Below are positions 1 through 64,000 of a stretch of 64,000 nucleotides of DNA, piece by piece. The DNA comes from Burkholderiales bacterium. Its GTDB lineage: Bacteria; Pseudomonadota; Gammaproteobacteria; Burkholderiales; JALYOK01. The stretch lies in the NCBI GenBank assembly GCA_046598945.1, contig JBKJHT010000202.1, positions 5,222-69,221 of the forward strand. The letters run 5' to 3'. Under the pieces are notes generated by a model that saw only the letters and a list, made by a program, of their open reading frames with translations, was not told where the DNA came from and made no database searches. Every line of letters starts with the position of its first letter. Position 1 is the stretch's first letter. The translations under genes and the position numbers were made by a program.

Positions 1-900
1 GCGCAAGAATTCGGCGTGCCGGCGTTGGGCTATACCCTGAGTTACCGCGCCCTGGTTCTTGCGCTGCTTGCGCGCGCCGAGCAGGGCGGACTGGCGGTGA
101 CCGATGGCGCTACGGTTATGGGCGTTGCCACGACTACAAATGACGGCGTTGTCACCTATGTACGCCACGGCGTCGAACACACCCGCACGGCGAAACTGAT
201 CGTCGTCGCCGACGGCGGTCGCAGTTTGACGCAACTGCCGTCAATCCAAATCGAAGAAAAAGACTATGGCCAGGTCGCCCTATTGGCGCGGGTCTCCAGC
301 GATCGGCCGCATGGGAATATCGCGTACGAACGATTTACCCCGACCGGACCGGTGGCGTTGTTGCCGGTCGGCACTGAGTTCGGCTTGGTCTGGACCGTCG
401 CGCCGCGGGAGGCGGAACGCATTAAACAACTCGACGATGAACATTTCCTCGGCGAGTTTCAAGAAATCTTCGGCGGATATGCCGGCAAATTTTCTAATCT
501 GCATTTGCGTTTCCAGTTTCCGTTGCGCTTGCGTTACGCTGACCGCACGACGACGCAGCGCATGGTTCTAATCGGCAATGCCGCACAAGCGTTGCATCCG
601 GTTGCGGGACAAGGATTCAATCTGGGCCTGCGCGACGCCGATCAGATTGCGCATTTGTTGCGCACACTGCCGCGCGACGGCGATTGCGGCGAGCCAGCGT
701 TGCTGCGACGTTATCAACGCAGCCGCAAACCCGATACGCGCGCAGGGATTTTATTCACCGATGCCTTGGTGCGCGGATTTTCAAACGACCATCCCTTGTT
801 GCGCGTCGGTCGCGGCATTGGCCTTACCGCGCTGCAATTGCTGCCGTTTGCGCGTCGCCGCTTGGCGCACGCGATGATGTTTGGCCGGACACCATCGTGA
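1..900 (+). CDS. ubiH: UbiH-like FAD-dependent ubiquinone-biosynthesis hydroxylase, N-terminus cut by window edge
   Basis: The frame is open from the window edge to TGA 898-900. UbiH/UbiF/VisC/COQ6 family motifs are present (VVADGGRS, LIGNAAQALHPVAGQGFNLGLRD). A paralogue follows, as in ubiH-ubiI pairs; the symbol is assigned by synteny only. Confidence 0.75.
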   Translation, partial: AQEFGVPALGYTLSYRALVLALLARAEQGGLAVTDGATVMGVATTTNDGVVTYVRHGVEHTRTAKLIVVADGGRSLTQLPSIQIEEKDYGQVALLARVSSDRPHGNIAYERFTPTGPVALLPVGTEFGLVWTVAPREAERIKQLDDEHFLGEFQEIFGGYAGKFSNLHLRFQFPLRLRYADRTTTQRMVLIGNAAQALHPVAGQGFNLGLRDADQIAHLLRTLPRDGDCGEPALLRRYQRSRKPDTRAGILFTDALVRGFSNDHPLLRVGRGIGLTALQLLPFARRRLAHAMMFGRTPS

Positions 901-1000
901 TATATCGATTATCCGTGGCCCTGAGAGCCGCCTGGACAGTGGCTCATGGCAGTGCCATGCCTGAACGCCGCGCTGCTATTGGGCGCTGGAGCAGGGGTCT

Positions 1001-2155
1001 GTGAACGCCGATATTATCGTCGTTGGTGGTGGGATCATCGGCGCGAGCTTCGCGCTGCAAAGTAATTTTCAGATCGTGGTCGTTGATCGCCATCCGCCGC
1101 CGGTCGTGGCGCTGGATGGCGAATTCGACCACCGGGTTTATGCGCTGACGCCGACCAACATGGATCTGTTGCAGCGTTTGGACTTGTTTCAGCCGGCGGA
1201 TCGCGCGCGGCTCGGTCCGATTCGCGCGATGGAAATTTTCAGCGACAAGCAGGCGAAGCTGGCGTTCTCCGCGCGCGACGCGCAGCGCAGCGAGTTGGCC
1301 GTTATGATCGAGCATGGTCTATTGGCGCGACGCTTGACCGACAAGTTGGGCGTTGCGAATCACGTGCACTATCTTTCCGATGGCGTCCCAAAGTCCGTTG
1401 ATATTCGTGCCGACGGCGTAAGTTTAACGCTTGAAGATGGGACGAAGATCAACGCCAATTTGTTGGTCGGCGCCGACGGCGCGAACTCGTGGGTGCGTGA
1501 CGAAAGTGGATTTTCCATGCGCGAAAAAGATTATGAGCAGATCGCGCTGGTGGCGAATTTTCGCTGCGAGAAAAATCATGAGCAGATTGCGCGGCAGTGG
1601 TTTGCCGAGGGCCGCATCCTGGCCTGGCTACCGTTGCCGGATAATATTATTTCGATTGTCTGGTCGCTGCCGTTGGTGCGCGCAGAGGAATTGAGTTTGC
1701 AAACTAGCGACGCGTTTAGTCGCGCCGTCGCCGAGGCCGGAATGAACCACTTGGGCGCGATGAAATTGCTGTCGCCGATCGCTCGTTTTCCGTTGCGCTC
1801 GTTGCGCAGCGATCGCGTGGCGGGTTTGCGCGTGGCTTTGATCGGTGACGCCGCCCACACAATTCACCCGTTGGCCGGACAAGGCTTGAATCTTGGCTTG
1901 CAGGACGCTACGGCGCTGACACAAGTGTTGCAAAAAAAATCGGCCGCCGAGGGGGTGGGTGATTTGGCCGTGTTGCGCCGTTATGAGCGTTCGCGCAAAG
2001 AAAGCGTAGCGGCTATGCATGCCGTAACCGATGGATTGCACGGATTATTCGCGACGGATTCGGCGCTTAGCGTGGCGTTGCGCAACGGCGGCCTCGGCGT
2101 CGCGGACAAATTCCCTTGGCTGAAAAAAATGTTGGTGGCGCGCGCAATAGGTTAA
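1001..2155 (+). CDS. UbiH/UbiF/VisC/COQ6-family FAD monooxygenase (ubiquinone hydroxylase paralogue)
   Basis: GTG start. N-terminal Rossmann motif IIVVGGGIIGAS, and LIGDAAHTIHPLAGQGLNLGLQD near the C-terminus. Confidence 0.85.
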   Translation: MNADIIVVGGGIIGASFALQSNFQIVVVDRHPPPVVALDGEFDHRVYALTPTNMDLLQRLDLFQPADRARLGPIRAMEIFSDKQAKLAFSARDAQRSELAVMIEHGLLARRLTDKLGVANHVHYLSDGVPKSVDIRADGVSLTLEDGTKINANLLVGADGANSWVRDESGFSMREKDYEQIALVANFRCEKNHEQIARQWFAEGRILAWLPLPDNIISIVWSLPLVRAEELSLQTSDAFSRAVAEAGMNHLGAMKLLSPIARFPLRSLRSDRVAGLRVALIGDAAHTIHPLAGQGLNLGLQDATALTQVLQKKSAAEGVGDLAVLRRYERSRKESVAAMHAVTDGLHGLFATDSALSVALRNGGLGVADKFPWLKKMLVARAIG

Positions 2156-2238
2156 AATTTACGTCGATCATCGCCGCAACAAACTTTTTTCAGTATCGGC
2201 AATCCAAGCATTATTCAAATAATATTTAGGAAAACATC

Positions 2239-2946
2239 ATGAAATTCGTTCGATCGATCCCGGCGCTGATCCTATTGCTGGTTTCCGCATGTTACGCCCA
2301 GACTGACATTGCGACCGTCAAGAAAGCCATTGCCGAAAAATTTCCCGAAGCCGGAAGCAATATCGAGGTCACAAAAACCACATTCGGTTGGTATGAGGTG
2401 TATGCCGGCGGTCGCTTGTTCTACACCGATGAGGACGTGAATTATTTTTTCCTCGGCAACATCGTCGAGGCCAAATCGATGTCCAACATCACCGCGCAAC
2501 GTCTACAGAAGCTGTCGGCGATCAAGTTCGAGTCCCTGCCGCTGGATTTCGCGATTAAAACCGTGAAGGGAAACGGCAAGCGCAAAGTCGCGGTATTTTC
2601 CGATCCCGATTGCCCGTATTGCAAGCGCTTGGAAAAAGATCTAGCCAATGTCACGGACGTAACAATTTACACGTTCCTGTACCCGATCCCGTCGCTGCAT
2701 CCCGACGCGGCACGCAAATCGAAAGCGATTTGGTGTGCGCCGAATCGGCAAAAAGCCTGGGATGATTACATGTTGCGCGGCGTGTTGGCTGCCGATAAAT
2801 CGTGCGATTCGCCGATCGATGAAATTCAAGCGGTGGGGCAAAAATATAAGATGAACGGCACGCCGACCTTGGTGTTCGCCGATGGCCGAGTGGTGCCCGG
2901 CGCGATTTCGACCAGCGATATGGAAACTTATCTGAACGGTAAGTAG
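2239..2946 (+). CDS. dsbC: Periplasmic thiol:disulfide interchange protein, DsbC/DsbG family
   Basis: Signal peptide (LILLLVSACYA), thioredoxin-fold active site DPDCPYCKRLE, 235 aa. The CPYC dipeptide is DsbG-like, so DsbC versus DsbG is not fully resolved. Confidence 0.8.
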   Translation: MKFVRSIPALILLLVSACYAQTDIATVKKAIAEKFPEAGSNIEVTKTTFGWYEVYAGGRLFYTDEDVNYFFLGNIVEAKSMSNITAQRLQKLSAIKFESLPLDFAIKTVKGNGKRKVAVFSDPDCPYCKRLEKDLANVTDVTIYTFLYPIPSLHPDAARKSKAIWCAPNRQKAWDDYMLRGVLAADKSCDSPIDEIQAVGQKYKMNGTPTLVFADGRVVPGAISTSDMETYLNGK

Positions 2947-2973
2947 CGCGTCGTCACAGAGGCGTAGCGGCGG

Positions 2974-4284
2974 TTAGTTGGTCGCTACGCTGTAGTCTTT
3001 CGGTAGTAACACCCACATCTGGCCGGATTGTTTCATCGTGCCGGCTTGCTTTCCCGCCGCATCGCCAAAGCCCCAAAAAAAATCCGCACGCACCGCGCCG
3101 TTGATGGCGCCGCCCGTATCTTGCGCAAGCATGAGGCGATTGAGCGGCTTCTTCGAACTCGGGTAGGTGGTAGCGAGGTAAACCGGCGAGCCGAGCGGAA
3201 TCACGCGCGAATCCACGGCGATGCTGCGCTCTGCCGTGAGCGGCACGCCCAGCGTGCCGATCGGGCCGGTTAAATCACTCGGCAACTCTTTAAAAAACAC
3301 GTAACTCGGGTTGCCGTTGAGAAATTCGGTGACCTTATAAGGATTGGCGCGCGCCCAACTTTTGATGCCTTGCATGGAGGTTTGCGCCAACGTCAGTTCG
3401 CCTTTGTCGATTAGCAGCCGGCCCAAGGAGCGAAACGGATGGCCGTTCTGATCGGCGTAACCGACTCGCATGGTTGTCCCATCTTCAAACTGCACGCGGC
3501 CGGAACCCTGGATGTGCAGGAAAAACGATTCAATTGGATCTTCCACCCAGACCAGCTCTTTGTTTTTCAGCGGTTGGTTCGGATTTTCGATACCGCCGCG
3601 ATCCGGATAAGGCACGATGCGGTTGCCCTCCAAGCGGCCGCGCAAGCGTTTATTCTTAAGCTCGGGGTAGACATCACCGAGTTCGACCACAATCAAGTCC
3701 TCGGGCACTTTGTACAGCGGATAGCGATAGCGCGGCGTCTGGGTGCGGCTGCCGGTTAGCAGCGGCTCGTAATAACCGGTGATCATGCCGTTGTTGCTGC
3801 CGTCCGGATTGAACACTTGATAGGGGACGAAATTCTCCTCGAAAAATTTCGTCAACGTGCTGTTGCCGGCGTTGGCCGGAATAGTCAGCGCCAAGCTGCA
3901 AACCGATTGCCACACAATTTGCGAGCGCAATTGCGTGCAGCTTTTAAGAAATCCCTGCCAGGCGTCGAGCGGATTGTCGCGATTCCAGCCCGGCAGGGCG
4001 CTCCAGGTGCTGACGACCAAGGCGCCGCGGCTTTCCGGCACGACGTTTGGCGCCAAAGGGGGAATCGGCACGACTAATTGTGGTTTGTCGCTGAACGTCG
4101 GTGCCCCTTGGCCGCAGCTACAATCGGTGCGATCGCTTGGTTTCACGCGCATACCGGCGACCGGTGCCTGAACTAAGGTGTCGGTCGCGCGTTCACTCGC
4201 GCTGGCCATACTCACGCCGCCGAGGCAGAGCAACCCCATCGCGAATGCGGCGCGGTTAAAGAATTGCGGAATTGATTCGGTCAT
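2974..4284 (-). CDS. mltA: Membrane-bound lytic murein transglycosylase A
   Basis: Signal peptide. MltA-type motifs (ITGYYEPLLTGS, RYRYPLYKVPEDL) and a 3D-domain C-terminus (AQDTGGAINGAVRADFFWGFG). Confidence 0.85.
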   Translation of the reverse strand: MTESIPQFFNRAAFAMGLLCLGGVSMASASERATDTLVQAPVAGMRVKPSDRTDCSCGQGAPTFSDKPQLVVPIPPLAPNVVPESRGALVVSTWSALPGWNRDNPLDAWQGFLKSCTQLRSQIVWQSVCSLALTIPANAGNSTLTKFFEENFVPYQVFNPDGSNNGMITGYYEPLLTGSRTQTPRYRYPLYKVPEDLIVVELGDVYPELKNKRLRGRLEGNRIVPYPDRGGIENPNQPLKNKELVWVEDPIESFFLHIQGSGRVQFEDGTTMRVGYADQNGHPFRSLGRLLIDKGELTLAQTSMQGIKSWARANPYKVTEFLNGNPSYVFFKELPSDLTGPIGTLGVPLTAERSIAVDSRVIPLGSPVYLATTYPSSKKPLNRLMLAQDTGGAINGAVRADFFWGFGDAAGKQAGTMKQSGQMWVLLPKDYSVATN

Positions 4285-4323
4285 GGATTAAAATGTAACA
4301 CCTAATCTTGGCAGACAACGACA

Positions 4324-4428
4324 ATGGTTTGGATATTATTCGAGGCGGGTATTGCCCTGTGCCTGGCGATATTTATCGTTTGGTGGACGTTGCCGCGCGC
4401 CAAAAACAAAGACAAAGACAAGAAATAA
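4324..4428 (+). CDS. Possible 34-aa single-helix membrane micro-protein (MVWILFEAGIALCLAIFIVWWTLPRAKNKDKDKK)
   Basis: This ATG..TAA ORF is below the ORF-track size cut-off and I read it directly from the sequence. It has one hydrophobic helix followed by a Lys/Asp-rich tail. No homology evidence is available. Confidence 0.3.
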   Translation: MVWILFEAGIALCLAIFIVWWTLPRAKNKDKDKK

Positions 4429-4582
4429 CTACGGAAGCTCTGATTTATTGGAATTATTTCGAGTTCTAAGCGAGACAAGGCGCGAGTGAAAAACGTCGAT
4501 CCAGCATATGTTGGATATGTAGGGAGACATTTTTTGCGAGCAACGACGTATCGCGACGAAATCGGAATAAATCAGAGCTTTC

Positions 4583-4966
4583 CTAGTGTAATACCCGCGG
4601 CACGCTCAGCACAAATTCGGGAATGTTCGCATCAAATTTTGTGCCATCTTCCGCAACCATTTGATAGGTTCCGCGCATCGTGCCCACCGGTGTTGCGATG
4701 GATGAACCACTGGAATATTGGAAGCTCTCCCCCGGCCGCAAATACGGTTGTTCGCCGACCACGCCGAGGCCGCTGACCTCCTGCACTTGGTTCGACGCGT
4801 CGGTAATGATCCAATGGCGACGCAATAACTGCGCGGCCACGCCGCCAGTATTGGTAATCGTTATTGTATAAGCAAAGACATAGCGATTTTCCTGCTCGTC
4901 GGATTGCTCCGGAACAAAGGTCGCTGCTGCCTGCACGGAAATGTCGTACTTATTATTTTCAGCCAT
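4583..4966 (-). CDS. apaG: ApaG (DUF525) protein
   Basis: ApaG pattern YVFAYTITITNTG...QLLRRHWIITD...GEQPYLRPGESFQYSSG. The start is moved to the internal ATG at 4966 (MAENNKYDISV), giving the usual length of about 127 aa. Confidence 0.85.
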   Translation of the reverse strand: MAENNKYDISVQAAATFVPEQSDEQENRYVFAYTITITNTGGVAAQLLRRHWIITDASNQVQEVSGLGVVGEQPYLRPGESFQYSSGSSIATPVGTMRGTYQMVAEDGTKFDANIPEFVLSVPRVLH

Positions 4967-5134
4967 AACGTTTATTGCACACGAAAACGGCGAACTAGGC
5001 AAGCGTCTTGGACATTCATGGCATTTTGCTAGTAAACGCCGCTATTGGCGCGTTCAATGGCTTGGCTTGAGACAAAAAGACATTTGCTGTTGACAAAGAC
5101 CACCCATCGACTTAAAGTACGTTCCAGCTAGTGC

Positions 5135-5251
5135 TTCCATGAAGGGGAGTAGCCTTACAGCAGAGGCCGTCAATCCGGGAGCGATCCCCGGTTCTGCTGG
5201 CAACGTACATCGTTGTGGCCAGACCTTTACCGATTGGTAAAGGTTTTTTTT
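5135..5251 (+). promoter_or_regulatory. yybP-ykoY (Mn2+) riboswitch with terminator expression platform
   Basis: Three conserved cores appear in the correct order: GAAGGGGAGTAGCC (5141-5154), GGCAACGTACAT (about 5199-5210) and CCAGACCTTTA (about 5219-5229). The 3' P1 strand overlaps the 5' arm of a terminator hairpin. The downstream gene is TerC-family, a classic target of this riboswitch. Confidence 0.8.
5222..5251 (+). terminator. Intrinsic terminator forming the riboswitch expression platform
   Basis: Stem ACCTTTACC / GGTAAAGGT with loop GATT, followed by TTTTTTTT. Confidence 0.8.
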
Positions 5252-5311
5252 CGCCCGTTGGTTGTGTTGTACTGGCGTTGACTTTTTCATTCAACGTTCA
5301 GAGGGTACTTA

Positions 5312-6010
5312 ATGGAATTATTTTCTCCCGAATTTTTCTCCGCGCTTCTCGCGATCATCGTGATCGATCTGGTGCTCGCCGGTGACAATGCCATCGTTAT
5401 CGCACTCGCCGCGCGCGGACTGCCGCAGGAATATCAGAAGCAAGCCATCGTTTGGGGAACCGTTGGCGCGATTGTGATTCGGGCGGCGATGACGCTCGGC
5501 GTGGTCTGGCTGCTGAAGGTGCCGGGTTTGATGCTAGTCGGTGGTTTGTTGCTGATTTGGATCGCTTACCGTCTGGTCGTGCCGAAACAAAACCATCACG
5601 ATGAGAGCGCAGGATCGAAGGCGAGTTTTTGGAGCGCGATCAAGACTATTGTCATCGCCGATGCGGTGATGGGCGTCGATAATGTGCTGGGTGTGGCGGG
5701 CGCGGCGCACGGTAGTTTTTTGTTGGTGGTGTTGGGACTGATTATTAGTGTGCCGATCATGGTGTTCGGTAGTTCGCTGGTATTGAAATGGATGGATCGT
5801 TTTCCCTCGATTATCTACATCGGGGCGGCTGTTCTGGCGTTGACCGCGGCCAGTATGATCGACAAGGATCCGTTGTTTGAAGATTATTTCTTCAGCTATC
5901 GCGCGTTGGATTGGGCGCTTTATGTTGTCCTCGCGGGTGGCGTGTTGTTGGCGGGGTATTGGCGCAACGGCACGCAGGCGGCGCGCCATCAAATGCAAAA
6001 TACGAAATAA
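5312..6010 (+). CDS. TerC-family integral membrane protein (Alx/YkoY-like, putative Mn2+ exporter)
   Basis: Multi-pass membrane protein with TerC motifs (LAGDNAIVIALAA, VIADAVMGVDNVLGVAGAA). It is preceded by the Mn2+ riboswitch. Confidence 0.85.
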   Translation: MELFSPEFFSALLAIIVIDLVLAGDNAIVIALAARGLPQEYQKQAIVWGTVGAIVIRAAMTLGVVWLLKVPGLMLVGGLLLIWIAYRLVVPKQNHHDESAGSKASFWSAIKTIVIADAVMGVDNVLGVAGAAHGSFLLVVLGLIISVPIMVFGSSLVLKWMDRFPSIIYIGAAVLALTAASMIDKDPLFEDYFFSYRALDWALYVVLAGGVLLAGYWRNGTQAARHQMQNTK

Positions 6011-6048
6011 GCAATCCGGATGCGAGAAAGATGGGGTGAGGTTCTTAA

Positions 6049-6100
6049 GGCATGCCTGCCTGAGAGGCTCGCGCCATGAGGCTTCTGGCAAGGCACTGCG
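6049..6100. repeat. Copy of dispersed intergenic repeat family (short form)
   Basis: GGCATGCCTGCCTGAGAGGCTCGCGCCATGAGGCTTCTGGCAAGGCAC shares both ends (ATGCCTG..GAGAGGCTC and GGCTTCTGGCA) with the copy at 17139-17221, and shares the CCTGCCTGCCT..CTGGCAA core with 41024-41066. Confidence 0.55.
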
Positions 6101-6286
6101 GTTATTCAACCATACAACCTCAAAATTGTCTTTCCCGCTTTCGCGCGAATGACAATTTTGATTGCGGTGCTTCGTGGTCGCCGCCGCGTGGTTTAATCAA
6201 TGTTATCCAGATCATAAACAGTAGTTATCGCACTCACTGTACTTCGCCGGTACAATTTGGCTTAACTCATACCCTGCCCCGCCACC

Positions 6287-6952
6287 ATGCGCCAATTTCG
6301 TATCGCGCCAAGCATTCTGTCGGCTAACTTCGCCAAGCTTGGCGAAGAAGTGAATGCCGTCATTGCAGCCGGCGCGGATATCGTTCACTTCGATGTAATG
6401 GACAACCACTTTGTACCGAATCTCACCATCGGTCCGTTGGTTTGCGAAGCGTTGCGTCCGGTCACAACCGCGCCAATTGACGTACATCTGATGGTGACGC
6501 CCGTCGATCGCATCGTGCCGGATTTCGCTAAGGCCGGCGCGAACATCATCAGCTTTCATCCCGAAGCGTCCGATCACATCCACCGCACCATTCAACTTAT
6601 CAAAGACAACGGGTGTAAGGCGGGCCTGGTGTTCAATCCAGGAACGCCGTTGCATTACCTTGATCACGTTCTCGATAAACTCGATCTGATTTTGATTATG
6701 TCGGTGAATCCCGGCTTCGGTGGCCAGAGCTTCATTCGCGAGGCGCTGAATAAATTGCGCGCCGTGAGAAAGCGCATCGACTCCAGTGGCCGCGATATTT
6801 GGCTGGAAGTCGATGGCGGTGTGAAGACCGACAACATCCGAGAAATCGCCCAGGCGGGCGCCGATACGTTCGTCGCGGGTTCGGCGATTTTCGGCAAGGG
6901 TGACTATCGGGCCAAAATCGATGCCATGCGTGCTGAATTGGCGAAGGCGTGA
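6287..6952 (+). CDS. rpe: Ribulose-phosphate 3-epimerase
   Basis: [50 protein letters not shown]: the full Rpe motif set. Confidence 0.95.
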
Positions 6953-7665
6953 CGGCGATTTTTCCAATTCCGGTCCGTGCTGTCGCCTACGATCTCGACG
7001 GAACCTTGGTCGATAGCGTCGGCGATCTCGCCTACGCGGGCAATCTCATGCGCGACGAGTTGGGTTTGCCGCCGTTGCCGGAAGAAGAAATCAAGACATA
7101 TATCGGCAAAGGAATCGCAAATTTAGTGCGGCGCGCGTTGCAAAAAGGTCGCGAGCAAGAGCAGATCGCAGATGATTATTTTCACGATGCCTTGCATAGT
7201 TATGAGAAGCACTACGAACGCGTCATGTGTCGTACCACGCGGCCGTATCCGCGCGTGATAGATGGCCTGGAAGCCGCTCTGGATAAGGGTCTCCGGCTTG
7301 CCTTGATAACCAACAAGGCGTCGCGTTTCAGCGCGCGAATGTTGCACGAACTTGGCCTGGAAAAGTATTTCGAACTCACCTTGTCCGGCGATTCCTTGCC
7401 GCAAAAAAAACCTCATCCCGAGCCGCTGCTGTACGCCGCGAAACACTTCGCCATCCACCCTGGTGAGCTGCTGATGGTGGGCGATTCGGAAAACGATGCG
7501 CAAGCCGCGCATTACGCCGGCAGCCCAACATTCATTGTGAGTTACGGCTATTTTCAAGGTAGCGATCGCGCGGAACTCAAGGCAACCGCCATCGTTGCAG
7601 ACCTTGTCGAAGCAGCGAATTTAATCGAGAATAGCTCTTTCGCAAAACCTACAATCAATTTATGA
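6949..7665 (+). CDS. gph: Phosphoglycolate phosphatase (HAD superfamily)
   Basis: GTG start overlaps the rpe stop (GTGA). HAD motif I is [10 protein letters not shown] and motif IV is [12 protein letters not shown]. rpe-gph synteny supports the call. Confidence 0.85.
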
Positions 7666-7760
7666 CGCACGTGCTCAACACCACGAAACGCAACTGGCGA
7701 TGGTCGCGCTGATCTGCGCCCGTCGTTTGTTTTCATTCGTTCGTTGAATTTGGAGCCGTC

Positions 7761-9227
7761 ATGACTGAGCAAGAATTTCTGGGCATCGCCGGCCAAGGAT
7801 ACAACTTAATTCCCGTTACCGCCGAAGCGTTATGCGATTTGGATACGCCGTTATCGGTCTATCTCAAACTAGGGCGCGCGCCTTACTCCTATTTTTTGGA
7901 ATCCGTCGTCGGCGGCGAGCGTTTTGGTCGCTATTCGTTCATCGGCCTGCCCGCGGCGCGGCGCATCCGTGTGTTCGGCAATCAGGTTACGGTCGAGCAT
8001 GACGGCGTTGCAATCGAGACCGCGGAGGTCGTCGATCCGCTCGACTTCGTCAACGACTATCAAAAACGTTTCAACGTTGCGCAAATCCCCGGCTTGCCAC
8101 GTTTTTGCGGCGGGCTGGTCGGCTATTTCGGCTACGACACAGTGCGCTACATCGAGCGCCGCCTCGCGTCGACGAAAAAAATTGACACGCTGAATTTGCC
8201 CGACATCGTGTTGCTGTTGTCGACGGAACTGGCGGTTTTCGACAATTTGAGCGGCAAACTTTATTTCATCGTGTACGCCGATCCGTCGGCGCCGAACGCC
8301 TATCGTCTGGCGCGAGAACGCTTGGCGGAATTGAAGCACAAGCTGCGCCACCCCATCGAGCCGCCACCGAATTCGGACGCGGCCACGACGAGTGCGGCGA
8401 GTTCGGAGTTCGGCGAAGAAAATTTCAAAGCTGCCGTGGCTCGCGCCAAGCAATACATTTTCGATGGCGATTGTATGCAAGTGGTGCTGAGCCAGCGCTT
8501 GAGCCAGAAATTCGATGCGTCGCCGCTGACGTTGTATCGCGCGCTGCGAACACTGAATCCGTCGCCGTATATGTTTTATTACAACTTCGACGATTTTCAC
8601 GTGGTAGGCTCGTCACCGGAAATCCTGGTGCGGTTGGAGCGGGGTACTGTCACGCTGCGCCCCATCGCCGGCACACGCCCACGGGGCGCCACCCCTACGG
8701 AAGACGACGCGCTGGCAACGGAATTGCAGGCCGATCCGAAGGAACGCGCCGAACATGTGATGTTAATGGATCTCGGCCGCAATGATGTCGGCCGCGTCGC
8801 GCAGACCGGCAGCGTCAAGCTGACCGACAACATGATCGTCGAGCGCTACTCCCACGTCATGCACATCGTGTCGGGTGTCGAGGGCAAGCTGCGGCCCGAG
8901 CTAAACGCAATGGACGTGCTGCGCGCGACCTTCCCTGCGGGAACCGTTTCCGGCTCGCCGAAAGTGCGCGCCATGGAAATCATCGACGAACTCGAGCCGA
9001 CCAAGCGCGGCGTTTACGCGGGTGCGGTCGGCTATTTGGGTTTTAACGGCGACATGGATCTGGCGATTGCCATTCGCACCGCTGTGATCAAAAATAAAAT
9101 GCTGTACGTGCAAGCGGGTGCCGGCATCGTCGCCGATTCCGTGCCGCAAAGCGAATGGGAGGAAACGAATAACAAAGCGAAGGCGCTGTTGCGCGCGGCG
9201 GAAATGGCGTTGAAGGGATTGGATTAG
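7761..9227 (+). CDS. trpE: Anthranilate synthase component I
   Basis: 488 aa. Chorismate-binding motifs are present ([65 protein letters not shown]). Confidence 0.95.
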
Positions 9228-9240
9228 TCGCCTAGGCGAT

Positions 9241-9292
9241 CGTAGGGTGCATTCATGCACCGTAACCTTATGGTGCATAAATGCACCCTACG
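9241..9292. repeat. Nested palindrome (REP-like hairpin pair) just 3' of trpE
   Basis: TAGGGTGCAT-TC-ATGCACCGTA followed by TATGGTGCAT-AA-ATGCACCCTA. The outer arms, GTAGGGTGCATT (9242-9253) and AATGCACCCTAC (9280-9291), are perfectly complementary. Confidence 0.7.
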
Positions 9293-9348
9293 CCATCGGC
9301 GGTCAGAAATCCCGTCTCGCCCCTCGAAGGGAAGAAACGCAAAAAGCA

Positions 9349-9455
9349 AGCATCGCCGCAAGCCAACACCCATGGGCCTCCTAGCCAATGCCATGGCACG
9401 AGCCAGTATCCCCGGGCTGGCCTATGGACATGGGCCTTGTGGCGAGGTCTGCATG
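9349..9455. repeat. Copy of dispersed intergenic repeat family (long form)
   Basis: Contains GCATCGCCGCAAGCCA and CGAGCCAGTATCCCCGGGCTGGCC. Compare GCATCGCCGCGAGCCAGTATCCGTGCGGCTCCTGGCT at 29707-29743. Confidence 0.55.
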
Positions 9456-9475
9456 AAAAAATACCCGGAAAAATT

Positions 9476-9495
9476 CTGTCACGATTCTGTCATAT
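9476..9495 (+). promoter_or_regulatory. Pho box (PhoB binding site) upstream of pstS
   Basis: CTGTCACGATTCTGTCATAT is two CTGTCA(C/T) direct repeats with 11-bp phasing. A -10-like TAACAT lies at 9504-9509, and the pstS ATG is at 9553. Confidence 0.6.
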
Positions 9496-9552
9496 TCGCC
9501 CCTTAACATTGGCATCGTGTGGAAAACTTCTACTTTTGGAGATAGGCAAGAC

Positions 9553-10560
9553 ATGAAAAATATTAAGCTTAGTTTGATCGGTGTCGGCGCATTGATCGCG
9601 GGCACGGTTGGTTTCGCTCCGCTCACCGCCACCGCGCAAGCGATCAAGATCGATGGCTCCAGCACGGTGTATCCCATTTCCGAGGCGGTTGCTGAAGAGT
9701 TTCAGGTGGTGAAAAAAGCCACCGTGAAAGTGACCGTGGGCATCTCCGGTACCGGCGGAGGCTTCAAGAAATTTTGCCGTGGCGAGCTGGATATCGCCAA
9801 CGCGTCGCGCCCGATTTTGAAGGCGGAAATGGAAATCTGCAAAGCCGCCGGTATCGACTATATCGAACTGCCGATCGCCTACGACGCGCTAACCGTGATT
9901 GTGCACAAAGGCAACGCGTTCCTAAACAGCATCACCGTCGCTGAACTGAAGAAAATGTGGGAACCGGCGGCCCAAGGCAAAATCACCAAGTGGAATCAAG
10001 TGAACCCGGCTTGGCCCGATGCGCCGCTTAAGTTATTCGGCGCCGGATCCGATTCCGGCACATTTGACTATTTTACCGAAGCGATCGTCGGCAAGGCAAA
10101 ATCCAGCCGCGGCGATTACACGGCAAGTGAGGACGACAACGTGCTGGTGCAAGGTGTATCGCGGGATAAGGGTGCGATCGGTTACTTCGGTTACGCCTAC
10201 TACGCTGAAAACCAGGATAAGCTGAAGGCTGTGCCGATCATCGCGAAAGCGGGCGCCGCGGCGGTAGGTCCCTCCGATAAGTCGGTCGAAGACGGTAGTT
10301 ATCAACCCCTCTCGCGCCCGATCTTCATTTACTTGAAGGCGAAATCCCTTGAGCGCGCCGAAGTGCAGGAGTTCGTTTCCTTCTATTTGAAAAATGCCGC
10401 CAAGCTGGCCAAGGAAGTTCGCTATATCCCGCTACCAAAGATTGCTTACGAAATCGCCGCGGAACACGTGTCGAAGAAGAAAATCGGTACGGTATTCGGC
10501 GGCACTGCTGAAGTCGGCGTGAAAATCGAAGATCTGATGAAGCGTGAAAGTAAGTTGTAA
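9553..10560 (+). CDS. pstS: Phosphate ABC transporter substrate-binding protein
   Basis: The start is moved to [10 protein letters not shown], which begins a signal peptide. PstS-family pattern ([43 protein letters not shown]); followed by pstCAB. Confidence 0.85.
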
Positions 10561-10585
10561 GCGAAATATTTGAGCAATTAAATTC

Positions 10586-10614
10586 AAACCGGGGCACACC
10601 TCCCCGGTTTTTTT
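10586..10614 (+). terminator. Intrinsic terminator/attenuator after pstS
   Basis: AAACCGGGG-CACACCT-CCCCGGTTT followed by a T-run. This is the typical partial terminator between pstS and pstC. Confidence 0.75.
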
Positions 10615-10635
10615 CAGACCATCCGTTAGAGTAGA

Positions 10636-11586
10636 ATGCACGGGTCGAACGTAATGCCGGGAGCGTCCTTGTCTGAAGTTAGTCCGGCCATGGCGGTGAG
10701 CCGTCGGCCTTGGGGGAAATTTAAAGAAGGGGTAATTGAGCTGTTGCTATTGTTGGCGGCGCTCTCCTCGGTCGCCATTACGCTCGCGATCATGTTCATT
10801 CTGGTCAAGGAATCGTGGACGTTTTTTCAGCACGTGTCGCTGTGGGATTTTCTGACCGACACGCAATGGACCCCGCTGTTTGACAATCCGCGCTACGGCA
10901 TCATGCCGCTTATTTCCGGCACCTTGGTTTCGTCAGCCGTCGCATTATGCATCGCCATTCCGATTGGCACGGCGATCGCGATGTACATCAGCGAATTCGC
11001 GCCGTTCAAAATGCGCGAAGCGGCGAAACCAATACTCGAACTACTCGCCGCGATCCCCACCGTGGTCTATGGTTACTTCGCGTTTCTGGTCGTCACGCCG
11101 ATGCTGCAACAATTAATGCCGGAATTGCCCGGCTTTAATCTGCTCAGTGCCGGTTTGGTGATGGGCATCATGATTATTCCCTATGTCAGCTCGTTGTCGG
11201 AAGACGCGATGCGCGCCGTGCCCATGCATTTACGCGAGGGTTCTTATGCGATGGGGGCGACGCGTTTCCAAACGGCTTGGAAAGTGGTCACGCCGGCGGC
11301 ATTCTCCGGATTGGCGGCTTCCTATATTCTCGCAATCTCGCGCGCCGTCGGTGAAACCATGGTGGTGGCGCTTGCCGCCGGTATGCAACCGAATCTGACG
11401 TGGAATCCTCTCGAACCCGCGGCGACGATGACGGCTTACATCGTGCAAGTCAGTCAGGGCGATTTACCCCACGGCAGTATCGGTTATCAAAGTATTTTCG
11501 CCGTTGGACTGACGCTGTTGTTGATTACGCTGTCGTTCAATATTCTCGGCTATTGGTTGCGCAAGCGTTACCGCGAGGTCTATTGA
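10636..11586 (+). CDS. pstC: Phosphate ABC transporter permease PstC
   Basis: Multi-pass permease with an EAA-loop region (SLSEDAMRAVPMHLREGSYAMGATRFQT). The exact start is uncertain, with alternative Met codons within the first 19 residues. Confidence 0.85.
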   Translation: MHGSNVMPGASLSEVSPAMAVSRRPWGKFKEGVIELLLLLAALSSVAITLAIMFILVKESWTFFQHVSLWDFLTDTQWTPLFDNPRYGIMPLISGTLVSSAVALCIAIPIGTAIAMYISEFAPFKMREAAKPILELLAAIPTVVYGYFAFLVVTPMLQQLMPELPGFNLLSAGLVMGIMIIPYVSSLSEDAMRAVPMHLREGSYAMGATRFQTAWKVVTPAAFSGLAASYILAISRAVGETMVVALAAGMQPNLTWNPLEPAATMTAYIVQVSQGDLPHGSIGYQSIFAVGLTLLLITLSFNILGYWLRKRYREVY

Positions 11587-12509
11587 TGCAGGTCACCTCG
11601 GTCAAGGAAATTCGTCGGCTGATCGCGAAGGCAAAGCGCTGGGATTTATTTTTTTCCTTGCTCGGTTTGCTCGCGTTGTTGTTGGCAGTGATCGTTTTGA
11701 TCGGCTTGTTCATGAACCTGTTATGGGAAGGCGCGCCGCGGATTTCCTGGGAATTTTTTACTAATTTTTCCTCGCGCCGCGCAACCACCGCGGGTATCGC
11801 CGCCGCATGGGTTGGGACTTTATTGGTGATGTTGGTGACGGCACTTACCGCCGTGCCGCTGGGCGTGGCCGCCGGGGTTTACCTCGAAGAATACGCGCCG
11901 AAGAATTGGCTGACAGGATTAATCGAAATCAATATTAGCAATCTCGCCGGCGTGCCGTCGGTTGTGTACGGTTTGCTGGGATTGGGATTATTCGTCTATC
12001 TTTTGGAGCTAGGCCAAAGCATCGCCGCCGCTGGTCTTACATTGGCATTGTTGATTTTGCCGATTGTCATCGTCGCGACGCGGGAGGCCATACGCACCAT
12101 CCCACGCGTCATTCGCGAGGGCGCCTATGCCCTAGGCGCGACCAAGTGGCAGATGGTGTCGCACCACATCATTCCCTATTCCAGCGCGGGAATTTTAACC
12201 GGCATCATCATCGGTCTCGCCCGCGCCATCGGCGAAACCGCGCCATTAATTACGGTTGGCGCCGCCGTCGCGATATTCTCCTATCCATCAAGCCCGGTTA
12301 AAGGCGAGTTTCCTTTCCTATCGTTCGATTGGTTGCGAGAAAGTTTCACCGTCATGCCGATTCAAATGTTTCAATGGACCTCGCGTCCCGATTCGGCTTT
12401 TCAAGTCAACGCTGCCGCCGCCGGGTTAGTGCTGATCGCGCTGACATTGCTGATGAACGGCTTCGCGATTTGGTTACGCTATCGCTTGCGCAAGAATATT
12501 AAATGGTAG
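11586..12509 (+). CDS. pstA: Phosphate ABC transporter permease PstA
   Basis: The ATG overlaps the pstC stop (TGATG). EAA loop [27 protein letters not shown]. The longer ORF-track start at 11400 lies inside pstC. Confidence 0.85.
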
Positions 12510-12516
12510 AGAAGAA

Positions 12517-13296
12517 ATGAACACGCTCAACATCGCGGACGTAAAAGCGGAAGCACGCAATCTGAATTTCTATTACGGCGCGTATCAGGCGCTGAAGAAT
12601 ATTAATTTGCCGGTCGCGGACAAAAAAGTGACGGCGCTGATCGGGCCGTCCGGTTGCGGCAAATCGACGTTTCTGCGTTGCTTTAATCGAATGCACGATT
12701 TGTATCCGGGTAACCGCTACGAAGGCGAAATATTTCTCAAGCCGGACAACGTCAACGTGTTGGCCCACGGCGTCGATCCGATCGAAGTACGCATGCGCAT
12801 CAGCATGGTGTTCCAAAAACCGAACCCGTTTCCCAAATCCATCTTCGAGAATGTCGCCTATGGGCTGCGGGTACGCGGCGTCAAAAACAGGGCGTTGCTA
12901 GAGGAAAAAGTTGAAACGGCATTAAAGGGCGCCGCGCTGTGGAATGAAGCGAAAGATCGTCTTAACGATCTTGCGTTTAATTTATCCGGTGGCCAGCAGC
13001 AACGCTTGTGCATCGCCCGCGCGCTGGCGACGGATCCGGAAATTCTGCTGTTCGACGAACCGACCTCCGCACTCGACCCGATCGCCACGGCGAGCATCGA
13101 AGAACTGATCGCAGAATTAAAGAAAAAAGTCACCATCCTCATCGTCACCCACAACATGCAGCAAGCCGCGCGGGTGTCCGACTACACCGCCTATATGTAT
13201 CTGGGCGAGTTGATCGAATTCGATAACACCAACACGATTTTCATTAAACCGAAAAATAAACAAACGGAAGATTACATCACTGGGCGATTTGGATAG
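12517..13296 (+). CDS. pstB: Phosphate ABC transporter ATP-binding protein PstB
   Basis: Walker [10 protein letters not shown], signature LSGGQQQRL, Walker [13 protein letters not shown], and the PstB-specific C-terminus [10 protein letters not shown]. Confidence 0.95.
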
Positions 13297-13500
13297 TTTC
13301 GGGGCATTGCCGCGATTGTCGGTAAAATTGAGCCGCTCCTGGTTTTGTACTATTGTCGTTAGCGTCCTAGGCCAAACCGGCCTTGGGAAAAAATAAATCG
13401 TCTCGTAATCTCTTTCGCCTGGGTTCTTTTCCCTGACACAAGGCGCCACCAGGCCTTGCCTAGTGGGCTGGAAAACTAACAACTGTTTGGAAGAGTAATT

Positions 13501-13995
13501 ATGACGGTTTCACGTCGAGATTTTTTCAAAATCGGTCGTAGCGTTGCCGCCGGTGCGGGATTAGCTGCGGCAGTCGATGCCCAAGCTGCCACCGCCACCG
13601 CAACACTCACCTATAAACCCAAAAGCGTAGGCAAGGCCGGCGGTATGGCGTCAAACGCGCCTATCACGTTTCAGTTTCCCGATGCATCCTCCCCTTGTGC
13701 CGCGATCAAGATGGGCGCGCCGGTTCTGGGTGGCGTTGGGCGGAACAAAGACATCGTTGCCTACTCGACCCTTTGTACCCACATGGGCTGCCCGGTCGCC
13801 TATGACGCCGACAAACGAACCTTCAATTGCGCCTGCCATCTCAGCATGTTTGACGTAGAAAAGGGCGGCCAGATGATCTGCGGTCGCGCGACGGAAAACT
13901 TGCCGTGCATCGTGCTTAAATACAACGACAAAACCGATACCGTGACGGCGGTAGCCGTCGATGGCTTGATTTACGGCCGTCAAGCGAACATCTAA
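13501..13995 (+). CDS. aioB: Arsenite oxidase small (Rieske) subunit
   Basis: Tat signal SRRDFFK and Rieske ligands CTHMGC ... CACH(LSMF). About 164 aa, directly upstream of aioA-homologous sequence. Confidence 0.85.
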
Positions 13996-13996
13996 G

Positions 13997-15040
13997 GAGA
14001 CGATCGTTACGACGAGAAAAGACCGTGTCGCACTTCCACCGGTGAGCGCTAAGAAATCCAATTTGGTCTGCCATTTCTGCATTGTGGGCTGTGGCTATCA
14101 CGTCTATAAATGGCCGGAGAACCAAGAGAGCGGCCGTGCGCCGAATCAGAACGCGCTGGGGTTAGATTTTTTCAAGCAGTTGCCGCCATTGGCGGTCACC
14201 ATGACGCCGGCGATGACCAACGTCATCACCGATCACGACGGCAATCGCCACAACATCATGATCCTGCCGGAAAAGAATTGCTCCGTGAACCAGGGCTTGT
14301 CGTCGCGGAGATGGCAAAACGCTTCGCCGGCTTCGACTGGAAGACCGAGGAAGATACCTTTAACGACGGCTTCCGTACCCGCGGCCAAAAAAACGCGCCG
14401 CCGATCGATAGCCAAGGTGGCGGCACCGGCAACCTCGCCACCTATGAACGTTTAGCTGCCGCCGGCAACAATGGCGTGCAGTTGCCGATCAAGGAATATA
14501 AAAACGGCAAGCTCATCGGCACGGAAATGCATTACATGGATGCCAAATTCGATGCGAGCGATGGCAAAGCGGAATTCAAGCCCGCGCCGTGGCCCGGGTT
14601 GCCCAAGCCCGTGCAAGCGCAAAAGGATAAGTACAAGTACAAGTTCTGGATCAACAATGGTCGTGTGAACGAAGTGTGGCAAACGGCTTATCACGATCGA
14701 TGCAACGATTTCGTGCGCGGTCGTTTCCCCATGGCTTTCATCGAGATCAATCCTGACGATGCTCAAACAATGGGAGTTGGTGGCGGCGACATCGCCGAGA
14801 TTTTCAACGATTATGGTTCGACTTACGCAATGGCCTACCCGACGCCGGAGATTAAGATGAATCAAACCTTCATGCAGTTTGGCTAACTTAACGGCATTGT
14901 CAGTGACGTCACCACGCCTTGGAGGGATCGCAATGTCGTACCCTAATTACAAAGGAACGTGGGCGAATTTGCGACGCGTGGGATCGATGGAAGAATACGA
15001 ACGCACGGTCAGTTTCAAAAACCCTCGCTACGGCGCTTAG
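13997..15040 (+). pseudogene. aioA: Arsenite oxidase large subunit remnant (internal deletion, premature stop and frameshift)
   Basis: In frame 2, 13997-14305 encodes the AioA N-terminus ([31 protein letters not shown]...NQGLSS). In frame 1, 14305-14883 encodes the C-terminal third ([23 protein letters not shown]...QTFMQFG). TAA follows at 14884-14886, and after a +1 shift near 14944-14946 the sequence reads [32 protein letters not shown] to the stop at 15038-15040. The homologous total is about 347 codons, against about 825 in characterised AioA. Confidence 0.85.
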
Positions 15041-15111
15041 TTTCCCGTGAACACTCGAGAGCCAAGTGGTGGCCCTTGTTTTTTTGCTAATAATTCGATA
15101 ATATTGGAAAT

Positions 15112-15486
15112 ATGGAAATAAATGACGCTGTCTCCTCGCTTGCCGCATTAGCCCAAGAATCGCGGCTGGCTATTTATCGTCTGTTAGTGCAAGCCGGTCC
15201 GGCAAGGATGGCGGTTGGTAGCATCGGAGAAAATCTCGGCATTCCCGCTGCGACATTGTCGTTTCACTTAAAGGAATTGACTCGCGCTGAACTCATCACC
15301 GCGCGTCAAGACGGCCGCTTCATTTATTACTCAGCGAACTTTCCGCAGATGGCAGCGTTACTCGGATACCTCACCGACAACTGCTGCCGCGGAATGCCGC
15401 AGGAATGCCTAGGGGTGATGGAAACGGCGCTTGCGGAATGTTGCGCACCCAAGCCAAAATCTAAATCTAAAAGGAATTGTGTATGA
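15112..15486 (+). CDS. arsR: ArsR-family metalloregulator with C-terminal Cys cluster
   Basis: Winged-HTH core (SRLAIYRLL...IGENLGIPAATLSFHLKEL...GRFIYY). Cys91/92/99 and Cys110/111 lie in the tail. It is the first gene of the ars operon. Confidence 0.85.
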   Translation: MEINDAVSSLAALAQESRLAIYRLLVQAGPARMAVGSIGENLGIPAATLSFHLKELTRAELITARQDGRFIYYSANFPQMAALLGYLTDNCCRGMPQECLGVMETALAECCAPKPKSKSKRNCV

Positions 15487-15974
15487 AACGATTTCATGTC
15501 CATGTCGCCGTGAGCGATCTCGAGGCGAGTGTCAAATTCTATTCCGCAATGTTTGCGACTGTTCCGAGCGTGCACAAGCCCGATTACGCCAAATGGATGC
15601 TCGACGATCCACGCATCAATTTCGCAATCTCCCAACGGGGCCTCGCTCCCGGCGTCGATCATCTGGGTATTCAAGTCGATAGCGAAGACGCCTTGGATGA
15701 GTTGCGTCAACAAGTCGCCGGCGCGGAAATTGAAGCGTCGGCGCAAAACAAGGCGGCTTGTTGCTACGCGGAATCGAACAAATACTGGACTACTGATCCG
15801 CAAGGCATTGCCTGGGAAACCTTTCATACCCTCGGTGATATTCCGACCTTCGGCCAAGATACGAAAACCACTTCCGGTGAGTCGGCCAATGCTTGTTGCG
15901 CGCCGCAGCCGGAACGTCAAACAATAGGATTTTTCTCCCGGCCTGATCGGGCGCAAGTGCCCGAGACAAAGTGA
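15483..15974 (+). CDS. arsI: ArsI/CadI-type glyoxalase-fold (VOC) protein, putative C-As lyase
   Basis: The ATG overlaps the arsR stop (ATGA). VOC fold with a vicinal Cys pair in AACCYAESNKYWTTDPQGIAWETF, resembling the ArsI substrate-binding pair. A second CC pair lies near the C-terminus. Confidence 0.65.
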   Translation: MKRFHVHVAVSDLEASVKFYSAMFATVPSVHKPDYAKWMLDDPRINFAISQRGLAPGVDHLGIQVDSEDALDELRQQVAGAEIEASAQNKAACCYAESNKYWTTDPQGIAWETFHTLGDIPTFGQDTKTTSGESANACCAPQPERQTIGFFSRPDRAQVPETK

Positions 15975-15982
15975 GGTGAGCC

Positions 15983-16468
15983 ATGGCCTACAATGTATTA
16001 TTTCTGTGTACTGGCAACTCCGCCCGTAGCATCTTGGCGGAAGCCATACTCAACGCCGAGGGCAAAGGGAAATTCAAAGCCTACAGCGCCGGTAGCCATC
16101 CCTCCGGGAAAGTCAATTCGTTTTCAATCGAGTTGCTTGAACAGCGCCGCTATCCCACCGACGGGCTACGCAGCAAAGCCTGGGATGAGTTTGCTGCGCC
16201 CGGCGCGCCGGAGTTGGATTTCGTTTTTACCGTGTGCGATAACGCCGCCGGCGAAGTGTGCCCGGTCTGGCCCGGCCAGCCGATCAGCGCCCACTGGGGA
16301 GTTGAAGACCCCGCGGCGGTTGAGGGTGCCCACGAGGAAAAGCGCAAGGCGTTTGTGAAAGCCTTTGCCGTTTTGCAACGCCGCATTTCGCTGTTCGCGA
16401 GCCTGCAGTTAGATCAACTCGATCGCGTCTCACTGCAAACCAAACTGCGCGACATCGGCAAGCAATGA
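15983..16468 (+). CDS. arsC: Arsenate reductase, LMW-PTP (thioredoxin-coupled) type
   Basis: P-loop LFLCTGNSARS, and a downstream Cys pair in FTVCDNAAGEVCPVWPG. Confidence 0.85.
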   Translation: MAYNVLFLCTGNSARSILAEAILNAEGKGKFKAYSAGSHPSGKVNSFSIELLEQRRYPTDGLRSKAWDEFAAPGAPELDFVFTVCDNAAGEVCPVWPGQPISAHWGVEDPAAVEGAHEEKRKAFVKAFAVLQRRISLFASLQLDQLDRVSLQTKLRDIGKQ

Positions 16469-17130
16469 CCCTTCCGCGCCGTTTGGCCGCCGAGGCCATC
16501 GGCACGGCGCTGTTGCTCGCCATTGTGGTCGGCTCCGGCATCATGGGCGAGCGTTTATCGCAAGGGAATGATGCAATCGCCCTGCTGGGTAATTCCATCG
16601 CCACCGGCGCCGGACTCGCTGTCCTGATTTTTCTCTTCGCGCCGATTTCCGGCGCGCATTTCAATCCCGTCGTCACCCTTATCGAGGCCATGGAAGGTAA
16701 GTTGATTTGGCGCCAAGCACTGGCTTATGTTCCGGTGCAAATCGTCTCCGCGCTCGCCGGCGTCGCGGCCGCACACTTGATGTTCGGCGAGGCGCTATTC
16801 ACGCCGAGCGAGCACGCGCGCATTGGCCCGAGCCAGTGGTGGAGCGAATTCATCGCCACCTTTGGTTTGATCCTGGTCATCAAGCTCAGCGTGCGCAACC
16901 ATGCCGCGGCCGTTCCACTCACAGTCGCCGCCTACATCACCGCCGCATACTGGTTTACCTCGTCAACGTCCTTTGCGAATCCGGCAGTCACCATCGCGCG
17001 CTCGCTCACGCCGACATTCGCCGGAATTCGGCCCGACGGCGTGCCGGGATTTATCATCGCGCAGGTGGTCGGCGCGGTCGTCGCGGCAAAATTCGCGAAG
17101 TGGTTCGTCGATTCGCAATCAAAACATTAA
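16465..17130 (+). CDS. aqpS: MIP-family aquaglyceroporin-like channel (AqpS-like arsenite channel)
   Basis: The ATG overlaps the arsC stop (ATGA). Two MIP signature loops, SGAHFNPVVT and NPAVTIARS. Its position in the ars operon is where arsB/acr3 would normally sit. Confidence 0.75.
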   Translation: MTLPRRLAAEAIGTALLLAIVVGSGIMGERLSQGNDAIALLGNSIATGAGLAVLIFLFAPISGAHFNPVVTLIEAMEGKLIWRQALAYVPVQIVSALAGVAAAHLMFGEALFTPSEHARIGPSQWWSEFIATFGLILVIKLSVRNHAAAVPLTVAAYITAAYWFTSSTSFANPAVTIARSLTPTFAGIRPDGVPGFIIAQVVGAVVAAKFAKWFVDSQSKH

Positions 17131-17138
17131 ATTTTGGG

Positions 17139-17221
17139 TATGCCTGGAGAGGCTCATGGATAGTGGCTGTCAGGCTACGCTACTCGAGGAGGCAAGCTCC
17201 ATCCGGCTTCTGGCAGTGACC
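17139..17221. repeat. Copy of dispersed intergenic repeat family (with internal insertion), followed by hairpin CCCGGAT..ATCCGGG
   Basis: TATGCCTGGAGAGGCTCATGG ... CCGGCTTCTGGCAGTGAC shares both termini with the copy at 6049-6100. Confidence 0.55.
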
Positions 17222-17298
17222 TGTTTAATTCGCGTGGCCCGGATGGGGTGCAACGAAATCCGGGCTACGCTGGCTAGATTCGATTAGCAAGTGGTTGG

Positions 17299-17853
17299 CT
17301 ACCTTATGATGAACACGTCGTATTTCACGTAGCCGCCTTCGCCAATTTTTACCTCGACTACCTTATTGATCGCCTGAACGCTATTCAGCCAAGCGTACTT
17401 TTCCGACGAGGTCTGGAACGTCGGCGCGGTGATGAAATACGGGATATCCTTAGTCATCAACAATTCACCCTTATTCAGTTTCTCAGCGCTTTCTTTTGAG
17501 TGCTGAATGATGCCGTTGTAAGTGATGTAGATAAGCTGGTCGTCGTCGGTTTTTAAAGTTGCGCGGACATCAAGTCGCAATACACCGGAGGGCATTATGC
17601 GTAGCCAGTCCGCGCCGGGCGAAATGAATTTTCCGTTGATCTTTGGGCCTTTTGCCCAACCACCTGGGGCGACGTTGACTATGATAAGGGAGTTATCGAC
17701 GGCGTTGGGTGGCTCAAGTAGAGCGACGTACGTCATTAGATATTCGGTCTTGAGTTCTGTAGTTTGGGCGTGGGAGCTAGACGCGGTGAACATTAGTACG
17801 CTGTTGAAAATACCCAGTGCGGCGAAATAGCCGATGCGAATTGTCATTGCCAT
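17299..17853 (-). CDS. Secreted DUF3237-family protein
   Basis: Signal peptide (MFTASSSHA). DUF3237-like pattern PGADWLRIMPSGVLRLDVRATLKTDDDQLIYITY...YFITAPTFQTSSEKYAWLN. The gene is visibly AT-richer; two 60-nt lines counted at 42-45% GC. Confidence 0.65.
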   Translation of the reverse strand: MAMTIRIGYFAALGIFNSVLMFTASSSHAQTTELKTEYLMTYVALLEPPNAVDNSLIIVNVAPGGWAKGPKINGKFISPGADWLRIMPSGVLRLDVRATLKTDDDQLIYITYNGIIQHSKESAEKLNKGELLMTKDIPYFITAPTFQTSSEKYAWLNSVQAINKVVEVKIGEGGYVKYDVFIIR

Positions 17854-18083
17854 CCTCCGATCGTTGTTAAATGACTAGCTGGAATCGTCACGGCGCAAGG
17901 GACTTTTTGATGCAAAAACCAGGCGACCCGGCAGGAATAATCTTGATGCACATTCAACGCGGCGGTCAATATGTCGAAAGTAGTATGTCGAAAGTGATAG
18001 ATCTTCGAAATTTTGAATTGATCTCGGCGCAATCGAAAGTTCGACGACCGGAAACGCCTAGGCGATAATTCGGCGTTATAAAC

Positions 18084-19295
18084 ATGGCGGAGGGACTGCG
18101 TGTGAAAATATTTCTTAGCTATGCCTCGCAGGACCGGGAGATCGCGCAGGCAATCAATCGGGCCCTTCTGGAGCAGGGGCACGATGTGTTTTTCGATCGT
18201 GAAGACCTACCGCCCGGTGAAGAATTCCACATTCAGATTCGGCGCGCGATTGAGGGGGCGGATTTGTTCGTGTTCCTCGTAAGTGAGCACGCGATCGATT
18301 TGGGTAGCTACACGCTGAACGAACTCGACATTGCAGAGAAGAAACTAAAACAGGCGTCCGGACGGCTGTTGCCGGTGTTGTTGCGGCCAACGCCGTCAGA
18401 CCGGTTGCCTGCGTTCGCGAGGTCGGTAACCTTGCTGCAATCGCCGGGAAATATCCCGGCCGCGGTTGCTGACGCGGTGCATCGCATCGCGACCAAGCGC
18501 CGTCGCGGGCTGCTGTGGAAGGTTAGTGGCGGCGCGGTGGTGCTTGCGTTCATCGTTGCCGGCGTTTGGTTTGCGCGTTTTACCGGCTCGCCGGCACAGA
18601 CGATCACCGGCAACGATGGCGCGCCCGCAGTGTTGCTGCCCGCCGGCAATTTCACCATGGGCGACGACGAAGAATCGCCGCGCCGCGAGCTTTATCTCGA
18701 TGCGTTTTACATCGACCGCTTTGAGGTGACGACCGCGCGTTATGCGAAATTTCTCGCCGCCACCGGGTCCATGCGTCCGCCGGACGGCTGGGAGACGCTC
18801 GATCTGAGCCGCGGCGCAGAATTACCGGTGGTCGGTGTCGACTGGAACGATGCTGCTGCCTATTGCAAGTGGGCCGGTCGCCGTTTGCCGACCGAAGCGG
18901 AATGGGAAAAGGCGGCGCGTGGCGCGGACAACCGCCGTTACCCGTGGGGCGACGCATTGCCGGCACTTGACCGCGCGAACTATGAGAATGCGTCGCCGGA
19001 AGCCTACAATGGTGGTCTCGCGGCGGTGGGTACCCATGCGCCGGGTCGCAGCCCGTTCGGCGTTGACGATCTCGCGGGAAACGCCGCCGAATGGGTCGCC
19101 GATTGGTATTCGGATAGTTTTTTGCGCAGCGATGTGCGTAATCCGAAAGGGCCGGAAATCGGAACGGCGCGGGTAGTCCGCGGTAGCGGGCGATTTGATC
19201 CGAGCGAACGTCTCATCGCCACCAAACGCTACCATGCCAATGCGGATCTCAGGAGAGAGGACATTGGATTTCGCTGTGCGCGGGATGTGCGGTAG
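18084..19295 (+). CDS. TIR domain / single TM helix / FGE-sulfatase (SUMF1-like) domain protein
   Basis: N-terminal TIR pattern (KIFLSYASQDREIA, ADLFVFLVSEHA, SYTLNELD). KRRRG followed by the helix LLWKVSGGAVVLAFIVAGVWFARF. C-terminal FGE-sulfatase motifs (LLPAGNFTMGDDE, RLPTEAEWEKAARG, DLAGNAAEWVADWY, IGFRCARD). The start could instead be GTG 18102 (VKIFLSY). Confidence 0.8.
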   Translation: MAEGLRVKIFLSYASQDREIAQAINRALLEQGHDVFFDREDLPPGEEFHIQIRRAIEGADLFVFLVSEHAIDLGSYTLNELDIAEKKLKQASGRLLPVLLRPTPSDRLPAFARSVTLLQSPGNIPAAVADAVHRIATKRRRGLLWKVSGGAVVLAFIVAGVWFARFTGSPAQTITGNDGAPAVLLPAGNFTMGDDEESPRRELYLDAFYIDRFEVTTARYAKFLAATGSMRPPDGWETLDLSRGAELPVVGVDWNDAAAYCKWAGRRLPTEAEWEKAARGADNRRYPWGDALPALDRANYENASPEAYNGGLAAVGTHAPGRSPFGVDDLAGNAAEWVADWYSDSFLRSDVRNPKGPEIGTARVVRGSGRFDPSERLIATKRYHANADLRREDIGFRCARDVR

Positions 19296-19360
19296 AGGTT
19301 ACATTTTCTTTGGGCTGCCACGAACCTCATGCAGCTTGCCTGTTGGCGTGACATGGTCTG

Positions 19361-19416
19361 CGAGGCGATGGCCCGAGGTGGCCCAAGGCCAGCCCCCTAC
19401 CCCGTATCGAGGCGCC
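19361..19416. repeat. Copy of dispersed intergenic repeat family
   Basis: CGAGGCGATGGCCCGAGGTGGCCCAAGGCCAGCCCCCTACCCCGTATCGAGGCGCC. Compare GAGGTAATGGCCCTGGCCCTAGGCCACCCCGTAGGCC at 29642-29678. Confidence 0.5.
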
Positions 19417-19525
19417 TCCCAATCCAATTACCATTGACATTACGAACTGAGCAAAAGTCTTAATTCGACTGCGGTAGGTAGCTAAGGGATAATGCGAAGA
19501 TACAAATTTCGTCCCCGAGGCTGCA

Positions 19526-20287
19526 ATGCGCAAAAAATTGGTAGTCGGTAACTGGAAAATGAATGGCGGCCTGGATGCCAACGAGGTGCTGCTCAAGTCA
19601 TTGGCGGATGCGAAGGAGTCGCTCGTTGGTGTCGACGTGGCGATTTGCGTCCCGTTCCCTTATCTATTCCAACCAGCCATGTTGCTGGAGGAAACGCCCA
19701 TTGTGTGGGGTGCACAGAACGTGAGCGAGCACGGCAACGGCGCTTACACGGGCGAAGTTTCCGCAGCGATGTTGAAGGAGTTTTCCTGCGCGTACGTTTT
19801 GGTGGGCCATTCCGAACGGCGCACGATTTATGGCGAGAGCGATGAAACCGTGGCGCGCAAATTTAGCGCTGCGCAGCAGGCGGGAATCGTGCCGATTTTG
19901 TGTGTCGGCGAATCTTTGGCGGAGCGCGAAGCCAACGCGACTGAAAGTGTCGTCGGACGGCAATTAGATAAGGTGATCGAACTTGCTGGCATCGCCGCAC
20001 TCCAAAGTTGTGTGATTGCATATGAGCCGGTTTGGGCGATTGGCACGGGGAAAACCGCGTCGGCGGAGCAGGCGCAGGCGGTCCACCAATTCATCCGCAA
20101 CGGCATCGCCAGCCACGATTCCAGCCTCGCGGCCAAGCTCCTGATCCTCTATGGGGGTAGCGTAAAAGCGGCAAATGCGGCACAATTGCTGATTATGCCC
20201 GACGTCGATGGTGGCCTGATCGGCGGGGCGTCGCTGATCGCCGAGGATTTTCTGGCGATCTGCCGCGCTGGCATCTCAGTGGCATGA
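19526..20287 (+). CDS. tpiA: Triose-phosphate isomerase
   Basis: VVGNWKMNG, VLVGHSERR, AYEPVWAIGTG, ILYGGSV. Confidence 0.95.
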   Translation: MRKKLVVGNWKMNGGLDANEVLLKSLADAKESLVGVDVAICVPFPYLFQPAMLLEETPIVWGAQNVSEHGNGAYTGEVSAAMLKEFSCAYVLVGHSERRTIYGESDETVARKFSAAQQAGIVPILCVGESLAEREANATESVVGRQLDKVIELAGIAALQSCVIAYEPVWAIGTGKTASAEQAQAVHQFIRNGIASHDSSLAAKLLILYGGSVKAANAAQLLIMPDVDGGLIGGASLIAEDFLAICRAGISVA

Positions 20288-20322
20288 TTCGCTGCTGCAA
20301 CTAAAACTTTTTCGAGCAATAC

Positions 20323-20751
20323 ATGGAAACATTCGTTTGGATTATTCACACCCTTGCGGCCCTTAGCGTCATCGGCCTGGTGCTGATTCAGCACGGCAAA
20401 GGCGCGGACATGGGTGCGGCTTTCGGCAGCGGTTCCGCCGGTAGCCTTTTCGGCTCGACCGGCGCGTCGAATTTTCTCAGCAAGACGACGGGCGTTTTGG
20501 CGGCGGTATTTTTTATCAGCAGCTTGGGCCTGACTTATTTGTCCAGCCATCGGCAAAGTGGTGGCGTGATGCAGTCCGCGCCGGTCGCGGTGCAGCCGCC
20601 GGCGACAACGGAGAAGAAAGTGGATTCTGCCGCGACGATTGTGCCCGCCGCGCCGACGGTAACACCCGCGCCTGGCGCACCGGCGACCACTGCGCCGACG
20701 ACCGTCGAGCCGACTACAACAGATTCAAAAGCAAAAGATATACCGAAGTAA
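20323..20751 (+). CDS. secG: Preprotein translocase subunit SecG with Ala/Pro/Thr-rich C-terminal extension
   Basis: SecG core (LIQHGKGADMGAAFGSGSAGSLFGS) and tpiA-secG-tRNA-Leu synteny. Confidence 0.9.
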   Translation: METFVWIIHTLAALSVIGLVLIQHGKGADMGAAFGSGSAGSLFGSTGASNFLSKTTGVLAAVFFISSLGLTYLSSHRQSGGVMQSAPVAVQPPATTEKKVDSAATIVPAAPTVTPAPGAPATTAPTTVEPTTTDSKAKDIPK

Positions 20752-20764
20752 GTAGTAAATCCGT

Positions 20765-20849
20765 GCCGACGTGGTGAAATTGGTAGACACGCTGTCTTGA
20801 GGGGGCAGTGGCGAAAGCCGTATCAGTTCGAGTCTGATCGCCGGCACCA
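20765..20849 (+). tRNA. tRNA-Leu (anticodon GAG)
   Basis: Hand-folded cloverleaf. The acceptor is GCCGACG/CGCCGGC with one A5-C68 mismatch. The anticodon stem is CTGTC/GGCAG with loop TTGAGGG. There is a long variable arm, a T-arm ATCAG-TTCGAGT-CTGAT, and an encoded CCA. Confidence 0.9.
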
Positions 20850-20910
20850 ACCGAATAATTTTTGTAGCAACCCTGCTTTCATTTAGGTGCGTGAAACGGG
20901 GTAGCCCAAT

Positions 20911-21279
20911 ATGTTAGAAAACTACTTCCCGATCCTGATCTTTATCTTTGTCGGCCTCGCTATCGGCGTGGTGCCGTTGACATTGGGTTGGCTCATCAGC
21001 TTGCGCTTGGGCACCAACAAGCCCGATTCGGCAAAGCTTTCCCCTTACGAATGCGGCTTCGAAGCCTTCGAAGATGCGCGCATGAAATTCGATGTGCGCT
21101 ACTACCTTGTGGCGATTCTGTTCATTCTGTTCGATCTCGAAATTGCGTTCCTGTTTCCCTGGGCTGTGGTGCTTAAAGAAATTGGCTTGTTTGGATTTTT
21201 CGCCATGATGATTTTTCTTGGGATTCTTGTCGTCGGATTCATTTATGAATGGAAAAAAGGCGCGCTGGAATGGGACTAA
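20911..21279 (+). CDS. nuoA: NADH-quinone oxidoreductase subunit A
   Basis: YECGFEAF...[25 protein letters not shown]; first gene of the nuo operon. Confidence 0.95.
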
Positions 21280-21282
21280 ATC

Positions 21283-21765
21283 ATGAATTTTGAAGGCGTC
21301 ACCGAGAAGGGCTTCGTCACCACGAAGTTAGATACGCTCATCAACTGGACGCGCACCGGCTCTCTTTGGCCGATGACCTTTGGCCTGGCCTGTTGCGCGG
21401 TGGAGATGATGCACGCGGGCGCCTCGCGTTACGATCTAGATCGCTTCGGCATCGTGTTTCGCCCCAGCCCGCGGCAGTCCGATGTCATGATCGTCGCCGG
21501 AACCTTGTGCAATAAAATGGCGCCGGCGCTGCGCAAAGTTTACGATCAAATGCCCGAACCGCGTTGGGTGATTTCCATGGGGTCCTGCGCGAATGGCGGC
21601 GGCTACTATCACTATTCGTATTCCGTCGTGCGCGGGTGCGACCGCATCGTGCCGGTGGATGTGTATGTGCCCGGTTGTCCGCCCACGGCGGAAGCGTTGC
21701 TGTATGGCATCATTCAATTGCAAAACAAAATCAAGCGTACCAATACTATCGCGCGGGCTGCCTAG
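21283..21765 (+). CDS. nuoB: NADH-quinone oxidoreductase subunit B
   Basis: [29 protein letters not shown] (N2 cluster ligands). Confidence 0.95.
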
Positions 21766-21817
21766 CGTGCTAAGAATTTCATCATTTATCAACATCGTTT
21801 TTGCGCTGGCAATGATT

Positions 21818-21905
21818 ACCCTCACCCCAACGCTCTCCCGCCTTAGCGGGAGAGGGAGTATCCCCTCGCCCCGCTTCGGGGAGAGGGCTAGGGTGAGGGG
21901 CCTAC
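21818..21905. repeat. Cloverleaf-type GC-rich repeat element inserted between nuoB and nuoC
   Basis: The outer stem is CCCTCACCC (21819-21827) / GGGTGAGGG (21891-21899). It encloses hairpin CTCTCCCGC-CTTA-GCGGGAGAG (21833-21854) and hairpin CCCTCGCCCC-GCTTC-GGGGAGAGGG (21863-21887). Confidence 0.75.
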
Positions 21906-21930
21906 GGTTAGATTGCGCAAGCAATAGTAG

Positions 21931-22527
21931 ATGACCACGACACTCGAATCTCAACTCGAAAAATTACGCAACATCCTCGGTGAGAATGTCGTCGAATCGG
22001 CTATTCGGTTCGAAGAAATAAGCATCGCTTTGAAAGCGGATTCATGGCTGTCGACGGCGAAAGCTCTACGTGATCATCCGGAGCTCAAGTTCGATCAGTT
22101 GATCGATTTGTGCGGCCTTGATTATTCCGAATACAGCGGTGGCGTTATCGGATCTCGTTACGCCGTCGTCTACCATTTGCTTTCGTTGGACCACAACAAG
22201 CGCGTGCGCGTGAAAGTGTTTGCGAGCGACGACGATCTTCCTCTATTGCCGTCAGTGATCGACATTTGGCCGGCGGCTAACTGGTTTGAGCGCGAGGCGT
22301 TCGATTTATTCGGCATTGTCTTCATCGGCCATCCGGATTTACGCCGCATACTCACCGACTACGGCTTCATCGGTCATCCATTCCGTAAAGATTTCCCGAT
22401 TTCCGGCCATGTCGAGATGCGCTACGACCCCGATCAACGGCGCGTGGTGTATCAGCCCGTCACCATCGAGCCGCGCGAGATCGTGCCGCGGGTGGTGCGA
22501 GAGCCGAACTACGGCGATGTGAAATAA
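21931..22527 (+). CDS. nuoC: NADH-quinone oxidoreductase subunit C
   Basis: [29 protein letters not shown]; a separate gene, not fused to nuoD. Confidence 0.95.
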
Positions 22528-23781
22528 ATGGCCGAAATTCGCAACTACACAATGAATTTTGGTCCGCAGCACCCGGCGGCTCACGGCGTATTGCGTCTTG
22601 TGTTGGAGTTGGACGGCGAAGTCATCGAGCGCGCCGATCCACACATCGGGCTGTTACATCGCGCCACGGAAAAACTCGCCGAAACCCGCACCTTCATTCA
22701 ATCGCTTCCCTATATGGATCGGTTGGACTACGTCTCCATGATGTGCAACGAGCACGCCTACGTGATGGCGATGGAAAAGTTGCTCTGCGTCACACCGCCG
22801 ATCCGCGCGCAATACATTCGCGTGATGTTCGACGAGATCACCCGGGTGCTGAATCATTTGTTGTGGCTCGGTGCGCACGCGCTGGACGTCGGCGCGATGA
22901 CGGTGTTTCTGTATTGCTTCCGCGAGCGCGAAGATTTGATGGATTGCTACGAGGCGGTCAGCGGCGCGCGCATGCACGCCGCTTACTATCGTCCCGGCGG
23001 CGTGTATCGCGATTTACCCGATCGCATGCCGCAATATCAAGTATCGCAAATCAAGAATGCCGATGAGATTAAAAAAATAAACTCGAATCGCGGCGGTTCG
23101 TTGTTGGATTTCATCGAAGACTTTACGAATCGTTTTCCACGCTATGTCGACGAGTACGAAACCTTGCTCACCGACAATCGTATCTGGAAGCAGCGCACCG
23201 TCGGCATCGGCGTCGTGACCCCTGAGCGCGCCAAGGCGTTGGGCTTTACCGGCCCGATGCTGCGCGGTTCCGGCGTTGAATGGGATTTGCGAAAAAAGCA
23301 GCCCTACGAAGTTTACGATCGCATGAACTTTGATATTCCGGTCGGCGTGGAAGGCGATTGTTATGATCGTTATCTGGTGCGCATCGAAGAAATGCGCCAA
23401 TCGAATGGCATCATCAAGCAATGCATCGATTGGCTGCGCAACAATCCGGGCCCGGTAATGATCGACGATCACAAAATCGCGCCGCCACCGCGCGTCGATA
23501 TGAAACAAAACATGGAAGAGTTGATTCACCATTTCAAACTCTTCACCGAAGGCATGCACATTCCGCCGGGCGAATGTTACGCCGCCGTCGAAGCGCCGAA
23601 GGGCGAGTTTGGGATTTACCTCGTATCCGACGGTGGAAACAAACCCTATCGTTTAAAGATTCGCGCGCCGGGATTCCCGCATCTTGCCGCTCTGGACGAA
23701 ATGGCGCGCGGCCACATGATCGCCGATGTCGTCGCCATTATCGGTACGCAGGATATTGTGTTTGGTGAGATCGATCGGTAG
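22528..23781 (+). CDS. nuoD: NADH-quinone oxidoreductase subunit D
   Basis: [15 protein letters not shown], 417 aa, C-terminal [14 protein letters not shown]. Confidence 0.95.
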
Positions 23782-23795
23782 AACGTGAAGAGTGA

Positions 23796-23883
23796 AAGGT
23801 GAAAAGTGAAAAGTAAAATCGCTAATAATGACGGCAATCGGGATTGCGGAAGTGGTTTTCTTCACTTTTCACTTTTCACCCTT
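23796..23883. repeat. Long inverted repeat built from GTGAAAA heptamers between nuoD and nuoE
   Basis: The left arm AAGGTGAAAAGTGAAAAGT (23796-23814) is complementary to ACTTTTCACTTTTCACCCTT (23864-23883), apart from one extra C. The spacer is about 49 nt. Confidence 0.75.
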
Positions 23884-23900
23884 CAGGCTTTTATTTTCCT

Positions 23901-24374
23901 ATGCTAAGCGCGGAATCTCTCGGGAAAATCGATGCCGCCGTTGCAAAATATCCGGCGGAGCAAAAGCGTTCCGCAGTGATGGCTGCGTTGACGATTGCGC
24001 AAGATGAAAAACGCTGGCTATCGGACGAGACGATGGCGTTTGTCGCGAGTTATTTAAGCATGGCGCCAGTCGCCGTGCGTGAGGTGGCTACGTTTTACAC
24101 CATGTACAATCTCGCGCCGACGGGCAAACACAAGATTACGATTTGCACGAATTTGCCGTGTGCATTATCCGGGGCAAATGAAGCGGCTGACCATCTAAAG
24201 AAAAAGCTCGGTATCGTTTTCAATGGAACGACCCAGGATGGCAAGTTCACGCTCAAAGAAGGCGAGTGTTTCGGCGCCTGCGGTGATGCGCCGGTGTGCT
24301 TGCTGAATAATAAACAAATGTTGAGTTTCATGAGCAATGACAAAATCGATGGTTTGCTGGCGGAATTGAAATGA
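23901..24374 (+). CDS. nuoE: NADH-quinone oxidoreductase subunit E
   Basis: The start is moved to ATG 23901 ([14 protein letters not shown]), because the upstream part of the ORF lies in the inverted repeat. 2Fe-2S ligands CTNLPC ... [10 protein letters not shown]. Confidence 0.9.
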
Positions 24375-25681
24375 ACGTCGTAGGCTTGATCCCGCAGAAT
24401 TTCGATCGCGATAAGACTTGGCGTCTTAAGGACTATGAGGCGCGTGGCGGCTACGCGGCGCTGAAAAAAATCATCGCTGAAAAGTTAACGCCGGAGCAGG
24501 TCATCAACGAAGTGAAGCTTTCGGCGTTGCGTGGCCGCGGCGGCGCTGGTTTTCCGACGGGCTTGAAGTGGAGCTTCATGCCGAAAAATTACAACGGCCA
24601 GAAGTATCTCGTGTGTAATTCCGACGAGGGCGAACCGGGCACGTTTAAGGATCGCGATCTGCTGCGCTACAACCCGCATATCGTGATTGAAGGAATGGCG
24701 ATTGCCGCCTACGCGATGGGTATCAGCGTCGGTTACAACTACATTCATGGCGAGATTTGGGAAACCTATGATCGCTGCGAGGCGGCGCTGGATGAGGCGC
24801 GTGCGGCTGGATTTTTAGGCAAATATATTCTCGGCTCGGATTTTAGTTTTGAGCTTTACAACCACCACGGTTACGGCGCCTATATTTGCGGCGAAGAAAC
24901 CGCGTTGTTGGAATCCCTTGAAGGTAAAAAAGGTCAGCCGCGTTACAAGCCACCGTTCCCCGCGAGCTTTGGTTTATATGGCAAGCCGAGCACGATTAAT
25001 AACACCGAAACTTTTGCCAGCGTGCCCTGGATTATCGTCAACGGCGGACAAAAATTTTTGGAAATGGGCAAGCCGAACAACGGTGGCAGTAAATTGTTTT
25101 CCGTTTCCGGCCATGTCGAACGGCCGGGGAATTACGAGGCGCCCCTCGGCACGCCGTTCGCCAAGCTATTGGAAATGGCCGGTGGTATGCGCGGCGGCAA
25201 GAAATTGAAGGCGGTGATTCCCGGCGGATCGAGCATGCCGGTGTTACCGGCCGACATTATGATGGCGACCGACATGGACTACGATTCCATCGCCAAGGCG
25301 GGTTCGATGTTGGGTTCCGGTGCGGTGATCGTGATGGACGAGACTACCTGCATGGTGAAGGCGCTGGAGCGTTTGTCTTATTTTTACTTTGAAGAATCCT
25401 GCGGCCAATGCACGCCCTGCCGTGAGGGCACGGGATGGCTCTACCGCATGGTGAACCGCATCGAGACTGGCAAGGGGCGTCCGGAAGATTTGGATCGCCT
25501 GGTGAGCGTGAGCAATAACATCCAAGGCCATACCATTTGCGCGCTTGGCGATGCGGCCGCGATGCCGGTTAAGGCGATGATTCAGCATTTCCGCGCCGAG
25601 TTTGAACACCACATCGAACACAAGCATTGCCTAGTCGGAACCGGCAGCATCGTTCAGCAATCAGCGAAGCTCGCCGCATGA
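24371..25681 (+). CDS. nuoF: NADH-quinone oxidoreductase subunit F
   Basis: [38 protein letters not shown]. Confidence 0.95.
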
Positions 25682-28050
25682 TCAATCTGGAAATCGACGG
25701 CAAGCCGGTGCAAGTGGCGCCGGGCACCATGGTCATCCAGGCGGCCAATCAGCTCGGCATTACCGTGCCACATTTTTGTTATCACAAGAAACTTTCCATC
25801 GCCGCCAATTGCCGTATGTGCCTCGTGCAAGTGGAAAAAGCACCGAAACCATTGCCCGCGTGTGCGACGCCGGTAGCGGAAGGCATGAAGGTCTACACCC
25901 ATTCCGACTATGCGGTAAAAGCGCAGAAGAGCGTGATGGAATTTTTGCTGATTAATCATCCTCTCGATTGCCCGATTTGCGATCAGGGCGGCGAATGCCA
26001 GTTGCAAGATCTATCGGTGGGCTATGGCGGCAGCAATTCGCGTTATGAAGAGGACAAGCGCGTCGTTGATCACAAAGATCTCGGCCCGCTGATTTCCGGG
26101 CAAGAGATGACGCGCTGCATTCACTGCACGCGCTGCGTGCGCTTCGGCGAAGAGATAGCCGGCGTGATGGAATTGGGCATGATCGGCCGCGGTGAACACG
26201 CGGAGATCATCGGCTTCGTTGGCAAGACCATCGATTCGGAATTGTCCGGCAACATGATCGACGTGTGTCCCGTCGGCGCGCTGACCAGCAAGCCGTTCCG
26301 TTACGCGGCGCGGACTTGGGAGTTGTCGCGTTATCAATCGATCAGCCCCCACGATGGCCTCGGCGCCAATCTCACAATACAAGTAAAGCAGAATAAAGTT
26401 TTGCGCGTGGCGCCGCGGGAAAACGAAGAATTGAACGAATGTTGGCTCGCCGATCGCGATCGTTTTTCCTATGAAGGATTGAATGCCCCGGAGCGCCTGA
26501 CCCAGCCGATGATCAAAGAGGCTGGAACCTGGCGCGAAGTCGATTGGCCGACGGCGCTGGAATTTACGGCGCGGCATATTCGGCGCATTAAAGATCAACA
26601 TGGCGCCGACAGTATCGGCGCGCTGGCGACGCCGCATCAAACGCTGGAAGAATTATTCCTGCTGCAAAAGCTGATGCGCGATCTAGGCTCGAACAATATC
26701 GATCATCGCTTGCGCCAATCGGATTTCAGCCTTGACGGCACGCAAAGTGCTCCTTGGCTGGGCATGAAAGTCGCGGAATTGAGCAAGCTGAAAAGCGCGT
26801 TGATTATCGGCAGCACATTGCGCAAAGAGCAGCCGCTGATTTCGCAACGCGTGCGCATGGCCGTGAAGAAAGGTCTTGCGCTGAGCGTGATCCATATTGC
26901 GGACGACGATTTGTTGATGGCGGTTGCGAACAAAGCGATTGTCGCGCCGAGTGAATTGTTAAGTAACGTAGCGCAAGTGTTGAAGGCGGCGCTGGAACGC
27001 AATCCGCGCGAAATACCTGGGTCGTTGCAAAGCGTGCTCGCGGCAGTTCAAATTTCCGACATCGCGCGCAAGATCGCGGCGAGCCTGATCGAAAAAGGTG
27101 AAGGCGCAATCTTACTCGGCAATGTCGCGCAACATCATCCCGCCCATGCAAGTATTTACGCCGTTGCCCAGGCGTTGGCGCGTGTCGCGAACGCGCGCTT
27201 CGGCGTGCTCGGTGAGGCGGCCAATAGCGTGGGCGCGAGCCTCGCCGGCGCGGTGCCTTGCGCAGGGCCATTGCGAAAGACATCTCAGGCCGGGCTGAAT
27301 GCCACGCAAATGTTAACGTCAGCGCGCAAAGCCTACGTCTTACTCGGCGCGGAGCCGGAGTTAGATTGCCATCAACCCGTCACGGCGATGAATGCGATGG
27401 CGACGGCGGAGTTGGTCGTGGCGCTGACTTGTTATCGTCACCGCGCCAGCGAATACGCGCAAGTCATGTTGCCGATTGCGCCATTCACCGAGACCGCCGG
27501 TACGTTTGTCAATATGGAAGGGCGCGTGCAGAGTTTTTCCGGCGTCGTGAAGCCAATGGGTCAATCGCGTCCCGCGTGGAAAGTGTTGCGCGTGATGGCG
27601 AATTTGTTGGGCTTGCCGGGATTTGAGTTTGATAGTGTCGAAGCAGTGCGCAACGCAATTGCTGCTGATCTCGCGGGCGCGGTGGCGGGTCTATTGAGCA
27701 ACACGCAAGTGATCCACAACGTTTCTATGTCGGCGTCGTTCGGTGGGTTAGAGCGCGTTGGTGAAGTGCCGATCTATCAACTCGACGCGGTTGTTCGGCG
27801 TGCGCAAAGTTTACAGAAAACCCGCGACGCGGCAGCGCCGACCGCAGCGATGAATTCGCGCATGCTGGAAAAGCATGCTCTGAAGGCGGGCGCATCGGTT
27901 CGTGTAAAGCAGGGCGGCAACGCTATCGTGCTCGACGCGAGTTGTGACGAAGCCTTGCCGGACAACGCAGTCCGCGTGGCTGCCGGACATCCGCTCACCG
28001 CCGGGTTGGAATCGATGTTTGGTGCGATTCAATTGGAGCGCATCGGCTGA
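25678..28050 (+). CDS. nuoG: NADH-quinone oxidoreductase subunit G
   Basis: The start is moved to ATG 25678 ([11 protein letters not shown]), overlapping the nuoF stop. Fe-S motifs [29 protein letters not shown] and [10 protein letters not shown]. Confidence 0.95.
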
Positions 28051-29114
28051 TGATCGCGCTGGAAAATTTCTTCGGGCCGGTATGGCCGCTGATCTGGACG
28101 GTGGCGAAAATTTTGGTCATCGTGTTGCCGCTGACGATCTGCGTCGCCATGCTGACTTATTTCGAGCGCAAAGTTATTGGCTTCATGCAAGTGCGCGTCG
28201 GTCCGAACCGTGTCGGCCCGCGCGGATTGCTGCAGCCGTTCGCCGACGTGCTGAAAATGTTGATGAAAGAAATTGTCATCCCATCAGGGTCGAGCAAATA
28301 TCTATTCATCATCGCACCGATCTTATCGCTCGCCCCGGCCTTGGTTGCGTGGGCGGTCATGCCGTTCACGCCAGAAAAGGTATTCGCCAACGTCGACGCG
28401 AGTTTATTGTTCATTATGGCGATCACGTCCATGGGCGTGTACGGCGTCATCATCGCCGGTTGGGCGTCGAATTCCAAATATGCGTTCATCGGCAGCTTAC
28501 GCTGTGCGGCGCAAATCGTTTCTTATGAAATCGCCATGGGCTTCGCGCTGGTCACGGTAATTATGGTGTCCGGTAGTTTGAATCTGGTGAAGATCGTCGA
28601 GGCGCAGGGCCATGGCATGCTGCACGGCAGTTTCTTATCCTGGAACTGGTTGCCGTTGCTGCCGATGTTCGTCGTGTATTTCATCGCAGCGGTAGCCGAA
28701 ACCAATCGGGCGCCGTTTGACGTGGCGGAAGGCGAATCGGAAATCGTCGCCGGTTTCCACGTGGAATATTCCGGCATCGCCTTCGGATTATTTTTCTTGG
28801 CGGAATACGCCAACATGATTTTGGTTTCAGCACTGGCCGCCATGATGTTCCTCGGTGGCTGGTTACCACCGGTGCGGATCGGTTTCCTTGAGCAAGTTCC
28901 GCTGATTAACTGGTTGGTGTTGCCGGGTATGCATTGGCTGTTCTTAAAAATTGCATTCTTATTGTTTTGCTTCTTGTGGTTCCGCGCGACGTTCCCGCGC
29001 TACCGCTATGATCAGATCATGCGCCTCGGTTGGAAGGTGCTTATTCCCCTCACGATTGTATGGCTAGTGGTGATTGGCGCGTGGATGCAAACCCCCTGGA
29101 CAATCTGGAAATAA
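28050..29114 (+). CDS. nuoH: NADH-quinone oxidoreductase subunit H
   Basis: [49 protein letters not shown]. Confidence 0.95.
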
Positions 29115-29117
29115 ATC

Positions 29118-29606
29118 ATGGGTGCGATTAAAGAATTCTTCAGCAGTTTGATGTTGACCGAGCTTCGCAAGGGCATGATGCTTACCGGTCGGCATTTCTT
29201 CGAACGCAAGATTACGGTGCAGTTTCCCGAGGAGAAAACGCCGCAGTCGCCACGTTTTCGAGGGCTGCATGCGCTGCGCCGTTATCCCAATGGCGAGGAA
29301 CGCTGCATCGCTTGCAAGTTATGCGAAGCGGTTTGCCCGGCGCTGGCGATCACCATCGAATCAGAGCAGCGCGATGACGGCACGCGCCGCACCACGCGCT
29401 ATGACATCGATCTGACCAAGTGCATCTTCTGCGGCTTCTGCGAAGAGTCCTGCCCGGTGGATGCCATCGTCGAAACCAGGATCCTCGAATACCACGGCGA
29501 GACGCGCGGCGACTTGGTTTACACCAAAGAGATGTTGCTGGCGATCGGCGATCGTTATGAAGAACAGATCGCGAAGGATCGCGCCGAGGACGCACCGTAC
29601 CGATAA
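29118..29606 (+). CDS. nuoI: NADH-quinone oxidoreductase subunit I
   Basis: Two 4Fe-4S motifs, [12 protein letters not shown] and [12 protein letters not shown]. Confidence 0.95.
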
Positions 29607-29627
29607 TGGATTGTTTGATTATTCAAA

Positions 29628-29752
29628 TGCCAATGGCTTGTAGAGGTAATGGCCCTGGCCCTAGGCCACCCCGTAGGCCACCCAGTATTCACGCGGCTCC
29701 CAGGCAATGCATCGCCGCGAGCCAGTATCCGTGCGGCTCCTGGCTAGGTCAT
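29628..29752. repeat. Copy of dispersed intergenic repeat family (long form) between nuoI and nuoJ
   Basis: GAGGTAATGGCCCTGGCCCTAGGCCACCCCGTAGGCCACCCAGTATTCACGCGGCTCCCAGGCAATGCATCGCCGCGAGCCAGTATCCGTGCGGCTCCTGGCTAGG aligns along most of its length with 36183-36282. Confidence 0.7.
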
Positions 29753-29775
29753 AGTTTGCAATTAATCCCATTGCT

Positions 29776-30390
29776 ATGACGCTGCATACGGTCTGCTTTT
29801 ATTTTTTCTCCACGGTCCTCGTGCTCGCCGCGCTGCGCGTGATCACGGCGCGTAACCCGGTTCACGCTGCGTTGTCGCTCGTGCTCGCGTTCTTTACCGC
29901 CGCGTGTTTGTGGATGATGCTACAAGCCGAGTTCTTGGCGATCACCCTCGTCCTCGTATATGTCGGCGCGGTGATGGTGTTATTCCTATTCGTGGTGATG
30001 ATGCTGGATATCAATATCGATCAACTGCGCGAGGGTTTCTGGAAATATTTTCCGCTCGGTTTAACGGTCGCGGTGCTGATGGTGATCGAGATGGGTATGG
30101 TGTTCGCCCACAAACGCTTTAGCTTAGAAAATCTGCCGACGCCCGCTTCAAAGCCCGTGGACTACAGCAATACGGCGGAGCTCGGCCGGGTGCTCTATAC
30201 CGACTATGTCTATCCCTTTGAAATCGCTGCGGTGATTTTGTTGGTGGCCATCGTCGCCGCGATCGCGCTGACCCTGCGTCGCCGCAAAGAAACCAAGTAT
30301 CAAAATCCGGCGGAGCAAGTTCGCGTCAAGCGCGCCGACCGGATTCGTATCGTCAAGATGCCCAGCTCGAACGCGAGCCAAGAACCATGA
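29776..30390 (+). CDS. nuoJ: NADH-quinone oxidoreductase subunit J
   Basis: [35 protein letters not shown]; operon position. Confidence 0.9.
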
Positions 30391-30692
30391 TCTCGTTATC
30401 CCATTATTTGATCCTCGGCGCGATTTTGTTCGCCATCAGCATCGTCGGTATTTTCTTGAATCGGAAAAACGTCATCATCTTGCTAATGGCTATCGAATTG
30501 ATGTTGCTGGCGGTGAACATGAATTTCATCGCCTTCTCCCATTATCTGAACGACATCGCGGGGCAAGTTTTCGTTTTCTTTATCCTCACGGTTGCCGCGG
30601 CGGAATCCGCCATCGGCCTGGCGATTCTGGTGGTGCTGTTCCGTAACCTCAACACCATTAATGTCGATGACCTCGACCAACTCAAGGGTTAA
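30387..30692 (+). CDS. nuoK: NADH-quinone oxidoreductase subunit K
   Basis: 101 aa, three TM helices, [14 protein letters not shown] ... [13 protein letters not shown]. Confidence 0.95.
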
Positions 30693-30698
30693 GCCAAC

Positions 30699-32690
30699 GT
30701 GAAACCCTTGCTCCTCATCATTCCTTTTGCGCCGCTGCTCGGCGCCATTGTGGCCGGTTTCTTCGGCCGCGTTATCGGTCGCAGCGCCAGCCACCGCATC
30801 ACCATTGGCCTATTGATCGTATCGTGCGTCGGCGCCTTTATGGTGTTGCACGATGTGATGAACGGCTATCGATTCAACGGTAGCCTGTACACCTGGATGA
30901 TCAGCGACGGCGTGCGCTTCGAAGTCGGATTCTTGATCGATGCGCTGTCGGCGATGATGATGGTGGTGGTGACTTTCGTCTCGCTCATGGTGCACATCTA
31001 CACCATCGGCTACATGGCCGAAGACCCAGGCTACTCGCGCTTCTTCAGCTACATATCGCTGTTTACGTTCGCGATGTTGATGCTGGTGATGTCGAATAAT
31101 TTCCTGCAGTTGTTCTTTGGCTGGGAAGCAGTTGGCTTGGTGTCCTATTTGTTAATCGGCTTTTGGTACACCCGGCCGACGGCGATCTACGCGAACTTAA
31201 AGGCTTTTCTCGTGAATCGCGTCGGCGATTTTGGATTCATTCTCGGCATCGGGCTGGTGCTGGCGTATTTCGGCTCCATGGATTACGCGGAAGTTTTTAT
31301 CCGCGCACCGGAAATGGCCGGAAAAACCATCGAGCTGTTTCCGGGTGTGCCGTGGATGGTGATGACGGTGATTTGCATTTTGTTATTCATCGGCGCCATG
31401 GGTAAGTCGGCGCAATTTCCGCTGCATGTGTGGTTGCCGGATTCCATGGAAGGCCCGACCCCAATTTCCGCATTAATCCACGCGGCGACCATGGTGACCG
31501 CCGGTATATTCATGGTCGCGCGCATGTCGCCGCTGTTCGAGATGTCCGATACGGCGTTGTCGTTTGTGCTGGTGATCGGCGCGATCACCGCGCTGTTCAT
31601 GGGTTTCCTCGGCATCGTGCAGAATGATATTAAGCGCGTCGTTGCCTATTCCACGCTGTCGCAACTCGGTTACATGACCGTTGCCCTTGGCGCGTCGGCT
31701 TATCAAGTGGCGATCTTCCATTTGATGACCCATGCGTTTTTCAAAGCGTTGCTATTTTTGGCTGCCGGTTCGGTGATCATGGGCATGCACCACGATCAAG
31801 ACATCCGCAACATGGGCGGTCTGCGTAAATATATGAAAATCACGTGGATCACCTCGCTGGTCGGATCCCTCGCGCTGATCGGTACGCCGTTCTTGTCGGG
31901 CTTTTACTCGAAGGACAGCATCATCGAGGCGGTCGCGTTTTCCGATCTTCCCGGCGCCGGCTTCGCCCATTTCGCCGTGTTGGCCGGTGTGTTCGTCACG
32001 GCCTTTTATTCTTTCCGCATGTATTTCCTGGTGTTCCACGGCAAGGAGCGCTTTGGCCATAACAATGTCCATCAAGATCACCATGACGATCATCATGGCC
32101 ATGGGGGCACGCCACACGAATCGCCGTGGATGGTGACGTTGCCGCTCATCGCCCTCGCTATCCCATCCTTGTTGATCGGTTTTTTCGCGATCGCGCCGCT
32201 AGAGTTCGGTGGATTTTTTGCCGAGGCGATCAAGATTGCGCCGGAACACAAAGCGATGGCAGAGATGGCAAAAGAGTTCCATGGCCCCGTCGCGATGGCG
32301 ATGCATTCGCTTTCGACGATGCCCCTGTGGCTCGCGCTCGCCGGCGTTGTACTGGCGTGGTTTTTCTATCTCAAGCGGCCCGATATTCCCGCGAAAATTA
32401 AATCCACGTTTAGTCCGGTTCATCGCATGTTGGAAAACAAATATGGTTTCGACATGTTTAACGACTGGTTTTTCGCCGGTGGTGCGCGCGGATTAGGTGG
32501 CGGATTATGGCGCGTTGGCGACGTCAAAATTATTGACGGCATCGTGAATGGCAGCGCCAAAATAGTTGGCTGGATCGCAAGCTGGGTGCGCCGTTACCAG
32601 ACCGGATTCATTTATCACTACGCCTTTACGATGATTATCGGCGTGTTTGGATTTCTCACCTTGTTTTGGTTTCACTACCTTAAGCACTAA
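30699..32690 (+). CDS. nuoL: NADH-quinone oxidoreductase subunit L
   Basis: 663 aa antiporter-like subunit (FFGWEAVGLVSYLLIGFW, GKSAQFPLHVWLPDSMEGPTP) with a His-rich loop and long C-terminal lateral-helix region. Confidence 0.95.
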   Translation: MKPLLLIIPFAPLLGAIVAGFFGRVIGRSASHRITIGLLIVSCVGAFMVLHDVMNGYRFNGSLYTWMISDGVRFEVGFLIDALSAMMMVVVTFVSLMVHIYTIGYMAEDPGYSRFFSYISLFTFAMLMLVMSNNFLQLFFGWEAVGLVSYLLIGFWYTRPTAIYANLKAFLVNRVGDFGFILGIGLVLAYFGSMDYAEVFIRAPEMAGKTIELFPGVPWMVMTVICILLFIGAMGKSAQFPLHVWLPDSMEGPTPISALIHAATMVTAGIFMVARMSPLFEMSDTALSFVLVIGAITALFMGFLGIVQNDIKRVVAYSTLSQLGYMTVALGASAYQVAIFHLMTHAFFKALLFLAAGSVIMGMHHDQDIRNMGGLRKYMKITWITSLVGSLALIGTPFLSGFYSKDSIIEAVAFSDLPGAGFAHFAVLAGVFVTAFYSFRMYFLVFHGKERFGHNNVHQDHHDDHHGHGGTPHESPWMVTLPLIALAIPSLLIGFFAIAPLEFGGFFAEAIKIAPEHKAMAEMAKEFHGPVAMAMHSLSTMPLWLALAGVVLAWFFYLKRPDIPAKIKSTFSPVHRMLENKYGFDMFNDWFFAGGARGLGGGLWRVGDVKIIDGIVNGSAKIVGWIASWVRRYQTGFIYHYAFTMIIGVFGFLTLFWFHYLKH

Positions 32691-32695
32691 TAAGA

Positions 32696-34180
32696 ATGCC
32701 GCACGCGTTTCCCTATTTGAGCTGGTCCATTTGGCTGCCGATCGTGGTGGGTGTCATGGTTCTTGCGGTCGGCGCCAAGCGCAACACCGAGGCGGCAAAA
32801 TGGATTGCGCTGGTTGGCGCTATTGCCGGCTTTTTGGTCACGCTTCCGTTGTATCAGCATTTCAGACTTGATACCGGTGCAATGCAGTTTGAAGAGATGG
32901 CGCCGTGGATTCGCGGCCTTAACATCAACTATCACCTCGGCGTCGACGGCATTTCCGTTTGGTTCGTGTTGCTGAATAGCTTCATGACAATTTTGGTCGT
33001 GATCGCGGCTTGGGTCGTAGTGGAAAAAAAGGTTGCGCAATATTTAGCCGCGTTCTTGATCATGTCGGGCTTGATCAATGGTTCGTTCGTTGCCCTCGAT
33101 GCGATTTTGTTCTACGTATTTTTCGAGGCGACGCTGATCCCGATGTACCTCATCATCGGCATCTGGGGCGGGCCGAACCGAATCTATGCGGCGATCAAGT
33201 TTTTCCTCTACACCTTGCTCGGCTCGTTGTTGATGCTCGCGGCGTTCATCTATTTATATTTCCAAGCCGGCCAGAGTTTTGAGATTCTGAAATTCCACAA
33301 GACCATGCTGGCGCTGCAACCGCAGTTGCTGATCTTCATCGCGTTCTTTTTGTCGTTTGCGGTGAAAGTGCCCATGTGGCCGGTGCATACCTGGTTGCCC
33401 GACGCCCACGTCGAGGCGCCGACCGGCGGCTCGGTGATCTTGGCGGCCATTACCTTGAAGCTTGGCGCATACGGTTTCCTGCGATTTAGTTTGCCTATCG
33501 TTCCGGACGCGAGTCACGTCGCCGCGCCTTATGTGATCGCGCTATCGCTGGTCGCCGTCGTGTACATCGGGTTGGTGGCGTTGGTGCAAGCGGACATGAA
33601 AAAACTCATCGCCTATTCGTCCATCGCCCACATGGGTTTTGTCACGCTCGGCATATTCATTTTCAACGTGCTTGGTATCGAGGGCGCGTTGGTGCAAATG
33701 GTTTCCCACGGTTTTATTTCCGCCGCCATGTTTCTGTGCGTCGGCGTGATGTACGACCGCGTGCATTCGCGCCAGATCGCCGACTACGGTGGCGTGGTGA
33801 ATACCATGCCGATATTCGCGTCGTTCTTTATGCTCTTTGCGATGGCGAATTCTGGATTGCCGGGCACCAGCGGTTTTGTCGGCGAGTTCATGGTGATTCT
33901 GGGTGCGGTCAAGGTCAATTTTTGGTATGCCTTCCTCGCCGCGACCACGCTGATCTTCGGCGCGGCCTATACCTTGTGGATGTACAAGCGCGTGATATTT
34001 GGTCCCGTCGCCAACGATCAAGTGGCGAAACTAAAAGACATTGACGGGCGCGAGTTCGTTTTCCTCGCGCTGCTGGCTGTGGCGGTATTGTTCATGGGGC
34101 TTTATCCGAAGCCTTTCACCGATGTTATGCACGCTTCCGTGATGGAATTGCTCAGTCACGTGGCGCAGAAAAAGTTCTAA
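32696..34180 (+). CDS. nuoM: NADH-quinone oxidoreductase subunit M
   Basis: FAVKVPMWPVHTWLPDAHVEAPTGGSVILA; 494 aa. Confidence 0.95.
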   Translation: MPHAFPYLSWSIWLPIVVGVMVLAVGAKRNTEAAKWIALVGAIAGFLVTLPLYQHFRLDTGAMQFEEMAPWIRGLNINYHLGVDGISVWFVLLNSFMTILVVIAAWVVVEKKVAQYLAAFLIMSGLINGSFVALDAILFYVFFEATLIPMYLIIGIWGGPNRIYAAIKFFLYTLLGSLLMLAAFIYLYFQAGQSFEILKFHKTMLALQPQLLIFIAFFLSFAVKVPMWPVHTWLPDAHVEAPTGGSVILAAITLKLGAYGFLRFSLPIVPDASHVAAPYVIALSLVAVVYIGLVALVQADMKKLIAYSSIAHMGFVTLGIFIFNVLGIEGALVQMVSHGFISAAMFLCVGVMYDRVHSRQIADYGGVVNTMPIFASFFMLFAMANSGLPGTSGFVGEFMVILGAVKVNFWYAFLAATTLIFGAAYTLWMYKRVIFGPVANDQVAKLKDIDGREFVFLALLAVAVLFMGLYPKPFTDVMHASVMELLSHVAQKKF

Positions 34181-35623
34181 ATGACCACGCTCAATCTGTT
34201 TCCGGCCTACCCCGAAATTTTCCTTATCTCGGCGATCTGCGTGATCCTGGTGTTGGATTTGTTTGTCTCGGATTCTCGGCGCGTGGTCACTTATTTGCTC
34301 ACGCAATTGACTTTGCTTGGCACGATTATGATTTTGAGCATGACCACGCAATCGGCCAGCACGCTCACCTTCCACGACATGTTCGTCGACGATTTCATGG
34401 CCGACACCTTGAAGATCATGTGTTGTTTTGTGTTGTCCGTATTACTGGTGTTGAGCCGCCAGTATTTGCTGGTGCGCGGCCTATTCAGCGGCGAATTTTT
34501 CATTCTGATTTTGTTTGCGCTGCTCGGCATGATGGTGATGATTTCCGCCCATCATTTCCTGACACTCTACCTCGGCCTGGAATTGCTAACCTTGTCATCC
34601 TACGCGCTGGTCGCGTTGGAGCGAGATTCCACCCGGGCGACGGAAGCGGCGATGAAGTATTTCGTGCTCGGTGCGCTCGCGTCGGGATTATTGTTGTACG
34701 GCATGTCGATGTTGTACGGCGCCACCGGCACCCTAGATATTGCGCAAGTCTCGCAAGCGGTGCGCCATGGTATCAGCGGTGACAAGACCGTGCTGGTATT
34801 CGGCCTGGTGTTTATCGTTGCGGGCCTGGCGTTCAAGCTCGGCGCCGTGCCGTTTCACATGTGGATTCCCGATGTCTACCACGGCGCGCCGACAGCGGTG
34901 ACGTTGTTCATTGGCTCCGCGCCGAAGATTGCCGCATTCGCGTTCGTCATGCGTTTGTTGGTGTCGGGCCTCGAACCGCTGGTCGCCGATTGGCGCGACA
35001 TGCTGATCATTCTCGCCGTATTGTCTATGGCCGTTGGCAACATCGCCGCGATCGCGCAGACCAATTTGAAGCGCATGCTCGCTTATTCGACCATTTCCCA
35101 CATGGGATTCCTATTACTGGGAATATTGTCGGGTACCCACAACGGTTACAGTTCGTCGATGTTTTACATCATCACCTACGTGCTCACCAATCTCGGCGCC
35201 TTCGGCATGATCATGTTGTTATCACGCGCCGGCTTCGAAGCCGAAAATATCGAAGATTTTAAAGGCCTCAATCAGCGCAATTCCTGGTACGCATTTTTGA
35301 TGTTGCTAGTCATGATTTCGCTGGCTGGGTTGCCGCCCGCGGTCGGATTTTTCGCTAAACTGGCGGTATTGCAAGCGGTGTTGCAGGTGGGTTACGTCTG
35401 GGTGGTGGTCGTGGCGGTGCTGTTCTCGCTGGTCGGCGCGTACTACTATTTGCGACTGGTCAAGGTCATGTACTTCGATACATCGACGGATCCATCACTG
35501 ATTCAGCCCGAATCGGACATGCGCCTCATGATCAGCGTTAGCGGCGTCGCCGTGCTCGCGCTAGGCTTATTTTCCCAACCGTTGCTGGCGTTGTGCGCGT
35601 TCGCAATCGATCGATCATTTTAA
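34181..35623 (+). CDS. nuoN: NADH-quinone oxidoreductase subunit N
   Basis: [24 protein letters not shown]; 480 aa; last nuo gene. Confidence 0.95.
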
Positions 35624-35629
35624 GCGTTC

Positions 35630-36178
35630 ATGAGCGAAGCGCCGAACGATTACACCGAACACGAAGTCTCCTCGACCACGGTCTATCAAGGCGCACTGTT
35701 GCGCGTCAAGGAAGATCGCATCACGTTACCCAACGGCCAACCCGCCAAACGCGAATACATCGAACATCAAGGCGCCGTGCTCATCATTCCGCTGCTCGAT
35801 GACAACAGCGTCGTTCTCGAACGGCAATATCGTTATCCGGTGCGGCAACATTGCTACGAATTGCCAGCCGGAAAAAAAGAACTAGGTGAGGCATCGCTCC
35901 TGACGGCCCAGCGTGAACTCAAAGAAGAAACCGGTTACGAAGCGAACGACTGGCGATCCCTCGGCAGCCTGCTTCCCTCGATCGGCTATTCCGATGAACA
36001 CATCGAATTTTTCATTGCGCGGGATTTGCGTTTCACCGGCATCGCGCGAGATGAGGGCGAATTCCTGGACGTGTTTACGCTGACGCTCGATGACGCAATT
36101 GCGTGGATCATGTCGGGCAAGATCAAGGACGTCAAAACGATTGCCGCCATTTTTTGGGCGAAGCATTTGATCGCATAA
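35630..36178 (+). CDS. NUDIX hydrolase (ADP-ribose pyrophosphatase-like)
   Basis: Nudix box GKKELGEASLLTAQRELKEETGY. Its position after nuoN is common. Confidence 0.8.
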   Translation: MSEAPNDYTEHEVSSTTVYQGALLRVKEDRITLPNGQPAKREYIEHQGAVLIIPLLDDNSVVLERQYRYPVRQHCYELPAGKKELGEASLLTAQRELKEETGYEANDWRSLGSLLPSIGYSDEHIEFFIARDLRFTGIARDEGEFLDVFTLTLDDAIAWIMSGKIKDVKTIAAIFWAKHLIA

Positions 36179-36182
36179 GCGG

Positions 36183-36282
36183 TTGCCGGAGAGGCAATAG
36201 CCCTGGGCTACCCCGTCCCGGTGCGGCTCGCAGACCATGCATCGCCAGAAGGCAATAGCCATGCGGCTCGTGGCAAAGGCGC
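36183..36282. repeat. Copy of dispersed intergenic repeat family (long form)
   Basis: GAGAGGCAATAGCCCTGGGCTACCCCGTCCCGGTGCGGCTCGCAGACCATGCATCGCCAGAAGGCAATAGCCATGCGGCTCGTGGCAAAGG is homologous to 29628-29752. Shared blocks are GCGGCTC, CATGCATCGCC and TGCGGCTC(C/G)TGGC. Confidence 0.7.
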
Positions 36283-36311
36283 CGCTTTTCATGAGATGAG
36301 CGCCAAAGGCA

Positions 36312-36394
36312 GGATCAAGCGGAGTGGATCCACCTCGCTGATCATGGCCCACCACGTTTCGTCGACGCTTTGGTGGATCCGCTTTGCTTGATCC
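36312..36394. repeat. 23-nt imperfect inverted repeat
   Basis: GGATCAAGCGGAGTGGATCCACC (36312-36334) against GGTGGATCCGCTTTGCTTGATCC (36372-36394), whose reverse complement is GGATCAAGCAAAGCGGATCCACC. Confidence 0.7.
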
Positions 36395-36420
36395 ACCCTA
36401 CAACGGCTGTTCGCAACGAC

Positions 36421-37305
36421 TTAAGGTTTGGTAGCCGTCATGCCGGTTGCAACGGAACGCGGATCGCGTTTTTCCCAACGGCCACTCGCCTGAGCCAAGT
36501 AAAATTCGCTCAACGCGCGATTGAACGCATCGGGCTCTTCGATATTCAACGTATGCCCGGTGCGCGGTAACACCACTAACGCCGAGGTCTGGATCTGACG
36601 CTTAAGAAATAACGACGCTTCTAAGCACGCCTCGTCTTCATCGCCCGTGACGATCAAGGTCGGCACATCAATCTTAGCAATCGAATCTTTCAGCTCCCAC
36701 AACGACGGTCGCTGCGCCTGCACGCCGCGTTGGGTTAGCGCCGAGCCGGTGGGCGAGTGTTGCGCAAGCTGGTCGGCAAATTCGCGCCACGCGCGTGGAT
36801 CTTTGTTTTGGAGTTGCACCCGCGCTGGGCCGAGGGAATATTTCTCGGCCAAATATTTGCCGCCTTCCTGTTCGATATGCCTTGCCACTTCCTCCGATTC
36901 GTTGCGAAACCGCGCTTTTTGCGATGGCTCCGAGCCGTAACCACAACCCGCAACCACCAAGGACAGCGCGCGTTGGGGATAGGTGATACCCACATGCACG
37001 GTCGCGAAACCGCCCATCGACAGCCCGACGACATGCGCTTTGGCGATGCCCAAATGATCCATCACGGCAATCACGTCGTCGCGCGCGTGTTGCTGCGAAT
37101 AGGCATTTGGATCGCTCGGCACATCAGAGGGCGGATAACCGCGCGCGCCGTAGGTGATGCAACGATAGTAGCGGGAAAAAAATCGGATCTGCGGTTCCCA
37201 ACTACGATGATCGCCGGCGAATTCGTGTACGAACACGATGGGCGTACCAGTGCCGGTTTCTTCAAAATAGAGGTTTATACCGTCACGGGTTTTAGCATGG
37301 GGCAT
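36421..37305 (-). CDS. Alpha/beta-fold hydrolase
   Basis: HEFAGDHRSW and the nucleophile elbow VVGLSMGG; 294 aa. Confidence 0.8.
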   Translation of the reverse strand: MPHAKTRDGINLYFEETGTGTPIVFVHEFAGDHRSWEPQIRFFSRYYRCITYGARGYPPSDVPSDPNAYSQQHARDDVIAVMDHLGIAKAHVVGLSMGGFATVHVGITYPQRALSLVVAGCGYGSEPSQKARFRNESEEVARHIEQEGGKYLAEKYSLGPARVQLQNKDPRAWREFADQLAQHSPTGSALTQRGVQAQRPSLWELKDSIAKIDVPTLIVTGDEDEACLEASLFLKRQIQTSALVVLPRTGHTLNIEEPDAFNRALSEFYLAQASGRWEKRDPRSVATGMTATKP

Positions 37306-37308
37306 GAT

Positions 37309-38010
37309 TCATTTCCAGTAGCTAGGAATTTGTATGACGGGAACTTCGATCACCTCTTCCAGCCAAAGTTTTGCGCGTTCCCGATGTTTTTGTTGCGAGA
37401 CGCGATCGTTGCGTTGCTTGGCAAAAATGTATCCTCCTTCATTATCCAGCGCGACTAAGATCAGGCGCTCGTAGATGAACTGCCGCTCTTGATCGTTGTT
37501 CGCTTGAAATTTCGCATCCTTGGCGAGATCGCGTCGGAAGCGTTTGGTTAACTTTTCCATTTGCGCACGATCCGGCCCTTTTCCTTGGGAGTAAACGTTG
37601 TAGGTCAGCGATACGAAAAATGCATACGACCGCGCAATGTCGTTCAACTCCCAGCCGCGCTTGATCGCGTGCGCTTTATATTTTTCCAAGTAGGCAATCG
37701 CTTTTTGCTGACTCTGGGCGGCCTCGACTTTATTTTTTTCCTGGCTGGCATACCAGCTCGGCGCAACGTAGGCCGCAACCGGCGTGAACGCCGTTGTACA
37801 GCCGGCCGGTTTTTTGTCGCAGGGTATCGTGTTTGCCGTGCTGTTCGCGGGCGCTGCGACTGAATTTTTTACATCGGTGGGTGTGGTGGGCTTCGCCGAT
37901 TTCTTGAGCGTATCTTCTATCTTGACCTGGGCGATGCTCGACGCTAGCCCGAGAACAAAAAGGGACAGCGCGAACAAAATTTTGCGTAGCCACGGAGTTT
38001 GCTGCATCAA
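37309..38010 (-). CDS. Hypothetical secreted protein
   Basis: Signal peptide (ALSLFVLGLASSIAQV). No family recognised. It sits 3 nt upstream of the hydrolase gene, so it is probably co-transcribed. Confidence 0.55.
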   Translation of the reverse strand: MMQQTPWLRKILFALSLFVLGLASSIAQVKIEDTLKKSAKPTTPTDVKNSVAAPANSTANTIPCDKKPAGCTTAFTPVAAYVAPSWYASQEKNKVEAAQSQQKAIAYLEKYKAHAIKRGWELNDIARSYAFFVSLTYNVYSQGKGPDRAQMEKLTKRFRRDLAKDAKFQANNDQERQFIYERLILVALDNEGGYIFAKQRNDRVSQQKHRERAKLWLEEVIEVPVIQIPSYWK

Positions 38011-38061
38011 TCGTCTTTCCTTGAAAATAACGGCGCCAATATTTATAAATGGACGCGGAAT

Positions 38062-38859
38062 CTATTTTCCTTGAAACCGCGGCGCCCGTTTTTCCAAAAA
38101 CGCACTTCGGCCTTCCGCATAGTCCTGGCTCTTAAAGCACGCTTCGTAAAGCGCTTGAACTTTCGCCATATCGCGCTCGGCGCTCGGCCGCGAGACTTCG
38201 CGCATGGCGAATTTTGCCGCGGCCAAAGTCAAGGGTGCATTCGCCGCGATTTGCGCGCAGATCGCGGCGAACCCGGCGTCGAAATCCTGATTCGCAAAGA
38301 CTTGATTGACCACGCCGACTTCTTTCGCTTGCGTCGCGTTCAACTTGCGCGCCGAGAAAAATAGATCACAGGCATTGCTCGGGCCGATCACCTGAATCAT
38401 GCGCTCGATGCCGCCGAATTCGTAGCCCAGCCCAAGCTTACCGGCGGGCATGAGGAATACCGCGTCGTCGGAACAAAAACGCAAATCGCAGTCCAGTATC
38501 AGCGCGAGCCCGCCGCCGACGCACGCACCGCGAATCTTGGCGAGCAACGGCTTGGGAAAATCCAACAGCGCGGCGGTGGCGATTTTGAGGGTTTCATTGT
38601 ATTGGCTCAGCGCTTCACCGCTGCTGCGCTTCTCGCCGAATTGCGAAATGTCCGCACCGGCGGCGAAGTGTTCACCCTCGCCGGTGAGCACGACCAGGCG
38701 AATCGCCGGGTCGTCGGCAAACTCGCGCAATAGTTTCGAAAAATCGCGCCACATCTCGAACGAGAGTGCGTTGCGTTTGGTCGGGTTGGAGATCACGATC
38801 CAGCCGATTGCGCCTTCCTTGCGCGCGACAAGCTGGCCGATTTTTGCTAAGTCATTCAT
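38062..38859 (-). CDS. Enoyl-CoA hydratase/isomerase (crotonase) family protein
   Basis: NPTKRNALS, VVLTGEGEHFAAGADI, GACVGGGLALILDCDLR. Confidence 0.85.
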   Translation of the reverse strand: MNDLAKIGQLVARKEGAIGWIVISNPTKRNALSFEMWRDFSKLLREFADDPAIRLVVLTGEGEHFAAGADISQFGEKRSSGEALSQYNETLKIATAALLDFPKPLLAKIRGACVGGGLALILDCDLRFCSDDAVFLMPAGKLGLGYEFGGIERMIQVIGPSNACDLFFSARKLNATQAKEVGVVNQVFANQDFDAGFAAICAQIAANAPLTLAAAKFAMREVSRPSAERDMAKVQALYEACFKSQDYAEGRSAFLEKRAPRFQGK

Positions 38860-40040
38860 TGGACGATCTTGCGTTCGCGTAGTTGGACAATCTCGGCATC
38901 AGTGTAGCCCAACTCGGAAAGAATCGCGGCGCTATCTTGGCCGAGCTCCGGTGTCGCGGACGTGATTGCTGCCGGCGTGCGCGATAGCGTTACCGGCTGG
39001 CTGACAAGTTTGATGTTGCCTAATTTCGGGTGCACGACACTCGCGGCACATTGCAGATGTTGCACTTGTGGATCGGCGAACACTTCATCCATGGAATAAA
39101 TCGGGCCGCACGGCACGCCGGCCGCGTTGAGTTTGGCGACCAAGTCGGCGCTTTTATATGCAACGCTGGATTGATTGATCTCGGCATTGAGCGCGATGCG
39201 ATTGTCGGAGCGCTTGGCTTCCGCATCAAAACGCGGGTCGCTCAACATATCCTCGCGTTCAATGGCTTGGCACAGCCGTTGCCAATTGCCGTCCCCGGAC
39301 GCGGCGATGTTGATGTGTCCATCGGCGGTTTTGTAGACGGAAGTCGGCATGCTGGTGGGATGATCGTTGCCCGCTTGTTGCGGCACTTCGCCGGACATTA
39401 AATAACGCGCAGCCTGAAAATCCAGCATGGCGATTTGCGAGTGAAGCAGCGAGGTTTGCACCCATTGGCCTGCGCCGGAAGTCTCGCGCTCCAGCAGCGC
39501 GATCATAATGCCGAGCGCCGCATACAAGCCGGCGCTGGAATCGGCGACGGCGATACCAGCGCGCACCGGGCCCTGTCCCGGCAAGCCGGTAATGGCCATC
39601 AGCCCGCCCATGCCCTGGGCGATTTGATCGAAGCCGGGGCGGGTGGCGTAGGGCCCGTCCTGGCCGAAGCCGGAAATGCTGGCGAGGATGATGCGCGGGT
39701 TGATTTGTTTCAGCGATTCGTAATCGATGCAGAGGCGAAATTTCACGTCGGGCCGATAGTTTTCGACGACGATGTCGGCGGTCGCAACGAGTTTCTTGAA
39801 AATCGTAAGGCCGTCCGGGGTTTTTAAATTCAACGCAACCGAACGCTTGTTCCGATGTAGATTCTGAAAATCCCCACCGTGGCGCGGCCCGCCCATGTTT
39901 TCGTTCGGATCCACACCGGGCGGCGATTCGATTTTGATCACATCGGCGCCGAAGTCGGCGAACATGCGCACGCACGTCGGCCCCGCCCGAACGCGGGTGA
40001 GATCGAGGACGCGCAATTTCTGCAAGGCGGATGGCGACAT
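38856..40040 (-). CDS. Family III CoA-transferase (CaiB/BaiF type)
   Basis: LRVLDLTRVRAGPTCVRMFADFGADVIKIE, NLHRNKRSVALNLK; overlaps the crotonase gene by 4 nt. Confidence 0.85.
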   Translation of the reverse strand: MSPSALQKLRVLDLTRVRAGPTCVRMFADFGADVIKIESPPGVDPNENMGGPRHGGDFQNLHRNKRSVALNLKTPDGLTIFKKLVATADIVVENYRPDVKFRLCIDYESLKQINPRIILASISGFGQDGPYATRPGFDQIAQGMGGLMAITGLPGQGPVRAGIAVADSSAGLYAALGIMIALLERETSGAGQWVQTSLLHSQIAMLDFQAARYLMSGEVPQQAGNDHPTSMPTSVYKTADGHINIAASGDGNWQRLCQAIEREDMLSDPRFDAEAKRSDNRIALNAEINQSSVAYKSADLVAKLNAAGVPCGPIYSMDEVFADPQVQHLQCAASVVHPKLGNIKLVSQPVTLSRTPAAITSATPELGQDSAAILSELGYTDAEIVQLRERKIVQ

Positions 40041-40199
40041 GATGGTATCGAAGATAAGACGATCCCATTATCCCCGACTAAGGCTGCCCGTTCAATCCGA
40101 AATAATCTTACGAGGTGACGGGGGATTTCGCCGCGCTGGAAAATGACCCATGGAAAGACTTACAATACCCGTTGTCTTAATACACAAAAGAGCGCGAGC

Positions 40200-40766
40200 A
40201 TGGATCAACTCAAAGCACTTGGACTGTTTGGTTTTGTCGTTTTGCTATTGGCGTTACAAGGTTGCTCCGGCCTGACGGCGAACACGATTTCCGACGGCGC
40301 GGATAAACATCTGGCCTTAAAGGGCCACGATCCGGTCGCCTATTTCACCGACGGCAAACACATGCTCGGCGATGCGAACATCAAAATGGATCACCAAGGA
40401 GTGACCTATCGTTTTGTCAGCGAAGACCACAAAACAATGTTTGCGGCAAATCCCACCCGCTTCGCGCCGCAGTATGGCGGCTTCTGTGCCAACGGGATTG
40501 TCTATTCCATTCCCTGGGGCGGCGATCCCGATACCTGGCGCATCGTCAATGATCGCTTGTTCATCTTCGGTGGCGAGGGATCGAAACGCTATTGGTCGAT
40601 GGACGAAAAGAAGAATCTTGAGTTGGGCGATCAGTATTGGCGCGACGAAGTGAAGGGGTCAACGCCGGTCATTCAGCGCTACAAACGCCTGGTGTTGCGG
40701 GTTCCGCATTACAAATCCGGCAAGGAACTCGAGGCGCAGTGGCAAGCCAAACAAGGCAAGTCCTAA
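40200..40766 (+). CDS. YHS-domain lipoprotein
   Basis: The start is moved to ATG 40200, giving a lipobox signal (LLLALQGC). YHS-type repeats LKGHDPVAYF ... YRFVSEDHKTMFAANPTRFAPQYGGFCA. Confidence 0.7.
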   Translation: MDQLKALGLFGFVVLLLALQGCSGLTANTISDGADKHLALKGHDPVAYFTDGKHMLGDANIKMDHQGVTYRFVSEDHKTMFAANPTRFAPQYGGFCANGIVYSIPWGGDPDTWRIVNDRLFIFGGEGSKRYWSMDEKKNLELGDQYWRDEVKGSTPVIQRYKRLVLRVPHYKSGKELEAQWQAKQGKS

Positions 40767-40987
40767 TGGGATTGTTCAAGTTGCAATTCGAGGATGACGG
40801 TCAGGTTTGGCACGACGTAAAAAATCCGCAAGGCGAAGTCATAACCTTCGACGATGAAAGCCAAGCGCGCGCCAAACTCGAAGAACTTTATCCGGTGGAG
40901 GTGAAGTTAGAGCGTTATCAGTCGGGGCCAAAGCGCACTCGAGTGATTGCCATTTGGTCGGACGAGGACGAATGGCCTAAAAAATAA
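40766..40987 (+). CDS. Hypothetical 73-aa acidic protein, translationally coupled to the YHS gene
   Basis: The ATG overlaps the upstream stop (TAATG). MGLFKLQFEDDGQVWHDVKNPQGEVITFDDESQARAKLEELYP...; no family recognised. Confidence 0.45.
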   Translation: MGLFKLQFEDDGQVWHDVKNPQGEVITFDDESQARAKLEELYPVEVKLERYQSGPKRTRVIAIWSDEDEWPKK

Positions 40988-41023
40988 ACGGTGGGAAATG
41001 AAATCGCCCTACGCCAGGCGCCG

Positions 41024-41066
41024 CGCCCTGCCTGCCTCCTGGCAATGCCTATGTCGAAAGGCGCAC
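41024..41066. repeat. Short copy of dispersed intergenic repeat family
   Basis: CGCCCTGCCTGCCTCCTGGCAATGCCTATGTCGAAAGGCGCAC. Compare CATGCCTGCCTGAGAGG...CTTCTGGCAAGGCAC at 6049-6100. Confidence 0.45.
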
Positions 41067-41088
41067 CCCAATTGCCGTTCCAGGCAAT

Positions 41089-41862
41089 TCACTTAATCCA
41101 TTGTATCTCCCGCGCCGTTTGATCCCCGACTAACGTTTCCTGTAATCCGCGCGGCATGGCCGCGGTATTCGGGCTGAGCGGAATACGCCCGCCCATGATT
41201 TCCGCCCAACGTTGGGGGTAGAGTTTTTCGGCGTCCGGCTCGGCATAGCCGTGGGGATGCAGGGGCTGATTGGTGCGCGGGTCGTATTTGTCCTGGGCGC
41301 CAACAGTGTGGAGTAACTCGTGGGCGATGACGACGTTATTGCGCCCCTCGAATTTCTGGCTGGCATAGGTGTTAACCACGCCGATCATGCCCTGCTCCAA
41401 ACCGAGAGAGTTAGGCACGACGGTGTGGGTCGTCGGGTCGAACAAGCGCACGAATAGCCGGATATGCGGGTTGGTATTGCCGCTGGTATCGGCGCGATAG
41501 GCCCAGTAGCGCAACTGCAAACTCCACAGAATAATGCGTAGAACGTTGCCATCGGCTGGCGGCGTCGGCGGTTGGGTCGCGACTTCCGGCGCCAGAGTAA
41601 GGGTGATGGGCTTGCCGTAACGCATTGTTATGCCGTGGCGTTTTGCCTCTTCGTCGAGGTAATCGGCGATCGGTTCAAACGCCCCAGTGCTGAGTTGCGT
41701 AATATACGCCTGGGTTGCCGCGCTCCGATCGCCGTTGATGGGGAAAACCGCGACTCGCAAGGGATAGCGCCAATCGGCGACGCGTGCCTTGGCGCGCCAC
41801 GTGCTGAATGCGACGCTGGCAAGAATAAACAGCAGGATGAAAATGCGCAGACGTCGAAACAC
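41089..41862 (-). CDS. N-terminally membrane-anchored hypothetical protein with HExxH motif (putative zinc metallopeptidase)
   Basis: TM helix IFILLFILASVAFS. The motif VIAHELLHTVGAQDKYD contains HELLH. No family name recognised. Confidence 0.55.
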   Translation of the reverse strand: MFRRLRIFILLFILASVAFSTWRAKARVADWRYPLRVAVFPINGDRSAATQAYITQLSTGAFEPIADYLDEEAKRHGITMRYGKPITLTLAPEVATQPPTPPADGNVLRIILWSLQLRYWAYRADTSGNTNPHIRLFVRLFDPTTHTVVPNSLGLEQGMIGVVNTYASQKFEGRNNVVIAHELLHTVGAQDKYDPRTNQPLHPHGYAEPDAEKLYPQRWAEIMGGRIPLSPNTAAMPRGLQETLVGDQTAREIQWIK

Positions 41863-42076
41863 GGTGTTTGTTTATTGGGATTGCGGCCGGTAAGTTTGGA
41901 TTGTCTATGAAAAAAGGTGTTGCATCCAGGGCAGATTTTTTCACGTTGCTGTTTTTTTCAGCGTGAATGCATTGACAAGCGCTTCTCTACTCGGCATCCT
42001 CCGAGATGAGCATTGATTAGCAGAACGCGTAAGCGTTGATCTTTTGAGAGTGACTCTACCTAAGGAGGACTGAAGA

Positions 42077-42523
42077 ATGGCAACCGTAAAGAAGCCCGCT
42101 GCAAAGAAACCCGCCGCCAAGAAACCGGCTGCAAAGAAACCCGCCGCTAAACCCGTCGCCAAAAAACCCGCCGCTAAACCCGCCGCCAAAAAACCCGCGG
42201 TGAAAAAAGCAGTGCCCGCCAAAAAAACGGCCGCCGCCAAAAAACCGGCTGCGAAAAAACCCGCCGTGAAACGCACCCCGAACGCCGCCTTCATGAAGGC
42301 GATGAACGTCAGTGCGGCGCTCGGCGCCGTCATTGGCAGCGCACCCGCGCCGCGGACGGAAGTGACCAAGAAAATTTGGGCCTACATCAAGAAGAATGCA
42401 CTGCAAGACCCGGCCAACAAACGCATGATCAATGCGGACGATAAGCTGAAAGTTATCTTCGGTGGCAAGAAGCAAGTTTCGATGTTCGAGATGACCAAAT
42501 TGGTTAGCGCGCACTTAAGCTAA
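42077..42523 (+). CDS. Histone-H1-like Lys/Ala/Pro repeat tail fused to a SWIB/MDM2 domain
   Basis: The N-terminal ~75 aa are AAKKPAAKKPAAKKPAAKPVAKKPAAKP repeats. The C-terminus has a SWIB pattern (RTEVTKKIWAYIKKNALQDPANKRMINADDKLKVIFGGKKQVSMFEMTKLVSAHL). A strong SD (AAGGAGG) lies upstream. Confidence 0.8.
   Translation: MATVKKPAAKKPAAKKPAAKKPAAKPVAKKPAAKPAAKKPAVKKAVPAKKTAAAKKPAAKKPAVKRTPNAAFMKAMNVSAALGAVIGSAPAPRTEVTKKIWAYIKKNALQDPANKRMINADDKLKVIFGGKKQVSMFEMTKLVSAHLS
42089..42270 (+). repeat. Coding tandem repeats (about 12-15 nt units, AAGAAACCCGCCGCC-like) encoding the KKPAA tail
   Basis: AAGAAGCCCGCTGCA AAGAAACCCGCCGCC AAGAAACCGGCTGCA AAGAAACCCGCCGCT AAACCCGTCGCC ... read directly from the sequence. 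Confidence 0.8.
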
Positions 42524-42547
42524 CGGTCGCTCTGAGGTCTAAGAAAC

Positions 42548-42581
42548 GGCTGGGCTGAGTTTGCCCGGCCATTTTTATTTT
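42548..42581 (+). terminator. Intrinsic terminator after the SWIB gene
   Basis: GGCTGGGC-TGAGTTT-GCCCGGCC (one G-U pair) followed by ATTTTTATTTT. Confidence 0.7.
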
Positions 42582-42660
42582 ATGGGACCAGTCCCAGCCG
42601 TTGTTCTTATGGGGCCAGTCCCAGCCCTTGTGTTTATGGGGCCAGTCTTTCCAAGCGCCA
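42580..42660. repeat. 27-nt tandem repeat (about 2.7 copies) reiterating the 3' end and stop codon of pdxH
   Basis: TTATGGGACCAGTCCCAGCCGTTGTTC (42580-42606), TTATGGGGCCAGTCCCAGCCCTTGTGT (42607-42633), TTATGGGGCCAGTCTTTCC (42634-). The third copy is the real pdxH terminus (..LAP-stop on the minus strand). Confidence 0.8.
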
Positions 42661-43269
42661 AGCTTGGTTTGGGTCGTGACGATAACACAATCGATCGTGC
42701 AAACGGCTCTGGCGCCCCTGCCAAAACTCCATGGCTTCAGGAATCACCCGAAAGCCCCCCCAGTATGGCGGTAGCGGCACGTCGTCGCCAAAGCGCTCGC
42801 GGGTCGCGGCGAACTGGTGCTCCAGCCACTCCCGGCTGGCAATAACCTGGCTCTGCGGCGATGCCCAGGCGCCGATCCGGCTCAACAGCGGGCGGTTGCT
42901 GAAATAATCGGCGGATTCTTCACCCGCGACTTTTTCAACGCGACCTTCGATTCGCACTTGTCGCTCAAGTTCTACCCAGTGAAATACCAGCGCTGCCCAG
43001 GGATTGGCCGCCAGTTCTTGGCCTTTGTGGCTGTCATAATTGGTAAAGAAGGCAAAGCCGCGCGCATCTGCCGCCTTGAGGAGCACGATGCGTGCAGCGG
43101 GTCGACCGGTGCTGCCAATGGTCGCGAGGGTCATGGCCGTCGGTTCGGGGAGGTCAGCGGCGATGGCCTCATTAAGCCAACGCTCGAACTGCGCAATCGG
43201 ATCGGCGCTCACTTCTTTTTCCTCCAAAGAGGCGAGTTTGTAGTCTTTGCGTAGGTCGGCGATGGACAT
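42634..43269 (-). CDS. pdxH: Pyridoxamine 5'-phosphate oxidase
   Basis: [50 protein letters not shown]. Confidence 0.95.
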
Positions 43270-43276
43270 GATTTTC

Positions 43277-44650
43277 CTAAAGGGAATCCAAAAATTGCAG
43301 CAACGCTTGGCGATCCTGCTTCGGCATTTTCAAAAAGGCATCGCGGGAAAAACTCGCTTCGCCAGCGTGCCACAAAATCGCTTCGGTTGTACCGCGGGCG
43401 CGGCCGTCGTGCAACAGATCGGTGTGACCATTAACGGTTTTTGCCAGGCCCAAGCCCCACAGCGGCGGCGTGCGCCATTCACTTCCCGTGGCTTCAAAGT
43501 CGGGGCGGTGATCGGCTAAGGCGTCGCCCATATCGTGCAGCAATAGATCGGTGTAAGGGCGAATCACCTGGTTGGAGATTTCGGGGATCGGCGCGTAGTC
43601 TCCGGTTGTAAGTTCCGGGACGTGGCAAACGGAACAGGCCGCCGCCTGGAATAACATGGCGCCATGCTTGACGACGGGGTCGTCGACGTTACGTCGCGCA
43701 GGAACGGCATTCGCACGCACGTAAAACAACAGCGGCGTAAACTGATTCGGCCCCAGTTCCGGCTGCGGCGCCGAGAACGCGTGGCGGCAGGATTTTTGAA
43801 TTTCGGTGCAATTTTCCCGAGGAAATAGATTGGACGTCACGCCCATATCTTCGTGGAACGCCGCCATGATTTGCTGGCTTAAATTGGGATGACTGGCTTT
43901 CAAACCGAAACGGCCGATTGCCTGACGCTTCGCCGCTATATCCCAAACGCGATTGGTTTTGCCTCGAATGCCATGGGGTTTGCTGGCGCGTTCTAGCGCT
44001 TCCAGGGTGGAATCGGGGATGGCTTCGAGTAAACCCAGGCCGATCAGGGGCTGGGTGATGCGCACGGAAACGAGTACTTCTTCACCGAGTGGGCCGTAGC
44101 CGAGCTGCTCGAAGGCGATTTTAGGGGCGCGCAGGGTGATCGTTTCGCCATCGGCGAATTGCATCGGCTGGTCCTGCCAATGAATGAATACTTCCGCCTC
44201 CCCGTGGACTTCGCCATCGACGCCCAGAGAATTTAATTGATGGCCGTAGCGAGCGTGCGGTATCGCGCCGCCGGTCGCATCTTTGCCGGGAAGGCTGACG
44301 CGTGTGATCATCGTTCGCATCGCTTCCGTGGCAGTTGCCGGCACGGCGCCACGGCCGCTGTTGACATGGCAGCCAAGGCAGGATTCCGCGTTTGATAACG
44401 GGCCGCGGCCCCACACGCCGGTCGGCAAAAACGGCATTACCCATTTTTGCGCCAGGGAGTCGAAACCATCGAGGAAATGCAGACGGCGCTTCTCATCGGG
44501 AAAGATGATGGTTTGGCGGTAGGCGCCGGCATCTTGCACGGGCGTGGTGAATAGGCCGCCGGACAGGGATTCCAGTCCCGAATCGGCCGCGAAAGCAAAG
44601 GCTGAAGCAAGCAGGGAAGCGCTCGCTATCAGTTTATTGTGACTCAGCAT
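43277..44650 (-). CDS. DUF1111-family dihaem cytochrome c protein (putative thiol oxidoreductase/peroxidase)
   Basis: Two CxxCH haem motifs (CLGCHV, CSVCHV). The start is moved to ATG 44650, which gives a signal peptide ([21 protein letters not shown]). The upstream 84 codons of the ORF track look non-coding. Confidence 0.7.
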
Positions 44651-44883
44651 AACCTTGCCTGCCAGGGCCAGATCACCTCCCTCTTTGAAGAAGGCGGATT
44701 GAGGGGGAGTTCGGGCGCCGTGAAATCCCTCCCAGCGTCCCGTTGCAAAGGGAGGAGCCAAACGCCTGATCGATCGCAGCGGTTCGCGACCGTGGATGCC
44801 TGAAACACCGCTCCAATACTGGCGCTCAGGCCATTGCCAACGAAAATATAGTTTCATAAGCCGCAAGCCTAACACCGCCACCA

Positions 44884-45894
44884 TCAGCCCGATAGCGGCC
44901 ACGCGGCGGCGAGCAACTCGTAGGAGCGCAGCCGCGATGCATAGTCGCCGGTGACGCTGATGACCATCAGTTCATCGGCCTCGAATTGTTGTTGAATCTC
45001 GCGCAGGCGAGCGCAGACTTTATCCGGCGTGCCGATCACCGAGCGGCCGCGATGCCATTGCATGCGCGCTTTTTCTTCGTCGCTGTAACTTCGAGCGAGC
45101 GCTTCCTCACGGGTCGGAATCGGTGTGTTCAGGCCGTAGTCCATTTGCAAGCGGCGCAAATCGATGCTGCTCGCTGTTGCTTCGGCTTCCGCATCAGTTT
45201 CTGCGCAGATCACGAATACCGCGACCATGGAATAAGGCTTGGCGTCCCTTGACGACGGGCGGAATTGTTCGCGATAGGCGCGCGTGACTTGGTCGCCGCC
45301 TTGGCCGTTGATGAAATGTGCAAAGGTGAATCGCAAACCTAAGTGCGCGGCTAGGGCACCGCCGAAATCCGACGAACCGAGGATCCAAACCTCGGGCGTG
45401 TGATCGTTTTTGGGCTGCACCGTGACCCGTGCAAACGGATGATTCTCCGCCACCGTGCCGTCGAGATAGCCGACCATGTCGAATACCTGCTGCGGAAAAT
45501 CATCGGCGCTGTTGTAGGCGCCACCCGACATGGCCTGTGCCGTCAAGCGATCGCCGCCCGGCGCGCGGCCGACGCCGAGGTCGATGCGATCGGGGAATAG
45601 CGCGCAGAGCATGCGAAATTGCTCGGCGATTTTGAACGGACTGTAATAGGGCAACATGATGCCGCCGGTGCCGACGCGGATCTTTTCGGTGAGGCTGGCG
45701 ATGCGCGTAAGCAAGATTTCCGGGCAGGGATCGGCAAGGCCCAGCAAACCATGGTGTTCGGCGAGCCAATAACGGTGGTAGCCCCAACGCTCCGCGACCT
45801 GCGCGAGCTCGATCGTGGCGTTGAGCGCGTCGGTCGCCGTGCGATTACTGGGGATCGGCGATTGGTCTAGGATCGAAAGGCGGGTTTGTGACAT
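44884..45894 (-). CDS. LLM-class (luciferase-like) flavin-dependent oxidoreductase
   Basis: LSILDQSPI...RYWLAEHH...GGIMLPYYSPFKIAEQF is typical of the YhbW-like group. Confidence 0.8.
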   Translation of the reverse strand: MSQTRLSILDQSPIPSNRTATDALNATIELAQVAERWGYHRYWLAEHHGLLGLADPCPEILLTRIASLTEKIRVGTGGIMLPYYSPFKIAEQFRMLCALFPDRIDLGVGRAPGGDRLTAQAMSGGAYNSADDFPQQVFDMVGYLDGTVAENHPFARVTVQPKNDHTPEVWILGSSDFGGALAAHLGLRFTFAHFINGQGGDQVTRAYREQFRPSSRDAKPYSMVAVFVICAETDAEAEATASSIDLRRLQMDYGLNTPIPTREEALARSYSDEEKARMQWHRGRSVIGTPDKVCARLREIQQQFEADELMVISVTGDYASRLRSYELLAAAWPLSG

Positions 45895-45931
45895 GTTTTA
45901 TTCGGAGGCTTTGATTAACGCGTGCGAACAG

Positions 45932-47602
45932 TTATGCCTTCTGCCCCCAAGAATCCCGCAACGTCACCGCACGATTAAACACCGGCTTACCCGCCGTGTG
46001 ATCTTTCCGATCCGCAATAAAATACCCTTGCCGCTCGAACTGGAAACGATCTTCCGGCATTGCATTCGCCAGTATGGGCTCGACAAAAGCGGTGATGGTT
46101 TTTTTTGAATCGGGATTCATGTCTAGCTTGAAATCTCGATCGCCGGCGCCGGGATGGGCTACATTAAACAGCCGATCGTACAGCCGCACTTCGGCAGGAA
46201 TCGCGTGTTTCGTCGACAGCCAGTGGATATTGCCCTTAACCTTGCGCGTCTCCGCGCCGCTCTTGGTTTGTGCGTCGTAGGTGCAATGAATGGCGACAAC
46301 GTTTCCATTCGCGTCTTTGTCGACGCCGACGCATTTCACGATGTAACCGTAGCGCAAACGCACTTCCGCGCCCGGCGCTAAGCGGAAATAGCCTTTGCTC
46401 GGCAGTTCCATGAAATCATCGCGCTCGATCCATAGTTCTTTGCCGAGCTTGACCACGCGCTTGCCGAGGTCGGGCCTTTGCGGATGGTTGGGGGCGAAGC
46501 AATCTTCCTCGCGATCCTCGGGAAAGTTATCGATAATGAGTTTGAGCGGGTCCAAAACCGCGACCGCGCGCGGCGCCCGCTCGTTCAAATCTTCGCGCAC
46601 GCAGTCTTCCAGCACGCTCATGTCGATCAACGAATCCGCCTTCGACACGCCGATGCGTTCGCAAAATAAGCGCATCGCTTCCGGCGTGAAACCGCGGCGG
46701 CGCGCGCCGACCAATGTGGGCATACGCGGATCGTCCCAGCCATCGACGAACTTGCCTTCGACCAACTCGATCAACTTGCGCTTGGACAACACCGTGTAGG
46801 TGAGGTTGAGCCGTGCGAATTCGTATTGATAGGGCCGATAGGGCACTCGGACACTTTCCACCGCCCAGTCGTAAAGGGGGCGATGATCCTCGAATTCCAG
46901 CGTGCAGATGGAATGGGTGATATGTTCTAGCGCGTCGGAAATCGCGTGGGTAAAATCGTACATCGGATAGATGCACCATTTATCGCCGGTGCGATGATGG
47001 CGAGCGTGACGAATGCGCCACAACACCGGATCGCGCAGATTAATGTTGGGTGAGGCCATGTCGATTTTCGCGCGCAGCACGTGGGCGCCGTCGGCGAATT
47101 CGCCGGCGCGCATGCGGTGGAGGAGATCCAAATTTTCCTCGACGCCGCGCTCGCGAAAAGGACTGTTTTCGCCCGCCTCCGTCAGCGTGCCGCGATGGGT
47201 TCTGATTTCATCGGCGGATAAACTGTCAACATAGGCTTTACCGTCGCGGATCAAGTGCTCGGCATATTCGTAGATTTTCTCGAAATAGTCGGAGGCGTAG
47301 TAAAGATGCGGCCCCCAATCGAAGCCCAGCCATTTCACCGAATCGAGAATGGAATCGACATACTCGGTGTCTTCTTTCACCGGATTGGTATCGTCGAAAC
47401 GCATGTGGCACTCGCCGCCGTAGTCGCGCGCCAGGCCGAAATTCAGGCAGATGGATTTGGCGTGGCCGATATGCAAATAGCCGTTCGGTTCCGGCGGAAA
47501 ACGCGTCGCGACACGCCCGGCATGCTTGCCGCTACGATTGTCGGCATCGATGATGTTGCGCAAAAAATTAGCAGCGCGGGGTTCGGCTGAGGGCGAATTC
47601 AT
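45932..47602 (-). CDS. glnS: Glutaminyl-tRNA synthetase
   Basis: HIGH motif [13 protein letters not shown] and KMSKS-type VLSKRKL; GlnRS anticodon-binding C-terminus. Start chosen at ATG 47602; an alternative start at 47629 adds 9 aa. Confidence 0.95.
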
Positions 47603-47647
47603 GATGTGTTGCGAGGGAAAAGGACTCAATTCTACCGGATAGTGCGC

Positions 47648-48076
47648 TTACTTGGTGACGGCGCCCTGATCGCTGACGCTGCCAAAACGCGAGTCGACCG
47701 CCTCGAAGCGCCAGCGCACTTCGAATTTCCCGGCGCTGCCTTGATTGCAGTGCACTTGCGCGCCGAGCTCGCTGGCATCGCGCATTTCGTTAATCACCAA
47801 TTCCGGGCCGACGGCGATGGGGCAATCCAATTCCAGGGAAAATCGCAGCGATTGCGCTTTCAACGGCTGAGTTTTCTCCGCATCGGCGTAGAGTTTGATT
47901 ATTCCCTTAGCGCGCCGGTGATTGCTCGACCATTCGCGGCTGACATCCCAATTCCACCATACGCCGCGACCTTCGGCGTCGGGCTGCTCGGCATTTCCAA
48001 GGCTGGCGACCCACAAAAGACTGGGTAAGAGGAAAAGACGGGCAACAGTCATCGATCGGTCGAACGCGTCGGTCAT
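47648..48076 (-). CDS. Hypothetical secreted protein
   Basis: Signal-like N-terminus (ARLFLLPSLLWVASLGNA). No family recognised. Located 45 nt upstream of glnS on the same strand. Confidence 0.45.
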   Translation of the reverse strand: MTDAFDRSMTVARLFLLPSLLWVASLGNAEQPDAEGRGVWWNWDVSREWSSNHRRAKGIIKLYADAEKTQPLKAQSLRFSLELDCPIAVGPELVINEMRDASELGAQVHCNQGSAGKFEVRWRFEAVDSRFGSVSDQGAVTK

Positions 48077-48168
48077 GCATTTGAAGGGTGACGTATTGTA
48101 GACCTTTGTGGCATGCTGGCGGTTGTGATTGAGGGCAACTGCCTTATAGACATGCCGCCAACGGATAT

Positions 48169-49461
48169 GTGACGATAAGAATCAACATGATCAAATCGAC
48201 AGACTTTTTCTTACTTGCGCCACGCAGTAAGGAAGAAGAGCCCATTTTCAATGAGTTGCTGGGTGAGCTGTATAAGCGCATTCCGGTCAACATCCTCGCG
48301 AGCCTGGTCGTGGGCCCCGTGCTGGCTTTCATCATGGCAAAAAGCGTATCAATGGGGCGCGTTTCAATCTGGGTACTGATCCTGATTGCGGCGCAGGCGC
48401 TCCCTTTCCTAATCACCTTTGCGTTTAACCGCCGCACCGATCTGTCCCAAGCCGGCGATAACAAGTGGCTGTATTTGCTTGGACTCACCGTCATTGTCGA
48501 TGGCATTGCCTGGGGCCTGGCCGGATACTTGTTTTATACCGAGGAATCCCTCCATTACCAAACGCTGCTGTGCATGTTTCTGATGGCCGGTGCGGCTGTC
48601 GCGACGATTACCTTTTCGTCCTGGCTGGTTGTTGCGCTGATCTATATTGTCGCCATCCTTGGGCCCGGCACTGCCCTGCTGCTCACTTCAACGTTAGACT
48701 TTTATCGCTTGCTCGGCCTGGCGGCCGTGGTTTTCGGCGCAATCCTATTTGGCTTAGCGGTGACCTCGAATCGGACCACTACGAGGATGCTGCGGCTTCG
48801 TTTCGACAACGAGCGGCTGGTGGTGAATTTGTCGCAGTCCCATGCCCAGTTAAGAGAATTAAACACGGATCTGCAGAAGAATAACAATGCGCTGCAACGG
48901 GCACTGGCGAAAATCAGCGAGATGGCGACGCGAGACGAGTTGACCGGCAGTCATAATCGGCGCCACTTAATGGAATTTCTGGCGCGGGAAAAGGCCCGTT
49001 GCGATCGCGCAGCGGCGGTGTTTTCCTTGGCCGTGATCGATCTGGATTACTTTAAACGCATTAACGATTCCTACGGCCACATTGCCGGCGACGATGTGCT
49101 CAAGCAAGTCGTGACGCTGATTCATCGCCATGTGCGCACGACAGACTGTTTCGCGCGTTTCGGCGGCGAAGAATTTGCCTTGGTCTATACCCTGACGGGG
49201 CTGGAGGAAGCGGTTCAAAGCGCCGAGCGAGTTCGCCACGAGATCAGTACCACCGCTATGGCGTGCGCGTCATTCACTATTTATACATCGGTGTCCATCG
49301 GCATCGCGGAATATCGGCCCGGCGAAAGCATTATCCAACTCCTGCACCGCGCCGATCAGGCGATGTATGTCGCCAAGAGCGGTGGACGGGATCGCGTCAT
49401 AGCCATGAGCCGCGATAAGCCGGATCAAGAAATGGGTGACCTCTCCATTCGCCTTTCCTAG
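48169..49461 (+). CDS. Membrane-bound diguanylate cyclase (GGDEF domain)
   Basis: Multi-TM N-terminal half, a coiled linker, and a GGDEF domain with active-site GGEEF. An RxxD I-site (RTTD) lies five residues upstream. Confidence 0.85.
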   Translation: MTIRINMIKSTDFFLLAPRSKEEEPIFNELLGELYKRIPVNILASLVVGPVLAFIMAKSVSMGRVSIWVLILIAAQALPFLITFAFNRRTDLSQAGDNKWLYLLGLTVIVDGIAWGLAGYLFYTEESLHYQTLLCMFLMAGAAVATITFSSWLVVALIYIVAILGPGTALLLTSTLDFYRLLGLAAVVFGAILFGLAVTSNRTTTRMLRLRFDNERLVVNLSQSHAQLRELNTDLQKNNNALQRALAKISEMATRDELTGSHNRRHLMEFLAREKARCDRAAAVFSLAVIDLDYFKRINDSYGHIAGDDVLKQVVTLIHRHVRTTDCFARFGGEEFALVYTLTGLEEAVQSAERVRHEISTTAMACASFTIYTSVSIGIAEYRPGESIIQLLHRADQAMYVAKSGGRDRVIAMSRDKPDQEMGDLSIRLS

Positions 49462-49618
49462 CTTTGCTCTGCAAGGCCTATGCCTGAAGAGCCGCTCTGG
49501 GCGGACGGCCTGGCAGGCCGCCTGAGTTGTCGTATCTATTAAGATTTCCGCATGGCTTTAACCCCGTAACCAAATTTCCGCGTTTACAGCGTTGTCCTAA
49601 TCACAAAAAAGGCACGCC

Positions 49619-50401
49619 ATGAAACGTTATTTGTTCGCCACTTCGATACTTCTTGCTTGCGCGCATTCCTGGGCGCTGGGAGATCTGGCCGAACTTTCGG
49701 TTTACGATCGCAACCAGGGACGCAACTTACCCATCTACCAACATGAAGGCCGCTATTACGTCGTCGGCAAACCGGGCAATCGCTATCAAATAGTCCTGCG
49801 TAACCGATCCGGCCAAGATTTATTGGCCGTCACATCCGTCGATGGTGTGAATGTGGTTTCCGGTGAAACCGCCACCTGGCAGCAGAGCGGCTACGTTTTG
49901 GATGCGTATCGTCAAACCGACATTAAAGGCTGGCGCAAGACGTCGTCCGACGTGGCGCAGTTTTACTTTACCGCACTGCCCAATTCCTATGCTGCGCGCA
50001 CCGGCCGCCCTGACAATGTCGGTGTGATCGGCGTGGCATTGTTTCGTCCGCGGATCGAGGTGCCGCAGCTCTATCTAGACGACGGCGAACTCAGCGAACG
50101 CGATGAGCGAAGCGCGGACAAATCCGCGGCGCAAAACCCGTCCGCGCCGAGTTTGGGCAGCGCTGGCGCGGCCCCGCGCGCAAAGGCGGAAAACAAACTC
50201 GGCACCGGCCACGGGCAAAAAGAAACCTCGCCCACACGCCACGTCGATTTCGAACGGGCGTCCGATTCGCCGGACGAAGTCATCACGATTTACTACGACA
50301 GCTCTCGCAACTTGCTGGCGCATGGCGTGATTGCGCGCCATCGCACGGCGCAAGTGCCCGACGCATTCCCGGGCCAGTTCGCGCCGGATCCCAACGAATA
50401 A
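49619..50401 (+). CDS. Hypothetical secreted protein
   Basis: Signal peptide (LLACAHSWA). It has a structured N-terminal domain, an acidic/Ala-rich low-complexity linker and a short C-terminal domain. It ends 3 nt before the vWA gene. Confidence 0.55.
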   Translation: MKRYLFATSILLACAHSWALGDLAELSVYDRNQGRNLPIYQHEGRYYVVGKPGNRYQIVLRNRSGQDLLAVTSVDGVNVVSGETATWQQSGYVLDAYRQTDIKGWRKTSSDVAQFYFTALPNSYAARTGRPDNVGVIGVALFRPRIEVPQLYLDDGELSERDERSADKSAAQNPSAPSLGSAGAAPRAKAENKLGTGHGQKETSPTRHVDFERASDSPDEVITIYYDSSRNLLAHGVIARHRTAQVPDAFPGQFAPDPNE

Positions 50402-50404
50402 TTT

Positions 50405-52207
50405 ATGGAGAACAGCATGATCAATCGACTACTGAGTTATTTTCTCGCCCTCATCGCCTTGCTCGTTTCCATAGTGGCCTGTACCAGCGGCAATCACCAA
50501 TCCGCATCCGGAGATGAGACCGAGCACCCGGGCAATGCCCGTTCGCCGCTCGAGCAAGATGAGAGCGCGCAAAAGCGCGACGATATGCTCGATGGCAATG
50601 AAGTAAAACAAGCTCCGGCGACGGTTGCGGCTCCAGCTCCCGAGGCGCGGCCGTCAATCGGAACGCAGGAAATCCACAAGTCGTTGGCGCGCAGTGCGAA
50701 TGGCGCAATGTTGGCCGATATGGGCGGCGCCGAGCCGGCGTTGCTTGCTAACGAAAAATACGCGCGCCTGGATCAGAGCGGCATTGTGCAAGTTGCGGAA
50801 CATCCCGTTTCTACCTTCAGTATCGACGTCGACAGCGGCGCCTATGCCAACGTGCGGCGCATGCTCAAGGCTGGGCAGTTACCGCGACAGGACGCAGTGC
50901 GCATCGAGGAAATGATCAATTATTTCGGTTACGATTACCCGTTGCCGCAAGACGAAAATGTGCCGTTCAGCGTGACCACGGAAATGGCGCCCGCGCCGTG
51001 GAACCGGCATACCCATCTGCTGCAAATCGGTATTAAAGGCCAGGATATCTCGAGGCAAATGTTGCCGCCCGCGAATCTGGTGTTTTTGATCGATGTGTCC
51101 GGTTCCATGGGCGATGCCAATCGTTTACCGCTGCTGCAATCGGCATTGAAATTATTGACCGAGCAATTGCGCGAGCAGGATCGCGTGGCCATCGTGGTTT
51201 ACGCCGGCGCCTCCGGCGTGGTGTTGCCGCCGACCAACGATAAAGGAAAAATTCTTGCGGCGTTGAATCGCCTGCAAGCTGGCGGCTCCACCAACGGCGC
51301 GGCCGGGATCGAGTTGGCCTACGCAGTGGCGAGGCAATCGCACATTCCGCGCGGCATTAATCGCGTGTTGCTGGCGACCGACGGTGATTTCAATTTCGGT
51401 ACGATAAATTTCGACGCGCTGAAATCTTTGATCGAAGAAAAGCGTAAGAGTGGCATATCCCTCACCACGCTGGGCTTCGGCATGGGTAGCTACGCCGGTG
51501 GGCGCAATTACAACGATCGACTGATGGAACAACTGGCGGATGCCGGCAACGGTAATTACGCCTTCATCGACACGTTGAACGAAGCGCAAAAAGTGTTGGT
51601 CGACGAAATGAGTTCAACGCTCGCCACCATTGCCAAGGATGTCAAAATCCAGATCGAGTTCAATCCTGAAGTTGTTGCCGAATACCGTTTGATCGGTTAC
51701 GAAAATCGCGCGCTCAAGCGTGAGGACTTCAACAACGACAACATCGATGCCGGCGAAATCGGCGCCGGGCACAGCGTTACGGCACTCTATGAAATTGCCC
51801 TAACAGGTAGTAAGGGCGCGCTTCTTCAGCCATTCCGCTATCAATCTAAAGCACCGGAAAGTAAGACCACAAGCGGCGAAATTGCGCATTTGCGTTTGCG
51901 CTACAAGGCGCCGGAAGGCAGCGAAAGTAAGTTGCTCGTATGGCCGTTGCAACGCGCGGCTATTAAAAGCGATTTCGCCCAGGCCTCGGAGCGCATGCGT
52001 TTCGCTGCGGCGGTGGCGTGCTTCGGCCAGTTGTTGAAGGGTGGCCAATACACCGGAAAATTCAGTTTCGGCGATATCGCGAAGCTGGCGCACGGCGCGC
52101 GCGGCGAGGATCGCTTCGGTTATCGAGGCGAGTTCTTGAGCTTGGTCAAGCTGGCTCAATCCTTGGGCGAATCCGCGCCGCGGCCCAAGCATCTCTCGCA
52201 ACAATAA
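50405..52207 (+). CDS. von Willebrand factor type A domain lipoprotein (YfbK-like)
   Basis: Lipobox LVSIVAC. vWA MIDAS motif LIDVSGSMG...ATDGDFNFG. C-terminal region resembling the DUF3520 extension of YfbK-type proteins. Confidence 0.8.
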   Translation: MENSMINRLLSYFLALIALLVSIVACTSGNHQSASGDETEHPGNARSPLEQDESAQKRDDMLDGNEVKQAPATVAAPAPEARPSIGTQEIHKSLARSANGAMLADMGGAEPALLANEKYARLDQSGIVQVAEHPVSTFSIDVDSGAYANVRRMLKAGQLPRQDAVRIEEMINYFGYDYPLPQDENVPFSVTTEMAPAPWNRHTHLLQIGIKGQDISRQMLPPANLVFLIDVSGSMGDANRLPLLQSALKLLTEQLREQDRVAIVVYAGASGVVLPPTNDKGKILAALNRLQAGGSTNGAAGIELAYAVARQSHIPRGINRVLLATDGDFNFGTINFDALKSLIEEKRKSGISLTTLGFGMGSYAGGRNYNDRLMEQLADAGNGNYAFIDTLNEAQKVLVDEMSSTLATIAKDVKIQIEFNPEVVAEYRLIGYENRALKREDFNNDNIDAGEIGAGHSVTALYEIALTGSKGALLQPFRYQSKAPESKTTSGEIAHLRLRYKAPEGSESKLLVWPLQRAAIKSDFAQASERMRFAAAVACFGQLLKGGQYTGKFSFGDIAKLAHGARGEDRFGYRGEFLSLVKLAQSLGESAPRPKHLSQQ

Positions 52208-52219
52208 ATGACGTAGAAT

Positions 52220-52798
52220 GTGGGGGCGATGGACGGCCCTCACACCTATCAACGATTAGCGGACGAAGCCTTGATGTTGCGTTATCGCGACGGCGAGTTG
52301 CCTGCATTCGAGCCGCTCTACCAGCGCCACAAGGGCGGGGTGTATCGCTATTTGCTGCGCGGTTGTGGCAGCCATTCCTTGGCCGATGAATTATTCCAAG
52401 ACGTGTGGTTGTCGCTGGTCAAGGCGCGCGAGCGCTACACGCCGAGCGCGAAATTCGCCACCTATCTTTATCGCATCGCGCACAATCGCCTGATCGATTA
52501 TTACCGCCAGCATGGCATACAGATTGAATCGCCGCTGCCCGAGGACGACGAGGGTGATGCTTGGCATGGCGCGACGTCCGACGGCCCGGAGCAAATCGTC
52601 GCGGCGCGCCAGCAGGTGGTGAAAGTGTTGGACGTGATCGAGAATTTGCCGATCGAGCAACGGGAAGCGTTGCTGTTATTCGAGGAAGGCGGCTTGAGCG
52701 TGGACGAAATTGCCGAGGCGACCGCAGTGAATAAAGAAACAGCGAAAAGCCGCTTGCGCTATGCCTTCAACAAGTTGCGCCGAGCGCTGGAGGGCTGA
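52220..52798 (+). CDS. ECF-type RNA polymerase sigma-70 family factor
   Basis: Region 2 (FEPLYQRHKGGVYRYLLR...DVWLSLV...YLYRIAHNRLIDYYR) and region 4 (LPIEQREALLLFEEGGLSVDEIAEATAVNKETAKSRLRYA). The exact start (GTG 52220 or ATG 52229) is uncertain. Confidence 0.85.
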   Translation: MGAMDGPHTYQRLADEALMLRYRDGELPAFEPLYQRHKGGVYRYLLRGCGSHSLADELFQDVWLSLVKARERYTPSAKFATYLYRIAHNRLIDYYRQHGIQIESPLPEDDEGDAWHGATSDGPEQIVAARQQVVKVLDVIENLPIEQREALLLFEEGGLSVDEIAEATAVNKETAKSRLRYAFNKLRRALEG

Positions 52799-52800
52799 CC

Positions 52801-53910
52801 ATGAGTAAGCAAGATTTCGAGGTCTATCTCGCGCGCGGTTCGAACCTGTCGCAACGTTATCGCGACGAAGCCACGGAAAAGCCGAGCCAAGCGCTTGATT
52901 CGACTATTCTCACCGCGTCGCGCCGCACGCCGGTATCCACCGCGATCGCCGAGCCGCGATCGTGGTTCAAGCGTTGGCGCGTCCCGCTGTCCATCGCCGC
53001 CGTGATGCTGCTTAGCGTAGGCGTGACGCTGCGCACGGTGATGGAGGAAGCGAAGCTTTCGGTGCCGTCATCAGGCGTGGCGTTGCCGCAACCGGCCAGT
53101 ACACCCGCGACCGCGCCCGCTAATCCGGTCGAGAATAAAGGTGCGTCGGAACCCGCTGCGGATGCCGTAACCGGCGGTGCGGCGAGTTCTTCCTCGGCGC
53201 AAACGCCGCCGCTCTCGGCCGATAAAAAAAGCGCGGAATCGGCAAGCGTCGAAGAACGTTCTGCGCCACCGAGTGCGGCGCACGATAACGCGACCGCTGA
53301 AGTGCCATTGCCTGCACCCGATGGCCCGCGACCAGGGGCTGGCTTGGGGTTGCCCGGTAGCAGCGCGCCACCTACGCACGATGCCTTGAAGAGCCAATGG
53401 CCCAAGGCCACCCAGGCGCAGAGCGGCTCTACAGGCAAAGACTTAAGTAAAGGGGCGTCGGCGGCGATTCCTGAGCGCGACGATGCAGCGGCTGAATCGC
53501 CCGTCGAGTCGGCAAAGCGCGATGGCGAATCCTTAGCGCGGCCCCGCGAGCAGGCGATTCCAAATGACGCTGAATCCGAGGTGCGCCCCGCACCGTCGGC
53601 ATCCGAAGCGGCGCCGCCCGCGCTGCCGCAAGCATTTCCCATGGATGGTCCACGTTTACCGGAAAGCCATCGTCCGATCGTCGATGGCAAAACCTATCGT
53701 GCCGAGAAAAATAAGGCACTGCGCGAGGCCGCCGAGAAAAAAGACAGTACTGCCGCGGCCGCGATTGTGGACAAGGTTGAAGAGGCGCCGGAAGCCTGGC
53801 TACGCCGCGTGGCGGAGTTGCGGCGGCTGGGCCGTATCGACGAGGCGAATGCGGAATTGGCGCGTTTTCGTACACGCTATCCAGACTATCCGGCGCCGGT
53901 TGAACCCTAA
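52801..53910 (+). CDS. Putative anti-sigma factor: single TM helix, long Ala/Pro/Ser-rich periplasmic region, TPR-like C-terminus
   Basis: Starts 2 nt after the sigma gene. TM helix VPLSIAAVMLLSVGVTL. The call rests on position and architecture only; no zf-HC2 motif was seen. Confidence 0.5.
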   Translation: MSKQDFEVYLARGSNLSQRYRDEATEKPSQALDSTILTASRRTPVSTAIAEPRSWFKRWRVPLSIAAVMLLSVGVTLRTVMEEAKLSVPSSGVALPQPASTPATAPANPVENKGASEPAADAVTGGAASSSSAQTPPLSADKKSAESASVEERSAPPSAAHDNATAEVPLPAPDGPRPGAGLGLPGSSAPPTHDALKSQWPKATQAQSGSTGKDLSKGASAAIPERDDAAAESPVESAKRDGESLARPREQAIPNDAESEVRPAPSASEAAPPALPQAFPMDGPRLPESHRPIVDGKTYRAEKNKALREAAEKKDSTAAAAIVDKVEEAPEAWLRRVAELRRLGRIDEANAELARFRTRYPDYPAPVEP

Positions 53911-53935
53911 TTTTTTAACAACACGTAATAACAAT

Positions 53936-54682
53936 ATGGCCTTCGGCGCACTCATTATTGGTGATGAAATTCTCAGCGGCAAACGACAGGACAAACACTT
54001 CGTCAAAGTGATCGACATCCTCAAGCAGCGCGGTTTGGAGTTGGCCTGGTGCGAGTATTTAGGCGACGATCCGCAACGTATCACCAGTGTGCTCAAGCGC
54101 ACATTTGGCGGTGATGACGTGGTGTTCAGTTTCGGGGGCATCGGCGCCACCCCGGACGATCACACCCGGCAGTGCGCTGCAACAGCGCTGGGCGTGCCGA
54201 TCGCGCGCCATCCCGAGGCGATGAAGGATATCGTCGAGCGTTTCGGCGACGCCGCGTTTCCCCATCGGGTGAAGATGGCGGAGTTTCCGCAAGGTGCGGC
54301 GCTGGTGCCGAATCCGTTCAATCGCATCGCCGGATTCAATGTCGGTAAGCACTATTTCTTGCCGGGATTCCCCGAGATGGCGTGGCCGATGATGGAATGG
54401 GCGCTCGACACCCACTACGCGCATTTATTCAATGCCGCGCCGCCGGTCGAGGAAGTTATCATTACCGAAGGCGCCGGCGAGGGCGATTTGATCGAGGCGA
54501 TGAATGACATCGTGACGCGTTATCCCGATCTGAAGTTATCCAGTTTGCCGAAATTAGTCGTCGACAATCGGCGTATCATCGAGCTTGGTATCAAGGGCAA
54601 TCCAATCCGTGTCGCCGAGGCCATGGCCCGCATGAAACAAACGGTCACCCAACTGGGCTACCAATACACGGAAAAACGTTAA
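53936..54682 (+). CDS. CinA-like molybdopterin-binding (MoCF_biosynth) domain protein
   Basis: The start is moved to ATG 53936 (MAFGALIIGDEILSGKRQDKH), since the ORF-track start lies inside the previous gene. Motif FGGIGATPDDHTR. Confidence 0.75.
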   Translation: MAFGALIIGDEILSGKRQDKHFVKVIDILKQRGLELAWCEYLGDDPQRITSVLKRTFGGDDVVFSFGGIGATPDDHTRQCAATALGVPIARHPEAMKDIVERFGDAAFPHRVKMAEFPQGAALVPNPFNRIAGFNVGKHYFLPGFPEMAWPMMEWALDTHYAHLFNAAPPVEEVIITEGAGEGDLIEAMNDIVTRYPDLKLSSLPKLVVDNRRIIELGIKGNPIRVAEAMARMKQTVTQLGYQYTEKR

Positions 54683-54798
54683 CATTTGATACTGCGGCTT
54701 GCGTCCCTTGAGCGGAATAATTGCGAAAGCAAATAATGGCGGCGTATCCCGTTAAGCGTGCGCATTTGTTCAATCAATCTTGTGACAGGGGGAGTTAA

Positions 54799-55203
54799 AT
54801 GGCAAGTATTTTGGATATTGAAGGAGTCGGCGAAAACTACGCGGACAAACTCAAAGCAATTGGCATCGCCTCAACCGATGCGTTGTTGGAGAAAGGGTGT
54901 ACTGCCAAAGGCCGTGCTGAAATCACCGAAAAATCTGCTATTGGCGCAAAGTTGATTTTGCGCTGGGTCAATCATTCGGATTTGTTTCGCATCAAAGGTG
55001 TCGCTGGGCAGTATGCCGAACTTTTGGAAGCAGCCGGGGTCGATACGGTGGTGGCGTTGTCCAAGCGCAAGGCGGACAATCTGTACCAAGCAATGGCGAA
55101 GTGCAATGTGGAAAAGAAAGTGGTTCGCGCGCCGCCATCTCAGGATAAAGTGACCGACTGGGTCACGCAAGCCAAGGCGTTACCGCGTAAAGTGCAATAT
55201 TAG
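54799..55203 (+). CDS. DUF4332 (helix-hairpin-helix) domain protein
   Basis: ILDIEGVGENYADKLKAIGI and LFRIKGVAGQYAELLEAAGVDTV are tandem HhH-like units. Confidence 0.65.
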   Translation: MASILDIEGVGENYADKLKAIGIASTDALLEKGCTAKGRAEITEKSAIGAKLILRWVNHSDLFRIKGVAGQYAELLEAAGVDTVVALSKRKADNLYQAMAKCNVEKKVVRAPPSQDKVTDWVTQAKALPRKVQY

Positions 55204-55242
55204 TTTGGGGCCAGTTGGCCTGCTGCGTAATATAGGAGACGA

Positions 55243-55659
55243 ATGGTGGGACTACTGGAGGGCGTGTTGGGCTCGGTTTTAGGCAAAGTGATGGGCGGCG
55301 GTCAGCAGGGCAATGCGCTGATGGACATGGCGATGGGTTTATTGAACAACCCGCAATCCGGCGGCTTGAGCGGTCTGCTCGAGAAATTCAAGGCATCGGG
55401 CTTGGGTGACCAGGCGGCGTCTTGGGTTGGCACGGGGGAAAACGCGCCCGTGTCCGGCGATCAAATCCACAATGCGCTGGGCGGTGATTTCATCAACCAG
55501 ATCGCCAGCAAATTGGGTGTCGACGCGAGTCAGGCGTCCGGTGGACTGGCGCAACTGTTGCCGACGTTGATCGACAAGCTGACACCGAATGGCGCGGTGC
55601 CGGCCGACGGCGATCAACTGGCGCAAGGCCTGGCGGGCCTAAGAAAATTGTTGGGCTGA
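55243..55659 (+). CDS. YidB-family (DUF937) protein
   Basis: GGLSGLLEKFKASGLGDQAASWVGTGENAPVSGDQI...LSQLLPTLIDKLTPNG is a pattern typical of YidB. Confidence 0.7.
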   Translation: MVGLLEGVLGSVLGKVMGGGQQGNALMDMAMGLLNNPQSGGLSGLLEKFKASGLGDQAASWVGTGENAPVSGDQIHNALGGDFINQIASKLGVDASQASGGLAQLLPTLIDKLTPNGAVPADGDQLAQGLAGLRKLLG

Positions 55660-55687
55660 AGCTATGAGCTGCAACAAGGTGATTCGA

Positions 55688-55724
55688 AAAGCCGGAAGCG
55701 AATCCTTCCGGCTTTTTCTTTTTT
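55688..55724 (+). terminator. Intrinsic terminator
   Basis: AAAGCCGGAAG-CGAATC-CTTCCGGCTTT followed by TTCTTTTTT. Confidence 0.8.
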
Positions 55725-55733
55725 GAAGGAGTA

Positions 55734-56324
55734 ATGGTCAAGATGAAACGCGTGTCCCAATTCATGATTGGCGTGGTGGTCGGATGCAGTGCGCTGGCGG
55801 CAGAGCAATCGGCGGCGGCGGATGATCCGCTCTGGAGTCAGCTCAAAAAGGGCGGCTATGTGATATTGATGCGTAACTCAGCCGTCGATGAAGGGCTCGG
55901 CGATCCGAAAGGTTACAAAGTCAACGATTGCGCTACGCAACTGAATTTGACCGACAAAGGTCGCGCCGAGGCGAAGAAAATCGGCGACGAATTTAAGAAA
56001 CGTAAAATCCCAATCAAACAAGTGTTCACCAGCGCGTTTTGTCGCACCAAAGAAACCGCCCAATTGGCGTTCGGCAAAGCGGATGTGTGGGAAGCGCTGA
56101 ATTCGTTCTACGACAAGCCGGAGCGCAAGTCGGAGCAAACACGCTTGTTGCATCAGCGCCTGGAAAGCTCGCCGACCGACGGCACCAATTTGGTCTTGGT
56201 GACGCACGGCTACAACATTGTATCGGCGGTCGGACTGAACCCCGATCCCGGCGATATGTTAATCATTGCCCCGGCATTCAGAGTGGGTTACAAAATCGTC
56301 GGCGAGTTGTCGGCGAAAAAATAA
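55734..56324 (+). CDS. Secreted histidine-phosphatase-superfamily protein with Asn in place of the RHG histidine
   Basis: Signal peptide. GGYVILMRNSAVDEGLGDP...DCATQLNLTDKGRAEA...LVLVTHGYNI resembles the secreted branch-1 histidine phosphatases, but reads R-N-S where R-H-A/G is expected. Confidence 0.6.
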   Translation: MVKMKRVSQFMIGVVVGCSALAAEQSAAADDPLWSQLKKGGYVILMRNSAVDEGLGDPKGYKVNDCATQLNLTDKGRAEAKKIGDEFKKRKIPIKQVFTSAFCRTKETAQLAFGKADVWEALNSFYDKPERKSEQTRLLHQRLESSPTDGTNLVLVTHGYNIVSAVGLNPDPGDMLIIAPAFRVGYKIVGELSAKK

Positions 56325-56351
56325 TCGCGCTATCCGCCTCTACCGGAATGT

Positions 56352-57665
56352 GTGACCATTAACGCCGCAGCCCGTAGCCTCGCGCCCGGCGTGCGCCGTC
56401 GAGAAGTGTGGGGTTGGTCGATGTACGACTTCGCCAACTCCGGCTACACCACCGTTGTTATCACCGCATTGTTCAACGCCTATTTCGTCGGCGTGGTGGC
56501 GCGCGATCAGTCATGGGCCACGTTGGCCTGGACCTTGGCGCTATCGCTTTCCTATGGGTTGATCATAATCACCGCCCCGGCCATCGGCTCTTATGCCGAT
56601 GCCCACGCCAACAAAAAACAATTGTTGATGATCACGACGATGGGCTGCGTCGCCTTCACCGCGGCATTGTATTGGGTCGGGCCGGGCGACGTGATGCTGG
56701 CGATGGTTTTGATCGTTCTGTCGAATTTTTTCTATGGCACAGGCGAAAATCTGAACGGCGCTTTTCTACCCGAACTCGCCCAGGCCGGTGCCCTCGGAAA
56801 AGTATCGGGTTGGGGCTGGAGCTTCGGTTATCTCGGCGGCTTAACCAGCCTCGGCGTCGCGCTTAGCTACGTCAATTGGGCGCAGGCGGCGGGACAGGGC
56901 GCGGCCGATTTTGTCCCGGTCGCCATGTTGCTCACGGCGCTGATATTCGCCCTCGCCAGCGTGCCGACGTTCGTATTTCTGCGCGAGCGCGGCGTTGCCC
57001 GGCCGCGCGTATCGACGACGTTACGCGCCTCACTGCGCCAATTTTTCGTGTCGCTGCGCAGCGTGCGCGCGTATCCCGACTTCATGCGTTTTTTGCTGTG
57101 CGGCGCCTGCTATCAAGCGGGAATTTCCACGGTCATCGCGTTGGCCGCAATCTACGCGCAGCAAGTCATGCATTTCGTCATGCAGCAAACCTTGTTACTT
57201 ATCATGCTGGTCAATATTACGGCGGCGATCGGCGCGTTCGCCTTCGGTTATCTGCAAGATCGTATCGGCCACCGCGCCACCCTTGCGATCACCCTGGTCG
57301 GTTGGATCGCGATGACCCTGCTCGCGTATTCGAGTCAGGGGGCGCCGATGTTTTGGGCCGCGGCAAACTTGGCCGGGCTGTGCATGGGCGCAAGCCAATC
57401 CGCCGGGCGAGCGATGGTCGGATTGTTTGCGCCGACAAATCGCCGTGCGGAGTTTTACGGCCTGTGGGGTGTCGCGACCCGATTATCCGCGATAATTGGC
57501 CCATTGACATATGGCCTGGTGACGTGGCTATCTGATGGCAATCATCGCCTGGCTATTCTGATCAGCGGATTTTCCTTCGTGCTCGGACTAATCGTGCTCG
57601 CGACGGTGAATATCGAACGCGGCCGCGCCGCTGCAAGCTCCCATTTGGGCAACATGATCGGATAA
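56352..57665 (+). CDS. MFS transporter (UMF1/Atg22-like family)
   Basis: GTG start. EVWGWSMYDFANSGYTTVVITALFNAYF is typical of the UMF1 family. About 12 TM helices. Confidence 0.8.
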   Translation: MTINAAARSLAPGVRRREVWGWSMYDFANSGYTTVVITALFNAYFVGVVARDQSWATLAWTLALSLSYGLIIITAPAIGSYADAHANKKQLLMITTMGCVAFTAALYWVGPGDVMLAMVLIVLSNFFYGTGENLNGAFLPELAQAGALGKVSGWGWSFGYLGGLTSLGVALSYVNWAQAAGQGAADFVPVAMLLTALIFALASVPTFVFLRERGVARPRVSTTLRASLRQFFVSLRSVRAYPDFMRFLLCGACYQAGISTVIALAAIYAQQVMHFVMQQTLLLIMLVNITAAIGAFAFGYLQDRIGHRATLAITLVGWIAMTLLAYSSQGAPMFWAAANLAGLCMGASQSAGRAMVGLFAPTNRRAEFYGLWGVATRLSAIIGPLTYGLVTWLSDGNHRLAILISGFSFVLGLIVLATVNIERGRAAASSHLGNMIG

Positions 57666-57757
57666 CGTCAAAAGCGCATTGGGGAATTTTAACGACAGGA
57701 CATCGTGCATTGCATCTTGGCGAGCATTTTCCAAACAAAGCATTCGTGCGTAGTACA

Positions 57758-58255
57758 TCATCGTTTCCGTTTTTTCGCGCCCGATGATTGAGGCGCAGGT
57801 ACAAGTGGCGTAAGACTCTGCTTGAGTCGGCGTAACACGAAGCTCGATTTAGAGTGCCGAATACCGGGAATGCGATAAAGCCGCTCGCGGAGCAACCGTT
57901 CGTAATCGCGCGTATCCCGCACCGCGATGCGGATATGGTAATCGTAGTCCCCGGAAATTAAGAAAGCCTCGAGCACTTCCGGGATTTCCTCCAGCGCCTT
58001 GCCGAAGGCGTCAAGCGTTTCGTCGTTATGGCTTTCCAACGTAACCTGCACGATTACCGTTTCCGTATAGCCAATGGCGGCGGGATCGATTCGCACCGTA
58101 TAGCCTAAGATCACGCCTTCCTTCTCCATTTTTTTGATGCGCGCCCAGCATGGCGTGGTGGAAAGGCCTACTTGCGTACTGACGTCTTGCAGGCTGGCGC
58201 GGGCGTCCTGCTGCAGAACGTCCAGTATCGCAATATCGAAATTATCGAGGATCAT
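57758..58255 (-). CDS. Lrp/AsnC-family transcriptional regulator
   Basis: LDNFDIAILDVLQQDARASLQDVSTQVGLSTTPCWARIKKMEKEGVI (HTH) plus a RAM/AsnC_trans_reg C-terminal domain. Confidence 0.9.
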   Translation of the reverse strand: MILDNFDIAILDVLQQDARASLQDVSTQVGLSTTPCWARIKKMEKEGVILGYTVRIDPAAIGYTETVIVQVTLESHNDETLDAFGKALEEIPEVLEAFLISGDYDYHIRIAVRDTRDYERLLRERLYRIPGIRHSKSSFVLRRLKQSLTPLVPAPQSSGAKKRKR

Positions 58256-58263
58256 TCTAAATA

Positions 58264-58323
58264 GTCACAGAAAACAGAATAATCATTCTAATGCTATTCT
58301 CATAACTTAGAATATTCAGAAGC
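58264..58323. promoter_or_regulatory. ATTCTAA motif triplet (two direct copies, one inverted) in the divergent Lrp / ThDP-enzyme promoter region
   Basis: ATTCTAA occurs at 58264-58270 and 58295-58301, and TTAGAAT at 58317-58323. The region is AT-rich and lies between divergent genes, making it a candidate Lrp operator. Confidence 0.35.
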
Positions 58324-58357
58324 CTTTTCTGGGTAAAAATAGGTATCATTTCTATCC

Positions 58358-60157
58358 ATGGACGATAGCGTTTACAACTCTCCCCTGGCTTGGCCTACCC
58401 ACAAACCCGGGCCAACTAACCAGAAAACCGGCGCGCAAGTGTTAATCGACACGCTTGTGGGGCTGGGCGTCGATACGATTTTCGGCTATCCGGGCGGTGC
58501 CGTGCTGCCCATTTACGACGCCTTGTATGCTGAGGGCCGAGTACGTCACATCCTGGTGCGGCACGAGCAAGCGGCGGTTCATGCCGCGGAGGGTTATGCT
58601 CGCACGACCGGTAGACCCGGTGTCGTCTTGGTTACGTCCGGCCCCGGCATCAGCAACACCACCACAGGGCTAATGGATGCCTTGTGCGATTCGATTCCGA
58701 TCGTATGTATCAGCGGACAGGTTCCTTCAAACGTGATCGGCACCGATGCGTTTCAGGAATGCGATGCCTTGGGAATTTCGCGGCCCGTGACCAAATGGAA
58801 CGTACAAATCCAAAGTCCGCAGGGTATCCAAGACGCGGTGCATCGCGCTTTCAAGATTGCCACCGAGGGGCGGCCGGGACCGGTGCTGATCGATTTCCCC
58901 AAAGATATTCAGATGGCCACTGTACAAGATAGGCCGCAGCAACTAAAAATAGACTCTGGTCAAGCGCAGCGCAATATTCCCTCCAATGGATTAGCGCTGC
59001 GAAATTTGAGTCAGGCCGCGGACATGATTCGCGCCGCTGAGCGTCCGATATTTTATGGTGGTGGCGGTTTGATCAACTCGGGCCCCGCTGCATGCGCAGC
59101 ATTTGCCCGAATCGTAAAGCACTGCAACGCGCCCTGTACTTTAACGCTAATGGGCCTCGGCGCCTTTCCCGCTTCCGATCCGCATTTCGTCGGTATGTTG
59201 GGTATGCACGGCACGTTGGAAGCGAATCTCGCGATGCATCACGCCGATTTAGTCGTGTGCGTGGGCGCGCGGTTCGACGATCGCGTAACCGCGCGCCTCG
59301 CGGATTTCTGCCCAAATGCCAAAAAGATCCACATCGATATCGATCCCTCTTCCATCAACAAAGTCGTACGCGTCGATGCGTCGTTGGTCGGTGATTGCGA
59401 AGAATTGCTTGTCAGCTTAGAAAAGGACGTCCTCGCACACGCCAGAAATCCGAACCAATTGCGCGAATGGTGGCAAGCACTTGCCGGCTGGCAGCAACAA
59501 AACTGTTTGCAATTCGAAGGTCGTGACGATTGCATCCTGCCGCAGCACCTCATGACTTCGTTGCGCGAGCAGATAGCAGGGCGCGATGTCATTGTTGCGA
59601 CGGATGTAGGTCAGCACCAAATGTGGGCCGCGCAATACCTCAGAATAGAACAACCGCGGCGCTGGTTAACATCCGGTGGCGCCGGCACCATGGGCTACGG
59701 ATTACCCGCCGCGATCGGTGCGCAAATCGCGCACCCGGACAAGCTCGTCGTGTGCGTAAGCGGCGACGCGTCGATCCTAATGAACATCCAAGAGTTGTCG
59801 ACGGCGGTGCAACATCGAGCCCCCGTAAAGGTGATCCTATGCAATAACGGCTACATGGGCATGGTGCGCCAGTGGCAAGAATTGATTCATCAGGGACGTT
59901 ACAGCCACAGCTACACCGAGGCCTTGCCCGATTTCGTTGCGGTTGCCAAAGGGTTTGGTTGGAGTGCTAGCCGAGTATCGAACCCGCATGAACTTGAAAA
60001 CGAGCTTCGCCAATGCTTGGCCGCGCCGGGGCCTTACTTTCTCGACGTAGTCGTGCAGCCACAAGAGAATTGCTTCCCGATGATTCTCGCCGGTTCCGGT
60101 CATCATGAAATTATGCTTTCGGCGAACCGAGTGTACAGATCAAACCAAATGTTTTAA
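58358..60157 (+). CDS. Acetolactate synthase large (catalytic) subunit-like ThDP enzyme, no adjacent small subunit
   Basis: GAQVLIDTLVGLGVDTIFGYPGGAVLPIYDAL, VRHEQAAVHAAEGYARTTG, TSGPGISNTTTG, TDAFQECD, GRPGPVLIDFPKD, and ThDP motif GDASILMNIQEL...NNGYMGMV. Confidence 0.85.
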   Translation: MDDSVYNSPLAWPTHKPGPTNQKTGAQVLIDTLVGLGVDTIFGYPGGAVLPIYDALYAEGRVRHILVRHEQAAVHAAEGYARTTGRPGVVLVTSGPGISNTTTGLMDALCDSIPIVCISGQVPSNVIGTDAFQECDALGISRPVTKWNVQIQSPQGIQDAVHRAFKIATEGRPGPVLIDFPKDIQMATVQDRPQQLKIDSGQAQRNIPSNGLALRNLSQAADMIRAAERPIFYGGGGLINSGPAACAAFARIVKHCNAPCTLTLMGLGAFPASDPHFVGMLGMHGTLEANLAMHHADLVVCVGARFDDRVTARLADFCPNAKKIHIDIDPSSINKVVRVDASLVGDCEELLVSLEKDVLAHARNPNQLREWWQALAGWQQQNCLQFEGRDDCILPQHLMTSLREQIAGRDVIVATDVGQHQMWAAQYLRIEQPRRWLTSGGAGTMGYGLPAAIGAQIAHPDKLVVCVSGDASILMNIQELSTAVQHRAPVKVILCNNGYMGMVRQWQELIHQGRYSHSYTEALPDFVAVAKGFGWSASRVSNPHELENELRQCLAAPGPYFLDVVVQPQENCFPMILAGSGHHEIMLSANRVYRSNQMF

Positions 60158-60272
60158 CCCACAACCCGAATTAGTTTACCGACTTTCGCGCCTACCCGGA
60201 GCGCAAAGTCAGCGACGGCGCCGCCTGACCAGGCCAAGCGGAACCATTGGTCGAATCCTACAGGAGGCAGAC

Positions 60273-63200
60273 ATGCAAGCAGCAGTATTGAAAGCGGTAA
60301 CATTGGAAGACAAGTACCTCGCGCAAAAAGGCCGCATCTATCTCAGCGGCGTTCAGGCGCTGGTGCGCCTTCCGCTCATTCAGCGGCTACGCGATGTCGC
60401 AGCGGGCCTAAATACCGCGGGGTTTATTTCCGGCTATCGCGGCTCGCCGCTCGGTGGTTTGGACGAAGCCTTATGGAAGGCAACCAAACATCTTGATGCG
60501 AATCACATTAAGTTCGTTCCCGGCGTGAATGAAGAACTCGCCGCCACGGCGGTCTGGGGTTCGCAACAAGTGCACTTGATCGGCGAGTCCGACTACGACG
60601 GCGTGTTCGCCCTGTGGTACGGCAAAGGCCCGGGTGTCGATCGCTGTGGTGACGTGTTCAAGCACATGAACTTCGCCGGCACCTCGAAGTATGGCGGTGT
60701 GTTACTCATTGCCGGCGACGACCATGGCGCCTACTCATCTACGCTACCGCATCAGAGCGATCATCTGTTCGCCGCATCGATGATTCCGGTGCTGTACCCC
60801 TGCAACGTGCAGGATTACATCGAATTGGGATTGCATGGCTGGGCCATGTCGCGCTTCTCCGGTTGCGCGGTCGGGTTTAAAGCATTGGCCGATACCGTCG
60901 AGTCTTCTGCATCCATCGAAGCCGATCCGTTTGCGGTTCAAATCGTCTTACCCAAAGATGTGCCCATTCCAGAAGGCGGACTTAATTGCCGTCTTTCCAC
61001 CGATATGCTCGGCGTGCAGGCGCGCAAGCAAGAAGCGTTAATGCAGGATCACAAGATCTACGCCGCCATTGCCTATGCGCGCGCTAACAAACTCAACCGC
61101 ATCACCATCGATTCGCCAAAAGCTAAGCTGGGCATTATCGCCTCGGGCAAATCCTACATGGACGTGCTGGAGGCGCTCGAGGAACTCGGTATCACCGAGC
61201 AGAAAGCCGCCGAAATCGGTGTGCGGTTGTTCAAGGTGTCCATGCCTTGGCCGCTGGAGCCGGAGGGCGTGCGTGAATTCGCCCGTGGATTGGAAGAAAT
61301 TCTTGTCGTGGAAGAAAAACGGCAACTAGTGGAATACCAACTCAAGGAGCATCTCTACAACTGGCAAGCCGACGTACGACCGCGCGTGATCGGTAAGTTC
61401 GATGAAGGTGGCGAGTGGGTCGGCGCGCGCGGCGAATGGTTGCTGCCGGCCAAAAGCGATTTCTCCATCGCCCAGATTGCCCGCGTGATCGCCGGACGCA
61501 TCGCGCGCTTTCATACCAGCGACCTCATCAAAGCGAAGCTCTCCTTTCTGGATGCGAAAGAGAGTGTGCTAAAGAAGGCGGTGGATACACCGATTCGTCC
61601 CGCCTATTATTGTTCCGGCTGCCCGCACAATCGATCGACCAAAGTGCCGGACGGCAGTTTGGCGTTGGCGGGGATCGGCTGTCACGTTATGGCTACAGCC
61701 ATCTACCCCGAACACAATAAGACCACCACGCAAATGGGTGGCGAGGGCGCGACGTGGATCGGTCAGGCCGCCTTCTCCAAGCGATCTCACGTGTTTGCTA
61801 ATCTCGGTGACGGGACTTACTTTCACTCGGGTTATTTGGCCATTCGCGCCGCGCTTGCCGCCAACGTCAACATCACCTACAAGATTCTGTACAACGATGC
61901 CGTGGCGATGACGGGCGGGCAACCGGTGGACGGTACCGTGAGCGTACCGTTGATCGCGCAACAGATGGCGGCGGAAGGTGTACTGCGTATCGCACTGGTG
62001 ACCGAAGACCTGTCGCGGTACAAGGACCGCTCCCAATTGCCCTCCTTTGTGACGTTGCATGAACGCACGGATCTCGACGCGGTACAAACAGAATTACGCG
62101 ACGTGAAAGGCGTGTCAGTTCTAATTTACGATCAGACCTGCGCGGCCGAAAAACGGCGCCGACGCAAAAAAGGCGAATTCCCCCAAGCCAAGGCGCGAGT
62201 ATTCATCAATGAAGCGGTGTGCGAAGGCTGCGGCGATTGCGGCATACAGTCCAACTGCACCTCCATCTTGCCGTTGGAAACTGATTTCGGCCGCAAACGT
62301 GTCATTGATCAATCCTCTTGTAATCAGGACTTGACCTGCGTAGAAGGTTTTTGTCCCAGTTTCGTGACGGTGGAAGGCGCGCAGGTCAAGAAAACTCGCG
62401 CGCGGAACGATGCGGCATCCATGGAGTCGGTCGATTTGCCGGATCCCAAGTTGCCTACACTTCATGAATCGAATTACAACATCCTCATAACGGGCATCGG
62501 CGGCACGGGCGTGATCACCATCGGTGCGCTGCTCGGTATGGCCGGACATCTGGAGGGCAAGGGCGTATCGGTACTCGATATGACCGGCATGTCGCAGAAG
62601 AACGGCGCCGTGACGTCGCATGTACGCATTGCCACACATCCAGACGCTATTCACGCACAACGTATCGCGACCGGCGAGGCGCATTTGATTCTCGGTTGCG
62701 ACATGTTGACCGCCGGGGCACAGGATGCCATCGCCAAGACCCGCCCGGGCATGACTGTAGCTGTAATCAACACGCACGAACAACCACCAGGCCAGTTCGC
62801 TCAGAATCCGGATTGGCAGTTTCCGTCCGACGCAATTCGCTCCCTGATCGACGAAGCGGTGGCCGGCCGTTCGCATTTTGTTGATGCGACACGGATAGCC
62901 ACCGCGTTGCTGGGTGATTCCATCGCGGCCAATCTTTTTATGCTTGGATATGCGTTTCAAAAAGGCCTCATACCGTTAAGCGCCGCGTCGTTGCGACGCG
63001 CAATCGAACTGAACGCGGTGGCGGTGGATAGCAACACACAGGCATTCCAATGGGGCCGGCGTGCGGCCATCGATACCGCGCTCGTGGAACGCGAGATCGC
63101 ACCGGCAAAACCCGTAGTGGTATCGATCCCAGAGAGTTTGGACGTAACCGTGCGCAAGCGCGTCGCAATCCTGACCCAGTACCAGAACGCCGACTATGCG

Positions 63201-63797
63201 GATCGTTATGAAACCTTCATCAATAAGGTGCGAACTGTGGAAGCAAAACTGGGCAAAGGCGATGCACTTACCAAAGCTGTCGCGCGGTCGTTTTTCAAAC
63301 TGATGGCCTACAAGGACGAATACGAAGTGGCGCGACTTTACGCCGACGGTGAATTCGAAAAACGTCTTAAAGCGACCTTCGACGGCAACTACAAGTTGAA
63401 GTTTAATCTCGCGCCCCCGTTGTTCTCAAAGCGCGACGCGCAAGGTCATTTAATCAAGGCGGCATATGGTTCGTGGGTATGGCGCGCGTTCAAACTGCTT
63501 GCGAAGCTAAAGTTTCTGCGTGGTACGGCACTGGATATATTCGGCAAGACGGCCGAACGACGCATGGAGCGACAACTTATTACGGACTACGTGTCGACTA
63601 TGGAGGACGTGCTGGGGTGTCTAAGCGGGTCTAATTTGAACCAGGCCATCGAACTGGCAGGGTTGCCGGAACAAATTCGCGGCTTCGGGCACGTCAAGCA
63701 CGCCAGCGTGGATAAAGTCCGAGCGCAGTGGCACTTGCTGCATCAAGCCATCACGGGCCGCGCGGTTGTCATCGCACCGTCGCAAAAGGCCGCGTGA
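60273..63797 (+). CDS. Fused indolepyruvate/2-oxoacid:ferredoxin oxidoreductase (IorA-IorB fusion, about 1174 aa)
   Basis: The start is moved to ATG 60273, 6 nt after AGGAGG. LSGVQALVRLPL, ThDP-binding GDGTYFHSG, ferredoxin-like CEGCGDCGIQSNC, and a C-terminal gamma-like domain. Confidence 0.85.
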   Translation: MQAAVLKAVTLEDKYLAQKGRIYLSGVQALVRLPLIQRLRDVAAGLNTAGFISGYRGSPLGGLDEALWKATKHLDANHIKFVPGVNEELAATAVWGSQQVHLIGESDYDGVFALWYGKGPGVDRCGDVFKHMNFAGTSKYGGVLLIAGDDHGAYSSTLPHQSDHLFAASMIPVLYPCNVQDYIELGLHGWAMSRFSGCAVGFKALADTVESSASIEADPFAVQIVLPKDVPIPEGGLNCRLSTDMLGVQARKQEALMQDHKIYAAIAYARANKLNRITIDSPKAKLGIIASGKSYMDVLEALEELGITEQKAAEIGVRLFKVSMPWPLEPEGVREFARGLEEILVVEEKRQLVEYQLKEHLYNWQADVRPRVIGKFDEGGEWVGARGEWLLPAKSDFSIAQIARVIAGRIARFHTSDLIKAKLSFLDAKESVLKKAVDTPIRPAYYCSGCPHNRSTKVPDGSLALAGIGCHVMATAIYPEHNKTTTQMGGEGATWIGQAAFSKRSHVFANLGDGTYFHSGYLAIRAALAANVNITYKILYNDAVAMTGGQPVDGTVSVPLIAQQMAAEGVLRIALVTEDLSRYKDRSQLPSFVTLHERTDLDAVQTELRDVKGVSVLIYDQTCAAEKRRRRKKGEFPQAKARVFINEAVCEGCGDCGIQSNCTSILPLETDFGRKRVIDQSSCNQDLTCVEGFCPSFVTVEGAQVKKTRARNDAASMESVDLPDPKLPTLHESNYNILITGIGGTGVITIGALLGMAGHLEGKGVSVLDMTGMSQKNGAVTSHVRIATHPDAIHAQRIATGEAHLILGCDMLTAGAQDAIAKTRPGMTVAVINTHEQPPGQFAQNPDWQFPSDAIRSLIDEAVAGRSHFVDATRIATALLGDSIAANLFMLGYAFQKGLIPLSAASLRRAIELNAVAVDSNTQAFQWGRRAAIDTALVEREIAPAKPVVVSIPESLDVTVRKRVAILTQYQNADYADRYETFINKVRTVEAKLGKGDALTKAVARSFFKLMAYKDEYEVARLYADGEFEKRLKATFDGNYKLKFNLAPPLFSKRDAQGHLIKAAYGSWVWRAFKLLAKLKFLRGTALDIFGKTAERRMERQLITDYVSTMEDVLGCLSGSNLNQAIELAGLPEQIRGFGHVKHASVDKVRAQWHLLHQAITGRAVVIAPSQKAA

Positions 63798-64000
63798 TCC
63801 CCATGCGCGCCGAGAGTATCCGATGGTGAGTAATCAAAATGCGGTTTCCATCAATATCGATGCGGCATAGCGCGGGAGCAAAAGCGGTCAACTGCCGTTT
63901 CTAGGTTGAAAGCACAAATCGTTTCTGTCCCTCCCGCTGGATTTCCGCTTTCTCGCGTATCCCATTTTGGTGTTTTGATCGATTGTGCCAGTTCTAAGCA

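Follow-up and report, generated by a model that had tools for sequence, protein, structure and literature searches.

The 64-kb stretch of DNA analysed here (hereafter the window) carries, side by side on the plus strand, an open reading frame for the Rieske small subunit of arsenite oxidase (aioB) and the broken remains of the gene for its large subunit (aioA). The locus sits in an arsenic island beside pst and ars genes, and this layout, with aio next to pst/ars, is described as near universal in a passage of PMC4853749, citing Li et al. (2013). An AioB scan of species-representative genomes gave two syntenic loci, L002 (CAVQPB010000021) and L003 (JANOLP010000270), whose AioB proteins are 88% and 84% identical to that of the window. 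Both have the genes in the conserved order trpE-pstSCAB-aioB-aioA-arsR-arsI-arsC-MIP, as does the window, and the sole break in it is the deletion within the window's aioA. The cluster 3' of aioA (15112–17130) consists of arsR, an enzyme of the ArsI/CadI family of VOC proteins (NF041414, 131.9 bits), an LMWP-type arsC and a 221-amino-acid MIP channel, a set also carried by L002 and L003, and neither arsB nor acr3 was found in it. Further downstream on the plus strand (18084–19295) lies a gene for a 403-amino-acid protein in which a TIR domain (PF13676) is fused to an FGE-sulfatase domain (PF03781), conserved in L002 (16010–17224) and L003 (~17518–18710). A ~135-nt element at 4451–4586 shares 78–79% identity with two opposite-strand segments of L002 (2389–2518 and 15155–15291), one of them directly 3' of the MIP gene of the arsenic cluster, and may be a small dispersed repeat. 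An Rfam scan of both strands of the whole 64 kb returned no family at gathering score, tRNA included.

Two further contigs, L165 (ERZ28573545) and L166 (SRR20217217), carry intact aioBA and are 88–91% identical to the window at the DNA level. Because of this distance we assign them to sister lineages, other species than that of the window, and they hold what appear to be the nearest intact copies of aioBA; a search with a repaired full-length AioA query gave no intact AioA above 94% amino-acid identity, the hits lying on these same two contigs, and an AioB scan of JGI metagenome contigs gave no match above 69% identity. Closer relatives came from the window's own annotation, since the 202-amino-acid product called by NCBI from TTG 14278 (P0001) leads a cluster, formed at 90% identity, that includes seven ENA members. 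Three contigs were retrieved from this cluster, L162 (35.9 kb), L163 (15.6 kb) and L164 (1.9 kb). They are metagenome consensus contigs, for which a MEGAHIT short-read origin is suggested by their 'k141' names alone. Finally, L001 is an independent Logan assembly (SRR31159454) that overlaps the 5' part of the locus. The features of the aio locus, all numbered by window position, are the following:

13489–13495, plus strand: ribosome-binding site of aioB, GGAGGAG in L002, L003, L162 and L163, changed to GGAAGAG (A at 13492) in the window and L001 only
13501–13995, plus strand: aioB, Rieske small subunit, a 164-codon ORF that is open and apparently unconstrained; TIGR02694 (arsenite_ox_S) 187.3 bits against a cut-off of 95.65
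14006–14008, plus strand: former aioA start codon, ATG in L002, L003, L165 and L166, GTG in L162 and L163, GTT in the window and L001
14006–14304, plus strand: aioA 5' fragment, codons 1 to ~100, 3Fe-4S domain; positions 1–79 of 96 of PF18465 (Rieske_3) and 1–95 of 806 of TIGR02693
14304–14306, plus strand: deletion junction, 1456 nt missing (gene nt 300–1755, codons 100–585 of L003), with G14305 assignable to either side
14305–14943, plus strand: aioA 3' fragment in a shifted frame, codons ~586–796 of the intact gene; TIGR02693 positions 584–774 and PF01568
14629–14634, plus strand: in-frame 6-nt tandem duplication AAGTAC (KYKYKF for KYKF), absent from L002, L003, L162, L163 and L164
14884–14886, plus strand: premature stop TAA in place of Tyr (codon 777 of L003), TAC in L163 and L164, TAT in L002 and L003, GAC in L162
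14945–14946, plus strand: +1 insertion of A, the second frameshift (CCC TA[A] TTAC); all relatives read CC(C/T)TA(T/C)TAC
14947–15040, plus strand: aioA 3' tail in the original frame, aligning to the C-terminus of L003, L163 and PDB AioA, with the ancestral stop TAG at 15038–15040

The aioA remnant thus spans 14006–15040 in three frame segments. Its joined fragments align with Alcaligenes faecalis AioA (PDB 8RTM, 1G8K) with E=1e-158, query residues 8 to ~101 matching residues 3 to ~98 and query residues 102–345 matching residues 581–823. The 3Fe-4S motif C-x2-C-x3-C is kept in the 5' fragment as CHFCIVGC. Pfam recognises on the fragments only PF18465 (3Fe-4S) and PF01568 (C-terminal dinucleotide-binding), the molybdopterin domain PF00384, which occupies residues 120–574 in L003, being wholly deleted. 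Scored against TIGR02693 (arsenite_ox_L), the fragments reach 139.1 and 268.5 bits, each below the 359-bit cut-off for a full-length AioA equivalog, compared with 1293.6 bits for the intact protein of L003.

Lesions were mapped by DNA alignment to the intact syntenic genes of L003, L165 and L166, with L002 also aligned, the window fragments being added with MAFFT addfragments. Gene order is alike in the window and in these four loci, which come from related uncultured Pseudomonadota, at 79–91% nucleotide identity, but they have an unbroken aioA of 827 codons that begins with ATG, as in L003, whereas that of the window is broken; the one exception is a +1 frameshift (+A) at codon 787 of L002, near the 3' end, which is possibly a long-read error. 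Split ORFs are seen in the 'MFD' long-read MAG loci of the comparison set, with aioA split in L002 (12866), L005, L021, L038, L041 and L043 and pstB split in L002 (9010–9796), and consensus indel errors may lie behind them instead of true pseudogenes.

The alignments establish the lesions of the window's aioA and their polarity. The original prediction, made from the sequence of the window alone, had proposed that an N-terminal part of AioA is joined out of frame to a C-terminal part at ~14305, with ~480 codons including the molybdopterin core missing; we indeed find the junction at 14304/14306 and a 1456-nt deletion that takes the reading from frame 1 to frame 3 and, in removing codons 100–585, all of PF00384. 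Microhomology at the breakpoints amounts to 1 nt at most, and L163, a same-species contig that lacks the deletion, has no direct repeat there, so that the deletion is illegitimate, not repeat-mediated, and cannot have arisen by repeat collapse in assembly. A 4-nt GCGG microhomology at the junction was ruled out, since with it five bases absent from the window would remain. The predicted change of Tyr to stop at 14884–14886 agrees with the TAT or TAC found at the aligned codon of relatives, and the extra A proposed within the codons of PYYKGTW is likewise missing from all of them: this base creates the frame-3 TAA at 14944–14946, and its removal restores VVPYYKGTW and the reading through to TAG 15038–15040. 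The 6-nt duplication at 14629–14634 adds to the lesions listed at the outset. Relative to full-length AioA, the lesions therefore lie where they had been placed, with the exception of the start codon. Its loss had been correctly recognised, but the ACG at 14009 suggested as the mutated start is in fact the codon of Thr2, the start position being the GTT at 14006–14008; no start-type codon comes in frame before the GTG at 14042. Because L162 and L163 read GTG and four outgroups ATG, the history of this codon is read as ATG to GTG on the species stem, followed by GTG to GTT in the window's strain.

No uninterrupted aioA ORF with a start codon is left, given that GTT stands in place of the start, that the frame changes twice and that a TAA lies within, and expression by programmed frameshifting or readthrough is ruled out by the missing start codon, the internal TAA and the absent catalytic domain. 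With clear homology to AioA, disabling lesions when compared with intact orthologues in conserved synteny, and constraint relaxed in comparison with neighbouring genes (see below), the window's aioA is, judged from its sequence, a multi-lesion pseudogene and a dead remnant. A functional arsenite oxidase is accordingly not possible from this locus as we read it, and a second intact aioBA or an arx locus may exist outside the 64-kb window.

The same-species contigs carry aioA at full length, the 1456-nt deletion being absent from L162, L163 and L164, and yet the gene is broken in all three. L162 and L163 share 98% identity with the window over 6.3 kb, from trpE-pstSCAB through aioB to the 5' sequence of aioA, L164 covers aioA only and overlaps the window solely in the 3' part of this gene, and in that 3' part the three contigs are 95.3–95.8% identical to the window. 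Their lesions differ from those of the window and in part from each other: L162 and L163 both lack one base at codon 141 (−1) and carry an additional A at codon 613, L163 alone has a −1 at codon 197 and a Cys to Phe change in the CHFC motif, L164 has a +G at codon 390, and L162 alone has lost the stop codon. The small subunit is damaged as well: in L162 a +T close to the 5' end shifts the frame and the CTHMGC box carries G96D, and in L163 the start codon has changed from ATG to TTG and C127G is present. In these contigs an ISAZ013-family DDE transposase gene on the minus strand begins right after the aioA stop (L163 8499–9037, L162 8495–8767, L164 1727–1863), in the position held by arsR in the window, which has no copy; each contig ends inside the transposase gene.

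We consider it very probable that the aioBA operon has been abandoned by selection and is decaying independently in each strain of one uncultured proteobacterial species. A narrower version of this account would have a single lesion in aioA, either the −1 at codon 141 or the ATG to GTG change, begin the decay, with the rest following. The start codon change is indeed common to L162, L163 and the ancestor of the window, and the codon-141 site falls inside the segment deleted in the window and outside L164, so that the −1 could be ancestral to all. However, GTG is a functional start codon in bacteria, and no lesion with a scorable site in two or more lineages was found to be common to all of them. 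A founding lesion, which we regard as rather improbable, would in any case be a sub-variant of operon abandonment and not a true alternative to it; the cause of the abandonment would seem to be ecological or regulatory.

The small subunit gene looks sound at first reading. As originally predicted, aioB (13501–13995) is open, with a Tat signal and the Rieske ligands: its 164-codon product retains the twin-arginine motif SRRDFFK and the Rieske and disulfide boxes C92-T-H94-M-G-C97 and C110-A-C112-H113, passes the equivalog cut-off of TIGR02694, and aligns over residues 34–164 with A. faecalis AioB of the PDB (E=3e-54). Eight replacements have nevertheless accumulated on the window branch (G13R, S44G, P76L, P81R, F114L, A119V, Q129R and R136C), all present in both the window and L001, and six of the eight are residues absent from that position in 160 homologues. 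P81R and Q129R hit positions invariant in these 160 sequences; 2 of the 39 family-invariant columns thus deviate in the window, and none deviates in 158 of the 160 other sequences. Q129 belongs to a G-Q-A-T-x-x-L-P segment, which probably corresponds to the 'Pro loop' that lies over the cluster in bc1-type Rieske proteins. The ribosome-binding site also appears weakened by the G to A change at 13492, with a presumed effect on translation.

Substitution counts obtained by the Nei-Gojobori method for the window and L163 agree with this picture, and the counts against L162 are identical. The flanking genes (trpE, pstSCAB) have 51 synonymous and 16 non-synonymous differences, pN/pS 0.10; the values are 6.5, 15.5 and 0.76 for aioB and 15, 28 and 0.52 for aioA, both different from the flanks by Fisher test (p=6e-5 and p=2e-5, respectively). 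Relaxed constraint is therefore evident on both genes. With a pN (0.041) about equal to the pS of its flanks (0.043), aioB probably escaped constraint at or before the divergence of the strains. Changes polarised by outgroups give the same contrast, with non-synonymous to synonymous ratios at the tips of 19:13 for the aio genes on the window branch and 21:1 on the L162/L163 branches, against 6:25 and 4:17 for the flanks. The 19:13 of the window branch is below the ~3:1 expected under strict neutrality, which suggests that the genes were still constrained along part of this branch. The reading of the two aioA fragments, described at first as otherwise clean, was overstated, since, of 87 columns without variation among 112 intact AioA sequences, 4 deviate in the window (leave-one-out mean 0.21 for intact sequences), the same fraction as the 2/39 of aioB. 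No excess of non-synonymous change in aioA emerged from a three-taxon codon test with L002 and L003 (5:45, compared with 35:369 in controls), because at ~80% identity the branch belongs mostly to the time before constraint was lost; the signal of relaxation appears in an amino-acid relative-rate test and, clearly, in the same-species comparison. ArsR (15112–15486) has 10 window-specific replacements, compared with 9 on the other two branches combined, a ratio that resembles those of the aio genes in what is a three-taxon comparison only, L162–L164 ending before arsR.

These results bear on whether selection might keep AioB for a role that does not involve AioA, such as that of a Rieske electron carrier serving a different enzyme. 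Such a role would account for the open ORF with its Tat motif, all four cluster ligands and the disulfide cysteines, for a TIGR02694 score well above the cut-off, and for the aioB of L163, which is intact as an ORF. It is difficult to reconcile with a pN/pS of 0.76 next to flanks at 0.10, with lineage-specific replacements mostly unseen among homologues and reaching the invariant P81 and Q129, with the weakened ribosome-binding site, or with the frameshift and G96D of L162 and the C127G and TTG start of L163, and we judge it highly unlikely. Retention of aioB alone had been called unusual in the original prediction, a view that we do not share: small disabling lesions in the aioA copies amount to ~1–3 per kb per lineage, and at this density the probability that a 495-nt aioB carries none is ~0.25–0.6, so that its open frame needs no special explanation. 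The window's aioB is best regarded as an open but unconstrained relic whose intact frame is within chance, and its product is probably non-functional.

Part of the evidence above relies on one assembly, and it may be asked whether the organism has an intact aioA, its apparent deletion, stop and frameshift being products of mis-assembly, strain chimerism or consensus errors of a MAG. The NCBI contig of origin seems to derive from a metagenome, and the split aioA ORFs of the long-read MAG loci mentioned above (L002, L005, L021, L038, L041 and L043) are maybe indel errors. L001 matches the window at 1086 of 1087 bases over 13143–14229 and confirms the GTT start codon and every aioB variant, but it ends 75 nt before the junction, so that the junction, the TAA and the +A are spanned by this one assembly; look-ups of exact proteins (ORFs 14110–14886, 14042–14455 and 14311–14886, ArsR and P0001) found no independent contig. 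On the other hand, with at most 1 nt shared and no repeat at the breakpoints, joining the two parts would need reads spanning the junction, two of the lesions are substitutions (GTG to GTT and TAC to TAA), the former seen in the independent assembly, and the +A lies outside any long homopolymer run. Moreover, the other genes of the 64 kb are undisrupted and of canonical ORF length, among them the 14-gene nuoA-N operon, tpiA, secG, pst and the ars genes, and the non-synonymous excess, the changes at invariant sites and the independently broken copies in three other assemblies point to real decay. An artefact is thus scarcely credible as the source of the aioA lesions.

Taken together, our results suggest the following course for the abandonment of aioBA. 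Selection on the operon would have ceased in the common ancestor of a species-level population, most likely before or around the divergence of the strains. In the window's strain, aioA has lost its start codon in two steps, ATG to GTG on the species stem and later GTG to GTT; an illegitimate deletion of 1456 nt has removed the molybdopterin catalytic domain and shifted the frame, and the gene has also gained a premature stop, one inserted base and a duplication of 6 nt. In aioB, which has met no frame-breaking lesion yet, replacements are building up at the neutral rate, including some at invariant residues near the Rieske cluster. The proposal that inactivation was recent holds on the scale of species divergence, the sister lineages L165 and L166 (88–91%) and the more distant L003 having kept aioBA intact. 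As a tentative extension, which we think less likely to be right than wrong, the differently broken aioBA of every sampled strain might reflect a recent species-wide ecological shift, through release from arsenite or a Black-Queen-type reliance on neighbours. If this were true, the extinction of an operon would be recorded here as a natural time series, and metagenomes would show directly in what order and at what rate the types of lesion arise.

A practical point concerns gene surveys, where arsenite-oxidising potential is often scored by aioA and aioB markers: this genome would count as positive for aioB, and through P0001 also for aioA, yet it would make no enzyme from the locus. An open ORF beside a pseudogene is likewise not the same as a retained gene, and here within-species pN/pS and checks of invariant sites exposed an aioB without constraint. 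As biology, the case is a tidy but ordinary one of parallel decay of a dispensable operon, and it opens no long-standing question.

In comparison with the AioBA of A. faecalis (PDB 1G8K, 8RTM, 8CFF) and Rhizobium sp. NT-26 (4AAY, 5NQD), the locus has the same aioB-then-aioA order and a Tat signal on AioB only, but its large subunit lacks codons 100–585 and a start codon and contains a nonsense codon and a frameshift, and its small subunit has Arg at positions 81 and 129, where A. faecalis AioB has Pro and Gln. A literature search found discussion of gene loss from arsenic islands and no description of an aioA pseudogene series. The decay of bacterial pseudogenes under deletional bias, in which a dispensable gene is inactivated independently and in parallel in separate strains, is reportedly the subject of work by Mira, Ochman and Moran in 2001 and by Kuo and Ochman in 2010. 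The window and its related strains resemble that process in their small lesions together with one large illegitimate deletion, in pN/pS approaching 1, in strain-specific lesions and in an IS beside the locus in some strains. There is no difference in kind, and the locus is a new instance of ordinary, well-known pseudogene decay, in this case in an arsenic-metabolism operon of an uncultured lineage.
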